Positions 1 through 29,961 of a DNA stretch of 29,961 bases are shown here, one piece after another. The DNA comes from a virus. The translations under genes and the position numbers were made by a program. The number at the start of each line of letters is the position of its first letter. Positions within the stretch are counted from its first letter, which is position 1. Under the pieces are notes generated by a model, which made no database searches, had not been told where the DNA came from, and saw nothing but the letters and a program-made list of their open reading frames with translations. The stretch lies in UHGV virus genome UHGV-0134758. The stretch is one strand, 5' to 3'.

Positions 1-518
1 CACACACCGGCCTGCCAGCCAACAGTACCGATATTGCACCGCCAGATATTCCGGCTGGCTTCGTGGCTGTTTTTAACAGTGATGAGGCATCGTGGCATCT
101 TGTTGAAGACCATCGGGGTAAAACCGTCTATGACGTGGTTTCCGGCGACGCGTTATTTATTTCTGAACTTGGTCCGCTACCAGAGAATGTCACCTGGTTG
201 TCGCCAGCAGGGGAGTATCAGAGATGGGACGGCGTATCCTGGGTGAAGGATGAGGAAGCAGAAAAACTGTTTCGAATACGGGAAGCGGAAGAGAAAAAGG
301 CAAGGTTGATTCAGGAGGCAACAGATAACATCGCAATTCTGCAGGATGCAGTTAATCTTGAAATAGCAACAAACGAGGAAATTTCACAACTGAATTCCTG
401 GAGAAAATACAGAGTATTAGTGAGTCGAATTGACACCAGTACAGCTCCGGATATCGTATGGCCAGAGCTGATGAATCAGGGTTATGTGCGGGAGGACGAG
501 CAGATAATTTCAGACTGA
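1..518 (+). CDS. tail fibre assembly protein (Tfa / U family), 5'-truncated by window edge
   Basis: Reading frame is open from nt 3 ([20 protein letters not shown] precedes the listed 63..518 ORF, whose first codon is an internal GTG). C-terminal ...[18 protein letters not shown] resembles Mu U / e14 Tfa-type fibre chaperones (from memory). Confidence 0.8.
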
Positions 519-1045
519 AATTTAGTGATGAATGTTGAATCATCTGGAATATCATGCAATACCAATGCATGAGCACCTATTGTGACATTGTTTCCTATAC
601 GCACTTTGCCACCAAGAATGGTGGCATTACAACCAATGGTCACATTATGTCCTATAACAATATCCATATCATTAAATTCCCCGCGAAGTCCAATAGTTAC
701 TCCGGGCTTTATTGAACAATTTTCACCGATTGTGACTTTGTGACCGATGACAACGCCATTGAGATAAGATATGTCGAATCCTTTCCCTATATTTACAGTT
801 AAGGGAACGGTTACATTGTACTTGTCAAGAATGAAGCGTTCCATTTTTCCTGCAACCTTTCGCCTATATCCGCCTTTATCAAAAAGATATTTCGATATGC
901 GCCACCAAAATAAATAACGAACTCTTCTATGTTTTATTGCGCGAACAATTGCTTTTCGCCAGGAGAAAGGACGCTCGCTACCAATTACTTCATAGTGAAT
1001 ACAGTCTTTAAGTTCATTAATGGTCATATTTCTATTGTTCAGCAT
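482..1045 (-). CDS. hexapeptide-repeat (left-handed beta-helix) acetyl/acyltransferase
   Basis: Tandem hexapeptide repeats [16 protein letters not shown]...[34 protein letters not shown]. Visibly AT-rich. Its 3' end overlaps the 3' end of the convergent tfa gene by 37 nt. No clear Shine-Dalgarno before the first ATG. Confidence 0.75.
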
Positions 1046-1466
1046 AATATAATCATGTGACCAATTATTATAATAATTTTAATGAATTATTTCTACTGAT
1101 TATCCAGTGTGTCTGGTGGTTTTCGGTATTATCTGCCGGAACCATGCCTCATCCAGCGAGTATTTGCTGCCGGGGTTATCCGGTTTTACGGTCACACCCT
1201 CGAGCCTCCGATTCTGGTCACGGCGGGTTTGTTATTTCCCGGTGCGTCGGATGACCACTGCCGTAACTTCTGCACCATTTTTGGGGGGGGCGGGATTCCA
1301 CTCCCACGCAACCTGCGCTTTTTGTGCAGCCTGTTTTGCTGCGCTGTCCCGGATTTTTGAGTTTCATTCTGCCCTCCCCCGATCCTATCAGGGACGACAC
1401 CCATCCACTTAAGCACGATGCCAAGACCATCAAGGAGCAGCGTCAGCGGTCCCAGCACAATGTTCT

Positions 1467-1510
1467 GCTTGACATCCTCCACGCCCTAAAGGACGTGGAG
1501 GATGTCAAGC
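1467..1510. repeat. perfect 17-bp inverted repeat (gcttgacatcctccacg / cgtggaggatgtcaagc) with 10-nt spacer
   Basis: Seen directly in sequence, anchored on the 1324..1563 ORF frame. The spacer ends also pair (cct/agg), giving a near-continuous 44-bp palindrome about 65 nt upstream of the holin-like start. Confidence 0.85.
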
Positions 1511-1573
1511 AACATGACCGGTTGAGAAGTTACTTTGCATACCATTACCTCCTGACAACGTAGGAGGGAACTT

Positions 1574-1903
1574 GTGCTTGACACACAGGAATTAGCTCCA
1601 GTTGCTATTGCGCTCCTGCTTTCAGTAATTGGTGGGATAGGCACGTTCCTGATGGATGTCCGAGACGGTCGCCAGTCTGGCAATTTGTTGGGATTGGTTA
1701 CGGAGATCTTTGTTGCAGTGACAGCTGGCGCGGTGGCGTACCTATTGGGGCAACACGAGGGCTGGGAGTTATCAATTACGTACTTAATGGTAACGATAGC
1801 CAGCAATAACGGTCATGAGGTGATTTCAGGGATGAAACGAGTGAATATCGATAGCATTCTGAATGTTCTTACAAGTTTGGTGAAAAAGGGAGGCGGGAAA
1901 TGA
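1574..1903 (+). CDS. holin-like small membrane protein (position of P1 lydA)
   Basis: 109 aa with 2-3 hydrophobic helices (LAPVAIALLLSVIGGIGTFL, LLGLVTEIFVAVTAGAVAYLL) and a charged C-terminal tail KKGGGK. GTG start 5 nt after AGGAGGG. First gene of an operon of overlapping ORFs. Confidence 0.7.
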   Translation: MLDTQELAPVAIALLLSVIGGIGTFLMDVRDGRQSGNLLGLVTEIFVAVTAGAVAYLLGQHEGWELSITYLMVTIASNNGHEVISGMKRVNIDSILNVLTSLVKKGGGK

Positions 1904-2343
1904 TTGGCTGGGGTGTATGCGTTCTTGCGTTAGCCTTAGCCGATCGCTATTTGCTAAAACGCAAGGACATCACGCATTTAGAACTTGGTGATGTGGAAAT
2001 TAAACCGGGTTTCATCCGGGTGCCGTTCAAATACCGGTCTAAATTCCCGTTTTTGCGCGGCGCAACGGTCAGATATTGGATCCGCGATGTTCAGAAGCCG
2101 ACGACAGTGATTGAAGGCGAACAACGTTGTTTGACGTCGGCTGAACAGGGCGAAAACAGTGAATGGTTGTACATACCCACTGAATATATGGGTAAAGGAG
2201 AGCGACTGTGGCATTTCAACGTCATGGTTACGCATGGCGACTCGTTCATTAACCCGTTGTATCGGATTTTCCCTGTTACTCAGCAAATCCGCAGAAGTTA
2301 CGTAATAAATCTCGCACAGGATGTGTCAGATGACGAAAAATAA
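1900..2343 (+). CDS. hypothetical protein, possible antiholin (position of P1 lydB)
   Basis: ATGA start/stop overlap with the preceding holin-like gene; hydrophobic N-terminus. Assignment is positional only. Confidence 0.55.
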   Translation: MIGWGVCVLALALADRYLLKRKDITHLELGDVEIKPGFIRVPFKYRSKFPFLRGATVRYWIRDVQKPTTVIEGEQRCLTSAEQGENSEWLYIPTEYMGKGERLWHFNVMVTHGDSFINPLYRIFPVTQQIRRSYVINLAQDVSDDEK

Positions 2344-2932
2344 GTATGCAACGGTCGATTTTGACCAAGTTAATGAAAAGGGGCTGAAATCCCTTATCGC
2401 GGCGATCAATAAAACCGGGGTTACGGTAATTGAGGTTGACTCCAGCAACCGAGCAACAACGAAAGATGGCGTTAAAGTTAAAACCGCAAAGCTGGTTCTT
2501 AACGACGGACAAATTCTTGCCATACAGGTAAACGATACTGGCGATATATCGTCTGTGAAACTGAATGGAAAAGCTATTCCTAACGCTCAGTCGCCGGATA
2601 TCAAGACGCTTGGTACCGTCATGGGACAGGCGGCCCGCAAAAACTCCGCAAAATTCCAGAAATCACTGATCGCCAAAGCGAAGCGTGTAGCCAATCCGGT
2701 AGACAAGAAACCGGCAGTTAAATCCAACTTTCAGCGCCTGCAAGAAGCAAAACAGCGGAATGCTCAGGTGGTTGCCGCTTATAAGTCCGCGCAGAATTCG
2801 GTGTCTTTCAATCAACAGCAGATCACTGATTTGCGGGCGAAGCTGGATAAGGAGACGGGCCGACTCAATAACGAAAAGGCACGGAATGGCGAACTCAAAC
2901 GTCGTCTTAAGCAACTGAAAGCAGGAAATTAA
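2330..2932 (+). CDS. hdf: Hdf-like protein (paralogue of a DarA segment)
   Basis: Shares blocks with the downstream 639-aa protein (AARKNSAKFQKSL vs LAEKNSAKFQRAQ, followed by a basic coiled-coil region). Start placed at the ATG at 2330 (AGG about 9 nt upstream); the track lists 2321. Confidence 0.6.
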   Translation: MTKNKYATVDFDQVNEKGLKSLIAAINKTGVTVIEVDSSNRATTKDGVKVKTAKLVLNDGQILAIQVNDTGDISSVKLNGKAIPNAQSPDIKTLGTVMGQAARKNSAKFQKSLIAKAKRVANPVDKKPAVKSNFQRLQEAKQRNAQVVAAYKSAQNSVSFNQQQITDLRAKLDKETGRLNNEKARNGELKRRLKQLKAGN

Positions 2933-2933
2933 C

Positions 2934-4853
2934 ATGGAACAGTTCAATATCAATAAAGGGGTGACGATCAAGCCTGGGCTTGACGTGCTTCCCCCGCCAG
3001 TGACTGATGATGAATATCGCGCATTAATGGCCGGTGAGGACCGCTATCTGATGACGGAATCCAACACCCTGGAGGAAATCGAGGCTACGTTCTTCTATGA
3101 CACGCCGATCCACTGGTGTGCTACGGATTTACTGGAGGCGATTAGTTCTACTCGTTTGCAGTTACACCGGACCATGCAGGCATTTGTCCGGGCATTGAAC
3201 CAGAAGCTGAATGGCACCGGAATCTCTGCGGGGAGTGATAAAACGGGGGATGTGGCCCAGAGCGGCGCGCGCGCGATCGGCGGTGCTGAAATTGGCCGGG
3301 CACGGAACGTTAACGGGCTGCCGGTCCTGCCAGCCATTATTCCGCTCAGTGATGGTCAGACTATCAGCATTCTGTTTCATAGCCCGACAGCGGAAAACCG
3401 GATCACCAATAGCGATACGCTGGTTGCTTTCCAGTTCTTACTGAATAAAAAAGACGTTACTCACACCGTTGCTCCGATGAGTGGACGTGATATGACGCTG
3501 GCGCAGGTCACCATGAAACTTGCCAACCTTGCAGAGAAAAACTCGGCAAAATTTCAGCGTGCGCAGAAGAAGAAAAAAGCCCTGGTTGATGAAATAACCC
3601 AACTACAGGCTGACAGTGACCAGAAAGAGGATGCCATGAGCGACCTCGCGGATCAGGTGGCAGCGGTAGAAGGGCAGAAGGTAGATCTGGAGCAGAAAAT
3701 TAACGCTGTTGCATCGGAAGCGGATTCTCTTTATGAAGAGAATGAGCGTTTGCAGACGGAGATTGATCAGCTCAATCGCACTGGTGGGCGCGAAACCATT
3801 GCTCCTGCGGGGATGACTGGTGGACACTCTCGCGCGATGACGGATCGCCTTGCAAGTATCAAAAATCGTATGCATATGAACGGGGAAGTGACGCTCAGTA
3901 ATGGTGCATCAATGAAGCAATTCATTGAGGACGGTGAAGGGTATATCCAGTTAACCGATTCGGATGGCAGCGTGTACATGATCAAGGCTAAATCCATACA
4001 GGGTGTGGACATGGCAGAAGCGATCGGCAAGCTGTTTAAAGCCTATAAAGCGGGTAATGTATCGGAATATCTGGTCCAACCAGAAGAACATAAACCGGAA
4101 AACGTCGAACCTGAACCAGCGGAGGATACCGGTAGCTCTTCGCCTGAACCAGAAGTCTCTGTAGGTGCATATCGATATGCCCTGCAAATGCGTCCGGCGG
4201 CCCCTGGCGCAATACCTGAAGGTAACAAAGCAATTCTGCCGCGCCCTGATGAAGGTGACCCGTATTATGAATATGCACGCTACGGCATTGCTACTTACGA
4301 TACCCCGCTTTCTGATCAGCAAATGAGTGAGTACGACCTGAAGTTATTGCCTCGCGAGGATTCTTTCGACTTCCTGGCGAAGACACTTACTAATGGTCCG
4401 TTTGGCAAATATGCACAAAAAGCTCTGGAGCTGGCCACCAGCTCACCAGACGAGTTCCGCGTAATGCTGAAGACTCAGTTTCAAAAAACTTTCCCCAATA
4501 TTGCGTTTCCGGGGGGCGCTGGCACCGAGAAAATGGTGCAGAGCATGATCAATGCATTGCAGGCCGAAGTCGGTGAGATTACTCAGCCAGAACCGGCCCC
4601 GGCACAGCCTGATGAAACGGTTAGCGAAGCAGATGCAGAGGCTAATAAAGCCATTGAATATCTCAATAACGTGATGGATATGCAAAGCACTGACATGGCG
4701 GAGATCCGTAACGCCCGGGGCAATGTCCGGGAAGCGATTGCAGCCCTTCAGGCTGCCGGACGTTTTGAGGAAAACGAAGAGCTGGTTAATGGCGCTGCTC
4801 GCCACCTGGCTGATCTGCTGGTAGCAATCCAGAAAGCGGGGGTAGCGGCATGA
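2934..4853 (+). CDS. darA: DarA-like antirestriction / internal head protein
   Basis: 639 aa, the length I recall for P1 DarA. Start 1 nt after the hdf stop with AGGAAA upstream. Central coiled-coil, acidic Pro/Glu-rich linker. Lies between hdf and two further operon genes as in the P1 dar operon. Confidence 0.75.
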   Translation: MEQFNINKGVTIKPGLDVLPPPVTDDEYRALMAGEDRYLMTESNTLEEIEATFFYDTPIHWCATDLLEAISSTRLQLHRTMQAFVRALNQKLNGTGISAGSDKTGDVAQSGARAIGGAEIGRARNVNGLPVLPAIIPLSDGQTISILFHSPTAENRITNSDTLVAFQFLLNKKDVTHTVAPMSGRDMTLAQVTMKLANLAEKNSAKFQRAQKKKKALVDEITQLQADSDQKEDAMSDLADQVAAVEGQKVDLEQKINAVASEADSLYEENERLQTEIDQLNRTGGRETIAPAGMTGGHSRAMTDRLASIKNRMHMNGEVTLSNGASMKQFIEDGEGYIQLTDSDGSVYMIKAKSIQGVDMAEAIGKLFKAYKAGNVSEYLVQPEEHKPENVEPEPAEDTGSSSPEPEVSVGAYRYALQMRPAAPGAIPEGNKAILPRPDEGDPYYEYARYGIATYDTPLSDQQMSEYDLKLLPREDSFDFLAKTLTNGPFGKYAQKALELATSSPDEFRVMLKTQFQKTFPNIAFPGGAGTEKMVQSMINALQAEVGEITQPEPAPAQPDETVSEADAEANKAIEYLNNVMDMQSTDMAEIRNARGNVREAIAALQAAGRFEENEELVNGAARHLADLLVAIQKAGVAA

Positions 4854-5215
4854 CACTATCAGCTATTGAGTTAATGGATCTCAGCGATAAGTTGGATGCT
4901 CTGATGTCCAAAGCGGCTACCGCGAGTGGCATGGAGTTGCTGGATATCAGCGATGAAATTGACCAGATCATGCAACAGATGGGGTACGGCGCGTCCGGCG
5001 GCAGTAGTGGCGAGGAAAAACAACCTTCGGTACATGATGGTGTGCCAAAACTGGTTGCTGATTTCCTGGCTGATAAATTCGTCGATCAGAGCACAGATGC
5101 ATTTATCGGTACTTTGCAGGACTTGAGTCAATATGTTGGCACATACATCGACCTGGACCAGGTTAAACAGCACACGGCGGCATGGATAGCCGCCAACATT
5201 AAAGAGGCAGCATAA
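4850..5215 (+). CDS. small acidic protein (position of P1 ddrA)
   Basis: ATGA overlap with the darA stop, indicating translational coupling; 121 aa. Positional assignment only. Confidence 0.55.
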   Translation: MTLSAIELMDLSDKLDALMSKAATASGMELLDISDEIDQIMQQMGYGASGGSSGEEKQPSVHDGVPKLVADFLADKFVDQSTDAFIGTLQDLSQYVGTYIDLDQVKQHTAAWIAANIKEAA

Positions 5216-5227
5216 GGCGTAACAGGG

Positions 5228-8221
5228 ATGAGCTTAAGCGATCAGGTGGTAATGGCCACCAGCATAGAAACGCTGATCGAGCTGCTAAAGAACCTGCCCG
5301 ATTATGGGCGGGTTTCGTATGTGGTGACAGCGAAGGGAGACGAGGTAAAAACGGCGTTTGATATCGTCGATGCCTCAGCTCTTTTGGTATCCAATACTCT
5401 GGATGGGAAAATTAATCCTGACTATCCCCAGGAACTTCAGCCGCGCGACCGGACCCGCGCATCCAGCCTTCTTCAGGTTAACCAGATATCCAAAGATTTG
5501 CGGCCTGCTCAGCTTACTGACTCCGGTTTATCCAGCCATGGCGCGCCGATAATTGGTGAGGACAATGCCGTTGAGTCAGGTAATGGGCGGACCATGGGGA
5601 TCATTAAAGCCTATCAGGACGGTAATGCGGATCGGTATCGGGAGTACCTGATTGAACATGCGACCGAATTCGGCATACGGCCTGAAAGGGTTGAATCAAT
5701 GACGGCTCCGGTACTGGTGCGCCGCCGGTTAACGAAGGTTGACCGTGTTCAGTTTGCCAAGGACTCAAATATTTCTGATCTCCAGGAAATGGCAGCCAGT
5801 GAAAAGGCTTTTGTTGATGCCGACAGCATAACTCCGGCGATGATGGCGCTGTTTAACCCGTCAGAAAGCGGAGATCTGCTTAGCCGCAGTAATGACGCGT
5901 TTATTCGCGGATTCATGACGCAAGTTGGTGCCACACAGGCGGCTGGACTTGTAACTGAAGATGGGCGACCAACACGGCAACTTGTTGACCGGATACAAAA
6001 CGCGATCTTTGCCAAGGCATATATGGATGCGCGCCTGGTAAGGATGGTTGCAGAAGAACCTGATCCGGATATGCGTAATGTTCTGACGGCGCTTAATGCG
6101 GCGGCCAATGATTTTGTCCAGATGCAGGCTTTATCAGGAGAAGCGCACAAGCAGGCTGTGACAACCATCGTTGATGGCATTGAAACAGCGGATAGCCTCG
6201 ATAAAAAGGCGCTGGCGGCATTGAAAGATGCGGTAGACCTGGTAAGGCAATCGAAGGAGTCAGGCCAACATATTACCGATGTTATTGCTCAGGGGGATAT
6301 GTTCAGCGAAACAGCCCCGGAAGTGAAAGCTCTCGCGTTGTTCATCGTCGCGAATAACCGTAGCGCGAAGCGTATGGCCACCGCCTTTAAATTGATGGCT
6401 CAACGTATCAATGATGAGTTACAGCACCAGGGCCAGGCGCTGGGGGATATGTTTGGCGGTGGCGATGTGTCGTTACAGGATATCCTTCGCCAGGTGTCTC
6501 AGGAACTGGAAAACGAAGGCATTCAAGGGATATCCGGCGGTCTTTTCGAGTCCGTTTCCGGCGGTAGTTACAACGGTGTTGCTCCATATACCAGTTTGCT
6601 ATTACATCGGGCATCCGGCATCAAAGACATTATTCATCTGATCAGGCTGCTTTCCCGCACAGATCCCCAGGATGAACAGCTTGTACAAGTGCTTGCGCAT
6701 TTTGTTCGAATGCCTGTTGCCGACGTGAAAAAATGGTGCCGATTATTCGGTATCAGCAATTCGTTACTTCGCGGCTTGTTAAATCACGCATCCTCCCTTG
6801 GGCGCGATGGCTTTGACGAGATAGCGCAGGCGATAAAAAACGGAGATATGCCACCAGCTATTGACTGGTTTTCCATTCGCCCAACCAGGGTGAAAGCATT
6901 CCTTAGCGCGGCGCATTCGGCATCACCATTGGCAGAAATGGTTCAGAGGTTGTCGCTCATATTCACAGACCATAGCGCGTTGGGTGATCTGACTCTGGAC
7001 GAGATGAAAGAAGCCTCCATTCAGTGGGCCGATCAACAAAATGAGGTTAACTCAGACTTCTTGCCAGCATTCAGGAAGGCCGTTAGTAAAGTGGATGATG
7101 CCCGTGGAATTCTGAAAGCATTTAAGGCATTGCAAAGTCGGGTTAATAAACATGTCGGTGATATCGATGGGGTAACGGCGGAAGGCAGGGATATCCTAAA
7201 AGAGCACGGCATAACGCCAGAGTTTATTGATGAGATCAGGACTGATATGCAGCGTGAGGTAGTATCGTCCCTGCAAATCGTAGCCAGAGCGTTGGCGGAT
7301 GCTAATCCGAAGAGTGCGGCCATTGTTAACCGGGTTATTGGTGATATTGAAGCATCGGAGGGCATGGGGGCGCTGAAACTTTTCCTTTCGCGAGCGTTTA
7401 ATCCTAACGGCAATATTCTCCCTGGTATTATTGGTGAGGCTAAAAAGTATGCCAGCGAAGAAGAACTTGAGCATCTTGACCAACTACTTAAGCGATTCTC
7501 ATATAACCCGCAGACACGCTGGCAAATGAATCAGCAAAGTATGGGTTCGGTCCACGAGAAAGTGTTATCTGCCATGAACAGTGCGATCGCCAACTCATCC
7601 GTATCTGAAGAAAAAGCTCTTGAGTGGGCCGACTCTTTTATCACGGAAGAAGTGGAAGAAGCCCGCGCTGGACAGAATGGTGGGATAGACCTGCGCAAGG
7701 AACTTGCTGATATTTATCGCCTGACCGGCGGTAAAATTTCGACCTTATCAAAGGTGGTTCACCACCAGGGAAGGGCATATGCAAATCTAAATGGTGTTGT
7801 TGCTGTCAATTTGAACGATGAAAATGCAAGTGCACTGTGGCACGAGCTGGGTCATCATCTTGAGTACAGTAACCCTGGTTTGTTAGAGAAAGCTAAAGTT
7901 TTTCTTAAGAAAAATATGATTGGAGATAAGCCAGCATTTATAAATACTGGTCAAAAGGGGAAAAAAGAGTGGGTTTTAACTTCATGTCTTAGTGATAGTT
8001 ATATGGGAAGAGTATACCCTGATTTTTCGGTAACACGTTCTGGAAAAATAAACTTCAAAACACCCACTATATCAAAAGCGAGAGCAACGGAAGTCTTCTC
8101 TATGGCGCTTCAGTTATATCATGATAAGGAAGCGTTGGCTGCATCGCTTATGAATGGTGACGGATTGGTCGAATTGTTGTTGGGCGTATCTCAGGAGTTA
8201 AACATTGAAAATTCACGTTGA
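5228..8221 (+). CDS. large dar-operon protein (position of P1 ddrB)
   Basis: 997-aa uninterrupted ORF with start 12 nt after the preceding stop. No catalytic motif recognised by eye. Confidence 0.7.
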   Translation: MSLSDQVVMATSIETLIELLKNLPDYGRVSYVVTAKGDEVKTAFDIVDASALLVSNTLDGKINPDYPQELQPRDRTRASSLLQVNQISKDLRPAQLTDSGLSSHGAPIIGEDNAVESGNGRTMGIIKAYQDGNADRYREYLIEHATEFGIRPERVESMTAPVLVRRRLTKVDRVQFAKDSNISDLQEMAASEKAFVDADSITPAMMALFNPSESGDLLSRSNDAFIRGFMTQVGATQAAGLVTEDGRPTRQLVDRIQNAIFAKAYMDARLVRMVAEEPDPDMRNVLTALNAAANDFVQMQALSGEAHKQAVTTIVDGIETADSLDKKALAALKDAVDLVRQSKESGQHITDVIAQGDMFSETAPEVKALALFIVANNRSAKRMATAFKLMAQRINDELQHQGQALGDMFGGGDVSLQDILRQVSQELENEGIQGISGGLFESVSGGSYNGVAPYTSLLLHRASGIKDIIHLIRLLSRTDPQDEQLVQVLAHFVRMPVADVKKWCRLFGISNSLLRGLLNHASSLGRDGFDEIAQAIKNGDMPPAIDWFSIRPTRVKAFLSAAHSASPLAEMVQRLSLIFTDHSALGDLTLDEMKEASIQWADQQNEVNSDFLPAFRKAVSKVDDARGILKAFKALQSRVNKHVGDIDGVTAEGRDILKEHGITPEFIDEIRTDMQREVVSSLQIVARALADANPKSAAIVNRVIGDIEASEGMGALKLFLSRAFNPNGNILPGIIGEAKKYASEEELEHLDQLLKRFSYNPQTRWQMNQQSMGSVHEKVLSAMNSAIANSSVSEEKALEWADSFITEEVEEARAGQNGGIDLRKELADIYRLTGGKISTLSKVVHHQGRAYANLNGVVAVNLNDENASALWHELGHHLEYSNPGLLEKAKVFLKKNMIGDKPAFINTGQKGKKEWVLTSCLSDSYMGRVYPDFSVTRSGKINFKTPTISKARATEVFSMALQLYHDKEALAASLMNGDGLVELLLGVSQELNIENSR

Positions 8222-8759
8222 AGTTCCGCCATGTCATGCGGCCATTGTTGAATACGTTGATGATGCGCCGCTGAAAATTATTTCTGGCGACATCACAGAA
8301 GACATGATAGCGAATGCTATAAATCGGGTAATTCCTGATGAAAGCCTAAAAATAGTTAATACGCTTGATGCACCTGGTGTGCATGTGCTTCTGACATTAC
8401 AGCAGGTTTGTGGATGGAACATATACTGGCCTGGTTGGGATGATGAAGAAGATCTTATTGTCAGAATTAATATTGCCACCCCATTTGGGGAAACAGCGCT
8501 TGTTGAGTATGGCGACGACGAACCGCTAAAAATTATTTCCGGTGATATTACCGAAATCATGATTGAAGAAGCGATCGCTGGTGCAAGTCCTGGAGGTTAT
8601 TTAGGGTTGGTTAACACCCTTGATGCATCTGGCGTAGAGATTCTTCGAACACTGAATTATTTTGCTGGCTGGTTTGTTGATTGGCCTGTGGTTGAGGGTG
8701 GCGATGAAGATGACGACGACGATGATTTGGATATCCATATTGCTCCGTACGTAAATTGA
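8205..8759 (+). CDS. hypothetical acidic protein with internal tandem duplication
   Basis: Two copies of an approx. 55-aa module (AAIVEYVDDAPLKIISGDITEDMIANAI... and TALVEYGDDEPLKIISGDITEIMIEEAI...), then a poly-Asp tail (DEDDDDDD). Start overlaps the preceding ORF by 17 nt. Confidence 0.55.
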   Translation: MKIHVEVPPCHAAIVEYVDDAPLKIISGDITEDMIANAINRVIPDESLKIVNTLDAPGVHVLLTLQQVCGWNIYWPGWDDEEDLIVRINIATPFGETALVEYGDDEPLKIISGDITEIMIEEAIAGASPGGYLGLVNTLDASGVEILRTLNYFAGWFVDWPVVEGGDEDDDDDDLDIHIAPYVN

Positions 8760-8764
8760 ACAAA

Positions 8765-8788
8765 CCCCGCCGATTGGCGGGGTTTGTT
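8765..8788 (+). terminator. rho-independent terminator
   Basis: ccccgcc-gatt-ggcgggg stem-loop followed by tttgtt, 6 nt after the stop at 8759. Confidence 0.7.
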
Positions 8789-9090
8789 CCTAGCGTGCCG
8801 TAAAATACTACCCTTCAGGTTTAATTGACATGGTGTTTTCAATGTTATGCTATAGATTCATTTTGCTTGCTAATTTATATCAAAATTTATTGAACCAATT
8901 GTTGAGTACATTTTAAATCAGCAACTCTTAAATTTTGCTAATTAATTAGTCAGCTATCTATCGCTGTGGTTGATATTAATGTGCTGGTGTAACGTGTTTT
9001 TATATTGTGCTGTTGTCTCTGGTTGCGATTTGGTCTTAGTGTTATTTCTTGCTCTGTTTATTAATCAATTGGTTTACAGTGATGTTTTTT

Positions 9091-9106
9091 TGTGATTTCG
9101 ATCACG
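9091..9106. promoter_or_regulatory. CRP-like site (tgtgatttcgatcacg)
   Basis: Matches TGTGA-N6-TCAC of the CRP consensus in the AT-rich region about 115 nt upstream of the porin start. Hand-counted coordinates. Confidence 0.3.
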
Positions 9107-9218
9107 AAAATATCTCGATTTTTATTTGCAAAACTTGAAACGCAAATCCAAAAACGATAAATATTTCCTCGCAGTGACTTCTTTTCTGTTGAAAAGTTCA
9201 ATCTAAAGGGCAAAAAAA

Positions 9219-10331
9219 ATGAAAAAAATTACAGTGGCACTTTCTACGGTTGCAGCATCTGTTCTGATGGCAATGTCTGCACAAGCGGCAGAAATCTATA
9301 ACAAAGACGGTAACAAACTGGATCTGTACGGCAAAGTTAATGCAGAGCATTACTTCTCTTCTTCAGCTAGTAATGACGGAGATAAAACTTATGCTCGTAT
9401 GGGTTTCAAAGGTGAAACTCAGATTAATGACCAGTTAACCGGTTTTGGTCAGTGGGAGTACGAATTTAAAGGTAACCGTACTGAAACTGAAGGTTCTGAT
9501 AAAGATAAAACTCGTCTTGCGTTTGCAGGACTTCGCTTTGGCGATTATGGTTCGCTCGACTATGGTCGCAACTACGGTGTAGCTTATGATGTTGGCGCTT
9601 GGACTGACGTTCTGCCTGAGTTTGGTGGAGATACCTGGACTCAGACTGATGTATTTATGACCCAGCGTGCTACTGGCGTGGCGACCTATCGTAACAATGA
9701 TTTCTTCGGCCTGGTTGATGGTCTGAACTTTGCTTTGCAGTATCAAGGTAAAAATGATAGTGCTTCAAAAGTGAACAACCCGAAAGGCCGCGAAGCAGTT
9801 GAATCTAATGGTGATGGTTTTGGCCTGTCAGCTACTTACGATTATGAAGGATTTGGCGTTGCTGCAACCTATGCAAAATCTGACCGTACTGATGGGCAGG
9901 TATCCTATGCTAAAAACAGTCATCTGAATGCCTCTGGTAAAACTGCTGAAGTATGGGCTACGGGCCTGAAATATGATGCAAACAACATTTATCTGGCTGC
10001 CACTTATTCTGAAACTCAGAATATGACAGTCTTCGGTGATGATCATATTGCAAACAAAGCGAAAAACTTTGAAGCTGTTGCTCAATACCAGTTCGACTTC
10101 GGCTTGCGTCCGTCCATTGCTTACCTGCACTCTCGCGGTGAAAATATTGGTGCGTTCGGTAATCAGGATCTGGTTGAATACATCGAGGTAGGCACGACCT
10201 ATTACTTCAACAAAAATATGTCCGCTTTCGTTGACTACAAGATCAACCTGATTGATGAAAGTGAATTTACCAAAGCATCTGAGGTTGCAACCGACAACAT
10301 CGTTGCTGTTGGTATGACCTACCAATTCTAA
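9219..10331 (+). CDS. general porin of the OmpC/OmpF/PhoE family (Lc/NmpC-like phage-borne porin)
   Basis: Signal peptide [23 protein letters not shown] then mature [17 protein letters not shown]; conserved blocks GFGQWEYEF and LQYQGKN; C-terminal ...VGMTYQF with terminal Phe. Strongly resembles prophage porins Lc/NmpC from memory. Confidence 0.9.
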
Positions 10332-10486
10332 TTTTGGTAGGTAAGAATATGCGGGAAGGGAGTGATGTCACTGCCCGCATATAGGTGGCACCCTCATGCC
10401 GCCTTTGAAGAGGCAATAAAATTGCCTCTTCTCAATTTAACTTCATGTTATTTATTACCCTTTTATTGATTTGAAACTCTATTGTT

Positions 10487-10513
10487 GGGGCGCTTTATTG
10501 CGCCCATTTTTTT
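10487..10513 (+). terminator. rho-independent terminator
   Basis: gggcgc-tttatt-gcgccc followed by attttttt. A second hairpin (gaagaggcaat/attgcctcttc) lies near 10403-10427. Confidence 0.5.
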
Positions 10514-10539
10514 ACGTAATCGAGCAGCTTCCAGTTCTC

Positions 10540-11028
10540 TCAAAACGGAATATCGTCGTCAAAGTCCATTGGAGGTTCGTTATTGGCGTTGCTCTGAGGT
10601 TTACCTCCACCACTGTATTGCTGGTAGTTTTGAGATTGGTTTGATTGCCCCCAGCCATTTGAGGGCTGTGAATCGTCACGGCGAGCGCCGATCATTTGTA
10701 TGGTGCCGCCCTGGCTGATGATAATTTCCGTCGTGTAACGTTCTACACCGGCGTCATCTGTCCACTTACGGGTTTTAAGTTTCCCTTCGATGTAGACCTG
10801 AGAACCTTTTCGTAAATACTCACTCGCAATTTCAGCAATTTTTCCGAACAAAATGACTTTATGCCATTCTGTTTGCTCTTTCTGTTGGCCTGTTTGCTTG
10901 TCGCGCCATGATTCATTCGTTGCGATGCTGAGTCTTCCGACCGCTCCGCCATTTGGTATATACCTGATCTCCGGGTCTTGCCCCAAGGTACCAATCAGGA
11001 TGACTTTGTTTACACCGCGTTGTGCCAC
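10540..11028 (-). CDS. ssb: single-stranded DNA-binding protein
   Basis: OB-fold N-terminus ([61 protein letters not shown]), Gly/Gln-rich linker and the acidic tail [11 protein letters not shown] start. Confidence 0.95.
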
Positions 11029-11047
11029 TTATCTTACCTAATAAAAT

Positions 11048-11064
11048 AAATTTATTAGAGCAAT
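11048..11064 (-). promoter_or_regulatory. C1-repressor operator-like 17-mer, 17/17 to ATTGCTCTAATAAATTT
   Basis: Plus strand reads aaatttattagagcaat, the reverse complement of the P1 C1 operator consensus as I recall it. Sits in the divergent ssb/lyz intergenic region. Confidence 0.55.
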
Positions 11065-11087
11065 AATGTATATCTTTGAAACGTAGC

Positions 11088-11097
11088 TAACAAGTGA
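11088..11097 (+). promoter_or_regulatory. conserved 10-mer TAACAAGTGA, candidate phage late-promoter element
   Basis: Same 10-mer on the coding strand upstream of the portal candidate (plus coordinates 14824..14833, reverse complement); near-copy GACAAGTGAC upstream of the mat-position ORF (24304..24313, reverse complement). Each is followed about 6 nt later by an A/T-rich -10-like hexamer. Confidence 0.35.
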
Positions 11098-11197
11098 TTT
11101 GCATTATCCTGTGCCTTCTAAAGGGATCGAGTCAGTCGGTATTGGCTGTGAATGGGTGTTTGTCCTGGAGCGTAAAAAATTCTCTTATGAGGTCTTT

Positions 11198-11755
11198 ATG
11201 AAGGGAAAAACAGCCGCAGGAGGCAGTGCAATTTGCGCTATCGCGATGATGATTACCATCGTGATGGATAATGGCAATGTGCGAACCAACCAGGCGGGGC
11301 TTGAGCTTATCGGAAACGCTGAAGGTTGCCGACGTGATCCATACAAGTGCCCGGCGGGTGTATGGACCGACGGGATCGGTAATACACACGGGGTAACGCC
11401 TGGCGTGCGAAAAACCGACCAGCAAATCGCCGCTGATTGGGAAAAGAATATCCTGATCGCTGAACGCTGTATTAACCAGCACTTCCGGGGCAAAGACATG
11501 CCCGATAATGCCTTCAGCGCAATGGCAAGCGCGGCATTCAATATGGGATGCAATAGTTTACGGACCTACTACAGCAAAGCGCGAGGCATGCGAGTCGAAA
11601 CGTCCATCCACAAGTGGGCGCAGAAAGGGGAATGGGTGAATATGTGTAACCATCTCCCTGATTTTGTGAACAGTAACGGCGTCCCCCTGCCCGGGTTAAA
11701 GATTCGCCGTGAAGAAGAACGCCAGCTTTGCCTGACGGGGCTTGTCAATGAATAA
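11198..11755 (+). CDS. lyz: SAR endolysin (lysozyme, T4-lysozyme/GH24-like)
   Basis: MKGKTAAGGSAICAIAMMITIV signal-anchor-release N-terminus, then catalytic block ELIGNAEGCRRDPYKCPAGVWTDGIGNTHG. 185 aa from the ATG at 11198 (GAGG upstream), near-identical to P1 Lyz from memory. The track ORF starts further upstream at 11099. Confidence 0.9.
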   Translation: MKGKTAAGGSAICAIAMMITIVMDNGNVRTNQAGLELIGNAEGCRRDPYKCPAGVWTDGIGNTHGVTPGVRKTDQQIAADWEKNILIAERCINQHFRGKDMPDNAFSAMASAAFNMGCNSLRTYYSKARGMRVETSIHKWAQKGEWVNMCNHLPDFVNSNGVPLPGLKIRREEERQLCLTGLVNE

Positions 11756-12002
11756 ACTCCGGCAGCTCCGCCGACTTTCGACAATGAAGTTATCGCTGGC
11801 GGCGATAGTTTTTGACTCGATTTTCATGGCGGTATATGTGCTCAATGAGACGTGGCCACTGGAACCGCTATTATATGCCGGGCTTCGGCTGTGCCTGACA
11901 TTTTTGAGCATGGCTGCAAGATTGATGCAGCAGAAAGAAACCGCTTCAGATTGCCCACGTCGCGCGGTGCGCAAATATATGGCACGCAGACGAAGGCGAT
12001 AA
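11742..12002 (+). CDS. small putative membrane protein overlapping the lyz 3' end
   Basis: 86 aa with two hydrophobic segments (LSLAAIVFDSIFMAVYVL, LLYAGLRLCLTFLSMAA) and an Arg-rich C-terminus. No recognisable homology; could be spurious. Confidence 0.35.
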   Translation: MSMNKLRQLRRLSTMKLSLAAIVFDSIFMAVYVLNETWPLEPLLYAGLRLCLTFLSMAARLMQQKETASDCPRRAVRKYMARRRRR

Positions 12003-12013
12003 TAGTTAACGAG

Positions 12014-12041
12014 AACCCCGGCAGCCGCCGGGGTTATTTTG
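12014..12041. terminator. terminator hairpin between convergent genes
   Basis: aaccccggc-agcc-gccggggtt followed by attttgggtgg on the plus strand; lies between the 86-aa ORF stop and the stop of the minus-strand protease candidate. Confidence 0.55.
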
Positions 12042-12046
12042 GGTGG

Positions 12047-14777
<2,731 letters not shown>

Positions 14778-14843
14778 TTAATTAGAATAATTCGCATCGT
14801 GTTTGAACGGAATTTAACACTAGTCACTTGTTAAGGATTACCA

Positions 14844-17800
14844 ATGAACAAGCTATCTATGGGGTTGTTTCGCTGTTCAAGTGTCAGCGAAATATTGAAA
14901 TACATTAGGGCAATAACATCTCATCGAGCGCCGATTAGATACGGCGTGGAAAAGGTGGAAGGCAAAAGCTATGACCGGCTGCGCCGGGAGGCGAATCAGA
15001 AGGCGATAGATTTGCTTAATTCGCTGGTGGACGGCGCGACACTGACAGATGAACAGCGCCAGATCCTGGCCGGGTACACTGGTGAAGGCGGCATTGGCGG
15101 GTCCGTCTCCGAATATTACACACCAAAGCCTATCGCTGAAGGCGTCTGGGAGATCATGAAGCTCTATGGCGCGGACGTAGGTAACACTCTGGAACCATCG
15201 GCGGGCACCGGCGTTTTTAATGAGACAAAACCGGTTGGTACGGTGATGACCGCGACTGAGATCAGCAGTGTTTCCGGTCGTATAAACCAGCTGTTACATC
15301 CGGAAGACAGCGTACAGATTTCCCCGTTCGAACAACTCGCTGTAAGCACGCCTAACGATTCATTCGACCATGTTGTGGGTAACGTTCCGTTCGGCGGTCG
15401 TGATAACACACGCAACATCGATAAGCCTTACGCAGAAGAAACGGATATGGGGTCTTACTTCATGCTCCGCATGCTGGACAAGATAAAGCCAGGCGGATTC
15501 ATGTGTGTGATTGTGCCGCCGTCCATTGTTTCAGGTTCAAACATGAAGCGGTTACGCCTGCGCCTATCACGGAAAGCTGAATTTCTTGGTGCCCACCGCT
15601 TGCCTACCGGTACTTTTGACGCAAACGGGACCAGTACGGTCGTTGACGTGGTGCTGATGCGCAAACATCCGGCGGAGATGGCTGAGAAAATCCCCCTGGT
15701 GGATGAAGGCACTCTTGAATCGGCAAATGTGCTTTGGCCAACGTTTATTTCTGGCAAGTGGTTTGAAAAGGACGGCCGCCGGTTTGTTCATGGCACCCAG
15801 GAGAAGGGATTCCAGGGGCGTATTGAGGTTCGTGCCGACGGGCAGATTGATAACCAGGCTCTTAAAGCGAAGCTGATTCATCGTTTCGAAAGTCGTATCG
15901 ACTGGTCTTTGCTCGATATGGCTGAACCGTCACCGACCGCAGACGTTGTTGGTGAAGGGGAAATACGCCTGATTAATGGCGTATGGCAAAAATATGCTGG
16001 TGGTCGCTGGATTGAATCTGATGCCGGGAAGGAGCTGAAGATTGATGTTGCCAGTTATGGCGCGGATAGCTGGGAGGCTCTTCAGCGTAACCTGACTACA
16101 ACAGAAGGCCGTCTCGGCATGACATTTACCCAGATGGCAAATGTCCGCGATAAGTACACCACATCAATCAGCGACGATATGGTGCAGCTGGTGGACTGGA
16201 TTAACAGCCAGCCTGAAAAATACCGTGAACGCTTGTATCGCGGGGCGATGATTGGCCGGATGTTAATTGAATATCAGGATATGAAGGCCGCCGGGCATAG
16301 TGCTGAACAAATCGAACAGCAGCGCCTTTCCCTGGTATCCCGTTTGCAGGCAGAGATTGACCGTTTTGGTAACCCCGGTCGCGGTCCGATAGCGAAATTA
16401 TCGGGGAGCGGTGCGCGCGCCTGGTTTGCTTTCCGTGGTGCAATTAAGCTGGATGGCACTATTTCTGACGAGCTGACAGGAAAGCTGGTTACGCATGATT
16501 CCAGCGCCAGTTATGACTCCACCAGCTATCAGGACACCCTGCGTTATCTCTACAGTGATCTCACTCGCGATCCAATCCAGCTCGATGATTTCCGCCTTGC
16601 GTTTACCGGCGAACTGCCAGCCAGTGATGACGAGTTGCTTAATTTATTGGCCAGCACCCCTGGCATTGCGGTTTCACCGTATGGCGGGATTGTTCCGTTT
16701 GCCCGCGCCACCAGCGGCGACATTAACGAGATAGTGGCTCCAAAACAGGAATTCCTCGCCACGCTCCCCGACGGTCCAGTAAAGAACAACGTCCTTAATC
16801 AGCTGGCAGCGATCGAAGAGAAGCGCATCAAGACGCCAGCAGAGAATATCCGGTTTAAGCTCAATAGCCGTTGGTTTGACCGTTCCGTCATCCTGGAGTT
16901 TTTGCAGGAAAACGGCTATCCGGATCTGCGCTATGTGCAGTCAGTGCAGCTGGAAGGCGACGAAATGGTTTCTGACACCTATCACGGTGGTGATGGTCTG
17001 TTCGTCGGACACCGATACGGTGTCGTCCAGCGCAAGGATAAAGAAACAGGCGAGATCCGCTACGAGTGGGACCGTAAATCAGGTGAAAACGCGACCGGGT
17101 TCCCGGCACAGCTGGAAAAGTATCTCAATGGTGCGCGTATCGGTGGCAAAGATAGCGCGACGGCGAACGGCTACCGCGAGCAGATGGCACTGCTTGAGGA
17201 CCAGTTCAATAAGTGGATCAAGACGCACGATCGCTACGATGAGCTGGTTGCCAAATACAACGATGTGTTCAATAGCAATATCCCGTATGAACACTCTGGC
17301 GATCCGCTTGGGTTGAAGGGATTAAGCGGTAAGCGCCAGCCATTTGATTACCAGAATAGCGAGGTGCGCCGACTGTCCGAAGATGGGCGCGGCATCCTGG
17401 GCTTCGGCACCGGGCTGGGTAAAACCACGACCGCGCTGGCGCTTGAGGCGTTCAACTATGAGAACGGTCGCTCCACCCGTACTGCGTATGTAGTGCCTAA
17501 ATCAGTGCTGGAAAACTGGTATTACGAAGCAAAAGAATTCCTGAGTGAAGAGGCATTCAGTAACTACCTGTTCGTCGGTCTTGATGTGCTGATGGATGGC
17601 GATCAGATTCGCCAGGTGCCGGTGCTCGATGAGAACGGTAAACCAGTTCTTGGTACTGATGGCACTCCAGTTATGCGCGATGCTCTTAAGCTGGCAGATG
17701 AAGCCACTATCACGGCGCGGATGAACGCGATCCCGCACTCAAATTACCGTGCAGTCGTGTTTACCAAAGAACAATACGCCCGCATTCCGCTACGTGATGA

Positions 17801-20800
17801 CACCGTAGATGAGCATGCACAGGATATGCTTTATGACTTCGTTGCCGCCGGGCGCGTAGCCAGCGCAATGGACTCCGACTCCCACCGCAAAGAGGCCGCG
17901 CGTCGCCGGGTATTATCGGAGTATTCAGATACCGGCACCGAAAAAGCAGAGAAGTATCCGTACTTTGAGGATATGGGCTTCGATAGTGTGATCGCCGACG
18001 AAGGTCACAACTACCGCAATAGCTATAAAAATGGTCGCGAAGCGTCACAACTGGCCTATCTGCCCACCAGCGCGGTGGCGCAATCGGCGCGAGATATGGC
18101 AATCAAAAACGCGTACCTGATGAAAAAGAATGGCGGGCGCGGACCGGTTCTCCTGACTGCAACGCCAGTCGTTAACACCCCGATCGATGCATACAACATG
18201 CTTTCTCATGTTCTGCCGAAGGAATACTGGCAGAAGATGGGGATCTACGGTCCTGATGACTTCGTTAAATTCTTCGGCAAGACCAGGCTGGAAACGGTAC
18301 AGAAAATCAGCGGTGAAGTTGAAGAAAAAATGGCGCTGGTGGGTTTTGAAAACCTTGATGCGCTGCGCGGCATATTCCATCGCTGGACAACGCTTAAAAC
18401 GGCGGAAGACGTTAAGGATACCGTGGAGATCCCGGAGCTGGACGAACACCAGCAGGATGCACCACTTACTGAAGAACAACTGGCGGCGTATGAAGAATTG
18501 CGTCAGCAGGCAGAAGCGGCAGCCAAAGCCAACAATGGCGTAACGACCTCGGTCAATGAAGACGGCGTGATTGAGCACGAGAAAGCCCGTCCGATCTTCT
18601 TAATAATCAGGGATATGGACCGCGTATGTACTGACATGGACCTGTACTATCGCCGGATCACCTATCGTTTCCTGCCGGAGTACGCCGATGCGGTGCAGCA
18701 GCTGGCGGACAGTTTGCCTAAACAAGCCACCAGCGAAGACGACGACAGTGATGATTCTATCACGCAGCAATCGCAATACTCCCTGATAGATAAGGGCGAG
18801 TTTATTCAGTTGCAGGTTCCGGAAGCGTTCGAGCAGGAAGTGAATAAGCGCCTGGCCAGGTTTGGCATTGACGAACAGACCGTTACTCACCCCGTTACGC
18901 CCAAATACGCGAAGCTGATCGCCACGCTGAAGGAGTTTTTCCCGGAAGGTAAGCAAATCATCTTCACCGATGAAAAAACGCAGCACCAGAAGCTCAAGCG
19001 CATTATCTGCAATGCTCTTAACCTTGAACCTTCAAAGGTGGGGATCCTGAATGCTCAGACGGTTGCCGAGGCAGGCAAAACCGGTAAGAAACTGAAAGCG
19101 GTTAAACCGCCGAAAGAGTTACCGGATGAACCAACAGATGCACAGATAGCGAAATACAACGAGCAAATGGCTCTGTATGACGCCTATATCGCGCAGCAAA
19201 ATGAAATGTCGTTGGGCGGTCTGGAAAAGATTGCAGCAGACTTCCAGGAGGGCCGGACTCCGATCATCATCTGCAACAAAAAGGCAGAGGTGGGTATCAA
19301 CCTGCATCGAGGAACGACTGACATCCATCATCTGACGTTGCCGTGGACTCCAGCCAGTATCGCACAACGTAACGGTCGCGGTGCCCGAGTTGGCTCCAAC
19401 CGTGCAAGCGTTCGCGTTCACTACTACTGCGGCAAGGGTTCTTTCGATGAATACCGACTGAAGACGCTGAAGCGTAAAGCAGGCTGGATCTCCGATATCC
19501 TCCGTTCAGATAAGTCAGAAATGGAGAACGCCGACGCCAACGATATGGTCGAAATGCAGATGTATACCGCGAAGGATGACGGCGAACGTCTGGCAATGAT
19601 GCAGGTTCAAATGGATAAGGCGAAAGCCGCGCAACGCGCTCGCCAGAAAGAACAGGCTACTATCGACCTTCAGAACTACATCAAGGCGCAGCACGCAGCT
19701 GGCGAGGATGTGGAGGTACTTACCGCTGAATTAGAGCGAAGCAAAGCGGAACTTGAAAAGACCACCGCCGAGGTAGCTAAATTCAAACAGGCGGTAATGG
19801 CCAAAGCAGCTGATAACGCAGACTGGAAGGCCCGCTGGGGGAGTGTCCATCACACAGACCGTATGTTGTTAGCACAGTATCGCGCGTCGTTGAAAAGCGC
19901 CATTCAGCGCAAGGCTAATATCTCTCAAGCCATCTCCCGCTATGAGAAATTATTGAACCGTACTCAGAAGGCCGCGACGGATATCAAACGCCTGCGCCCG
20001 CTGGTGGAGGATGCAATAAATAAAGGCATTCTGGATGTTGATCCTGACCTGGTTAACCATGCGAGTGAGTTCCTTGTTATCGGCGATCGCTCATGGCGTG
20101 TAGGCCAATACTACGATTGTGCCGGTGATATCGTTCGCATTAAGTCGCTGGACTTCGACAGCCAGCGCGCAGACGTGGAGATCATCTTTACCTTAAAAGG
20201 CACCAAATCGGGTAACTGGGATGTGAAGACGCTGGATAAACAGGTTGATGTAACTCCCGATGAAGATGCTGTTATGCAGAAAATCAGTGGTGGCGTCTCC
20301 ATCGCCGGGATTAACGACATCATTTCCTGTGACGATTTCTACCGTTTCCAGCAGCGCGGCATGATCAAAATCACTGACTCATACGGCGTTCAGACTACAG
20401 AGTCAGGCTATAGCATTGATTTTGTTGGTACCTATACGGACCCGCTGAAGCATGCGGTTTACCCGGATCGCCGTGACGGCGCGCTGAAGTCGTCAATTGC
20501 AAAATGGGTGCTTGGTATGATGTTGGAAGGGAATAACCGCCAGATCCGTTCGGCAGAAACATTCCTGGTTGAACTGTTTGGCTCCAATTATGGCGATGTA
20601 ATCGCGTCATACGGAGATACGCTATCCCCTGAAGCAATTCAGGAGAAAATAGCGGATGCGATCGCCAGAATGCCGGAAAAAACAAGCCAGGGGGCTACTC
20701 GTAACGGGGATTCTGAACTTGAAGTCACCAATGCCATTTTTGGTACCAATGAGTTCCGGGCGTCAGATTATGAGATCACCACAGCACAGTTTGGCACCAT

Positions 20801-21611
20801 TGGCATTTACAGTAATAAAGACGAGATCAAGCAGGCAATGGACGCAGCAAGTGCGCGCATTGCAGCAGAACGGAAAGCCAATCTGAATCATGCAGTCGCC
20901 GCGCTGACTCAATCGTGGGTAACAGCAATCAGGGAGGCCGCCACCACAGGAAAAATCACACCGGCAATTGCGGATGTCGTAAACGACGGCTCTAAATTTA
21001 TGGATGCCTATAAAATGGATGCGGTGCAGTTGCCATCAGCCTATGGCCAACTCAGCTATCGCATGACCTACAACCTGGTATCAATGTTTACTGACCTTGC
21101 CATCCTTGGGCTGGTGGACCTTAACGAGGTTACGCCGGAATTACTCAGCATGCGCAAGAATCATGTGGAGATATTGCACAGAATTAACACGGTACTTGCC
21201 GGGCGCATCGATGAAGAGAAACAGGCAGACGCTGATCGGATAAACCTGGCCCTTGGCAACATCACGGAGGAAGAAATTGCCGCCAGAAACGAGAAACAAG
21301 AAGAGTTATCATCAATACAGGGTGATGCCACCAGCATAGCTCAGTCTCTTGGTCTGAATTATCGCGTATCCACTGCCGACCTGAAGATGATGTACGCACC
21401 AAAATTCGCCGCTGGCGAGGTATTTGGGCTTCAGGAGGCGTCCGGCATGAAAGGCATTCTTTTCCGTGCGAAAGACGCAATCAAGGCGAAATTCGGCGCT
21501 CGCTGGCTGCCAGCGAAGGCAAAGAACAGCGATTTTCCGGGTAACTGGTGGATTATCGAGACAAAACACAACGTGGCGGACGTTCTGGCCGTCATCCAAC
21601 AATACGCATAA
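14844..21611 (+). CDS. darB: DarB-like antirestriction protein: N-terminal N6-adenine methyltransferase domain fused to a superfamily-2 helicase
   Basis: 2255 aa. SAM motif LEPSAGTGVF (nt 15189..15218) and catalytic-type GNVPFGG (nt 15378..15398). Walker A GFGTGLGKTT (approx. residue 850), DEGH (approx. residue 1050) and helicase motif VI QRNGRGARVGS (approx. residue 1510). Length matches P1 DarB from memory. Confidence 0.9.
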   Translation: MNKLSMGLFRCSSVSEILKYIRAITSHRAPIRYGVEKVEGKSYDRLRREANQKAIDLLNSLVDGATLTDEQRQILAGYTGEGGIGGSVSEYYTPKPIAEGVWEIMKLYGADVGNTLEPSAGTGVFNETKPVGTVMTATEISSVSGRINQLLHPEDSVQISPFEQLAVSTPNDSFDHVVGNVPFGGRDNTRNIDKPYAEETDMGSYFMLRMLDKIKPGGFMCVIVPPSIVSGSNMKRLRLRLSRKAEFLGAHRLPTGTFDANGTSTVVDVVLMRKHPAEMAEKIPLVDEGTLESANVLWPTFISGKWFEKDGRRFVHGTQEKGFQGRIEVRADGQIDNQALKAKLIHRFESRIDWSLLDMAEPSPTADVVGEGEIRLINGVWQKYAGGRWIESDAGKELKIDVASYGADSWEALQRNLTTTEGRLGMTFTQMANVRDKYTTSISDDMVQLVDWINSQPEKYRERLYRGAMIGRMLIEYQDMKAAGHSAEQIEQQRLSLVSRLQAEIDRFGNPGRGPIAKLSGSGARAWFAFRGAIKLDGTISDELTGKLVTHDSSASYDSTSYQDTLRYLYSDLTRDPIQLDDFRLAFTGELPASDDELLNLLASTPGIAVSPYGGIVPFARATSGDINEIVAPKQEFLATLPDGPVKNNVLNQLAAIEEKRIKTPAENIRFKLNSRWFDRSVILEFLQENGYPDLRYVQSVQLEGDEMVSDTYHGGDGLFVGHRYGVVQRKDKETGEIRYEWDRKSGENATGFPAQLEKYLNGARIGGKDSATANGYREQMALLEDQFNKWIKTHDRYDELVAKYNDVFNSNIPYEHSGDPLGLKGLSGKRQPFDYQNSEVRRLSEDGRGILGFGTGLGKTTTALALEAFNYENGRSTRTAYVVPKSVLENWYYEAKEFLSEEAFSNYLFVGLDVLMDGDQIRQVPVLDENGKPVLGTDGTPVMRDALKLADEATITARMNAIPHSNYRAVVFTKEQYARIPLRDDTVDEHAQDMLYDFVAAGRVASAMDSDSHRKEAARRRVLSEYSDTGTEKAEKYPYFEDMGFDSVIADEGHNYRNSYKNGREASQLAYLPTSAVAQSARDMAIKNAYLMKKNGGRGPVLLTATPVVNTPIDAYNMLSHVLPKEYWQKMGIYGPDDFVKFFGKTRLETVQKISGEVEEKMALVGFENLDALRGIFHRWTTLKTAEDVKDTVEIPELDEHQQDAPLTEEQLAAYEELRQQAEAAAKANNGVTTSVNEDGVIEHEKARPIFLIIRDMDRVCTDMDLYYRRITYRFLPEYADAVQQLADSLPKQATSEDDDSDDSITQQSQYSLIDKGEFIQLQVPEAFEQEVNKRLARFGIDEQTVTHPVTPKYAKLIATLKEFFPEGKQIIFTDEKTQHQKLKRIICNALNLEPSKVGILNAQTVAEAGKTGKKLKAVKPPKELPDEPTDAQIAKYNEQMALYDAYIAQQNEMSLGGLEKIAADFQEGRTPIIICNKKAEVGINLHRGTTDIHHLTLPWTPASIAQRNGRGARVGSNRASVRVHYYCGKGSFDEYRLKTLKRKAGWISDILRSDKSEMENADANDMVEMQMYTAKDDGERLAMMQVQMDKAKAAQRARQKEQATIDLQNYIKAQHAAGEDVEVLTAELERSKAELEKTTAEVAKFKQAVMAKAADNADWKARWGSVHHTDRMLLAQYRASLKSAIQRKANISQAISRYEKLLNRTQKAATDIKRLRPLVEDAINKGILDVDPDLVNHASEFLVIGDRSWRVGQYYDCAGDIVRIKSLDFDSQRADVEIIFTLKGTKSGNWDVKTLDKQVDVTPDEDAVMQKISGGVSIAGINDIISCDDFYRFQQRGMIKITDSYGVQTTESGYSIDFVGTYTDPLKHAVYPDRRDGALKSSIAKWVLGMMLEGNNRQIRSAETFLVELFGSNYGDVIASYGDTLSPEAIQEKIADAIARMPEKTSQGATRNGDSELEVTNAIFGTNEFRASDYEITTAQFGTIGIYSNKDEIKQAMDAASARIAAERKANLNHAVAALTQSWVTAIREAATTGKITPAIADVVNDGSKFMDAYKMDAVQLPSAYGQLSYRMTYNLVSMFTDLAILGLVDLNEVTPELLSMRKNHVEILHRINTVLAGRIDEEKQADADRINLALGNITEEEIAARNEKQEELSSIQGDATSIAQSLGLNYRVSTADLKMMYAPKFAAGEVFGLQEASGMKGILFRAKDAIKAKFGARWLPAKAKNSDFPGNWWIIETKHNVADVLAVIQQYA

Positions 21612-21644
21612 CAGGAGCGCCCGGTTCGCCGGGCGTCGCATAAT

Positions 21645-22085
21645 ATGGCCACACTATCTGATACAATAAAACCGAATAAAACATATCTTGAGGCGGTACT
21701 CCGTACAGCGTTGTTAGGAAAGACAGAAGACGAATACGTTGATTTCTTCCTATCAGGGCTACGCGGGCGATTACTGAAAAACCCCCGCCTGTACCGCAGC
21801 TATGGCCCATACTGGCCGGAAATTAAAAAATTATTACTGGAGCGCGGTTATGGTAATTTCGGTCGTCTCGTTGACCGTGACGTTCGCAAAATTTACCGTT
21901 ATGACCGCCCGGCGCTAACACTCATAGCCGCGACGCTCTACAGCCAGGAGCGTTTTGATAATGGTCAGATATACTCAGCCTGGCATTTACTGCCAGTGCC
22001 TGAAGAAGTTGACGACCAGGACTATGAGTTTGAGTCTTACGATTTGGAAGTTGAAGCCTTGGCACAGGCTGGAGAGAAAACTTGA
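21645..22085 (+). CDS. hypothetical protein (position of P1 ulx)
   Basis: 146-aa ORF starting 34 nt after darB; preceded by a GC hairpin with a UUCG-type loop. Confidence 0.5.
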   Translation: MATLSDTIKPNKTYLEAVLRTALLGKTEDEYVDFFLSGLRGRLLKNPRLYRSYGPYWPEIKKLLLERGYGNFGRLVDRDVRKIYRYDRPALTLIAATLYSQERFDNGQIYSAWHLLPVPEEVDDQDYEFESYDLEVEALAQAGEKT

Positions 22086-22330
22086 AAAAGCGATACTACA
22101 CAGTAAAGCATGGGACGCTACGGGCATTACAAGAGTTTGCTGACAAGCATAACGTTGAGGTGCGCAGGGAAGGGGGAAGTAAAGCTCTGCGCATGTACCG
22201 TCCGGACGGGAAATGGCGTACGGTCGTCGATTTCAAAACTAACAGTGTTCCCCAAGGTGTCCGCGATCGGGCATTCGAAGAATGGGAGCAGATCATCATA
22301 GATAACGCATTGCTTCTGAATGCTGATTAA
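22082..22330 (+). CDS. small protein (position of P1 lxc)
   Basis: 82 aa, TTG start overlapping the previous stop (TTGA), GGAGAG 5 nt upstream. Confidence 0.45.
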   Translation: MKKRYYTVKHGTLRALQEFADKHNVEVRREGGSKALRMYRPDGKWRTVVDFKTNSVPQGVRDRAFEEWEQIIIDNALLLNAD

Positions 22331-22382
22331 TAATCATTTAAAGCCCATATGATATGGGCTTAAACAACAGGATCGATATACA

Positions 22383-23423
22383 GTGTTAGTTAAATATATA
22401 GGCGAGAGTTATATGGATAAACCTTGGCCGGGCATGCACATTAGAACATCTTGTCTGGAGGATGGTTTCTTTAGAGCAACGCAACCAAAGTATCTTAATG
22501 ATCCGTCGAGTGAGTCGCGACTTCTTCCATTTTTTAATAAATTTTCACCAGCCGATTACGCATGGGCTAGAAATGAATTTAAGAAAATGCAACGAGATCC
22601 ATCTTATGTCCCATCTATACAAGAGTTAGAGTATTATTTAAAACCTTGCGGGAAACGATACGGAGAGGATTTTCCACACTTGTTAATCAATGAAGGTTTT
22701 ACCTCAATGGATTCATATGATGAATCTAAACTCCAAGAAATAGTAACGTACCTTAACGATTATTTAGTAGAAGCCGTAAGCTGTCATCTTGGTGTGTTCT
22801 CTCTATCAAAAAGTGATTGCAATCTACACATGTGGACTCATTATGCATCGATAGGAAAGGGGTTTGCTGTAGTTTTCGATGAAACACACGATTTTTTCAA
22901 AATATATCGGCCGTGTGATGTTAGTTATAATCCAGAAGATAGAGCATCTGTAACCTATTATAAAGGCGCTGTGCGATTTAATGGCTATCCTGCGCCATCG
23001 AGGAATATAGATATAAAGAATAAAGATAATACATTGCATGGGATCTTAAATCGAGATTCAGTTCGCGAGCTTTTTATTAATAGGCTTCTTTATACAAAAG
23101 GTGAAGAGTGGCTTCCTGAAAATGAAAGTAGAATTATTTTTCCATTGGCTGATTGCGAGAGAAAAATAGGAAGTATTGTCTCTCCATCGATTGATGACTG
23201 CCTATTAAATGAGTATCCTGATGTTTTTCATGACTATCATGAAATTAACTTAAAGAAAATTCCTTTTTCTGCATTCAAGCAAATTACCTTAGGGTATAAC
23301 ATGACTGAAAAAGATAAAAATATAATTTTAGATAAAGTTAGTTCGAATAAAGAATTGTCTCACGTCAACGTATTACATTCAAAACTTGATATATACGGAA
23401 AGGTTGTGGTTAAGCCCATGTAA
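22383..23423 (+). CDS. DUF2971-like protein of unknown function; candidate single-gene anti-phage defence / abortive-infection cargo
   Basis: Markedly AT-rich 346-codon ORF (alternative ATG at 22413). Motifs FRATQPKYLNDPSSE and CNLHMWTHYASIGKGFAVVFD resemble the two DUF2971 signature blocks as I recall them. Isolated between the lxc-position ORF and the convergent mat-position ORF. Confidence 0.7.
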   Translation: MLVKYIGESYMDKPWPGMHIRTSCLEDGFFRATQPKYLNDPSSESRLLPFFNKFSPADYAWARNEFKKMQRDPSYVPSIQELEYYLKPCGKRYGEDFPHLLINEGFTSMDSYDESKLQEIVTYLNDYLVEAVSCHLGVFSLSKSDCNLHMWTHYASIGKGFAVVFDETHDFFKIYRPCDVSYNPEDRASVTYYKGAVRFNGYPAPSRNIDIKNKDNTLHGILNRDSVRELFINRLLYTKGEEWLPENESRIIFPLADCERKIGSIVSPSIDDCLLNEYPDVFHDYHEINLKKIPFSAFKQITLGYNMTEKDKNIILDKVSSNKELSHVNVLHSKLDIYGKVVVKPM

Positions 23424-23455
23424 TAATACGCTTATGTCTACACTTCATGATAAAT

Positions 23456-23477
23456 ACCTTCCTTAACTTAGGAAGGT
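23456..23477. terminator. hairpin (accttcc-ttaactta-ggaaggt) between convergent genes
   Basis: Lies between the stop of the 346-aa ORF (23423) and the stop of the minus-strand ORF (23521); the following sequence is T-rich. Confidence 0.4.
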
Positions 23478-23520
23478 TAGTTGTAGGTTTACGCAGAAAG
23501 TAACAAATAACCTTCGTAGG

Positions 23521-24162
23521 TTATAGAATATTATTCTTTCCGGTGAGTATTCCTTGAGGAACTCTAGCGCATCCCATAATTTGAGTTTTCTTGATGATGT
23601 TTATATATGACGCTATCAGCGATGAGTCATCACGACTATCCACTTCACAAGCCATTGCCCTGATGTAGTCGGCGCTGGCAACGTTGTTGTATTCCGTCGC
23701 AAAGCAACAGAGTAACGTCAGAACATGCTCTGTCGTTATTTCGCTCCAGTTGATGTTGAAAAATTCATCGCCTTTTTTATCGTGTTCGGAATCGAAGATG
23801 CTTTGGTGGAGGATGTATTTGCCGGATTCCTTGCGCGGTAACTTGATTGCTTTCTGGCGTTCCAGCTCCTTATAAATCTGCATTGCCTCAATTAGTACCG
23901 GCCTGCCGTTCATGAAGGGATCGCGCAACCTTACACGCTGGCCAACTCGACCAGTAATAAAGCTGTTTTCCTCTTCCACCAGCACGATAAAACCCTTTTC
24001 CTCTTTTTCTCGCAATTCGCGCAGCAGCTGGAGTTCCATGTCGCGGCGGCGTTCAGGGTAGCTGGTCCGCTCAGCCATTATCAGCTCGTTATTGATCCAT
24101 GCAGCAGTCATTGACGCCGGTTTGCCGACGCTCATCGAAACAACGCATATTTTCTTATCCAT
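23521..24162 (-). CDS. hypothetical protein (position of P1 mat, particle maturation)
   Basis: ATG at 24162 with AGGGG 5 nt upstream (the track's GTG start is at 24189). The late-promoter-like motif lies about 140 nt upstream. Confidence 0.5.
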   Translation of the reverse strand: MDKKICVVSMSVGKPASMTAAWINNELIMAERTSYPERRRDMELQLLRELREKEEKGFIVLVEEENSFITGRVGQRVRLRDPFMNGRPVLIEAMQIYKELERQKAIKLPRKESGKYILHQSIFDSEHDKKGDEFFNINWSEITTEHVLTLLCCFATEYNNVASADYIRAMACEVDSRDDSSLIASYINIIKKTQIMGCARVPQGILTGKNNIL

Positions 24163-24350
24163 AGCGCCCCTACAAAAAAGAAAAGCCACCAGCGGCGGCT
24201 TAGCAATACAACTGAAGGTAGCACCCGGTACTCAGACTGTGCCGTCCATGGAATATTTGAAAAGGGATCCATCCGTACCGGGCGTGTGATGATTCTGACT
24301 GAAGTCACTTGTCAGTTGTCAATCATTTATCATTAAAAATAATATATTTA

Positions 24351-24911
24351 TTAGTGCATGATGTTTGCCATCTCATAGGCGTCAGCCAGTAACTCCATCT
24401 CTGACTTGTTCAGCAGGGTGAATTCTTTCTTGCCTCCAACCACACCATCGGCATGAACAGGGACCAGCCAGGGGTATTTTGCTCTTACTTCAGCCGGTGC
24501 TGCATGCTGGTGGTGCCATCTACAAAGTGGCAATTGCTTTTTATGACAACCCGGCGCGGTGCGACCGGCGATATGGTGCAGAGACACTTCATTAGATATT
24601 ACTCCATGCATATAGCAGGCAATGCAGGGGAGAGCGCCAAGAGCATTGGCGATGCGCCGTTCCTCCGCCGTTGGTGTTCTCCCCTTCAAGCCACGAGATT
24701 TTATTTTTACCGCGCTTTTCCGCGTTTTGCTGGCTGGTGGGCGCTCTTTCTGTTTAGCGATACGGCGGTCGATAGTATCCCGCATTTTCTGATATTGAGA
24801 TTCTCGCCAGACCGGATCAGCCAACTTCTCCCGTTGCCGAGCGATCGCTCGTTCTCTGGCTGCCTTCTGCCACTTGCGGCACTGTTCAATTTTTTGTTCG
24901 ATTGTTTTCAT
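24351..24911 (-). CDS. ref: Ref-like HNH endonuclease (recombination enhancement function)
   Basis: 186 aa; Cys/His-rich HNH-type core CIACYMHGVISNEVSLHHIAGRTAPGCHKKQLPLCRWHHQ and a basic N-terminal region. Matches P1 Ref from memory; C1-operator-like sites upstream. Confidence 0.8.
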   Translation of the reverse strand: MKTIEQKIEQCRKWQKAARERAIARQREKLADPVWRESQYQKMRDTIDRRIAKQKERPPASKTRKSAVKIKSRGLKGRTPTAEERRIANALGALPCIACYMHGVISNEVSLHHIAGRTAPGCHKKQLPLCRWHHQHAAPAEVRAKYPWLVPVHADGVVGGKKEFTLLNKSEMELLADAYEMANIMH

Positions 24912-24917
24912 ATGGTC

Positions 24918-24943
24918 AAAAAAAAGGCGGCCTAATGGCCGCC
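24918..24943 (-). terminator. terminator-like hairpin plus U8 tract in the ref leader
   Basis: On the minus strand ggcggcc-atta-ggccgcc is followed by eight T, ending 6 nt before the ref ATG. Confidence 0.5.
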
Positions 24944-24996
24944 TATGATGTCAAGGAGTTAAGTAATGGCACGTCTTCGTAGTTGACAAAAACTGC

Positions 24997-25026
24997 GGAT
25001 CAATTATAGCAATAAATTAGAGCAAT
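24997..25026 (-). promoter_or_regulatory. pair of C1-operator-like 17-mers overlapping divergent promoter elements
   Basis: caataaattagagcaat (14/17) and ggatcaattatagcaat (12/17). Perfect TATAAT on the minus strand and TTGACA on the plus strand (approx. 24983). Coordinates are approximate. Confidence 0.4.
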
Positions 25027-25158
25027 TGTAGATATTTCATTTATCGATAATCACATTTTTTCTCTTCAGTGCCTGTGTGCTATACTCCTTCTTGATTGAT
25101 TGGATGCGGAATACAAACCCGCTCTTTTGTGCAGCCTGGCTCCTTGCCAGGCTTTTTT

Positions 25159-25470
25159 TTATTTCATCATGGAAGCTGTTAATGCTTTGGACCTTGCTGA
25201 ACTGATTGAGAGGGCTTTGTCAACGTGCCCCAAAAATTCGCCAAACTCAGACATCACTTTGGCAAAACCGCGCCGTGCTTCTTCCTCGGTGGCATTCATC
25301 ACGAAATGTTCAGCACTACGCATACTTTTGACAGGAAACGCAACGGATATTGAGTCAATATCAGGCATTCTATCGCTCAGCTTTACAGTGACAATGACGG
25401 CTGGCGACTGAATATTAGTGCTTACAGACAGCACTACATATTTTCCGTCGATGTTGAAATCCTTTCTCAT
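25159..25470 (-). CDS. hypothetical protein (position of P1 cra)
   Basis: 103-aa ORF between cre and ref on the same strand, with GGTGG before the ATG. A plus-strand ORF (25100..25411) overlaps it but runs through a terminator hairpin. Confidence 0.45.
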   Translation of the reverse strand: MRKDFNIDGKYVVLSVSTNIQSPAVIVTVKLSDRMPDIDSISVAFPVKSMRSAEHFVMNATEEEARRGFAKVMSEFGEFLGHVDKALSISSARSKALTASMMK

Positions 25471-25486
25471 ATGCCACCATAAACAT

Positions 25487-25503
25487 CAAAGAATTAGAGC
25501 AAT
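25487..25503 (-). promoter_or_regulatory. C1-operator-like 17-mer (13/17)
   Basis: caaagaattagagcaat between the cre stop and the start of the cra-position ORF. Confidence 0.35.
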
Positions 25504-25520
25504 CATTTACGCGTTAATGG

Positions 25521-26552
25521 CTAATCGCCATCTTCCAGCAGGCGCACCATTGCCCCTGTTTCACTATCCAGGTTACGGATATAGTTCATGACAATATTTA
25601 CATTGGTCCAGCCACCAGCTTGCATGATCTCCGGTATTGAAACTCCGGCGCGGGCCATATCTCGCGCGGCTCCGACACGGGCACTATGTCCAGACCAGGC
25701 CAGGTATCTCTGACCAGAGTCATCCTTAGCGCCGTAAATCAATCGATGAGTTGCTTCAAAAATCCCTTCCAGGGCGCGAGTTGATAGCTGGCTGGTGGAT
25801 GATGGCGAGGCAACACCATTTTTTCTGACCCGGCAAAACAAGTAGTTATTAGGATCATCAGCCACACCAGAGACGGAAATCCATCGGTCGACCAGTTTAG
25901 TTACCCCCAGGCTAAGTGCCTTCTCTACACCTGCGGTGCTAACCAGCGTTTTCGTTCTGCCAATATGGATTAACATTCTCCCACCGTCAGTACGTGAGAT
26001 ATCTTTAACCCTGATCCTGGCAATTTCGGCTATACGTAACAGGGTGTTATAAGCAATCCCCAGAAATGCCAGATTACGTACATCCTGGCAGCGATCGCTA
26101 TTTTCCATGAGTGAACGAACCTGGTCGAAATCAGTGCGTTCGAACGCTAGTGCCTGTTTTGCACGTTCACCGGCATCAACGTTTTCTTTTCGGATCCGCC
26201 GCATGACCAGTGAAACAGCATTGCTGTCACTTGGTCGTGGCAGCCCGGACCGACGATGAAGCATGTTTAGCTGGCCCAAATGTTGCTGGATAGTTTTTAC
26301 TGCCAGACCGCGCGCCTGAAGATATAGAAGATAATCGCGAACATCTTCAGGTTCTGCGGGAAACCATTTCCGGTTGTTCAACTTGCACCATGCCGCCCAT
26401 GACCGGCAAACGGACAGAAGCATTTTCCAGGTATGCTCAGAAAAAGCCTGGCGATCCCTGAACATATCCATCAGGTTCTTGCGAACCTCATCACTCGTTG
26501 CATCGACCGGCAATGCAGGCAAATTTTGGTGTACGGTCAGTAAATTGGACAT
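25521..26552 (-). CDS. cre: Cre tyrosine site-specific recombinase
   Basis: 343 aa, MSNLLTVHQNLPALPVDATSDEVRKNLMDMFRDRQAFSEHTWKMLLSVCRSWAAWCKLNNRKWFPAEPEDVRDYLLYLQARGLAVKTIQQHL...MVRLLEDGD. Essentially the P1 Cre sequence as I know it, with the cognate loxP about 420 bp upstream. Confidence 0.97.
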   Translation of the reverse strand: MSNLLTVHQNLPALPVDATSDEVRKNLMDMFRDRQAFSEHTWKMLLSVCRSWAAWCKLNNRKWFPAEPEDVRDYLLYLQARGLAVKTIQQHLGQLNMLHRRSGLPRPSDSNAVSLVMRRIRKENVDAGERAKQALAFERTDFDQVRSLMENSDRCQDVRNLAFLGIAYNTLLRIAEIARIRVKDISRTDGGRMLIHIGRTKTLVSTAGVEKALSLGVTKLVDRWISVSGVADDPNNYLFCRVRKNGVASPSSTSQLSTRALEGIFEATHRLIYGAKDDSGQRYLAWSGHSARVGAARDMARAGVSIPEIMQAGGWTNVNIVMNYIRNLDSETGAMVRLLEDGD

Positions 26553-26559
26553 TTAACAC

Positions 26560-26781
26560 TCAGATAATGGTTTTAAGTAAAGTGTACAGGATCGGCTCTG
26601 CCTTTACCTGTTTATGGTTCTCGTCATAGAAACGCCAGCGACCGCGCGTGCGTTCTATCTTTTCTTCACCGCGCGATAATGACAGTTGGCAACTATCACG
26701 ATCAAACCCTTTTGCCCGCCAGTAACCACGATTTTTCTCAAGCTCAAGATGAGTGGACACTTTAGCAGCTGAATATCCCAT
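26560..26781 (-). CDS. small ORF immediately upstream of cre (uncertain)
   Basis: 73 codons, AGAGGTG 4 nt before the ATG, TGA stop 7 nt before the cre ATG. No homology recognised; may be non-coding regulatory DNA. Confidence 0.3.
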   Translation of the reverse strand: MGYSAAKVSTHLELEKNRGYWRAKGFDRDSCQLSLSRGEEKIERTRGRWRFYDENHKQVKAEPILYTLLKTII

Positions 26782-26878
26782 TTTTCACCTCTGATTGATT
26801 GGTGGTGCTAAGTGCGCTACGCGAAATCTGGAGCACTAACACTGCCAACATTTCGCAGATTTTACGTAGCGCAACCTT

Positions 26879-26898
26879 GATCAAATGATCAAGTGATC
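26879..26898. promoter_or_regulatory. cluster of three GATC (Dam) sites within 20 bp
   Basis: gatcaaatgatcaagtgatc, with a fourth GATC near 26948. In the cre upstream region next to loxP. Confidence 0.45.
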
Positions 26899-26970
26899 AC
26901 TATTTGACCTGATAAGGTATTGAACTGTATGGATTTACAGGTAAATTGATCATGTTCAATAACCCTTAAG

Positions 26971-27004
26971 ATAACTTCGTATAATGTATGCTATACGAAG
27001 TTAT
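26971..27004. other. loxP recombination site (13-bp inverted repeats around an 8-bp spacer)
   Basis: ATAACTTCGTATA-ATGTATGC-TATACGAAGTTAT read directly, canonical loxP. Hand-counted, plus or minus 1 nt. Confidence 0.95.
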
Positions 27005-27047
27005 TAGGCCCGAAGAGGAGTTTACGTCCAGCTGCGCATAAAAATCA

Positions 27048-27064
27048 AGAATTATTAGAGCAAT
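27048..27064 (-). promoter_or_regulatory. C1-operator-like 17-mer (15/17)
   Basis: agaattattagagcaat between loxP and coi. Confidence 0.5.
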
Positions 27065-27130
27065 AAATTTTGAGAGAAAAATCCCACTCCACCAGCAAAA
27101 AACTGGATTGTTTTTCATAGTTGTTTGACA

Positions 27131-27147
27131 ATTGCTCTAATAAATTA
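27131..27147 (+). promoter_or_regulatory. C1-operator-like 17-mer (16/17) directly abutting a TTGACA -35
   Basis: ttgaca-attgctctaataaatta; candidate autoregulated promoter of the coi-c1 operon. Confidence 0.55.
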
Positions 27148-27375
27148 TAGTTTTGCCGCCGTTTCGTAATATGACATCAAGGCCATTTTCAGGTGTTATA
27201 GAGCGGCTCAGAAGGAAATGAGCAAACAGGGAAACCTTATACAAACGGCATTACGGCTATGCATTGCTCATCTTACACACAGCGCAATGTTGTTAGATAA
27301 CCCCAGCATGGATCATGGGTGAAACAGTAGGTCAGAGCTTCAGGCTCTGTGTTGCAAATACAGTGAGGCATAATT

Positions 27376-27585
27376 ATGGCTTTCATTCAACCAACCATCG
27401 ACGACGTTAGACATTGCTCTAACGCTTTATCTGTAGATCCCACCGAAACCGACGCTGCCCGCGCCATTGCTGAACACTACTCAAAGATATCCAATCAGGA
27501 GTACCGCATCACCCAAGACGACCTGGATGACCTCACTGACACAATCGAATATCTCATGGCAACTAACCAGTTAGACTCACAATAA
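27376..27585 (+). CDS. coi: Coi-like C1 inactivator
   Basis: 69-aa acidic protein immediately upstream of c1, GTGAGG Shine-Dalgarno. Size and position match P1 Coi from memory. Confidence 0.7.
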   Translation: MAFIQPTIDDVRHCSNALSVDPTETDAARAIAEHYSKISNQEYRITQDDLDDLTDTIEYLMATNQLDSQ

Positions 27586-27695
27586 ATGCACTAATAAATC
27601 TATTATTTTTGTTTGATCCCTCTATAATATAGGTCAGTAATGACCGGTTTTCTCAGCCGGGCGTTATTGACCATGTCAATTCTGGAGGAGGATCA

Positions 27696-28547
27696 ATGAT
27701 AAATTATGTCTACGGCGAACAACTGTACCAAGAGTTCGTCAGCTTCAGGGATCTCTTTCTAAAAAAAGCTGTTGCACGCGCCCAACACGTTGATGCCGCC
27801 AGCGACGGTCGTCCTGTACGCCCGGTTGTCGTTCTGCCGTTCAAAGAAACGGACAGCATTCAGGCTGAAATTGATAAATGGACTTTAATGGCGCGGGAAC
27901 TGGAACAGTATCCAGACCTCAATATCCCAAAAACTATTTTATACCCTGTGCCTAACATCCTTCGCGGTGTGCGTAAGGTTACGACTTATCAGACAGAAGC
28001 TGTGAACAGCGTCAACATGACCGCTGGCCGCATTATTCATCTGATTGATAAGGACATTCGCATCCAGAAAAGCGCTGGGATCAATGAGCACAGTGCGAAA
28101 TACATTGAGAACCTGGAAGCAACAAAAGAGCTAATGAAGCAGTACCCGGAGGATGAAAAATTCCGTATGCGCGTACACGGCTTTAGCGAAACAATGCTGC
28201 GCGTCCATTACATTTCCAGTAGCCCTAACTACAATGATGGTAAATCAGTTAGTTACCATGTGCCGCTATGTGGTGTGTTTATCTGCGATGAAACTCTCCG
28301 AGATGGAATCATCATCAACGGTGAATTTGAGAAAGCAAAATTTAGCCTTTATGACTCCATAGAACCGATCATCTGCGACCGCTGGCCGCAGGCAAAAATA
28401 TATCGCCTGGCAGATATTGAAAATGTAAAAAAACAAATTGCCATCACTCGCGAAGAGAAAAAGGTCAAATCAGCCGCATCTGTTACACGCAGCCGTAAAA
28501 CTAAGAAGGGGCAGCCAGTAAACAGCAACCCCGAAAGCGCGCAATAA
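27696..28547 (+). CDS. c1: C1-like primary immunity repressor
   Basis: 283 aa (the length I recall for P1 C1), GGAGGAGGA Shine-Dalgarno, basic C-terminal tail. Its cognate operator-like 17-mers recur across the window. Confidence 0.85.
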   Translation: MINYVYGEQLYQEFVSFRDLFLKKAVARAQHVDAASDGRPVRPVVVLPFKETDSIQAEIDKWTLMARELEQYPDLNIPKTILYPVPNILRGVRKVTTYQTEAVNSVNMTAGRIIHLIDKDIRIQKSAGINEHSAKYIENLEATKELMKQYPEDEKFRMRVHGFSETMLRVHYISSSPNYNDGKSVSYHVPLCGVFICDETLRDGIIINGEFEKAKFSLYDSIEPIICDRWPQAKIYRLADIENVKKQIAITREEKKVKSAASVTRSRKTKKGQPVNSNPESAQ

Positions 28548-28553
28548 ATTATG

Positions 28554-28575
28554 CCCGGCATCAACCGGGCATTCT
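28554..28575. terminator. hairpin between convergent c1 and ant
   Basis: atgcccgg-catcaa-ccgggcat in the 32-nt gap between the two stop codons. Confidence 0.55.
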
Positions 28576-28579
28576 TCCA

Positions 28580-29698
28580 TTATTCAGCCGCCACCGGTTT
28601 TAACAAGCCAGCATCGAGCAGTTTACGCGTCAACCACTGTTGGCCTTTCCCCGTTAATTGAGGCGTCAGCCGTATCTGATAGCCATCTTCATCATCCAGT
28701 ACCACTTCTTTCACCGTGAAATACCCGGCGTTGATGTACTGCTGGAACGGCACATTTTTACGTCCGCCGGACGCAATCAGGATGCCGTTCTCCCGTAACC
28801 AGGCAAACAGCGCGTTTTGCTTAAGTCCAACAACCTTTGCAAAATTCCCAATCAGGATCCCTTTAGCTACTGATACCCGGTCGGCAAAATCGACTTTAGG
28901 AGCGGCGGCCACCAGCTGCTGATTTAGCTGGTGGGCTTTCTGTTCCAGAAGCTGCTTTTGTTCAGCCAGTTCGGCAGCCAGGCGCAGAGCTTCTGGAAGC
29001 GTCTGGGGGATTGCAACCGGTTGCTGTTCTTTTTGTCGGAAGTAGCTGTCTTCCAGTTTTTCAAAGAATGCCCATGCCTGATCGGTTTCGAGCATTTTAG
29101 CGTGGCGGGCTGCGCCGCGTTCCGTCCAGAGGATGAGTGAGCGAACATTGCGAGCAATTTTTACAGAGTAGTTTAAAGCTACTCTGTGCTTCAACTCGCG
29201 CAATGATTCTCCTTCAACTTTGAAAAAGTGCTTCCCTTCAACAAAGCGTACTTTGTTCTCATGATGATTCTGGCGAATGCGAATTGTTTCTGTGCCATAC
29301 CCCTTAGCAAGAATCTCGCTCGTCACGACACGTACTCCCTGCCATTCCAGAACGGGAATTTCATCAGGCTGATTTTGAGCAACCACCAGCTCCGATTCCT
29401 GAACTGAAGGTGTATTAATTTTCTCGGATTTAACGTTAGTAGCTTTCATTCTGTGTGCCTCCTTGCGTGTTTCAGCTGCTACGGTTGCGTAATTCAGGTG
29501 CCCCTGTTCGAGCAGGTATTCGCGGATATCAGACAGCAGGATGCGGTGAACCGCGTTCTTGTCCTTTCTCCGGTAAAGTTGCTTGGTGATCATGAAGTAG
29601 TTGGCAATAACGCCCGGTATATCCCTGGTACTGATACAGGCTGTGTGCTGTTCAATTGCCTCGATCATCTCTTCACGGGTGACTAATGACGTTCTCAT
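28580..29698 (-). CDS. ant: antirepressor (Ant1/Ant2-like, KilA-N / ORF6N-type N-terminal region and antirepressor C-terminal region)
   Basis: 372-aa ORF with an in-frame internal start at Met84 (approx. nt 29449) preceded by AAGGAGG, giving a second product of about 289 aa. This two-start architecture matches what I recall for P1 ant1/ant2. Confidence 0.7.
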   Translation of the reverse strand: MRTSLVTREEMIEAIEQHTACISTRDIPGVIANYFMITKQLYRRKDKNAVHRILLSDIREYLLEQGHLNYATVAAETRKEAHRMKATNVKSEKINTPSVQESELVVAQNQPDEIPVLEWQGVRVVTSEILAKGYGTETIRIRQNHHENKVRFVEGKHFFKVEGESLRELKHRVALNYSVKIARNVRSLILWTERGAARHAKMLETDQAWAFFEKLEDSYFRQKEQQPVAIPQTLPEALRLAAELAEQKQLLEQKAHQLNQQLVAAAPKVDFADRVSVAKGILIGNFAKVVGLKQNALFAWLRENGILIASGGRKNVPFQQYINAGYFTVKEVVLDDEDGYQIRLTPQLTGKGQQWLTRKLLDAGLLKPVAAE

Positions 29699-29916
29699 AG
29701 TCCCTCCTGAGCAGAATCGTTAACAGGGAGGCACCAGTAACTGAGAGAATTGCGTGAATCAGTGGAAAAACGGGCAGAGAAAATGCAGGGAGCATCCGGA
29801 AGCTGAGAGCGAGCCTCATCTTCTGTTGTTGCGATAACGAAGTGATAGTGACGTTTTTGGCAGGAGTAAAAGCGCCAGATAAATTCAGGATGAGTAGGGG
29901 TAGGGATAGTAGCCAT
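29695..29916 (-). CDS. icd: small ORF overlapping the ant start (Icd-like, interference with cell division)
   Basis: 73 codons; stop overlaps the ant ATG (ATGA); AAGGAGG before its start. Matches the icd-ant arrangement of the P1 immI region from memory. Confidence 0.5.
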   Translation of the reverse strand: MATIPTPTHPEFIWRFYSCQKRHYHFVIATTEDEARSQLPDAPCIFSARFSTDSRNSLSYWCLPVNDSAQEGL

Positions 29917-29961
29917 AATGGCAGCCTCCTTTTGCTAATTTAAGGAGCTACCGCGTGAGGT

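Follow-up and report, generated by a model that had tools for sequence, protein, structure and literature searches.

What does the 244-bp spacer between c8 and ref encode on its two strands, and how does it control the expression of ref, a gene which begins directly behind a GC-rich hairpin and a U-tract? The window, i.e. the whole stretch of DNA analysed here (29,961 bp), is a P1-type plasmid prophage with 97% identity to P1. The segment 24300-25600 aligns to nt 1388-2688 of P1 (AF234172, reverse complement) with 97% identity and to P7, RCS47, SJ46 and other P1-like phages with 91-95% identity, and about 700 plasmid records in PLSDB, carriers of the spacer, contain the 321-bp core. The genes cre (25521-26552; ORF list and AF234172), c8 (25159-25470; 103 aa, listed as an ORF and annotated in AF234172 as 'establishment of lysogeny, putative') and ref (24351-24911; 186 aa, found in the ORF list, with 97% identity to P1 ref of AF234172 and encoding a RecA-dependent HNH nuclease) are all three located on the minus strand of the window. 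The original prediction spoke of a cra-position ORF at the c8-proximal end of the spacer; this ORF is c8 and not cra, which lies upstream of cre in AF234172.

The ref-strand half of the spacer, i.e. promoter, operator and attenuator before ref, is already established P1 biology. AF234172 annotates at homologous positions the promoter P2ref (-35 and -10), the monovalent C1 operator Oref (former Op1/Op2a) and the predicted promoter P1ref, and according to this record the GenBank entry M23246 (PP1REFA) covers exactly the c8-ref spacer. The title of Windle et al. 1988, as cited in PMC4713147, names an 'attenuator' of ref and points to an 'antiterminator'. Inactivation of C1 raises ref mRNA 73-fold (Ronayne et al. 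2016, PMC4713147), one of the ref promoters is occluded by a C1 site (PMC4713147), and H-NS binds to the ref 5' regulatory region at CGATAAA (PMC4713147), a reported nucleation motif which we read at 25040-25046 on the minus strand. Neither of the two hairpins of the spacer nor any plus-strand feature is annotated in AF234172, and no terminator is annotated across the roughly 16 kb of this record inspected. Our analyses suggest the locus overall being mostly known biology with one modest lead, a predicted plus-strand unit. As new aspects we describe a strand-specific retention of G·U pairs in the ref-proximal stem and a promoter-leader-terminator unit kept in relatives without ref, and we observed that the leader has no competing antiterminator fold and no conserved leader peptide and that ref has no Shine-Dalgarno sequence (SD). 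In our assessment the span is probably the known ref control region of a P1-type prophage, composed of P2ref/Oref and a terminator acting as damper, plus a rightward terminator.

The sigma-70 promoter P2ref (25003-25032, minus strand; annotated in AF234172) has the layout TCTACA-18-TATAAT with a perfect extended -10, TGcTATAAT (25011-25003), reaching 10/12 matches plus the TG in our promoter scan, and its start is expected near 24996. The minus-strand TATAAT which had been placed about 60 nt upstream of the hairpin is present at 25008->25003, about 59 nt away. Using the asymmetric 17-bp C1 consensus ATTGCTCTAATAAATTT with a cut-off of at most 3 mismatches we obtained seven operator matches in the whole window compared to 0.17 expected. 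One of these is Oref (ATTGCTCTAATTTATTG, 25010-25026, minus strand; 3 mismatches; annotated in AF234172), a single C1 operator overlapping the P2ref spacer between -35 and -10. The claim of two C1-operator-like sites does not hold at this cut-off, as Oref is the only site in the span with at most 3 mismatches and AF234172 describes it as monovalent; the candidate for a second operator, ATTGCTATAATTG, was rejected as being a partial direct repeat that coincides with the P2ref -10 itself. Divergent promoters overlapped by operators are likewise not what we find, since there is a single operator, about 21 nt away from the plus-strand TTGACA, and since no acceptable -10 accompanies this TTGACA.

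The element directly preceding ref is a predicted intrinsic terminator, or 'attenuator' (24918-24944, minus strand), with an 8-bp stem (7 GC), an AUUA loop and a U8 tail. On the ref strand the hairpin AGGCGGCC-AUUA-GGCCGCCU extends from 24944 to 24925, followed by U8 (24925->24918), by GACCAU and by the ref ATG at 24911, and the sequence immediately 5' of the stem reads CAUCAU. Direct reading thereby confirms a GC hairpin with a U8 tract ending 6 nt before the ref ATG. A search on either strand of the window with strict terminator criteria (a perfect 7-bp stem, at least 6 GC, a loop of 3-6 nt and 7 or more T among the following 8 nt) returned only the two spacer hairpins, and no match was obtained in 100 dinucleotide shuffles. 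For comparison we used 90 related loci together with the loci from two DNA-pattern scans, 197 loci containing the c8-proximal hairpin, and nucleotide diversity (π) was computed among 31 unique ref-containing haplotypes. An exact 16-mer scan of IMG/VR with the leader block gave 28 matches, at least 14 of them in P1-like contigs from the c8 query; as a database this large is expected to contain chance matches to a 16-mer, the scan was uninformative. Among 64 unique relatives, all substitutions in the ref-proximal stem are C->T (GGCCGCT, GGCCGTT, GGCGGCT), each of which leaves G·U paired on the ref strand and would produce an A·C mismatch if the opposite strand were transcribed; no disruptive change of this stem occurs in these relatives, and the loop is found in five forms (ATTA, ATCA, GAAA, GCAA and TAAA). 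Neither hairpin shows double-sided covariation, its stem being almost unchanging; for the leader, 19 variants were analysed with RNAalifold and by counting pairs, and no such covariation was seen. Judged by sequence comparison, the ref-proximal hairpin is a genuine ref-strand terminator with which the conserved cre-c8 module ends.

At least three diverged subtypes, the majority of them from Escherichia albertii, carry in place of ref a convergent gene encoding a KilAC-domain antirepressor, the stop codon of which is located 9 nt from the ref-proximal hairpin. These ref-less relatives retain the operator, the extended -10, the 5' helix of the leader and the hairpin with a T6 tract, and the junction falls exactly after T6. 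The comparison indicates that ref is an HNH nuclease gene occupying a variable cargo slot directly behind the terminator.

The 79-nt leader RNA predicted from P2ref folds with a minimum free energy (MFE) of -25.9 kcal/mol (z = -4.9). MFE and centroid folds place a 5' stem-loop at 24969-24996 (minus strand), and the following 24-nt linker CAUUACUUAACUCCUUGACAUCAU (24968-24945, minus strand), which contains CUCCUU, is unpaired in the fold. The 5' helix is retained in diverged relatives via a different register (GUGGC/GCCAU) without classical covariation, and the linker, differing between subtypes, is not especially conserved (π = 0.061). The linker region includes part of the homologue of P1ref (24945-24972, minus strand; position transferred from AF234172), a predicted weak promoter reading GTGCCA-16-CATCAT in the window and TTGCCA-16-CATCAT in P1, of which the hexamer cores GCCATT and ATCAT are invariant in the 19 leader variants. 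The predicted P1ref start falls inside the hairpin 5' arm, by which the terminator would be bypassed. Constrained folding with the 3' arm blocked or not yet transcribed revealed no antiterminator helix, the 5' arm being essentially unpaired, and the result was the same for the P2ref transcript and for the transcript reading through from c8. Of the two fates proposed for the leader in the original prediction, attenuation is supported and already published, with a C1-repressed promoter followed by a leader and a terminator right before the SD-less ref, and processing of the leader finds no sequence support. A variant in which the frame being open through the hairpin in P1 results in an N-terminally extended Ref was discarded, as a TAG and a shifted frame occur both in the window and in several relatives.

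At the level of translation, the duplex of ref with the anti-SD has an energy of +0.7 kcal/mol, and no real gene among the 17 tested ORFs of at least 150 codons has a weaker one. The proposal that the hairpin leaves no room for a conventional SD agrees with ref showing no anti-SD pairing, and in every relative ref has no SD and the U-tract ends 3-6 nt before the AUG. Ribosomal protein S1 is described in PMC3518124 as able to start translation without an SD.

P2ref, a strong promoter overlapped by Oref, fires toward ref, and the terminator is located about 79 nt downstream. The data support a model according to which most P2ref transcripts would stop at this terminator, ref mRNA representing the read-through fraction and perhaps also a weak P1ref start within the hairpin 5' arm. 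The ref-proximal hairpin would also end cre-c8 transcription, since cre and c8 are upstream on the same strand with no intervening ref-strand terminator, and would shield lysogens from the harmful Ref nuclease. The terminator may serve as a fixed damper keeping Ref very low in lysogens, with C1 together with H-NS setting the input. Antitermination, if there is any, would need a factor acting in trans, because the leader has neither an intrinsic antiterminator fold nor a conserved leader peptide. Ribosome loading would probably be of the S1 type and independent of an SD, using the U-tract together with the A-rich surroundings of the start. On the opposite strand, the hairpin at the c8 stop would bar plus-strand transcription from c8-cre, and it would most likely also end a predicted RNA of about 68 nt begun at a candidate promoter, TGcTATACT. 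Against this model, the 73-fold induction of ref fits poorly with so strong a terminator unless read-through is appreciable or a factor helps.

Three further readings of the ref strand have to be weighed against this model. The hairpin and U8 could mainly be a translation element, the U-tract recruiting S1 in replacement of an SD, which would be compatible with partial termination. The missing SD in all relatives, the constant position of the U-tract 3-6 nt before the AUG, the SD-less initiation which S1 permits according to PMC3518124 and the clear expression of ref after induction (PMC4713147) all agree with such a role; we nevertheless judge it unlikely, as elements with no gene behind the hairpin still keep it with its T6, which argues for a transcriptional role, as its features match those of efficient terminators and as the 1988 study speaks in its title of an attenuator. 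The same ref-less relatives are also what makes it conceivable that the P2ref leader is a stand-alone, C1-repressed sRNA of about 79 nt acting in trans during lytic growth, ref being mere cargo. The leader is built like an sRNA, with a 5' hairpin, a single-stranded linker and a terminator, its promoter, operator, 5' helix and terminator are kept at the cre-c8 3' end in at least three ref-less subtypes with no same-strand gene behind them, and a short terminated transcript from the late promoter of Stx phage acts as a regulatory sRNA (PMC7547250). However, ref-less elements would need a terminator against the convergent gene, which accounts equally well for the retention, the linker is variable between subtypes (π 0.061), complementarity elsewhere in the window does not exceed 9 nt and is at chance level only, and there is no Rfam match, so that we regard an independent sRNA as distinctly improbable. 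Ribosome-mediated attenuation via a leader peptide (GTG CCA TTA CTT AAC TCC TTG ACA TCA TAG) appears scarcely credible to us: in the window the TAG stop of this nine-codon GTG ORF touches the terminator 5' arm, which speaks in its favour, but the ORF has no SD, its frame runs through the hairpin in P1-type relatives, it stops after 3 codons in ref-less relatives, and a 1-nt indel changes both its start codon and its frame. With start, frame and stop of the ORF differing between subtypes and an SD missing, the leader peptide was rejected as a candidate.

The control region preferred here, i.e. P2ref/Oref with a terminator damper, is orthologous to the P1 ref region (P2ref/Oref/P1ref; Windle, Laufer and Hays 1988; AF234172, annotated by Lobocka et al. 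2004), with 95-97% identity and the same positions of promoter, operator and hairpin. The window differs from P1 by having GTGCCA for TTGCCA in the P1ref -35, a TAG abutting the hairpin and one extra A between U8 and ATG. Its architecture, a promoter with a near-immediate strong terminator before the served genes and a short RNA as by-product, resembles PR'-tR' of lambda and Stx phages (6S RNA/StxS). In these phages a constitutive promoter is used and read-through depends on the Q antiterminator, whereas ref has a repressor-controlled promoter, a single downstream gene and no known antiterminator protein or qut-like site. Free-standing HNH and GIY-YIG genes of the T4 type also lie behind a hairpin, which limits their read-through expression, and a second promoter inside the hairpin bypasses the block; the T4 hairpin sequesters the ribosome-binding site, so that control is exerted on translation, and the bypass starts from a late promoter. 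Compared to these genes, ref shares the HNH fold, the hairpin directly before the gene and P1ref as a putative bypass, but its hairpin is a predicted transcription terminator with no ribosome-binding site to hide. In the leader of E. coli rnd (RNase D), a GC hairpin with U8 before the start codon reportedly promotes translation rather than termination, a finding attributed to Zhang and Deutscher, and rnd is said to still have an SD-like element and a UUG start; ref differs by an AUG start and no SD. Within the same phage, the c4 antisense RNA (immI) is a precedent for a small regulatory RNA within the leader of a C1-controlled operon; c4 and the putative RNAs of the spacer have no sequence or structure similarity, and c4, a processing product of a longer transcript, targets sites located downstream in its own mRNA. 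Ref sensitises P1 lysogens to ciprofloxacin, so the tightness of ref control matters for phage-antibiotic synergy and is also relevant to P1-like plasmids, which are very common in E. coli and Salmonella. To the established picture we add comparative evidence showing the terminator to be a real RNA element, specific to one strand and bounding a cargo slot.

The other end of the spacer carries a second predicted intrinsic terminator, this one on the plus strand (25133-25160; 8-bp stem with 6 GC, 5-nt loop, T8), formed by the hairpin AGCCTGGC-TCCTT-GCCAGGCT at 25133-25153 and a T-run reaching to 25160. The predicted hairpin and T-run at an ORF stop are thus present, the T-run overlapping the TAA (25161-25159), with the correction that the ORF is c8. 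The hairpin is unidirectional, as reading the minus strand reveals GCACAAAAGAGC and no U-tract behind the stem. Its stem is invariant except for one change, for which only the plus strand has a G·U pair; four loop variants occur, and a T-run of 5-9 nt is found in all relatives. This predicted plus-strand terminator is genuine and unannotated. One of its roles would clearly be to prevent rightward transcription from entering c8-cre, as in ref-less relatives no other plus-strand terminator lies between the KilAC gene and this hairpin. In ref-containing elements there is no plus-strand gene between 23480 and 25130.

Upstream of this terminator by 47 nt and outside the operator, direct reading reveals a candidate extended -10 promoter, TGcTATACT (25078-25086, plus strand), with a predicted start at about 25093-25095. 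It is intact in 81/84 unique relatives, TA replacing TG in 2/84, and it has a poor -35 (TTTTCT) and stays below the threshold of the promoter scan. The candidate RNA of about 68 nt (25094-25160) folds with z = -3.2, and its body (25094-25132, plus strand) is predicted to consist of an unpaired 5' end, GAUUGAUUGG, and a small hairpin (25102-25125), in which one-sided changes split 2:1 in favour of the plus strand, a ratio which does not decide between the strands. Diversity is lowest in the plus-strand terminator (π 0.004), the RNA body 25094-25132 (π 0.010) and the extended -10 region (π 0.017), compared to π 0.036 at c8 codon positions 1+2, π 0.118 at c8 codon position 3 and π 0.093 in P2ref/Oref. 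Segregating sites amount to 9/87 in 25075-25161 versus 39/87 next door, and the low-diversity block from about 25075 to about 25200, the least variable in the locus, reaches about 40 nt into c8. This low diversity of 25075-25200 could reflect recombination history, the genomes being mosaic, rather than constraint. An Rfam scan of 23000-27500 at E<=1 yielded only sub-threshold generic sRNA matches, with SorX being the best for the candidate plus-strand RNA (22.6 bits versus a gathering score of 46.6). Searching the window for complementary k-mers returned nothing above chance, namely 9-10-mers, of which one is located directly before the ribosome-binding site of cra, and the literature searched yielded no transcription-start or sRNA map of P1. 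A plus-strand RNA is plausible, and it is predicted to be probably about 68 nt rather than 140 nt in length and not C1-controlled.

A competing explanation for this half of the spacer requires no dedicated small RNA: the c8-proximal hairpin may merely be a terminator protecting against convergent or antisense plus-strand transcription, coming from the KilAC gene in ref-less elements or from an antisense-ref promoter such as TTGTCA-16-AATAAT (24316-24343), and 25075-25200 would owe its conservation to an element at the 3' end of c8 or to the history of recombination. We hold this to be a serious possibility, short of probable. The hairpin being the first plus-strand terminator past the KilAC stop in ref-less relatives, a plus-strand promoter-like site with 10/12 matches abutting the homologue of the Omat operator at the 3' end of ref, and the low-diversity block continuing into the c8 coding sequence are all in line with it, whereas the ref-containing elements with no plus-strand gene in 23480-25130, the extended -10 located 47 nt upstream of the hairpin and intact in 81/84 unique relatives, and the intervening 39 nt being less variable than the c8 first and second codon positions are features it does not account for. 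The original prediction instead envisaged a plus-strand RNA of about 140 nt ending at 25160 from a C1-controlled promoter divergent from P2ref, with its TTGACA at 24983-24988, inside the ref leader. This TTGACA is indeed present and perfect, its TTGAC core occurs in all leader-retaining relatives, a TATAGC at 16-nt spacing offers a candidate -10 overlapping the P2ref -10, such that Oref would cover about +1 to +17, and a genuine plus-strand terminator lies downstream. What does not stand is the promoter as a whole, for none of the candidate -10 hexamers (TATAGC/ATAGCA at 16-17 nt) ends in the conserved T, and the site is missing from the promoter scan. The TTGAC/GTCAAC conservation is accounted for by this block building part of the loop and stem of the leader 5' hairpin. 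The 140-nt RNA itself would include 25020-25075, one of the most variable stretches of the locus (π 0.07-0.13), and its fold is unremarkable (z = -1.8), so that we consider this transcript very unlikely. A more far-reaching view takes the spacer as two back-to-back sRNA genes, each with an extended -10 (TGcTATAAT leftward, TGcTATACT rightward) and a strict terminator, ref being cargo exploiting terminator leakage; we regard it as speculative and give it little weight. If it were true, the leftward RNA of about 79 nt would be C1-repressed, lytic-specific and persisting without ref, and the rightward RNA of about 68 nt would lie antisense to the 3' end of c8 and could tune the cra-cre operon, since its free 5' end GAUUGAUUGG matches the region directly before the cra ribosome-binding site.

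Next to the ref control region with its terminator damper, our comparison thus suggests the least variable piece of the locus being an unannotated putative promoter and terminator unit on the plus strand, and this unit and the leader-as-sRNA idea are modest leads. To our knowledge, the plus-strand RNA, if made, would be the second small RNA in P1 after c4, and it adjoins cre. The candidate promoter TGcTATACT is retained also in elements whose homology ends at transposon ends, at about 25072.

We identified in mat, the gene next downstream of ref, a control and start region (window 24150-24322, minus strand) with the same layout as that of ref, i.e. a promoter region Pmat/LPmat, a leader of about 100 nt, a terminator-like hairpin and then an ATG. 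The hairpin, AAGCCGCC-GCU-GGUGGCUU plus UUCUUUUUUG, runs from 24201 to 24183 on the minus strand and the ATG located 3' of it lies at 24162 on the same strand, suggesting that a leader terminator is likely present for mat as well as for ref. In the P1 record, Mat begins at an upstream ATG in a frame that passes through this hairpin. The two ATGs stand 111 nt apart, and so share a frame, in only 25 of 56 loci; in the other 31, the window included, the spacing is 109, 110 or 112 nt and the frame is lost. This suggests that the first 37 amino acids of the annotated Mat are probably not coding.

What lies behind the c8/P2ref terminator differs between relatives, which makes this slot a site for variable cargo. 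In the related loci L003, L004, L013, L021, L023, L032, L045, L052, L058, L064, L065, L080 and L087, a convergent gene encoding a KilAC-domain antirepressor takes the place of ref, in the region homologous to window 24918 leftward, and the TGA of this KilAC gene is found 9 nt from the hairpin. Spacer homology breaks off at window ~25072 in the related loci L007, L078 and L044 and at ~24960 in L015; the sequences at these ends (GGGGTCGTCTCAGAAAACGG...) we take to be Tn3-family terminal inverted repeats. Two distinct junction sequences, only a few bp apart, are found just upstream of the extended -10 on the plus strand. The contig L088 (JQCU01000589.1, 411 nt) bears the label Acinetobacter idrijaensis. 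It contains c8 together with the neighbouring spacer at 95-98% identity, and has the look of contaminating DNA or of a stray piece of a P1-like element, not of a locus that truly belongs to Acinetobacter.

On the c8 strand the sequence CCAATCAATC(A) forms a direct repeat, with one copy downstream of c8 at 25094-25103 and the other at 26793-26802, just ahead of the Shine-Dalgarno sequence of cra (CCAATCAATCAGAGGTGAAAAATG). The 5' end of the predicted plus-strand RNA is therefore complementary to the region in which translation of cra is initiated. The two copies hardly vary, and 10-mer matches within the window are no more numerous than chance would give. The plus strand also contains, in the complement of the leader linker (24953-24986), an AAGGAG-N7-ATG arrangement opening a six-codon ORF (MARLRS*), of which the SD-ATG pair is present in most relatives and the peptide is not kept. 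With a second plus-strand motif, ACTCCTT at 25084-25090, it would allow a 7-bp long-range pairing (AAGGAGU/ACUCCUU) in the c8 read-through RNA; both the ORF and the pairing are probably due to chance.

An operator-like sequence, ATTGCTCTAATTCTTTG (25487-25503, minus strand), shows four mismatches to the C1 consensus and is placed between cre and c8, 17-33 nt ahead of the ATG that opens c8; AF234172 bears no operator annotation for this site. A promoter-like TTGTCA-16-AATAAT (24316-24343, plus strand, 10/12 match), directly adjoined by the Omat operator homologue (about 24343-24360), points antisense into ref, and any transcript starting from it would extend to the plus-strand terminator at 25133-25160.

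Follow-up and report, generated by a model that had tools for sequence, protein, structure and literature searches.

The region between loxP and cre in the analysed stretch of DNA (hereafter the window, 29,961 nucleotides of the virus genome UHGV-0134758) is very probably the native regulatory region that governs the cra-cre operon in a P1-type phage-plasmid, comprising four promoters, a real cra gene and a conserved inverted repeat that is likely recognised by its sequence. The cra gene and the Dam-sensitive cre promoter are already known (1986; P1 and P7 annotation), and only the inverted repeat lies outside the existing annotation. Judged by its conservation across lineages, the repeat is more than a chance palindrome: it is a genuine conserved element that has apparently not been described before.

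Layout of the region and the cra gene

A preliminary description of this DNA had proposed a comparison with the P1 loxP-cre interval. The comparison showed that positions 26400..27100 share 97-98% nucleotide identity with the loxP-cre region of phiW39, P1, P7, SJ46 and other P1-type phage-plasmids, in which cra, the promoters and the Dam sites are annotated. The window is a P1-type phage, P7-like across the loxP-cra-cre interval. The promoter and site coordinates given below were carried over from the P1/X03453 annotation by an ungapped match (window coordinate = locus coordinate + 25200), and the hexamers were read in the window. The loxP site (26971..27004) is an exact 34-bp match to the site annotated in P1 and X03453. 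The open reading frame of the cyclization recombinase, annotated as cre in P1, P7 and phiW39, occupies 25521..26552 on the minus strand with its ATG at 26552..26550, and the 343-aa product differs from P1 Cre in a handful of residues. The cre gene lies downstream of loxP and on the same side of it, as expected of a P1-type (Punavirus) loxP-cra-cre region. Beyond loxP, open reading frames on the plus strand correspond to imcA/imcB, coi (69 aa) and c1 (283 aa) of the P1 annotation. The P2coi promoter (26920..26947, plus strand; annotated in AF234172 and AF503408) points away from cre and is overlapped by a LexA box, CTGT-N8-ACAG (26923..26942), which is conserved across lineages. Together with loxP and cre, the region contains the 73-codon cra, pR1-3, P4cre/Oc1e and the LexA box of a P1-type (Punavirus) region. 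The P1/P7 region (X03453, AF234172, AF503408) agrees with the window in gene order, loxP, cra, cre, pR1-3, P4cre/Oc1e, the LexA box, P2coi and the places of the Dam sites, with a few spacer and synonymous differences. An ArgR/PepA accessory site was considered and set aside; the published Arg box is 97 bp from loxP, probably on the c1 side by inspection of the window.

The 73-codon open reading frame upstream of cre is cra (ORF1; upf0.2 in P7; 26560..26781, minus strand), annotated in P1, P7 and X03453. It extends from the ATG at 26781..26779 to the TGA stop at 26562..26560 and is labelled 'pot. ORF1 (aa 1-73)' in X03453 and cra, 'putative cre associated function', in AF234172. Its Shine-Dalgarno sequence GAGGTG (26786..26791, minus strand), annotated as a ribosome-binding site in X03453, is located 4 nt before the ATG, and the gap between the cra stop and the cre ATG is exactly 7 nt (GTGTTAA). 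The good Shine-Dalgarno sequence and the 7-nt distance to cre in the preliminary description are thereby borne out. The Shine-Dalgarno sequence is preceded by a leader motif read from the sequence, CCAATCAATCA (26792..26802, minus strand), of which CCAATCA is invariant across lineages and is repeated before every operon gene in the relatives.

Sequence comparisons of Cra showed one residue different from P1 Cra and 1-3 substitutions across the P1/P7-type references. In four divergent lineages (Salmonella-, Klebsiella-, Cronobacter- and mixed Enterobacteriaceae-type P1-like elements) the protein is 59-68% identical and the frame is intact in all four. The comparisons with these lineages gave pN of 0.21-0.28 versus pS of 0.67-0.82, with synonymous sites saturated, and the differences are dominated by third codon positions (e.g. 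17/13/44), similar to those of cre. A comparable distribution was found within the 62 unique P1-type sequences, in which the variable columns of cra number 8/11/27 by codon position. By these patterns of substitution, cra is a real protein-coding gene under purifying selection. Conservation of the frame had been named as a check in the preliminary description, which had left open whether the small frame is an unannotated gene or regulatory DNA. It is both, a gene by the evidence of selection and regulatory DNA in that pR2 and pR3 lie inside it; the word 'unannotated' does not hold for cra/ORF1.

The cra gene is dispensable. In a genome-wide CRISPRi study its knock-down gave an efficiency of plating of 0.66 and was scored non-essential (PMC10695390). 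The Cra family comprises 16 clusters at 50% identity among 1.8 billion representatives. Searches of Cra returned no match in Pfam or PADLOC and a match to PHROG 804, a family without an assigned function. Two structure predictions of moderate confidence gave an alpha+beta protein, for which a fold search returned generic matches alone. Some records call Cra a 'putative Cre-associated regulatory protein'. Distant homologues on Acinetobacter and Cronobacter plasmids have no adjoining recombinase, and the term 'Cre-associated' is thus not family-wide.

In the divergent lineages the 7-nt gap between cra and cre, with its TGA stop, is kept in length and not in sequence. The conserved gap and the ribosome site of cre, which reads as weak, suggest by their geometry that translation of cra and cre is coupled. 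The first gene of the operon differs among the relatives, being a 68-aa gene in three lineages and a 356-aa gene in another, both absent in P1; the stop of the 356-aa gene overlaps the start of cra in those relatives. Neither gene received a Pfam or PADLOC assignment.

Promoters and Dam sites upstream of cre

For three promoters, pR1, pR2 and pR3, X03453 marks putative hexamers; in AF234172 these promoters are called P3cre, P2cre and P1cre, respectively, and all are on the minus strand. The -35 hexamer of pR1 is TTGATC at 26879..26884 or, alternatively, at 26887..26892, and its -10 hexamer TAAAAT (26859..26864) falls within the upstream arm of the repeat. The annotation calls these hexamers 'putative', and at 14 or 22 nt they are poorly spaced. 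The pR2 promoter (26676..26705) is located inside cra, with the -35 TTGATC at 26700..26705, which includes a GATC at 26700, and the -10 CATTAT at 26676..26681; this -35 is not kept outside the P1 lineage. The pR3 promoter (26564..26588) is in the 3' end of cra, with the -35 TGTACA at 26583..26588 and the -10 at 26564..26568. All the divergent lineages retain TGTACA and a -10-like hexamer within the C-terminal codons of cra. A fourth promoter, P4cre, lies beyond loxP on the same strand, with the -35 TTGATT at 27043..27048 and the -10 TAAACT at 27019..27024. With the C1 operator Oc1e (27048..27064, minus strand) it spans 27019..27064. Both are annotated in AF234172, with the remark that Oc1e 'may control expression of cra and cre', and both are unchanged in the window. 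Transcription toward cre can be served by four annotated promoters, P4cre under the C1 repressor, pR1 sensitive to methylation, and pR2 and pR3 inside cra. Transcription from P4cre passes through loxP toward cra and cre, and mRNA encoding Cra comes from the two distal promoters only (P4cre and pR1).

Three TGATCA hexamers (26878..26899) place Dam sites at 26879, 26887 and 26895, 8 bp apart, as the preliminary description had noted in reporting three GATC within 20 bp. This is the sole such run in the window. A run of three GATC within 20 bp occurred somewhere in 30 kb in 86 of 1000 dinucleotide-preserving shuffles (8.6%), and the cluster by itself is weakly unusual and weakly suggestive. Relatives keep the cluster in the same position. 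The GATCs at 26879 and 26887 fall within the two alternative -35 hexamers of pR1, overlapping the core promoter, and in AF234172 a pair of GATCs in this -35 region bears the label 'Dam methylation site 2/3 within the regulatory region of cre'. The corresponding Dam site 1 is at 26948..26951, where TGATCA is invariant across lineages. The P7 record has the same Dam sites as P1 and one more, which corresponds to the third GATC of the window. At this place the window and P7 read GTGATCAC, whereas P1 reads GTGACCAC, with GACC where the third Dam site stands. Three GATC sites are present in 57 of the 62 unique P1-type sequences, and three variants are without one 8-bp TGATCACT unit. The GATC adjacent to the repeat does not vary in any lineage, and each lineage has at least two GATC in the ~25-bp block. 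In a D6-like (Dre-type) contig, four GATC lie within ~35 bp between a rox-like site and the recombinase gene. A cluster of Dam sites thus appears to be an ancient trait of the recombinase operon, in agreement with the published Dam control.

Dam-sensitive control of cre, which the preliminary description had proposed from the cluster, is already published and annotated and is not new. The P1 and P7 records mark the GATCs as Dam sites within the cre regulatory region, overlapping the -35 of P3cre. Dam control of cre was reportedly described by Sternberg et al. in 1986, according to the title of that work. Dam-sensitive promoters with a GATC in the -35 include the IS10 transposase promoter pIN and probably that of trpR. 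At such promoters polymerase binding is expected to depend on the methylation state, giving a burst of expression from newly replicated or injected DNA. The window resembles promoters of the IS10 pIN type in that the GATC overlaps the -35 hexamer (TTGATC). However, promoters of that type have a single site, whereas the cre region has two to four tandem TGATCA units and the unusual annotated hexamer spacing of 14 or 22 nt. The TGATCA cluster was also compared with the pacase site of pac and set aside as a pac-like site; the hexamer is identical, but the spacing differs (8 bp here versus 7-15 bp in pac).

The inverted repeat and related elements

The inverted repeat lies between the Dam cluster and cra. 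It consists of a downstream arm (26813..26830; CAGATTTCGCGTAGCGCA in the cre sense), a 25-nt spacer (26831..26855) of fixed length and unconstrained sequence, and an upstream arm (26856..26873; TGCGCTACGTAAAATCTG in the cre sense), which holds the annotated pR1 -10 TAAAAT. The arms are 18 nt each and complementary at 16 of 18 positions, close to the arms of about 17 bp with two mismatches and a 25-bp spacer that had been noticed at the outset. Repeats of like quality (18 nt, at most two mismatches, spacer of at most 60 nt) occur at two places in the window, compared with a mean of 0.03 per window in shuffled sequences, 2% of which had any. The repeat carries no annotation in the X03453, P1 AF234172 or P7 AF503408 records, and its sequence was not found printed in the literature searched. 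The 1986 sequence (X03453) is missing two G residues of the downstream arm, and its version of the repeat is shorter as a result.

Comparison of five lineages, in which the surroundings are saturated, showed that 23 of 36 arm columns are invariant versus 0 of 25 spacer columns (Fisher p = 7e-8), with the arm-to-arm spacing unchanged between lineages. Among the 62 unique P1-type sequences, 6 of 36 columns vary in the arms, all through rare variants, versus 12 of 25 in the spacer, where several of the variable columns have common alleles and indels are absent (p = 0.011). In the P1-like lineages the repeat is always positioned after the GATC cluster and before the first gene of the operon, be it cra, the 68-aa gene or the 356-aa gene. 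It could be argued that the repeat is a chance or relic palindrome without function, conserved through the pR1 -10 and close kinship, as the annotated -10 overlaps the upstream arm and many of the compared sequences are closely related. This is highly improbable. The downstream arm is without annotated signal and yet is better conserved, with 14 of 18 positions invariant across the five lineages and rare polymorphisms in the 62 P1-type sequences; no stretch of the interval is more polymorphic than the spacer that separates the arms; and the same arms, around unrelated spacers and amid unrelated flanks, turn up in Dre-like phages, in other viral contigs and on plasmids.

The repeat is probably a conserved regulatory element. 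In its general form the element is two inverted copies of a 15-18-nt motif with the core GCTACG-YR-AAWTCTG, in which the outer ends of the GCTACG/CGTAGC cores are always 55 nt apart, and it stops ~30 nt short of the operon's first start codon. In phage contigs the distance from the element end to the start codon is 28-34 nt, for genes that include cre- and dre-like recombinase genes. Scanning with the pattern GCTACGYRAA-N33-37-TTYRCGTRGC matched at least 120 viral contigs. Among the matches listed, ~88 are of the P1 type and 32 are without lox, the latter combining the same arms and 55-nt span with spacers of unrelated sequence. At least 14 of the non-lox loci have the element exactly 32 nt before the gene of a 343-aa Dre-like tyrosine recombinase, with no cra between; this gene has ~64% nucleotide identity to dre of phage D6. 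The D6-like contig (Dre/rox) shares the P1 layout, with a rox-like site, four GATC, the 55-nt element, 32 nt and the recombinase gene in order. It differs from P1 in that no cra homologue separates the element from the recombinase gene and in the position of the GATC cluster, which is ~55 nt from the element rather than adjoining it. Phage D6 itself keeps the downstream arm alone. In another group of contigs (L259), two copies of the element 2.2 kb apart end 28-29 nt before the tape-measure gene and before a second gene, and one copy is preceded by a terminator-like hairpin with a T run. An assignment of the L259 group to Felixounavirus or Felix-like phages was rejected; the Ounavirinae genome Sf14 is without the element. 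The ribosome site AGAGGTGAAA after the element is common to the P1, D6, Dre-like and L259 groups.

The Dre-type version of the element was found at 150 plasmid places and 0 chromosomal places in 5426 complete E. coli genomes. On the ~33-kb plasmids it is flanked by an H-NS-family gene and a type I toxin gene, and on large plasmids by a DUF1173 gene and psiA. The arms on one large plasmid, TGCGCTACGTGAAATCTGA and TCAGATTTCGCGTAGCGCA, are almost identical to those of the window. The plasmid copies have a single orientation relative to the co-directional flanking genes, and no open reading frame was found directly after the element (within 90 nt). Copies are present in P1-like and D6-like phage-plasmids, in other phage contigs, and on conjugative or other plasmids. 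Tentatively, the repeat may be one copy of an undescribed ~55-nt regulatory family confined to enterobacterial mobile DNA and read by a common factor or an RNA-level mechanism.

Part of this distribution recalls the Frpo elements, which are long hairpins with the -35, -10 and UP elements in the stem (PMC11541004). The likeness to Frpo/ssi consists in one large-plasmid copy upstream of psiA, in an apparent leading region, with fixed orientation to the flanking genes. However, the stem of the element is 15-19 bp and stands outside any larger hairpin, and the element also occurs in phages that inject double-stranded DNA. Its identification as an Frpo/ssi single-strand promoter was rejected, the stem being just 15-19 bp with no longer inverted repeat around it.

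Possible modes of action of the repeat

A scan of 26400..27250 for terminators and consensus promoters showed neither an intrinsic terminator nor a sigma-70 promoter at the repeat, and there is no T run after either arm. The window interval gave no Rfam match at E <= 1, and seven other loci gave none at the gathering score. No known operator consensus was recognised in the arms; by-eye comparisons with the Cre half-site, the C1 operator, LexA, IHF, CRP, PaaX, ParB box A and the DnaA box gave no convincing match.

Both arms are most likely read sequence-specifically by a putative factor. Such recognition is likelier than a purely structural hairpin because covariation between the arms is not significant. 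Eight of the 15 stem pairs never vary, and at the variable positions each arm changes independently of the other. Paired positions amount to 92.9% compared with 91.2 +/- 1.0 in shuffles, 28 of 500 being as high, and the covariation score is 0.153 compared with 0.130, a value reached by 47 of 500. Likewise, the RNAalifold covariation term of +0.14 gave no significant support to the stem. From the position of the annotated -10, the start point of pR1 would fall in the spacer, with the arms on either side. A protein on the arms would occlude or repress pR1, or block read-through from P4cre.

In the transcript from P4cre the arms may also pair as a hairpin in the 5' leader RNA. Taken as the main function, this would mean that a hairpin in the 5' leader of transcripts starting upstream (P4cre in P1) affects the stability of the mRNA, its processing (e.g. 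by RNase III) or how the first gene, ~30 nt farther on, is translated, and that the arms are conserved through reading by an RNA-binding factor or a nuclease. P4cre reads through lox and both arms, and the 99-nt leader folds at -32.4 kcal/mol (z = -3.85 versus shuffles). The distance of 28-34 nt from element to start in very different genomes, the shared AGAGGTGAAA ribosome site that follows and the single orientation relative to the co-directional plasmid genes all point the same way. So does the strand asymmetry of the imperfect pairs. The gene-sense strand has 46 G.U versus 22 A.C pairs, with G.U alone in most non-P1 lineages, among them the Dre-like, Klebsiella-type and L011/L268/L259 groups, and it folds better than its complement in 29 of 38 unique elements. 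However, the imperfect pairs of the P1 cluster are mixed (one G.U, one A.C), and those of Salmonella, Cronobacter and L100 are A.C on the sense strand. Most pairs are invariant despite the saturated surroundings, with no significant covariation, and no Rfam family matches. Moreover, a transcript from the annotated pR1 would be without the upstream arm, and the plasmid copies have no open reading frame within 90 nt. A leader hairpin as the main function is thus possible, with somewhat less than an even chance.

The element could instead be a portable promoter, with the hexamer yAGAwT at the beginning of the downstream arm acting as its -10 and the upstream arm as an upstream recognition or regulator site. 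In 17 diverse elements positions 2 (A) and 6 (T) of this hexamer are invariant, the phage elements always stand just upstream of a ribosome site, and pR1 of P1 was assigned to the same stretch. The L259 element that follows the terminator-like hairpin with its T run contains TGAACA-18 nt-TAGATT, as read from the sequence. Nevertheless, this reading suits just one group of elements well; the alignment showed no -35-like hexamer at the right distance in the P1-, Salmonella- and Dre-type elements, and the consensus promoter scan was empty here. The annotated pR1 -10 TAAAAT sits in the other arm, and a simple promoter does not explain the mirror symmetry of the arms. A portable promoter is accordingly an unlikely explanation. 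Recognition of the arms by a protein ranks first among the models, followed by the leader hairpin and then by the promoter, with chance excluded.

The plasmid copies have no directly following open reading frame, and different contexts may therefore call for different mechanisms.

A modest new lead is offered by the family of inverted repeats, which extends from Cre-type to Dre-type operons and to plasmids but not chromosomes. If a factor that reads the arms is found, it would explain the natural control of the most widely used site-specific recombinase, and it might reveal a regulatory module common to phages and plasmids. If the elements do form one family read in a common way, natural expression of Cre and Dre would be tied to a control circuit that unrelated mobile elements have in common.

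The inverted repeat in the window and in the 1986 sequence

Comparison of the downstream arm of the repeat upstream of cra (26813..26822 of the window) showed that the 1986 sequence X03453 reads CGTACCAC, whereas the P1 genome AF234172 and the window both read CGTAGCGCAC. X03453 lacks two G residues within the repeat arm compared with the later sequences. This omission is as expected from gel compression at a hairpin-forming stretch, and may be the reason that the full repeat was never annotated. Besides this repeat, the window contains only one other strong inverted repeat, a perfect palindrome at 1466..1511 (CTTGACATCCTCCACG-N10-CGTGGAGGATGTCAAG), in which all 18 pairs match across a spacer of 10 nt. 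The palindrome is located in the vicinity of an ATG near 1515.

The element on plasmids and beside a tape-measure gene

Among 5426 complete E. coli genomes, the Dre-type version of the 55-61-nt inverted element is present on about 150 plasmids and on no chromosome. Examples are plasmid p1493-1 (locus L363, 2501..2561) and a plasmid of E. coli ATCC BAA-196 (locus L364, 2499..2559). On plasmids of roughly 33 kb the element adjoins hha, an H-NS-family gene and a type I toxin gene, and on large plasmids psiA lies downstream of it. Two copies flank a tape-measure gene in the uncultivated viral contigs L259 (8768..8822 and 11022..11076) and L279 (8550..8604 and 10772..10826), with a start codon 28-29 nt beyond the end of each copy. 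A terminator-like hairpin precedes one copy of the pair, and these contigs also encode a serine recombinase.

Dam sites at the cre promoters

The Dam cluster at 26878..26899 of the window is built of TGATCA hexamers. The P1 pac site contains repeats of the same hexamer (PMC10028697) at a different spacing. The annotated -35 hexamer of the internal promoter pR2 (26700..26705) reads TTGATC, as does that of pR1, and includes a GATC. Therefore, pR2 could be a second Dam-sensitive promoter of cre. This GATC is missing in the divergent lineages.

The cra product and the additional genes of divergent relatives

Many NCBI copies of the 73-residue protein encoded at 26560..26781 of the window are labelled 'creatininase'. 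The label is wrong, because this phage protein has only 73 residues and lacks a creatininase domain; it probably derives from the gene symbol cra. Natural lox variants occur among the divergent P1-like elements. In the Salmonella-type elements (L004-L006, position 967) the lox spacer is ACACACAT, replacing GCATACAT, and in the L011 group (L011-L013, position 1201) one lox arm is TTAACTTCGTATA.

In P1-like elements of the Salmonella, Klebsiella, Cronobacter and mixed Enterobacteriaceae types, the repeat is separated from cra by a 356-aa gene and, in most cases, a 68-aa gene as well (L004-L013, about 1188..2504 in locus coordinates). These genes belong to PHROG 7674 and 19934, to which no known function is assigned, and both are absent from P1, P7 and the window. 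The stop codon of the 356-aa gene overlaps the ATG of cra. At every gene of the operon, CCAATCAATCA and then a ribosome site of the GAGG type come before the start codon, and these sites could be the points at which the 356-aa and 68-aa genes were gained or lost.

Follow-up and report, generated by a model that had tools for sequence, protein, structure and literature searches.

The virus genome UHGV-0134758 is very probably that of a P1-like phage-plasmid in which a second, complete immI-type operon separates pacB from c1 as an insertion; the region downstream of the c1 repressor gene would be the 3' two-thirds of this operon. Judged from their sequences, the module and P1 immI are true paralogues. 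Within the window (the whole 29,961-nt stretch of DNA that was analyzed), its parts have the same order and sizes as those of P1 and P7 immI, including a 73-codon icd, an ATGA overlap and an ant2 start at codon 84 (Table 1), and relatives also share with immI a C1 operator/promoter, an a1/b1 leader element, a C4 RNA (RF01695) and perfectly complementary a/b sites. The cassette differs from P1 and P7 immI in its site (pacB-c1, not sim-kilA), in having an ORF6N domain as the central third of Ant, and in a leader element that scores as isrK (RF01394) and not as c4-a1b1 (RF03163). Its C4 recognition sequences differ as well: b is GCAAAAGG and a, which would lie beyond the window end, TTGAGAC, whereas those of P1 are GTTAGTG and TTGACAG.

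Table 1. Features of the c1-ant-icd region in the window
Feature	Position	Strand	Remarks
coi (C1 inactivator; part of immC)	27376..27585	+	69-aa ORF; homologous position annotated coi in RCS47, P1 and P7
c1 (primary repressor)	27696..28547	+	283 aa; convergent with ant-icd
GC-rich hairpin	28551..28572	.	in the 32 bp that separate the stop codons of c1 and ant
ant (ant1-type antirepressor)	28580..29698	-	372-aa ORF, intact
ant2-type in-frame product (predicted)	28580..29449	-	289 aa; start Met84, ATG 29449-29447
icd	29695..29916	-	73 codons; stop overlaps ant ATG
icd ribosome-binding site and c4 target b2	29925..29935	-	SD AAGGAGG 29925-29931; b2 GCAAAAGG 29928-29935, overlapping SD
Leader hairpin (predicted)	29920..29952	-	GGUAGCUCCUU...AAGGAGGCUGCC; SD pairs with upstream CUCCUU
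Last leader bases within the window	29953..29961	-	window end lies 45 nt upstream of icd ATG

Coding regions of the cassette

The initial annotation had described a 372-aa antirepressor ORF convergent with c1, a second in-frame start at Met84 behind an AAGGAGG, and an ant ATG overlapping the stop of a 73-codon icd-like ORF, and all of these are present. Its assignment of the module to the immI type is borne out by alignment with P1. Icd is 79% identical to P1 Icd, which also has 73 aa (E = 2e-40), and matches the NCBIfam model phage_ICD_like with 49.9 bits (cutoff 25); Ant is 55% identical to P1 Ant1 overall (E = 1e-129). The icd stop and the ant1 start share the ATGA at 29695-29698, and P1 has an equal 4-nt overlap. 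A Shine-Dalgarno (SD) sequence for ant1, AGGAGGG, lies within icd (29702-29708), and ant1 is probably coupled translationally to icd through the ATGA overlap. The SD sequence of Met84 (29458-29464) is separated from its ATG by a spacer of 8 nt, and the whole SD-spacer-ATG is unchanged in 11 of 12 relatives, the twelfth having one change in the spacer. P1 ant2 likewise begins at codon 84 of ant1, and two products, Ant1 and an Ant2 starting at Met84, are predicted here as in P1-type immI.

Similarity between Ant and P1 Ant1 is unevenly distributed along the protein. Residues 1-84 are about 62% identical and residues 228-370 about 90% identical to P1 Ant1, both segments being homologous, whereas the central 140 aa are unrelated to it and instead 50-68% identical to antirepressors of Stx1/Stx2-converting phages. 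Pfam places an ORF6N domain at residues 116-202 (5e-19) and an ANT/KilAC domain (PF03374) at residues 260-361 (1.8e-31). By these comparisons Ant is a mosaic of a P1 Ant1-like N-terminus, an ORF6N center and a KilAC C-terminus. Substitutions relative to the relatives are mostly synonymous in icd, in the Ant1-only N-terminus and in the Ant C-terminus; the 83 Ant1-only codons, for example, show 7-16 synonymous versus 1-3 non-synonymous changes. This pattern indicates that the N-terminal and KilAC parts shared with P1 Ant1/Ant2 are under purifying selection.

With an ORF6N domain in place of its central third, Ant is not guaranteed to bind C1. The mosaic protein might act through ORF6N on the repressor of another resident prophage rather than on P1 C1, in which case a P1-like plasmid could induce or sense co-resident lambdoid prophages. 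The resemblance of the center to Stx-phage antirepressors and its dissimilarity to P1 Ant1 would agree with such a role, and antirepressors of Gifsy-type phages do act across prophages (PMC4825925). It is nevertheless very improbable, given the conservation and purifying selection of the N-terminal and KilAC parts, the P1 C1 operator that precedes the operon in relatives, and its place in the P1 immunity region. Moreover, a premature stop of ant in plasmids with a deleted c4 (see below) suggests that Ant harms the maintenance of the P1-like plasmid itself. P1 C1 is the presumed target of Ant. The C1 protein of the window is identical to P1 C1.100 at 281 of 283 residues and matches the NCBIfam equivalog phage_rep_C1 with 608.8 bits. 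The hairpin between the two genes is terminator-like (ATGCCCGGTTGATGCCGGGCAT followed by AATTTATT on the minus strand) and is kept in RCS47; it is likely, from its sequence, to be a terminator shared by the convergent c1 and ant.

Distribution of the c1-ant junction

In the P1 reference, the convergent pacB ends 24 bp past c1, and immI lies ~45 kb off, beside sim/kilA, in agreement with the initial annotation, which had placed c4-icd-ant of P1 far from c1 and packaging genes after c1. The view that the window has a different immunity layout holds against the P1 and P7 references; it does not hold against P1-like phages in general. The c1-ant junction occurs in 385 of the 702 c1-bearing PLSDB plasmids and in RCS47 (NC_042128, the exemplar of Punavirus RCS47), vB_EcoM-673R5 and JL22; adjacency of c1 and ant in reference P1-like genomes is what the initial annotation had named as grounds for giving up its claim. 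Venturini et al. 2019 (PMC6906374) had already noted an insertion of ant between pacB and c1 in RCS47 and in plasmid pTZ20_1P. A rare or novel layout is ruled out by these plasmid counts together with that report. The c1-ant layout is thus already known and common in P1-like phage-plasmids, and is no oddity but the majority layout among sequenced P1-like plasmids, the P1/P7 references being the minority.

Nor is the module a relocated immI. All phages checked (RCS47, 673R5, JL22 and phi456) retain the canonical sim-c4-icd-ant1/2-kilA region as well, so in these the c1-adjacent module is an added copy. The canonical position between sim and kilA-repL was not found for the module, which sits between c1 and, in relatives, pacB; this difference concerns map position and not mechanism. 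RCS47 carries the same cassette at the same site, with 96% identity over coi-c1-ant-icd and 89% identity of the Ant protein, but has the b2 variant GTCAAAGG where the window has GCAAAAGG, and the middle of the window ant (~29144-29290) does not align to RCS47.

Upstream regions in relatives

An Rfam scan of the whole window at gathering thresholds found no RNA family, C4 included, and no C1 operator is present within 28548-29961. The lack of a c4 match inside the window is explained by the gene sitting beyond the window end: the C4 RNA ends ~26 nt past that point in all intact relatives, as expected from the earlier statement that any antisense-RNA gene is cut off about 45 nt upstream of icd. 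In RCS47 the upstream region contains a C4 RNA (RF01695, 75.4 bits) and an isrK match (RF01394, 60.2 bits), and a like result was obtained for loci L006-L009 and L010. Over the relatives covered, namely RCS47, E. albertii p2014C-4015-2 and four loci whose leader is exactly that of the window, C4 scores 75-77 bits (gathering threshold 45) and the isrK-like element 60-62 bits (gathering threshold 50), both directly upstream. PGAP names the C4 RNA region "ash family protein".

Sixteen P1-like IMG/VR loci with the window-type leader have the order pacB-c4-leader-icd-ant-c1. Between pacB and the C4 RNA, these loci carry a C1 operator and promoter, followed by the isrK-like a1/b1 element. The operator TTGCTCTAATAAATTG, homologous to Oc4, stands directly after the pacB stop, and the operator/promoter TGCTCTAATAAATTGTGTTTTTT of the cassette is homologous to P1 Oc4/P2c4. 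In the relatives the a2 target site comes right beyond the point that corresponds to position 29961, upstream of the leader bases within the window, which itself has no operator, promoter or a2 site for the cassette. Across five distinct specificity combinations, a1 = a2 = rc(a') and b1 = b2 = rc(b'), that is, the target and antisense sequences covary. By analogy with these relatives, c4 would be present in this particular genome too.

The closest relatives in the ant center and the leader are plasmids of the L002 type, which have lost lpa-pacAB together with the 5' half of c4; PLSDB has seven of them and, in addition, an IS1 derivative. Because these carry the deletion, this genome could also be without an intact c4. 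The cassette would then be a decaying remnant of the pCFSAN061772_01 type, with icd-ant placed behind the C1-controlled lpa promoter and free of antisense control, and the element a defective prophage plasmid. Only the deletion-type plasmids and the IS1 derivative match both the last 30 nt of the window and the central ant segment in PLSDB, which speaks for such decay. On the other hand, ant of the two c4-deleted plasmids inspected (L002 and L012) bears the premature stop Q206stop, whereas the window ant is intact; in the 16 IMG/VR loci this leader variant is accompanied by an intact c4 and pacB, and intact upstream regions are far commoner (215 plasmids versus 7). We therefore regard a remnant as unlikely. 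The stop in the c4-deleted plasmids fits with uncontrolled Ant being harmful.

Control of icd translation

At loci that share the window leader, the b' loop of the C4 RNA reads CCUUUUGC and is perfectly complementary to all 8 nt of the site b2, GCAAAAGG; among the C4 loop types compared, b2 matches this loop only. The predicted b'/b2 duplex with CCUUUUGC has an energy of -12.4 kcal/mol, in comparison with -6.5, -4.3 and -1.8 kcal/mol for other c4 types. The shuffled-loop control is only moderately convincing, since 17 of 500 shuffles pair equally well, a result of a pyrimidine-rich loop facing a purine-rich SD. Control by a canonical P1 or P7-like c4 is ruled out (complementarity of at most 4 nt, -1.8 to -4.3 kcal/mol). 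Judged by complementarity, the GCAAAAGG/CCUUUUGC specificity of the cassette is orthogonal to canonical P1 and P7-like c4, and the cassette would thus be a second immunity lock that works independently.

The ctcctt...aaggagg complementarity that the initial annotation saw in the leader is real and buries the SD in a hairpin of -15.1 kcal/mol (minimum free energy), whose arms recur in RCS47-type leaders. Its stability, however, is unremarkable and not beyond chance (z = -1.13; 27 of 200 shuffled sequences fold equally well). As a control element, b2 with its overlap of the SD has better support.

This bears on whether icd translation might be controlled mainly within the leader itself, the CUCCUU/AAGGAGG hairpin hiding the ribosome-binding site and a short isrK-like RNA opening it in trans, with C4 not acting as the repressor. 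Burial of the SD would allow this, an isrK-family element lies upstream in relatives above the Rfam gathering threshold, and in Salmonella IsrK switches on translation of an antirepressor and of the small ORF upstream of it (PMC4825925). Such a mechanism is nonetheless quite unlikely to be the main one: the hairpin is no more stable than shuffles, and a full C4 RNA stands between the isrK-like element and icd, unlike in Gifsy-1. With its a1/b1 copies of the a2/b2 sequences, the isrK-like element is complementary to C4 and not to the leader. The two mechanisms need not exclude each other, as the isrK-like element could titrate C4.

The Gifsy-1 isrK-orf45-anrP locus of Salmonella (Hershko-Shalev et al. 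2016, PMC4825925) resembles the cassette in three respects: its isrK-family RNA has a terminator of its own, the small ORF that follows is linked in translation to an antirepressor gene, and the ribosome-binding site of this ORF is sequestered in a leader helix. In Gifsy-1, however, isrK and the small ORF are not separated by a C4 RNA, and IsrK pairs with the mRNA to activate its translation, whereas the isrK-like element of the cassette holds decoy copies of the C4 targets. The arrangement of Gifsy-1, with isrK directly before the small ORF and complementary to the leader, was not found in the relatives. A Gifsy-1-type module, as the isrK match might suggest, is ruled out, as the P1 a1/b1 leader is also a weak isrK match and a C4 RNA intervenes.

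Proposed mechanism and relation to other prophages

A second immI-type operon would, following the intact relatives, be ordered as a C1 operator/promoter (Oc4/P2c4-like), an isrK-like a1/b1 leader element with its own terminator, the C4 antisense RNA, a2/b2, icd, ant1/ant2, and, on the side of c1, a hairpin terminator. If the operon works as P1/P7 immI does, C1 would lower its transcription in a lysogen. The C4 RNA would be excised from the same transcript, and its a' and b' would pair with a2/b2. Once C4 is bound, icd would not be translated because b2 overlaps its SD, and Ant would likewise not be made, given the presumed coupling of ant1 to icd at the ATGA. Where there is no C4, or only one of non-matching specificity, as in a fresh infection or with a heteroimmune resident, Icd and Ant1/Ant2 would be made, and Ant would inactivate C1, leading to lytic growth. 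Both the binding of C1 by Ant and the processing of C4 in the cassette are assumed here from the canonical immI mechanism, in which Ant1/Ant2 inactivate C1 in P1 (PMC8198154, citing Citron & Schuster 1990 and Riedel et al. 1993). The literature searched holds no experimental data on the c1-adjacent cassette.

Phage D6 and D6-like plasmid prophages also have a second c4-icd-antirepressor module. This module (PMC6799933; the locus compared, L014, is 99% D6) is identical to the window-type cassette in the C4 a'/b' loops, a2/b2 and the leader, and it too is a second c4-icd region of a plasmid prophage. In contrast, its effector is a 212-aa Rha-family protein (PF09669) and not an ORF6N-KilAC Ant, its Icd is only 68% identical, and its genomic neighborhood is another one. 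A tentative reading is that P1-like phage-plasmids have two, sometimes three, orthogonal C4/antirepressor locks, with a and b sites reshuffled independently by recombination into at least five combinations, and with the C4 specificity of the c1-adjacent lock exactly that of the second D6-like module. If this is true, C4 RNAs would serve as a combinatorial code of immunity that decides on coexistence and induction among plasmid prophages, also across phage groups, and the isrK-like a1/b1 element would be a built-in C4 sponge. In the literature searched, orthogonal locks or a combinatorial C4 code are not described for the c1-adjacent cassette.

These results suggest that clinically widespread P1-like phage-plasmids usually hold a second, differently keyed C4/Ant switch, which could affect superinfection immunity, heteroimmunity and induction among co-resident resistance-carrying P1-like and D6-like elements. 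Database annotation, with its "ash family protein" label for the C4 region, largely misses this switch: in the c1-adjacent copy of the RCS47 record, only "ant" is annotated, while icd, c4 and the leader RNA are unannotated. The best database identities to the window are 96-99%.

icd and antirepressor genes beside c1

The window is a segment of a P1-like (Punavirus) phage-plasmid, collinear with P1 apart from three variable spots and the stretch that follows c1. In this stretch an icd gene and an antirepressor gene (ant) form a cassette convergent with c1, and the elements claimed for it in the initial annotation, including the ATGA overlap and the internal Met84 start behind AAGGAGG, are all present in the window. 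The identities proposed for the two genes also hold: the small ORF is 79% identical with P1 Icd (also 73 aa) and matches NCBIfam phage_ICD_like, and the 372-aa ORF shows 55% identity with P1 Ant1 overall (E = 1e-129). The architecture is exactly that of the annotated P1 genome, where a 73-codon icd shares 4 nt with ant1 and codon 84 of ant1 is the start of ant2.

Features around c1 and the icd-ant cassette in the window
Feature	Position	Strand	Remark
Cre	25521-26552	-	
Coi	27376-27585	+	
C1	27696-28547	+	281/283 identical to P1 C1.100; NCBIfam C1 equivalog
GC-rich hairpin	28551-28572		in the 32-bp gap downstream of c1
ant ORF	28580-29698	-	372 aa
Met84 internal start of ant	ATG 29449-29447	-	AAGGAGG upstream, 8-nt spacer
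icd ORF	29695-29916	-	73 codons; stop overlaps ant ATG as ATGA

Domain by domain, the 372-aa antirepressor is a mosaic relative to P1 Ant1. Residues 1-84 show ~62% identity and residues 228-370, the KilAC/ANT domain (PF03374), ~90% identity with P1 Ant1; between them is an ORF6N domain (PF10543) that has no relationship to P1 Ant1, and this central segment shares 50-68% identity with antirepressors from Stx-converting lambdoid phages. The Met84 AAGGAGG-spacer-ATG arrangement is kept across twelve related cassettes (11 identical, 1 with a single spacer change). Compared with related cassettes, the 83 N-terminal codons specific to Ant1 carry 7-16 synonymous and 1-3 non-synonymous changes, the last 140 ant codons 9-17 (1 in the nearly identical E. 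albertii plasmid p2014C-4015-2) and 0-1, and the icd codons 7-13 and 3-6. Because the substitutions are mostly synonymous, the long and short frames both behave as coding sequence. The icd start codon (29914-29916) is ATG in the window, as it is in RCS47 and E. albertii, and GTG in ten IMG/VR P1-like loci sharing the window leader, which may be a difference in translation efficiency.

The upstream region in relatives

Upstream of icd, 45 nt remain before the window end, where the initial annotation supposed an antisense RNA gene to be cut off. In phage RCS47, whose coi-c1-ant-icd block shows 96% identity with the window, a C4 antisense RNA (Rfam RF01695, 75.4 bits, gathering 45) indeed lies upstream of icd; however, it is on the same strand and co-transcribed, rather than encoded opposite. 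Further upstream are an isrK-family element (RF01394, 60.2 bits, gathering 50) and then the pacB stop codon. The same C4 and isrK-family pair is found in four IMG/VR loci containing the window's exact icd leader and in E. albertii p2014C-4015-2, which matches the window at 99.4% identity across the c1-ant junction. A search for the c4 variant that should accompany the window-type leader gave 19 loci. Of these, 16 are P1-like, and in them pacB is followed after ~255 nt by C4, then by the window-type leader, icd and ant, with c1 convergent. Just past the pacB stop, P1-like c1-adjacent cassettes bear TTGCTCTAATAAATTGTGTTTTTT, homologous to the Oc4 operator/P2c4 promoter region of P1, TGCTCTAATAAATTTGTATTTTT. 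The immI leader of P1 itself matches Rfam c4-a1b1 and, weakly, isrK; the isrK-like element of the cassette thus corresponds to the a1/b1 leader. These comparisons identify the module as a putatively complete paralogue of the immI operon, of which the window would hold the 3' part.

In the RCS47 record, icd, c4 and the leader RNA of this copy are all without annotation. In E. albertii p2014C-4015-2 (6628-6747) and a second locus, L011 (5208-5327), PGAP calls a CDS for an "ash family protein" where Rfam has the C4 RNA (75 bits), and this probably reflects systematic misannotation of the RNA gene.

C4 specificity and target pairing

In P1 and P7, the immI operon is repressed by C1, and C4 RNA, by pairing with a2/b2, stops icd translation and hence ant expression (PMC8198154); C1 is inactivated by an Ant1-Ant2 complex (PMC8198154, citing Citron & Schuster 1990, Riedel et al. 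1993). For eight modules, we set the recognition regions of C4 against their targets. In all of them, a1 and a2 equal the reverse complement of a', and b1 and b2 that of b', with five combinations of a and b sites. That all three vary in concert is good evidence, on comparative grounds, for functional C4/target pairing.

Combinations of C4 target sites
Module	a site	b site
P1	TTGACAG	GTTAGTG
P7-like third module in E. albertii	TTGACAG	ACGAATG
RCS47-type cassette	TTGAGAC	GTCAAAGG
L006-type (IMG/VR locus)	TTGGAAC	GCAAAAGG
Most IMG/VR P1-like cassettes and D6's second module	TTGAGAC	GCAAAAGG

The b2 site of the window leader, GCAAAAGG at 29928-29935, overlaps the Shine-Dalgarno sequence AAGGAGG (29925-29931). 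The computed duplex with the cognate c4 loop is -12.4 kcal/mol, against -6.5 (RCS47-type), -4.3 (P7-like) and -1.8 kcal/mol (P1) for non-cognate loops, although 17 of 500 shuffled loops pair as well as the cognate one, making this control only moderately convincing. C4 pairing with b2 over the icd Shine-Dalgarno sequence would block translation of icd, and with it ant, as in P1/P7 immI. Since b2 pairs poorly with the P1 or P7-like loops, the cassette should be blind to canonical c4 and act as an independent immunity lock. The ctcctt/aaggagg complementarity once proposed to sequester this ribosome-binding site does give a predicted leader hairpin (-15.1 kcal/mol), but it is no better than shuffled sequence (z = -1.1); part of b2 may be displayed in the hairpin loop, but the hairpin is not taken as the basis of the mechanism.

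In PLSDB, the window is matched through its leader variant and the ant central segment by seven plasmids of the pCFSAN061772_01 type and by an IS1-bearing derivative (L012, 4500-6011). All of these lack lpa-pacAB as well as the 5' half of c4. In the seven plasmids, the deletion has joined what is left of c4, its 3' half, to the pdcB/lpa promoter region (L002, 7281-8900), and icd-ant of the deletion type sits behind the C1-controlled lpa promoter. The premature stop (Q206stop) in ant of both deletion-type records inspected, L002 and L012, fits with uncontrolled Ant being deleterious. Because ant is intact in the window and 16 P1-like viral contigs have the same leader beside a c4 that is intact, it is much more likely that the operon of this genome is intact beyond 29961.

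Distribution and additional copies

In P1, the pacB and c1 stops are 24 bp apart and immI is ~45 kb away, so the layout claimed to be unlike P1 does differ from P1 and P7. It is not distinctive among relatives: RCS47, vB_EcoM-673R5 and JL22 share the c1-ant adjacency, as do 385 of 702 PLSDB plasmids with c1 (55%, contiguous junction), and the upstream region pacB-isrK-c4-icd is intact in 215 PLSDB plasmids. The adjacency, with RCS47 named, is on record in Venturini et al. (PMC6906374). A relocated immI was rejected for RCS47, 673R5, JL22 and phi456, which also keep the canonical sim-c4-icd-ant1/2-kilA region, the cassette being an addition there. E. albertii p2014C-4015-2 bears a third a1b1-c4-icd-ant module beside c8/cre (19-1603; P7-like b loop, CATTCGT), and some P1-like plasmids therefore have three antirepressor modules.

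A second c4-icd region has been noted in D6-like prophages (PMC6799933). Its C4 a'/b' loops and a2/b2 sites in D6 are exactly those of the P1-like c1-adjacent cassette; however, it drives a 212-aa Rha-family protein, unlike the Ant of the cassette. The shared sites suggest that P1-like and D6-like plasmid prophages may be cross-immune at the level of C4. The D6-type module was seen in locus L014 (3300-5200), which is 99% identical with phage D6 (73574-75489), and in L026. The c1-adjacent cassette belongs to a well-understood kind (P1 immI), is very common and has already been catalogued. What seems under-described in the literature searched is its regulatory anatomy as a whole, the orthogonal, recombining C4 specificities and the one specificity common to it and D6-like prophages.

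Other features of the window

The C1 protein is 99% identical with that of P1 and the c1 DNA only ~95.7%, the differences being nearly all synonymous, a sign that the repressor has been under strong purifying selection in lineages that have diverged. Seven sites in the window match the C1 operator consensus ATTGCTCTAATAAATTT with no more than 3 mismatches (8883, 11048, 14898, 25010, 27048, 27131 and 27585; 0.17 expected by chance). Among them are a perfect site (11048-11064) and the cluster in immC that surrounds coi/c1, and none is within the icd-ant part. An OmpC/NmpC-family porin gene (9219-10331, +; Pfam Porin_1, 5e-148; NCBIfam OmpC subfamily), a P7-like accessory gene, occupies the IS1/isaA/isaB position of P1, and 8213-10540 around it does not align to P1. 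Within 22326-23653, an ORF for a 346-aa DUF2971 protein (22383-23423, +) is located at the res/mod type III restriction-modification site of P1 and may represent a defence or anti-defence swap. Positions 1-1506, also without alignment to P1, are a variant of the tail-fibre/C-segment end, with a tail-fibre-assembly ORF (63-518, +; Caudo_TAP) overlapped by a hexapeptide-transferase-like ORF (482-1045, -).
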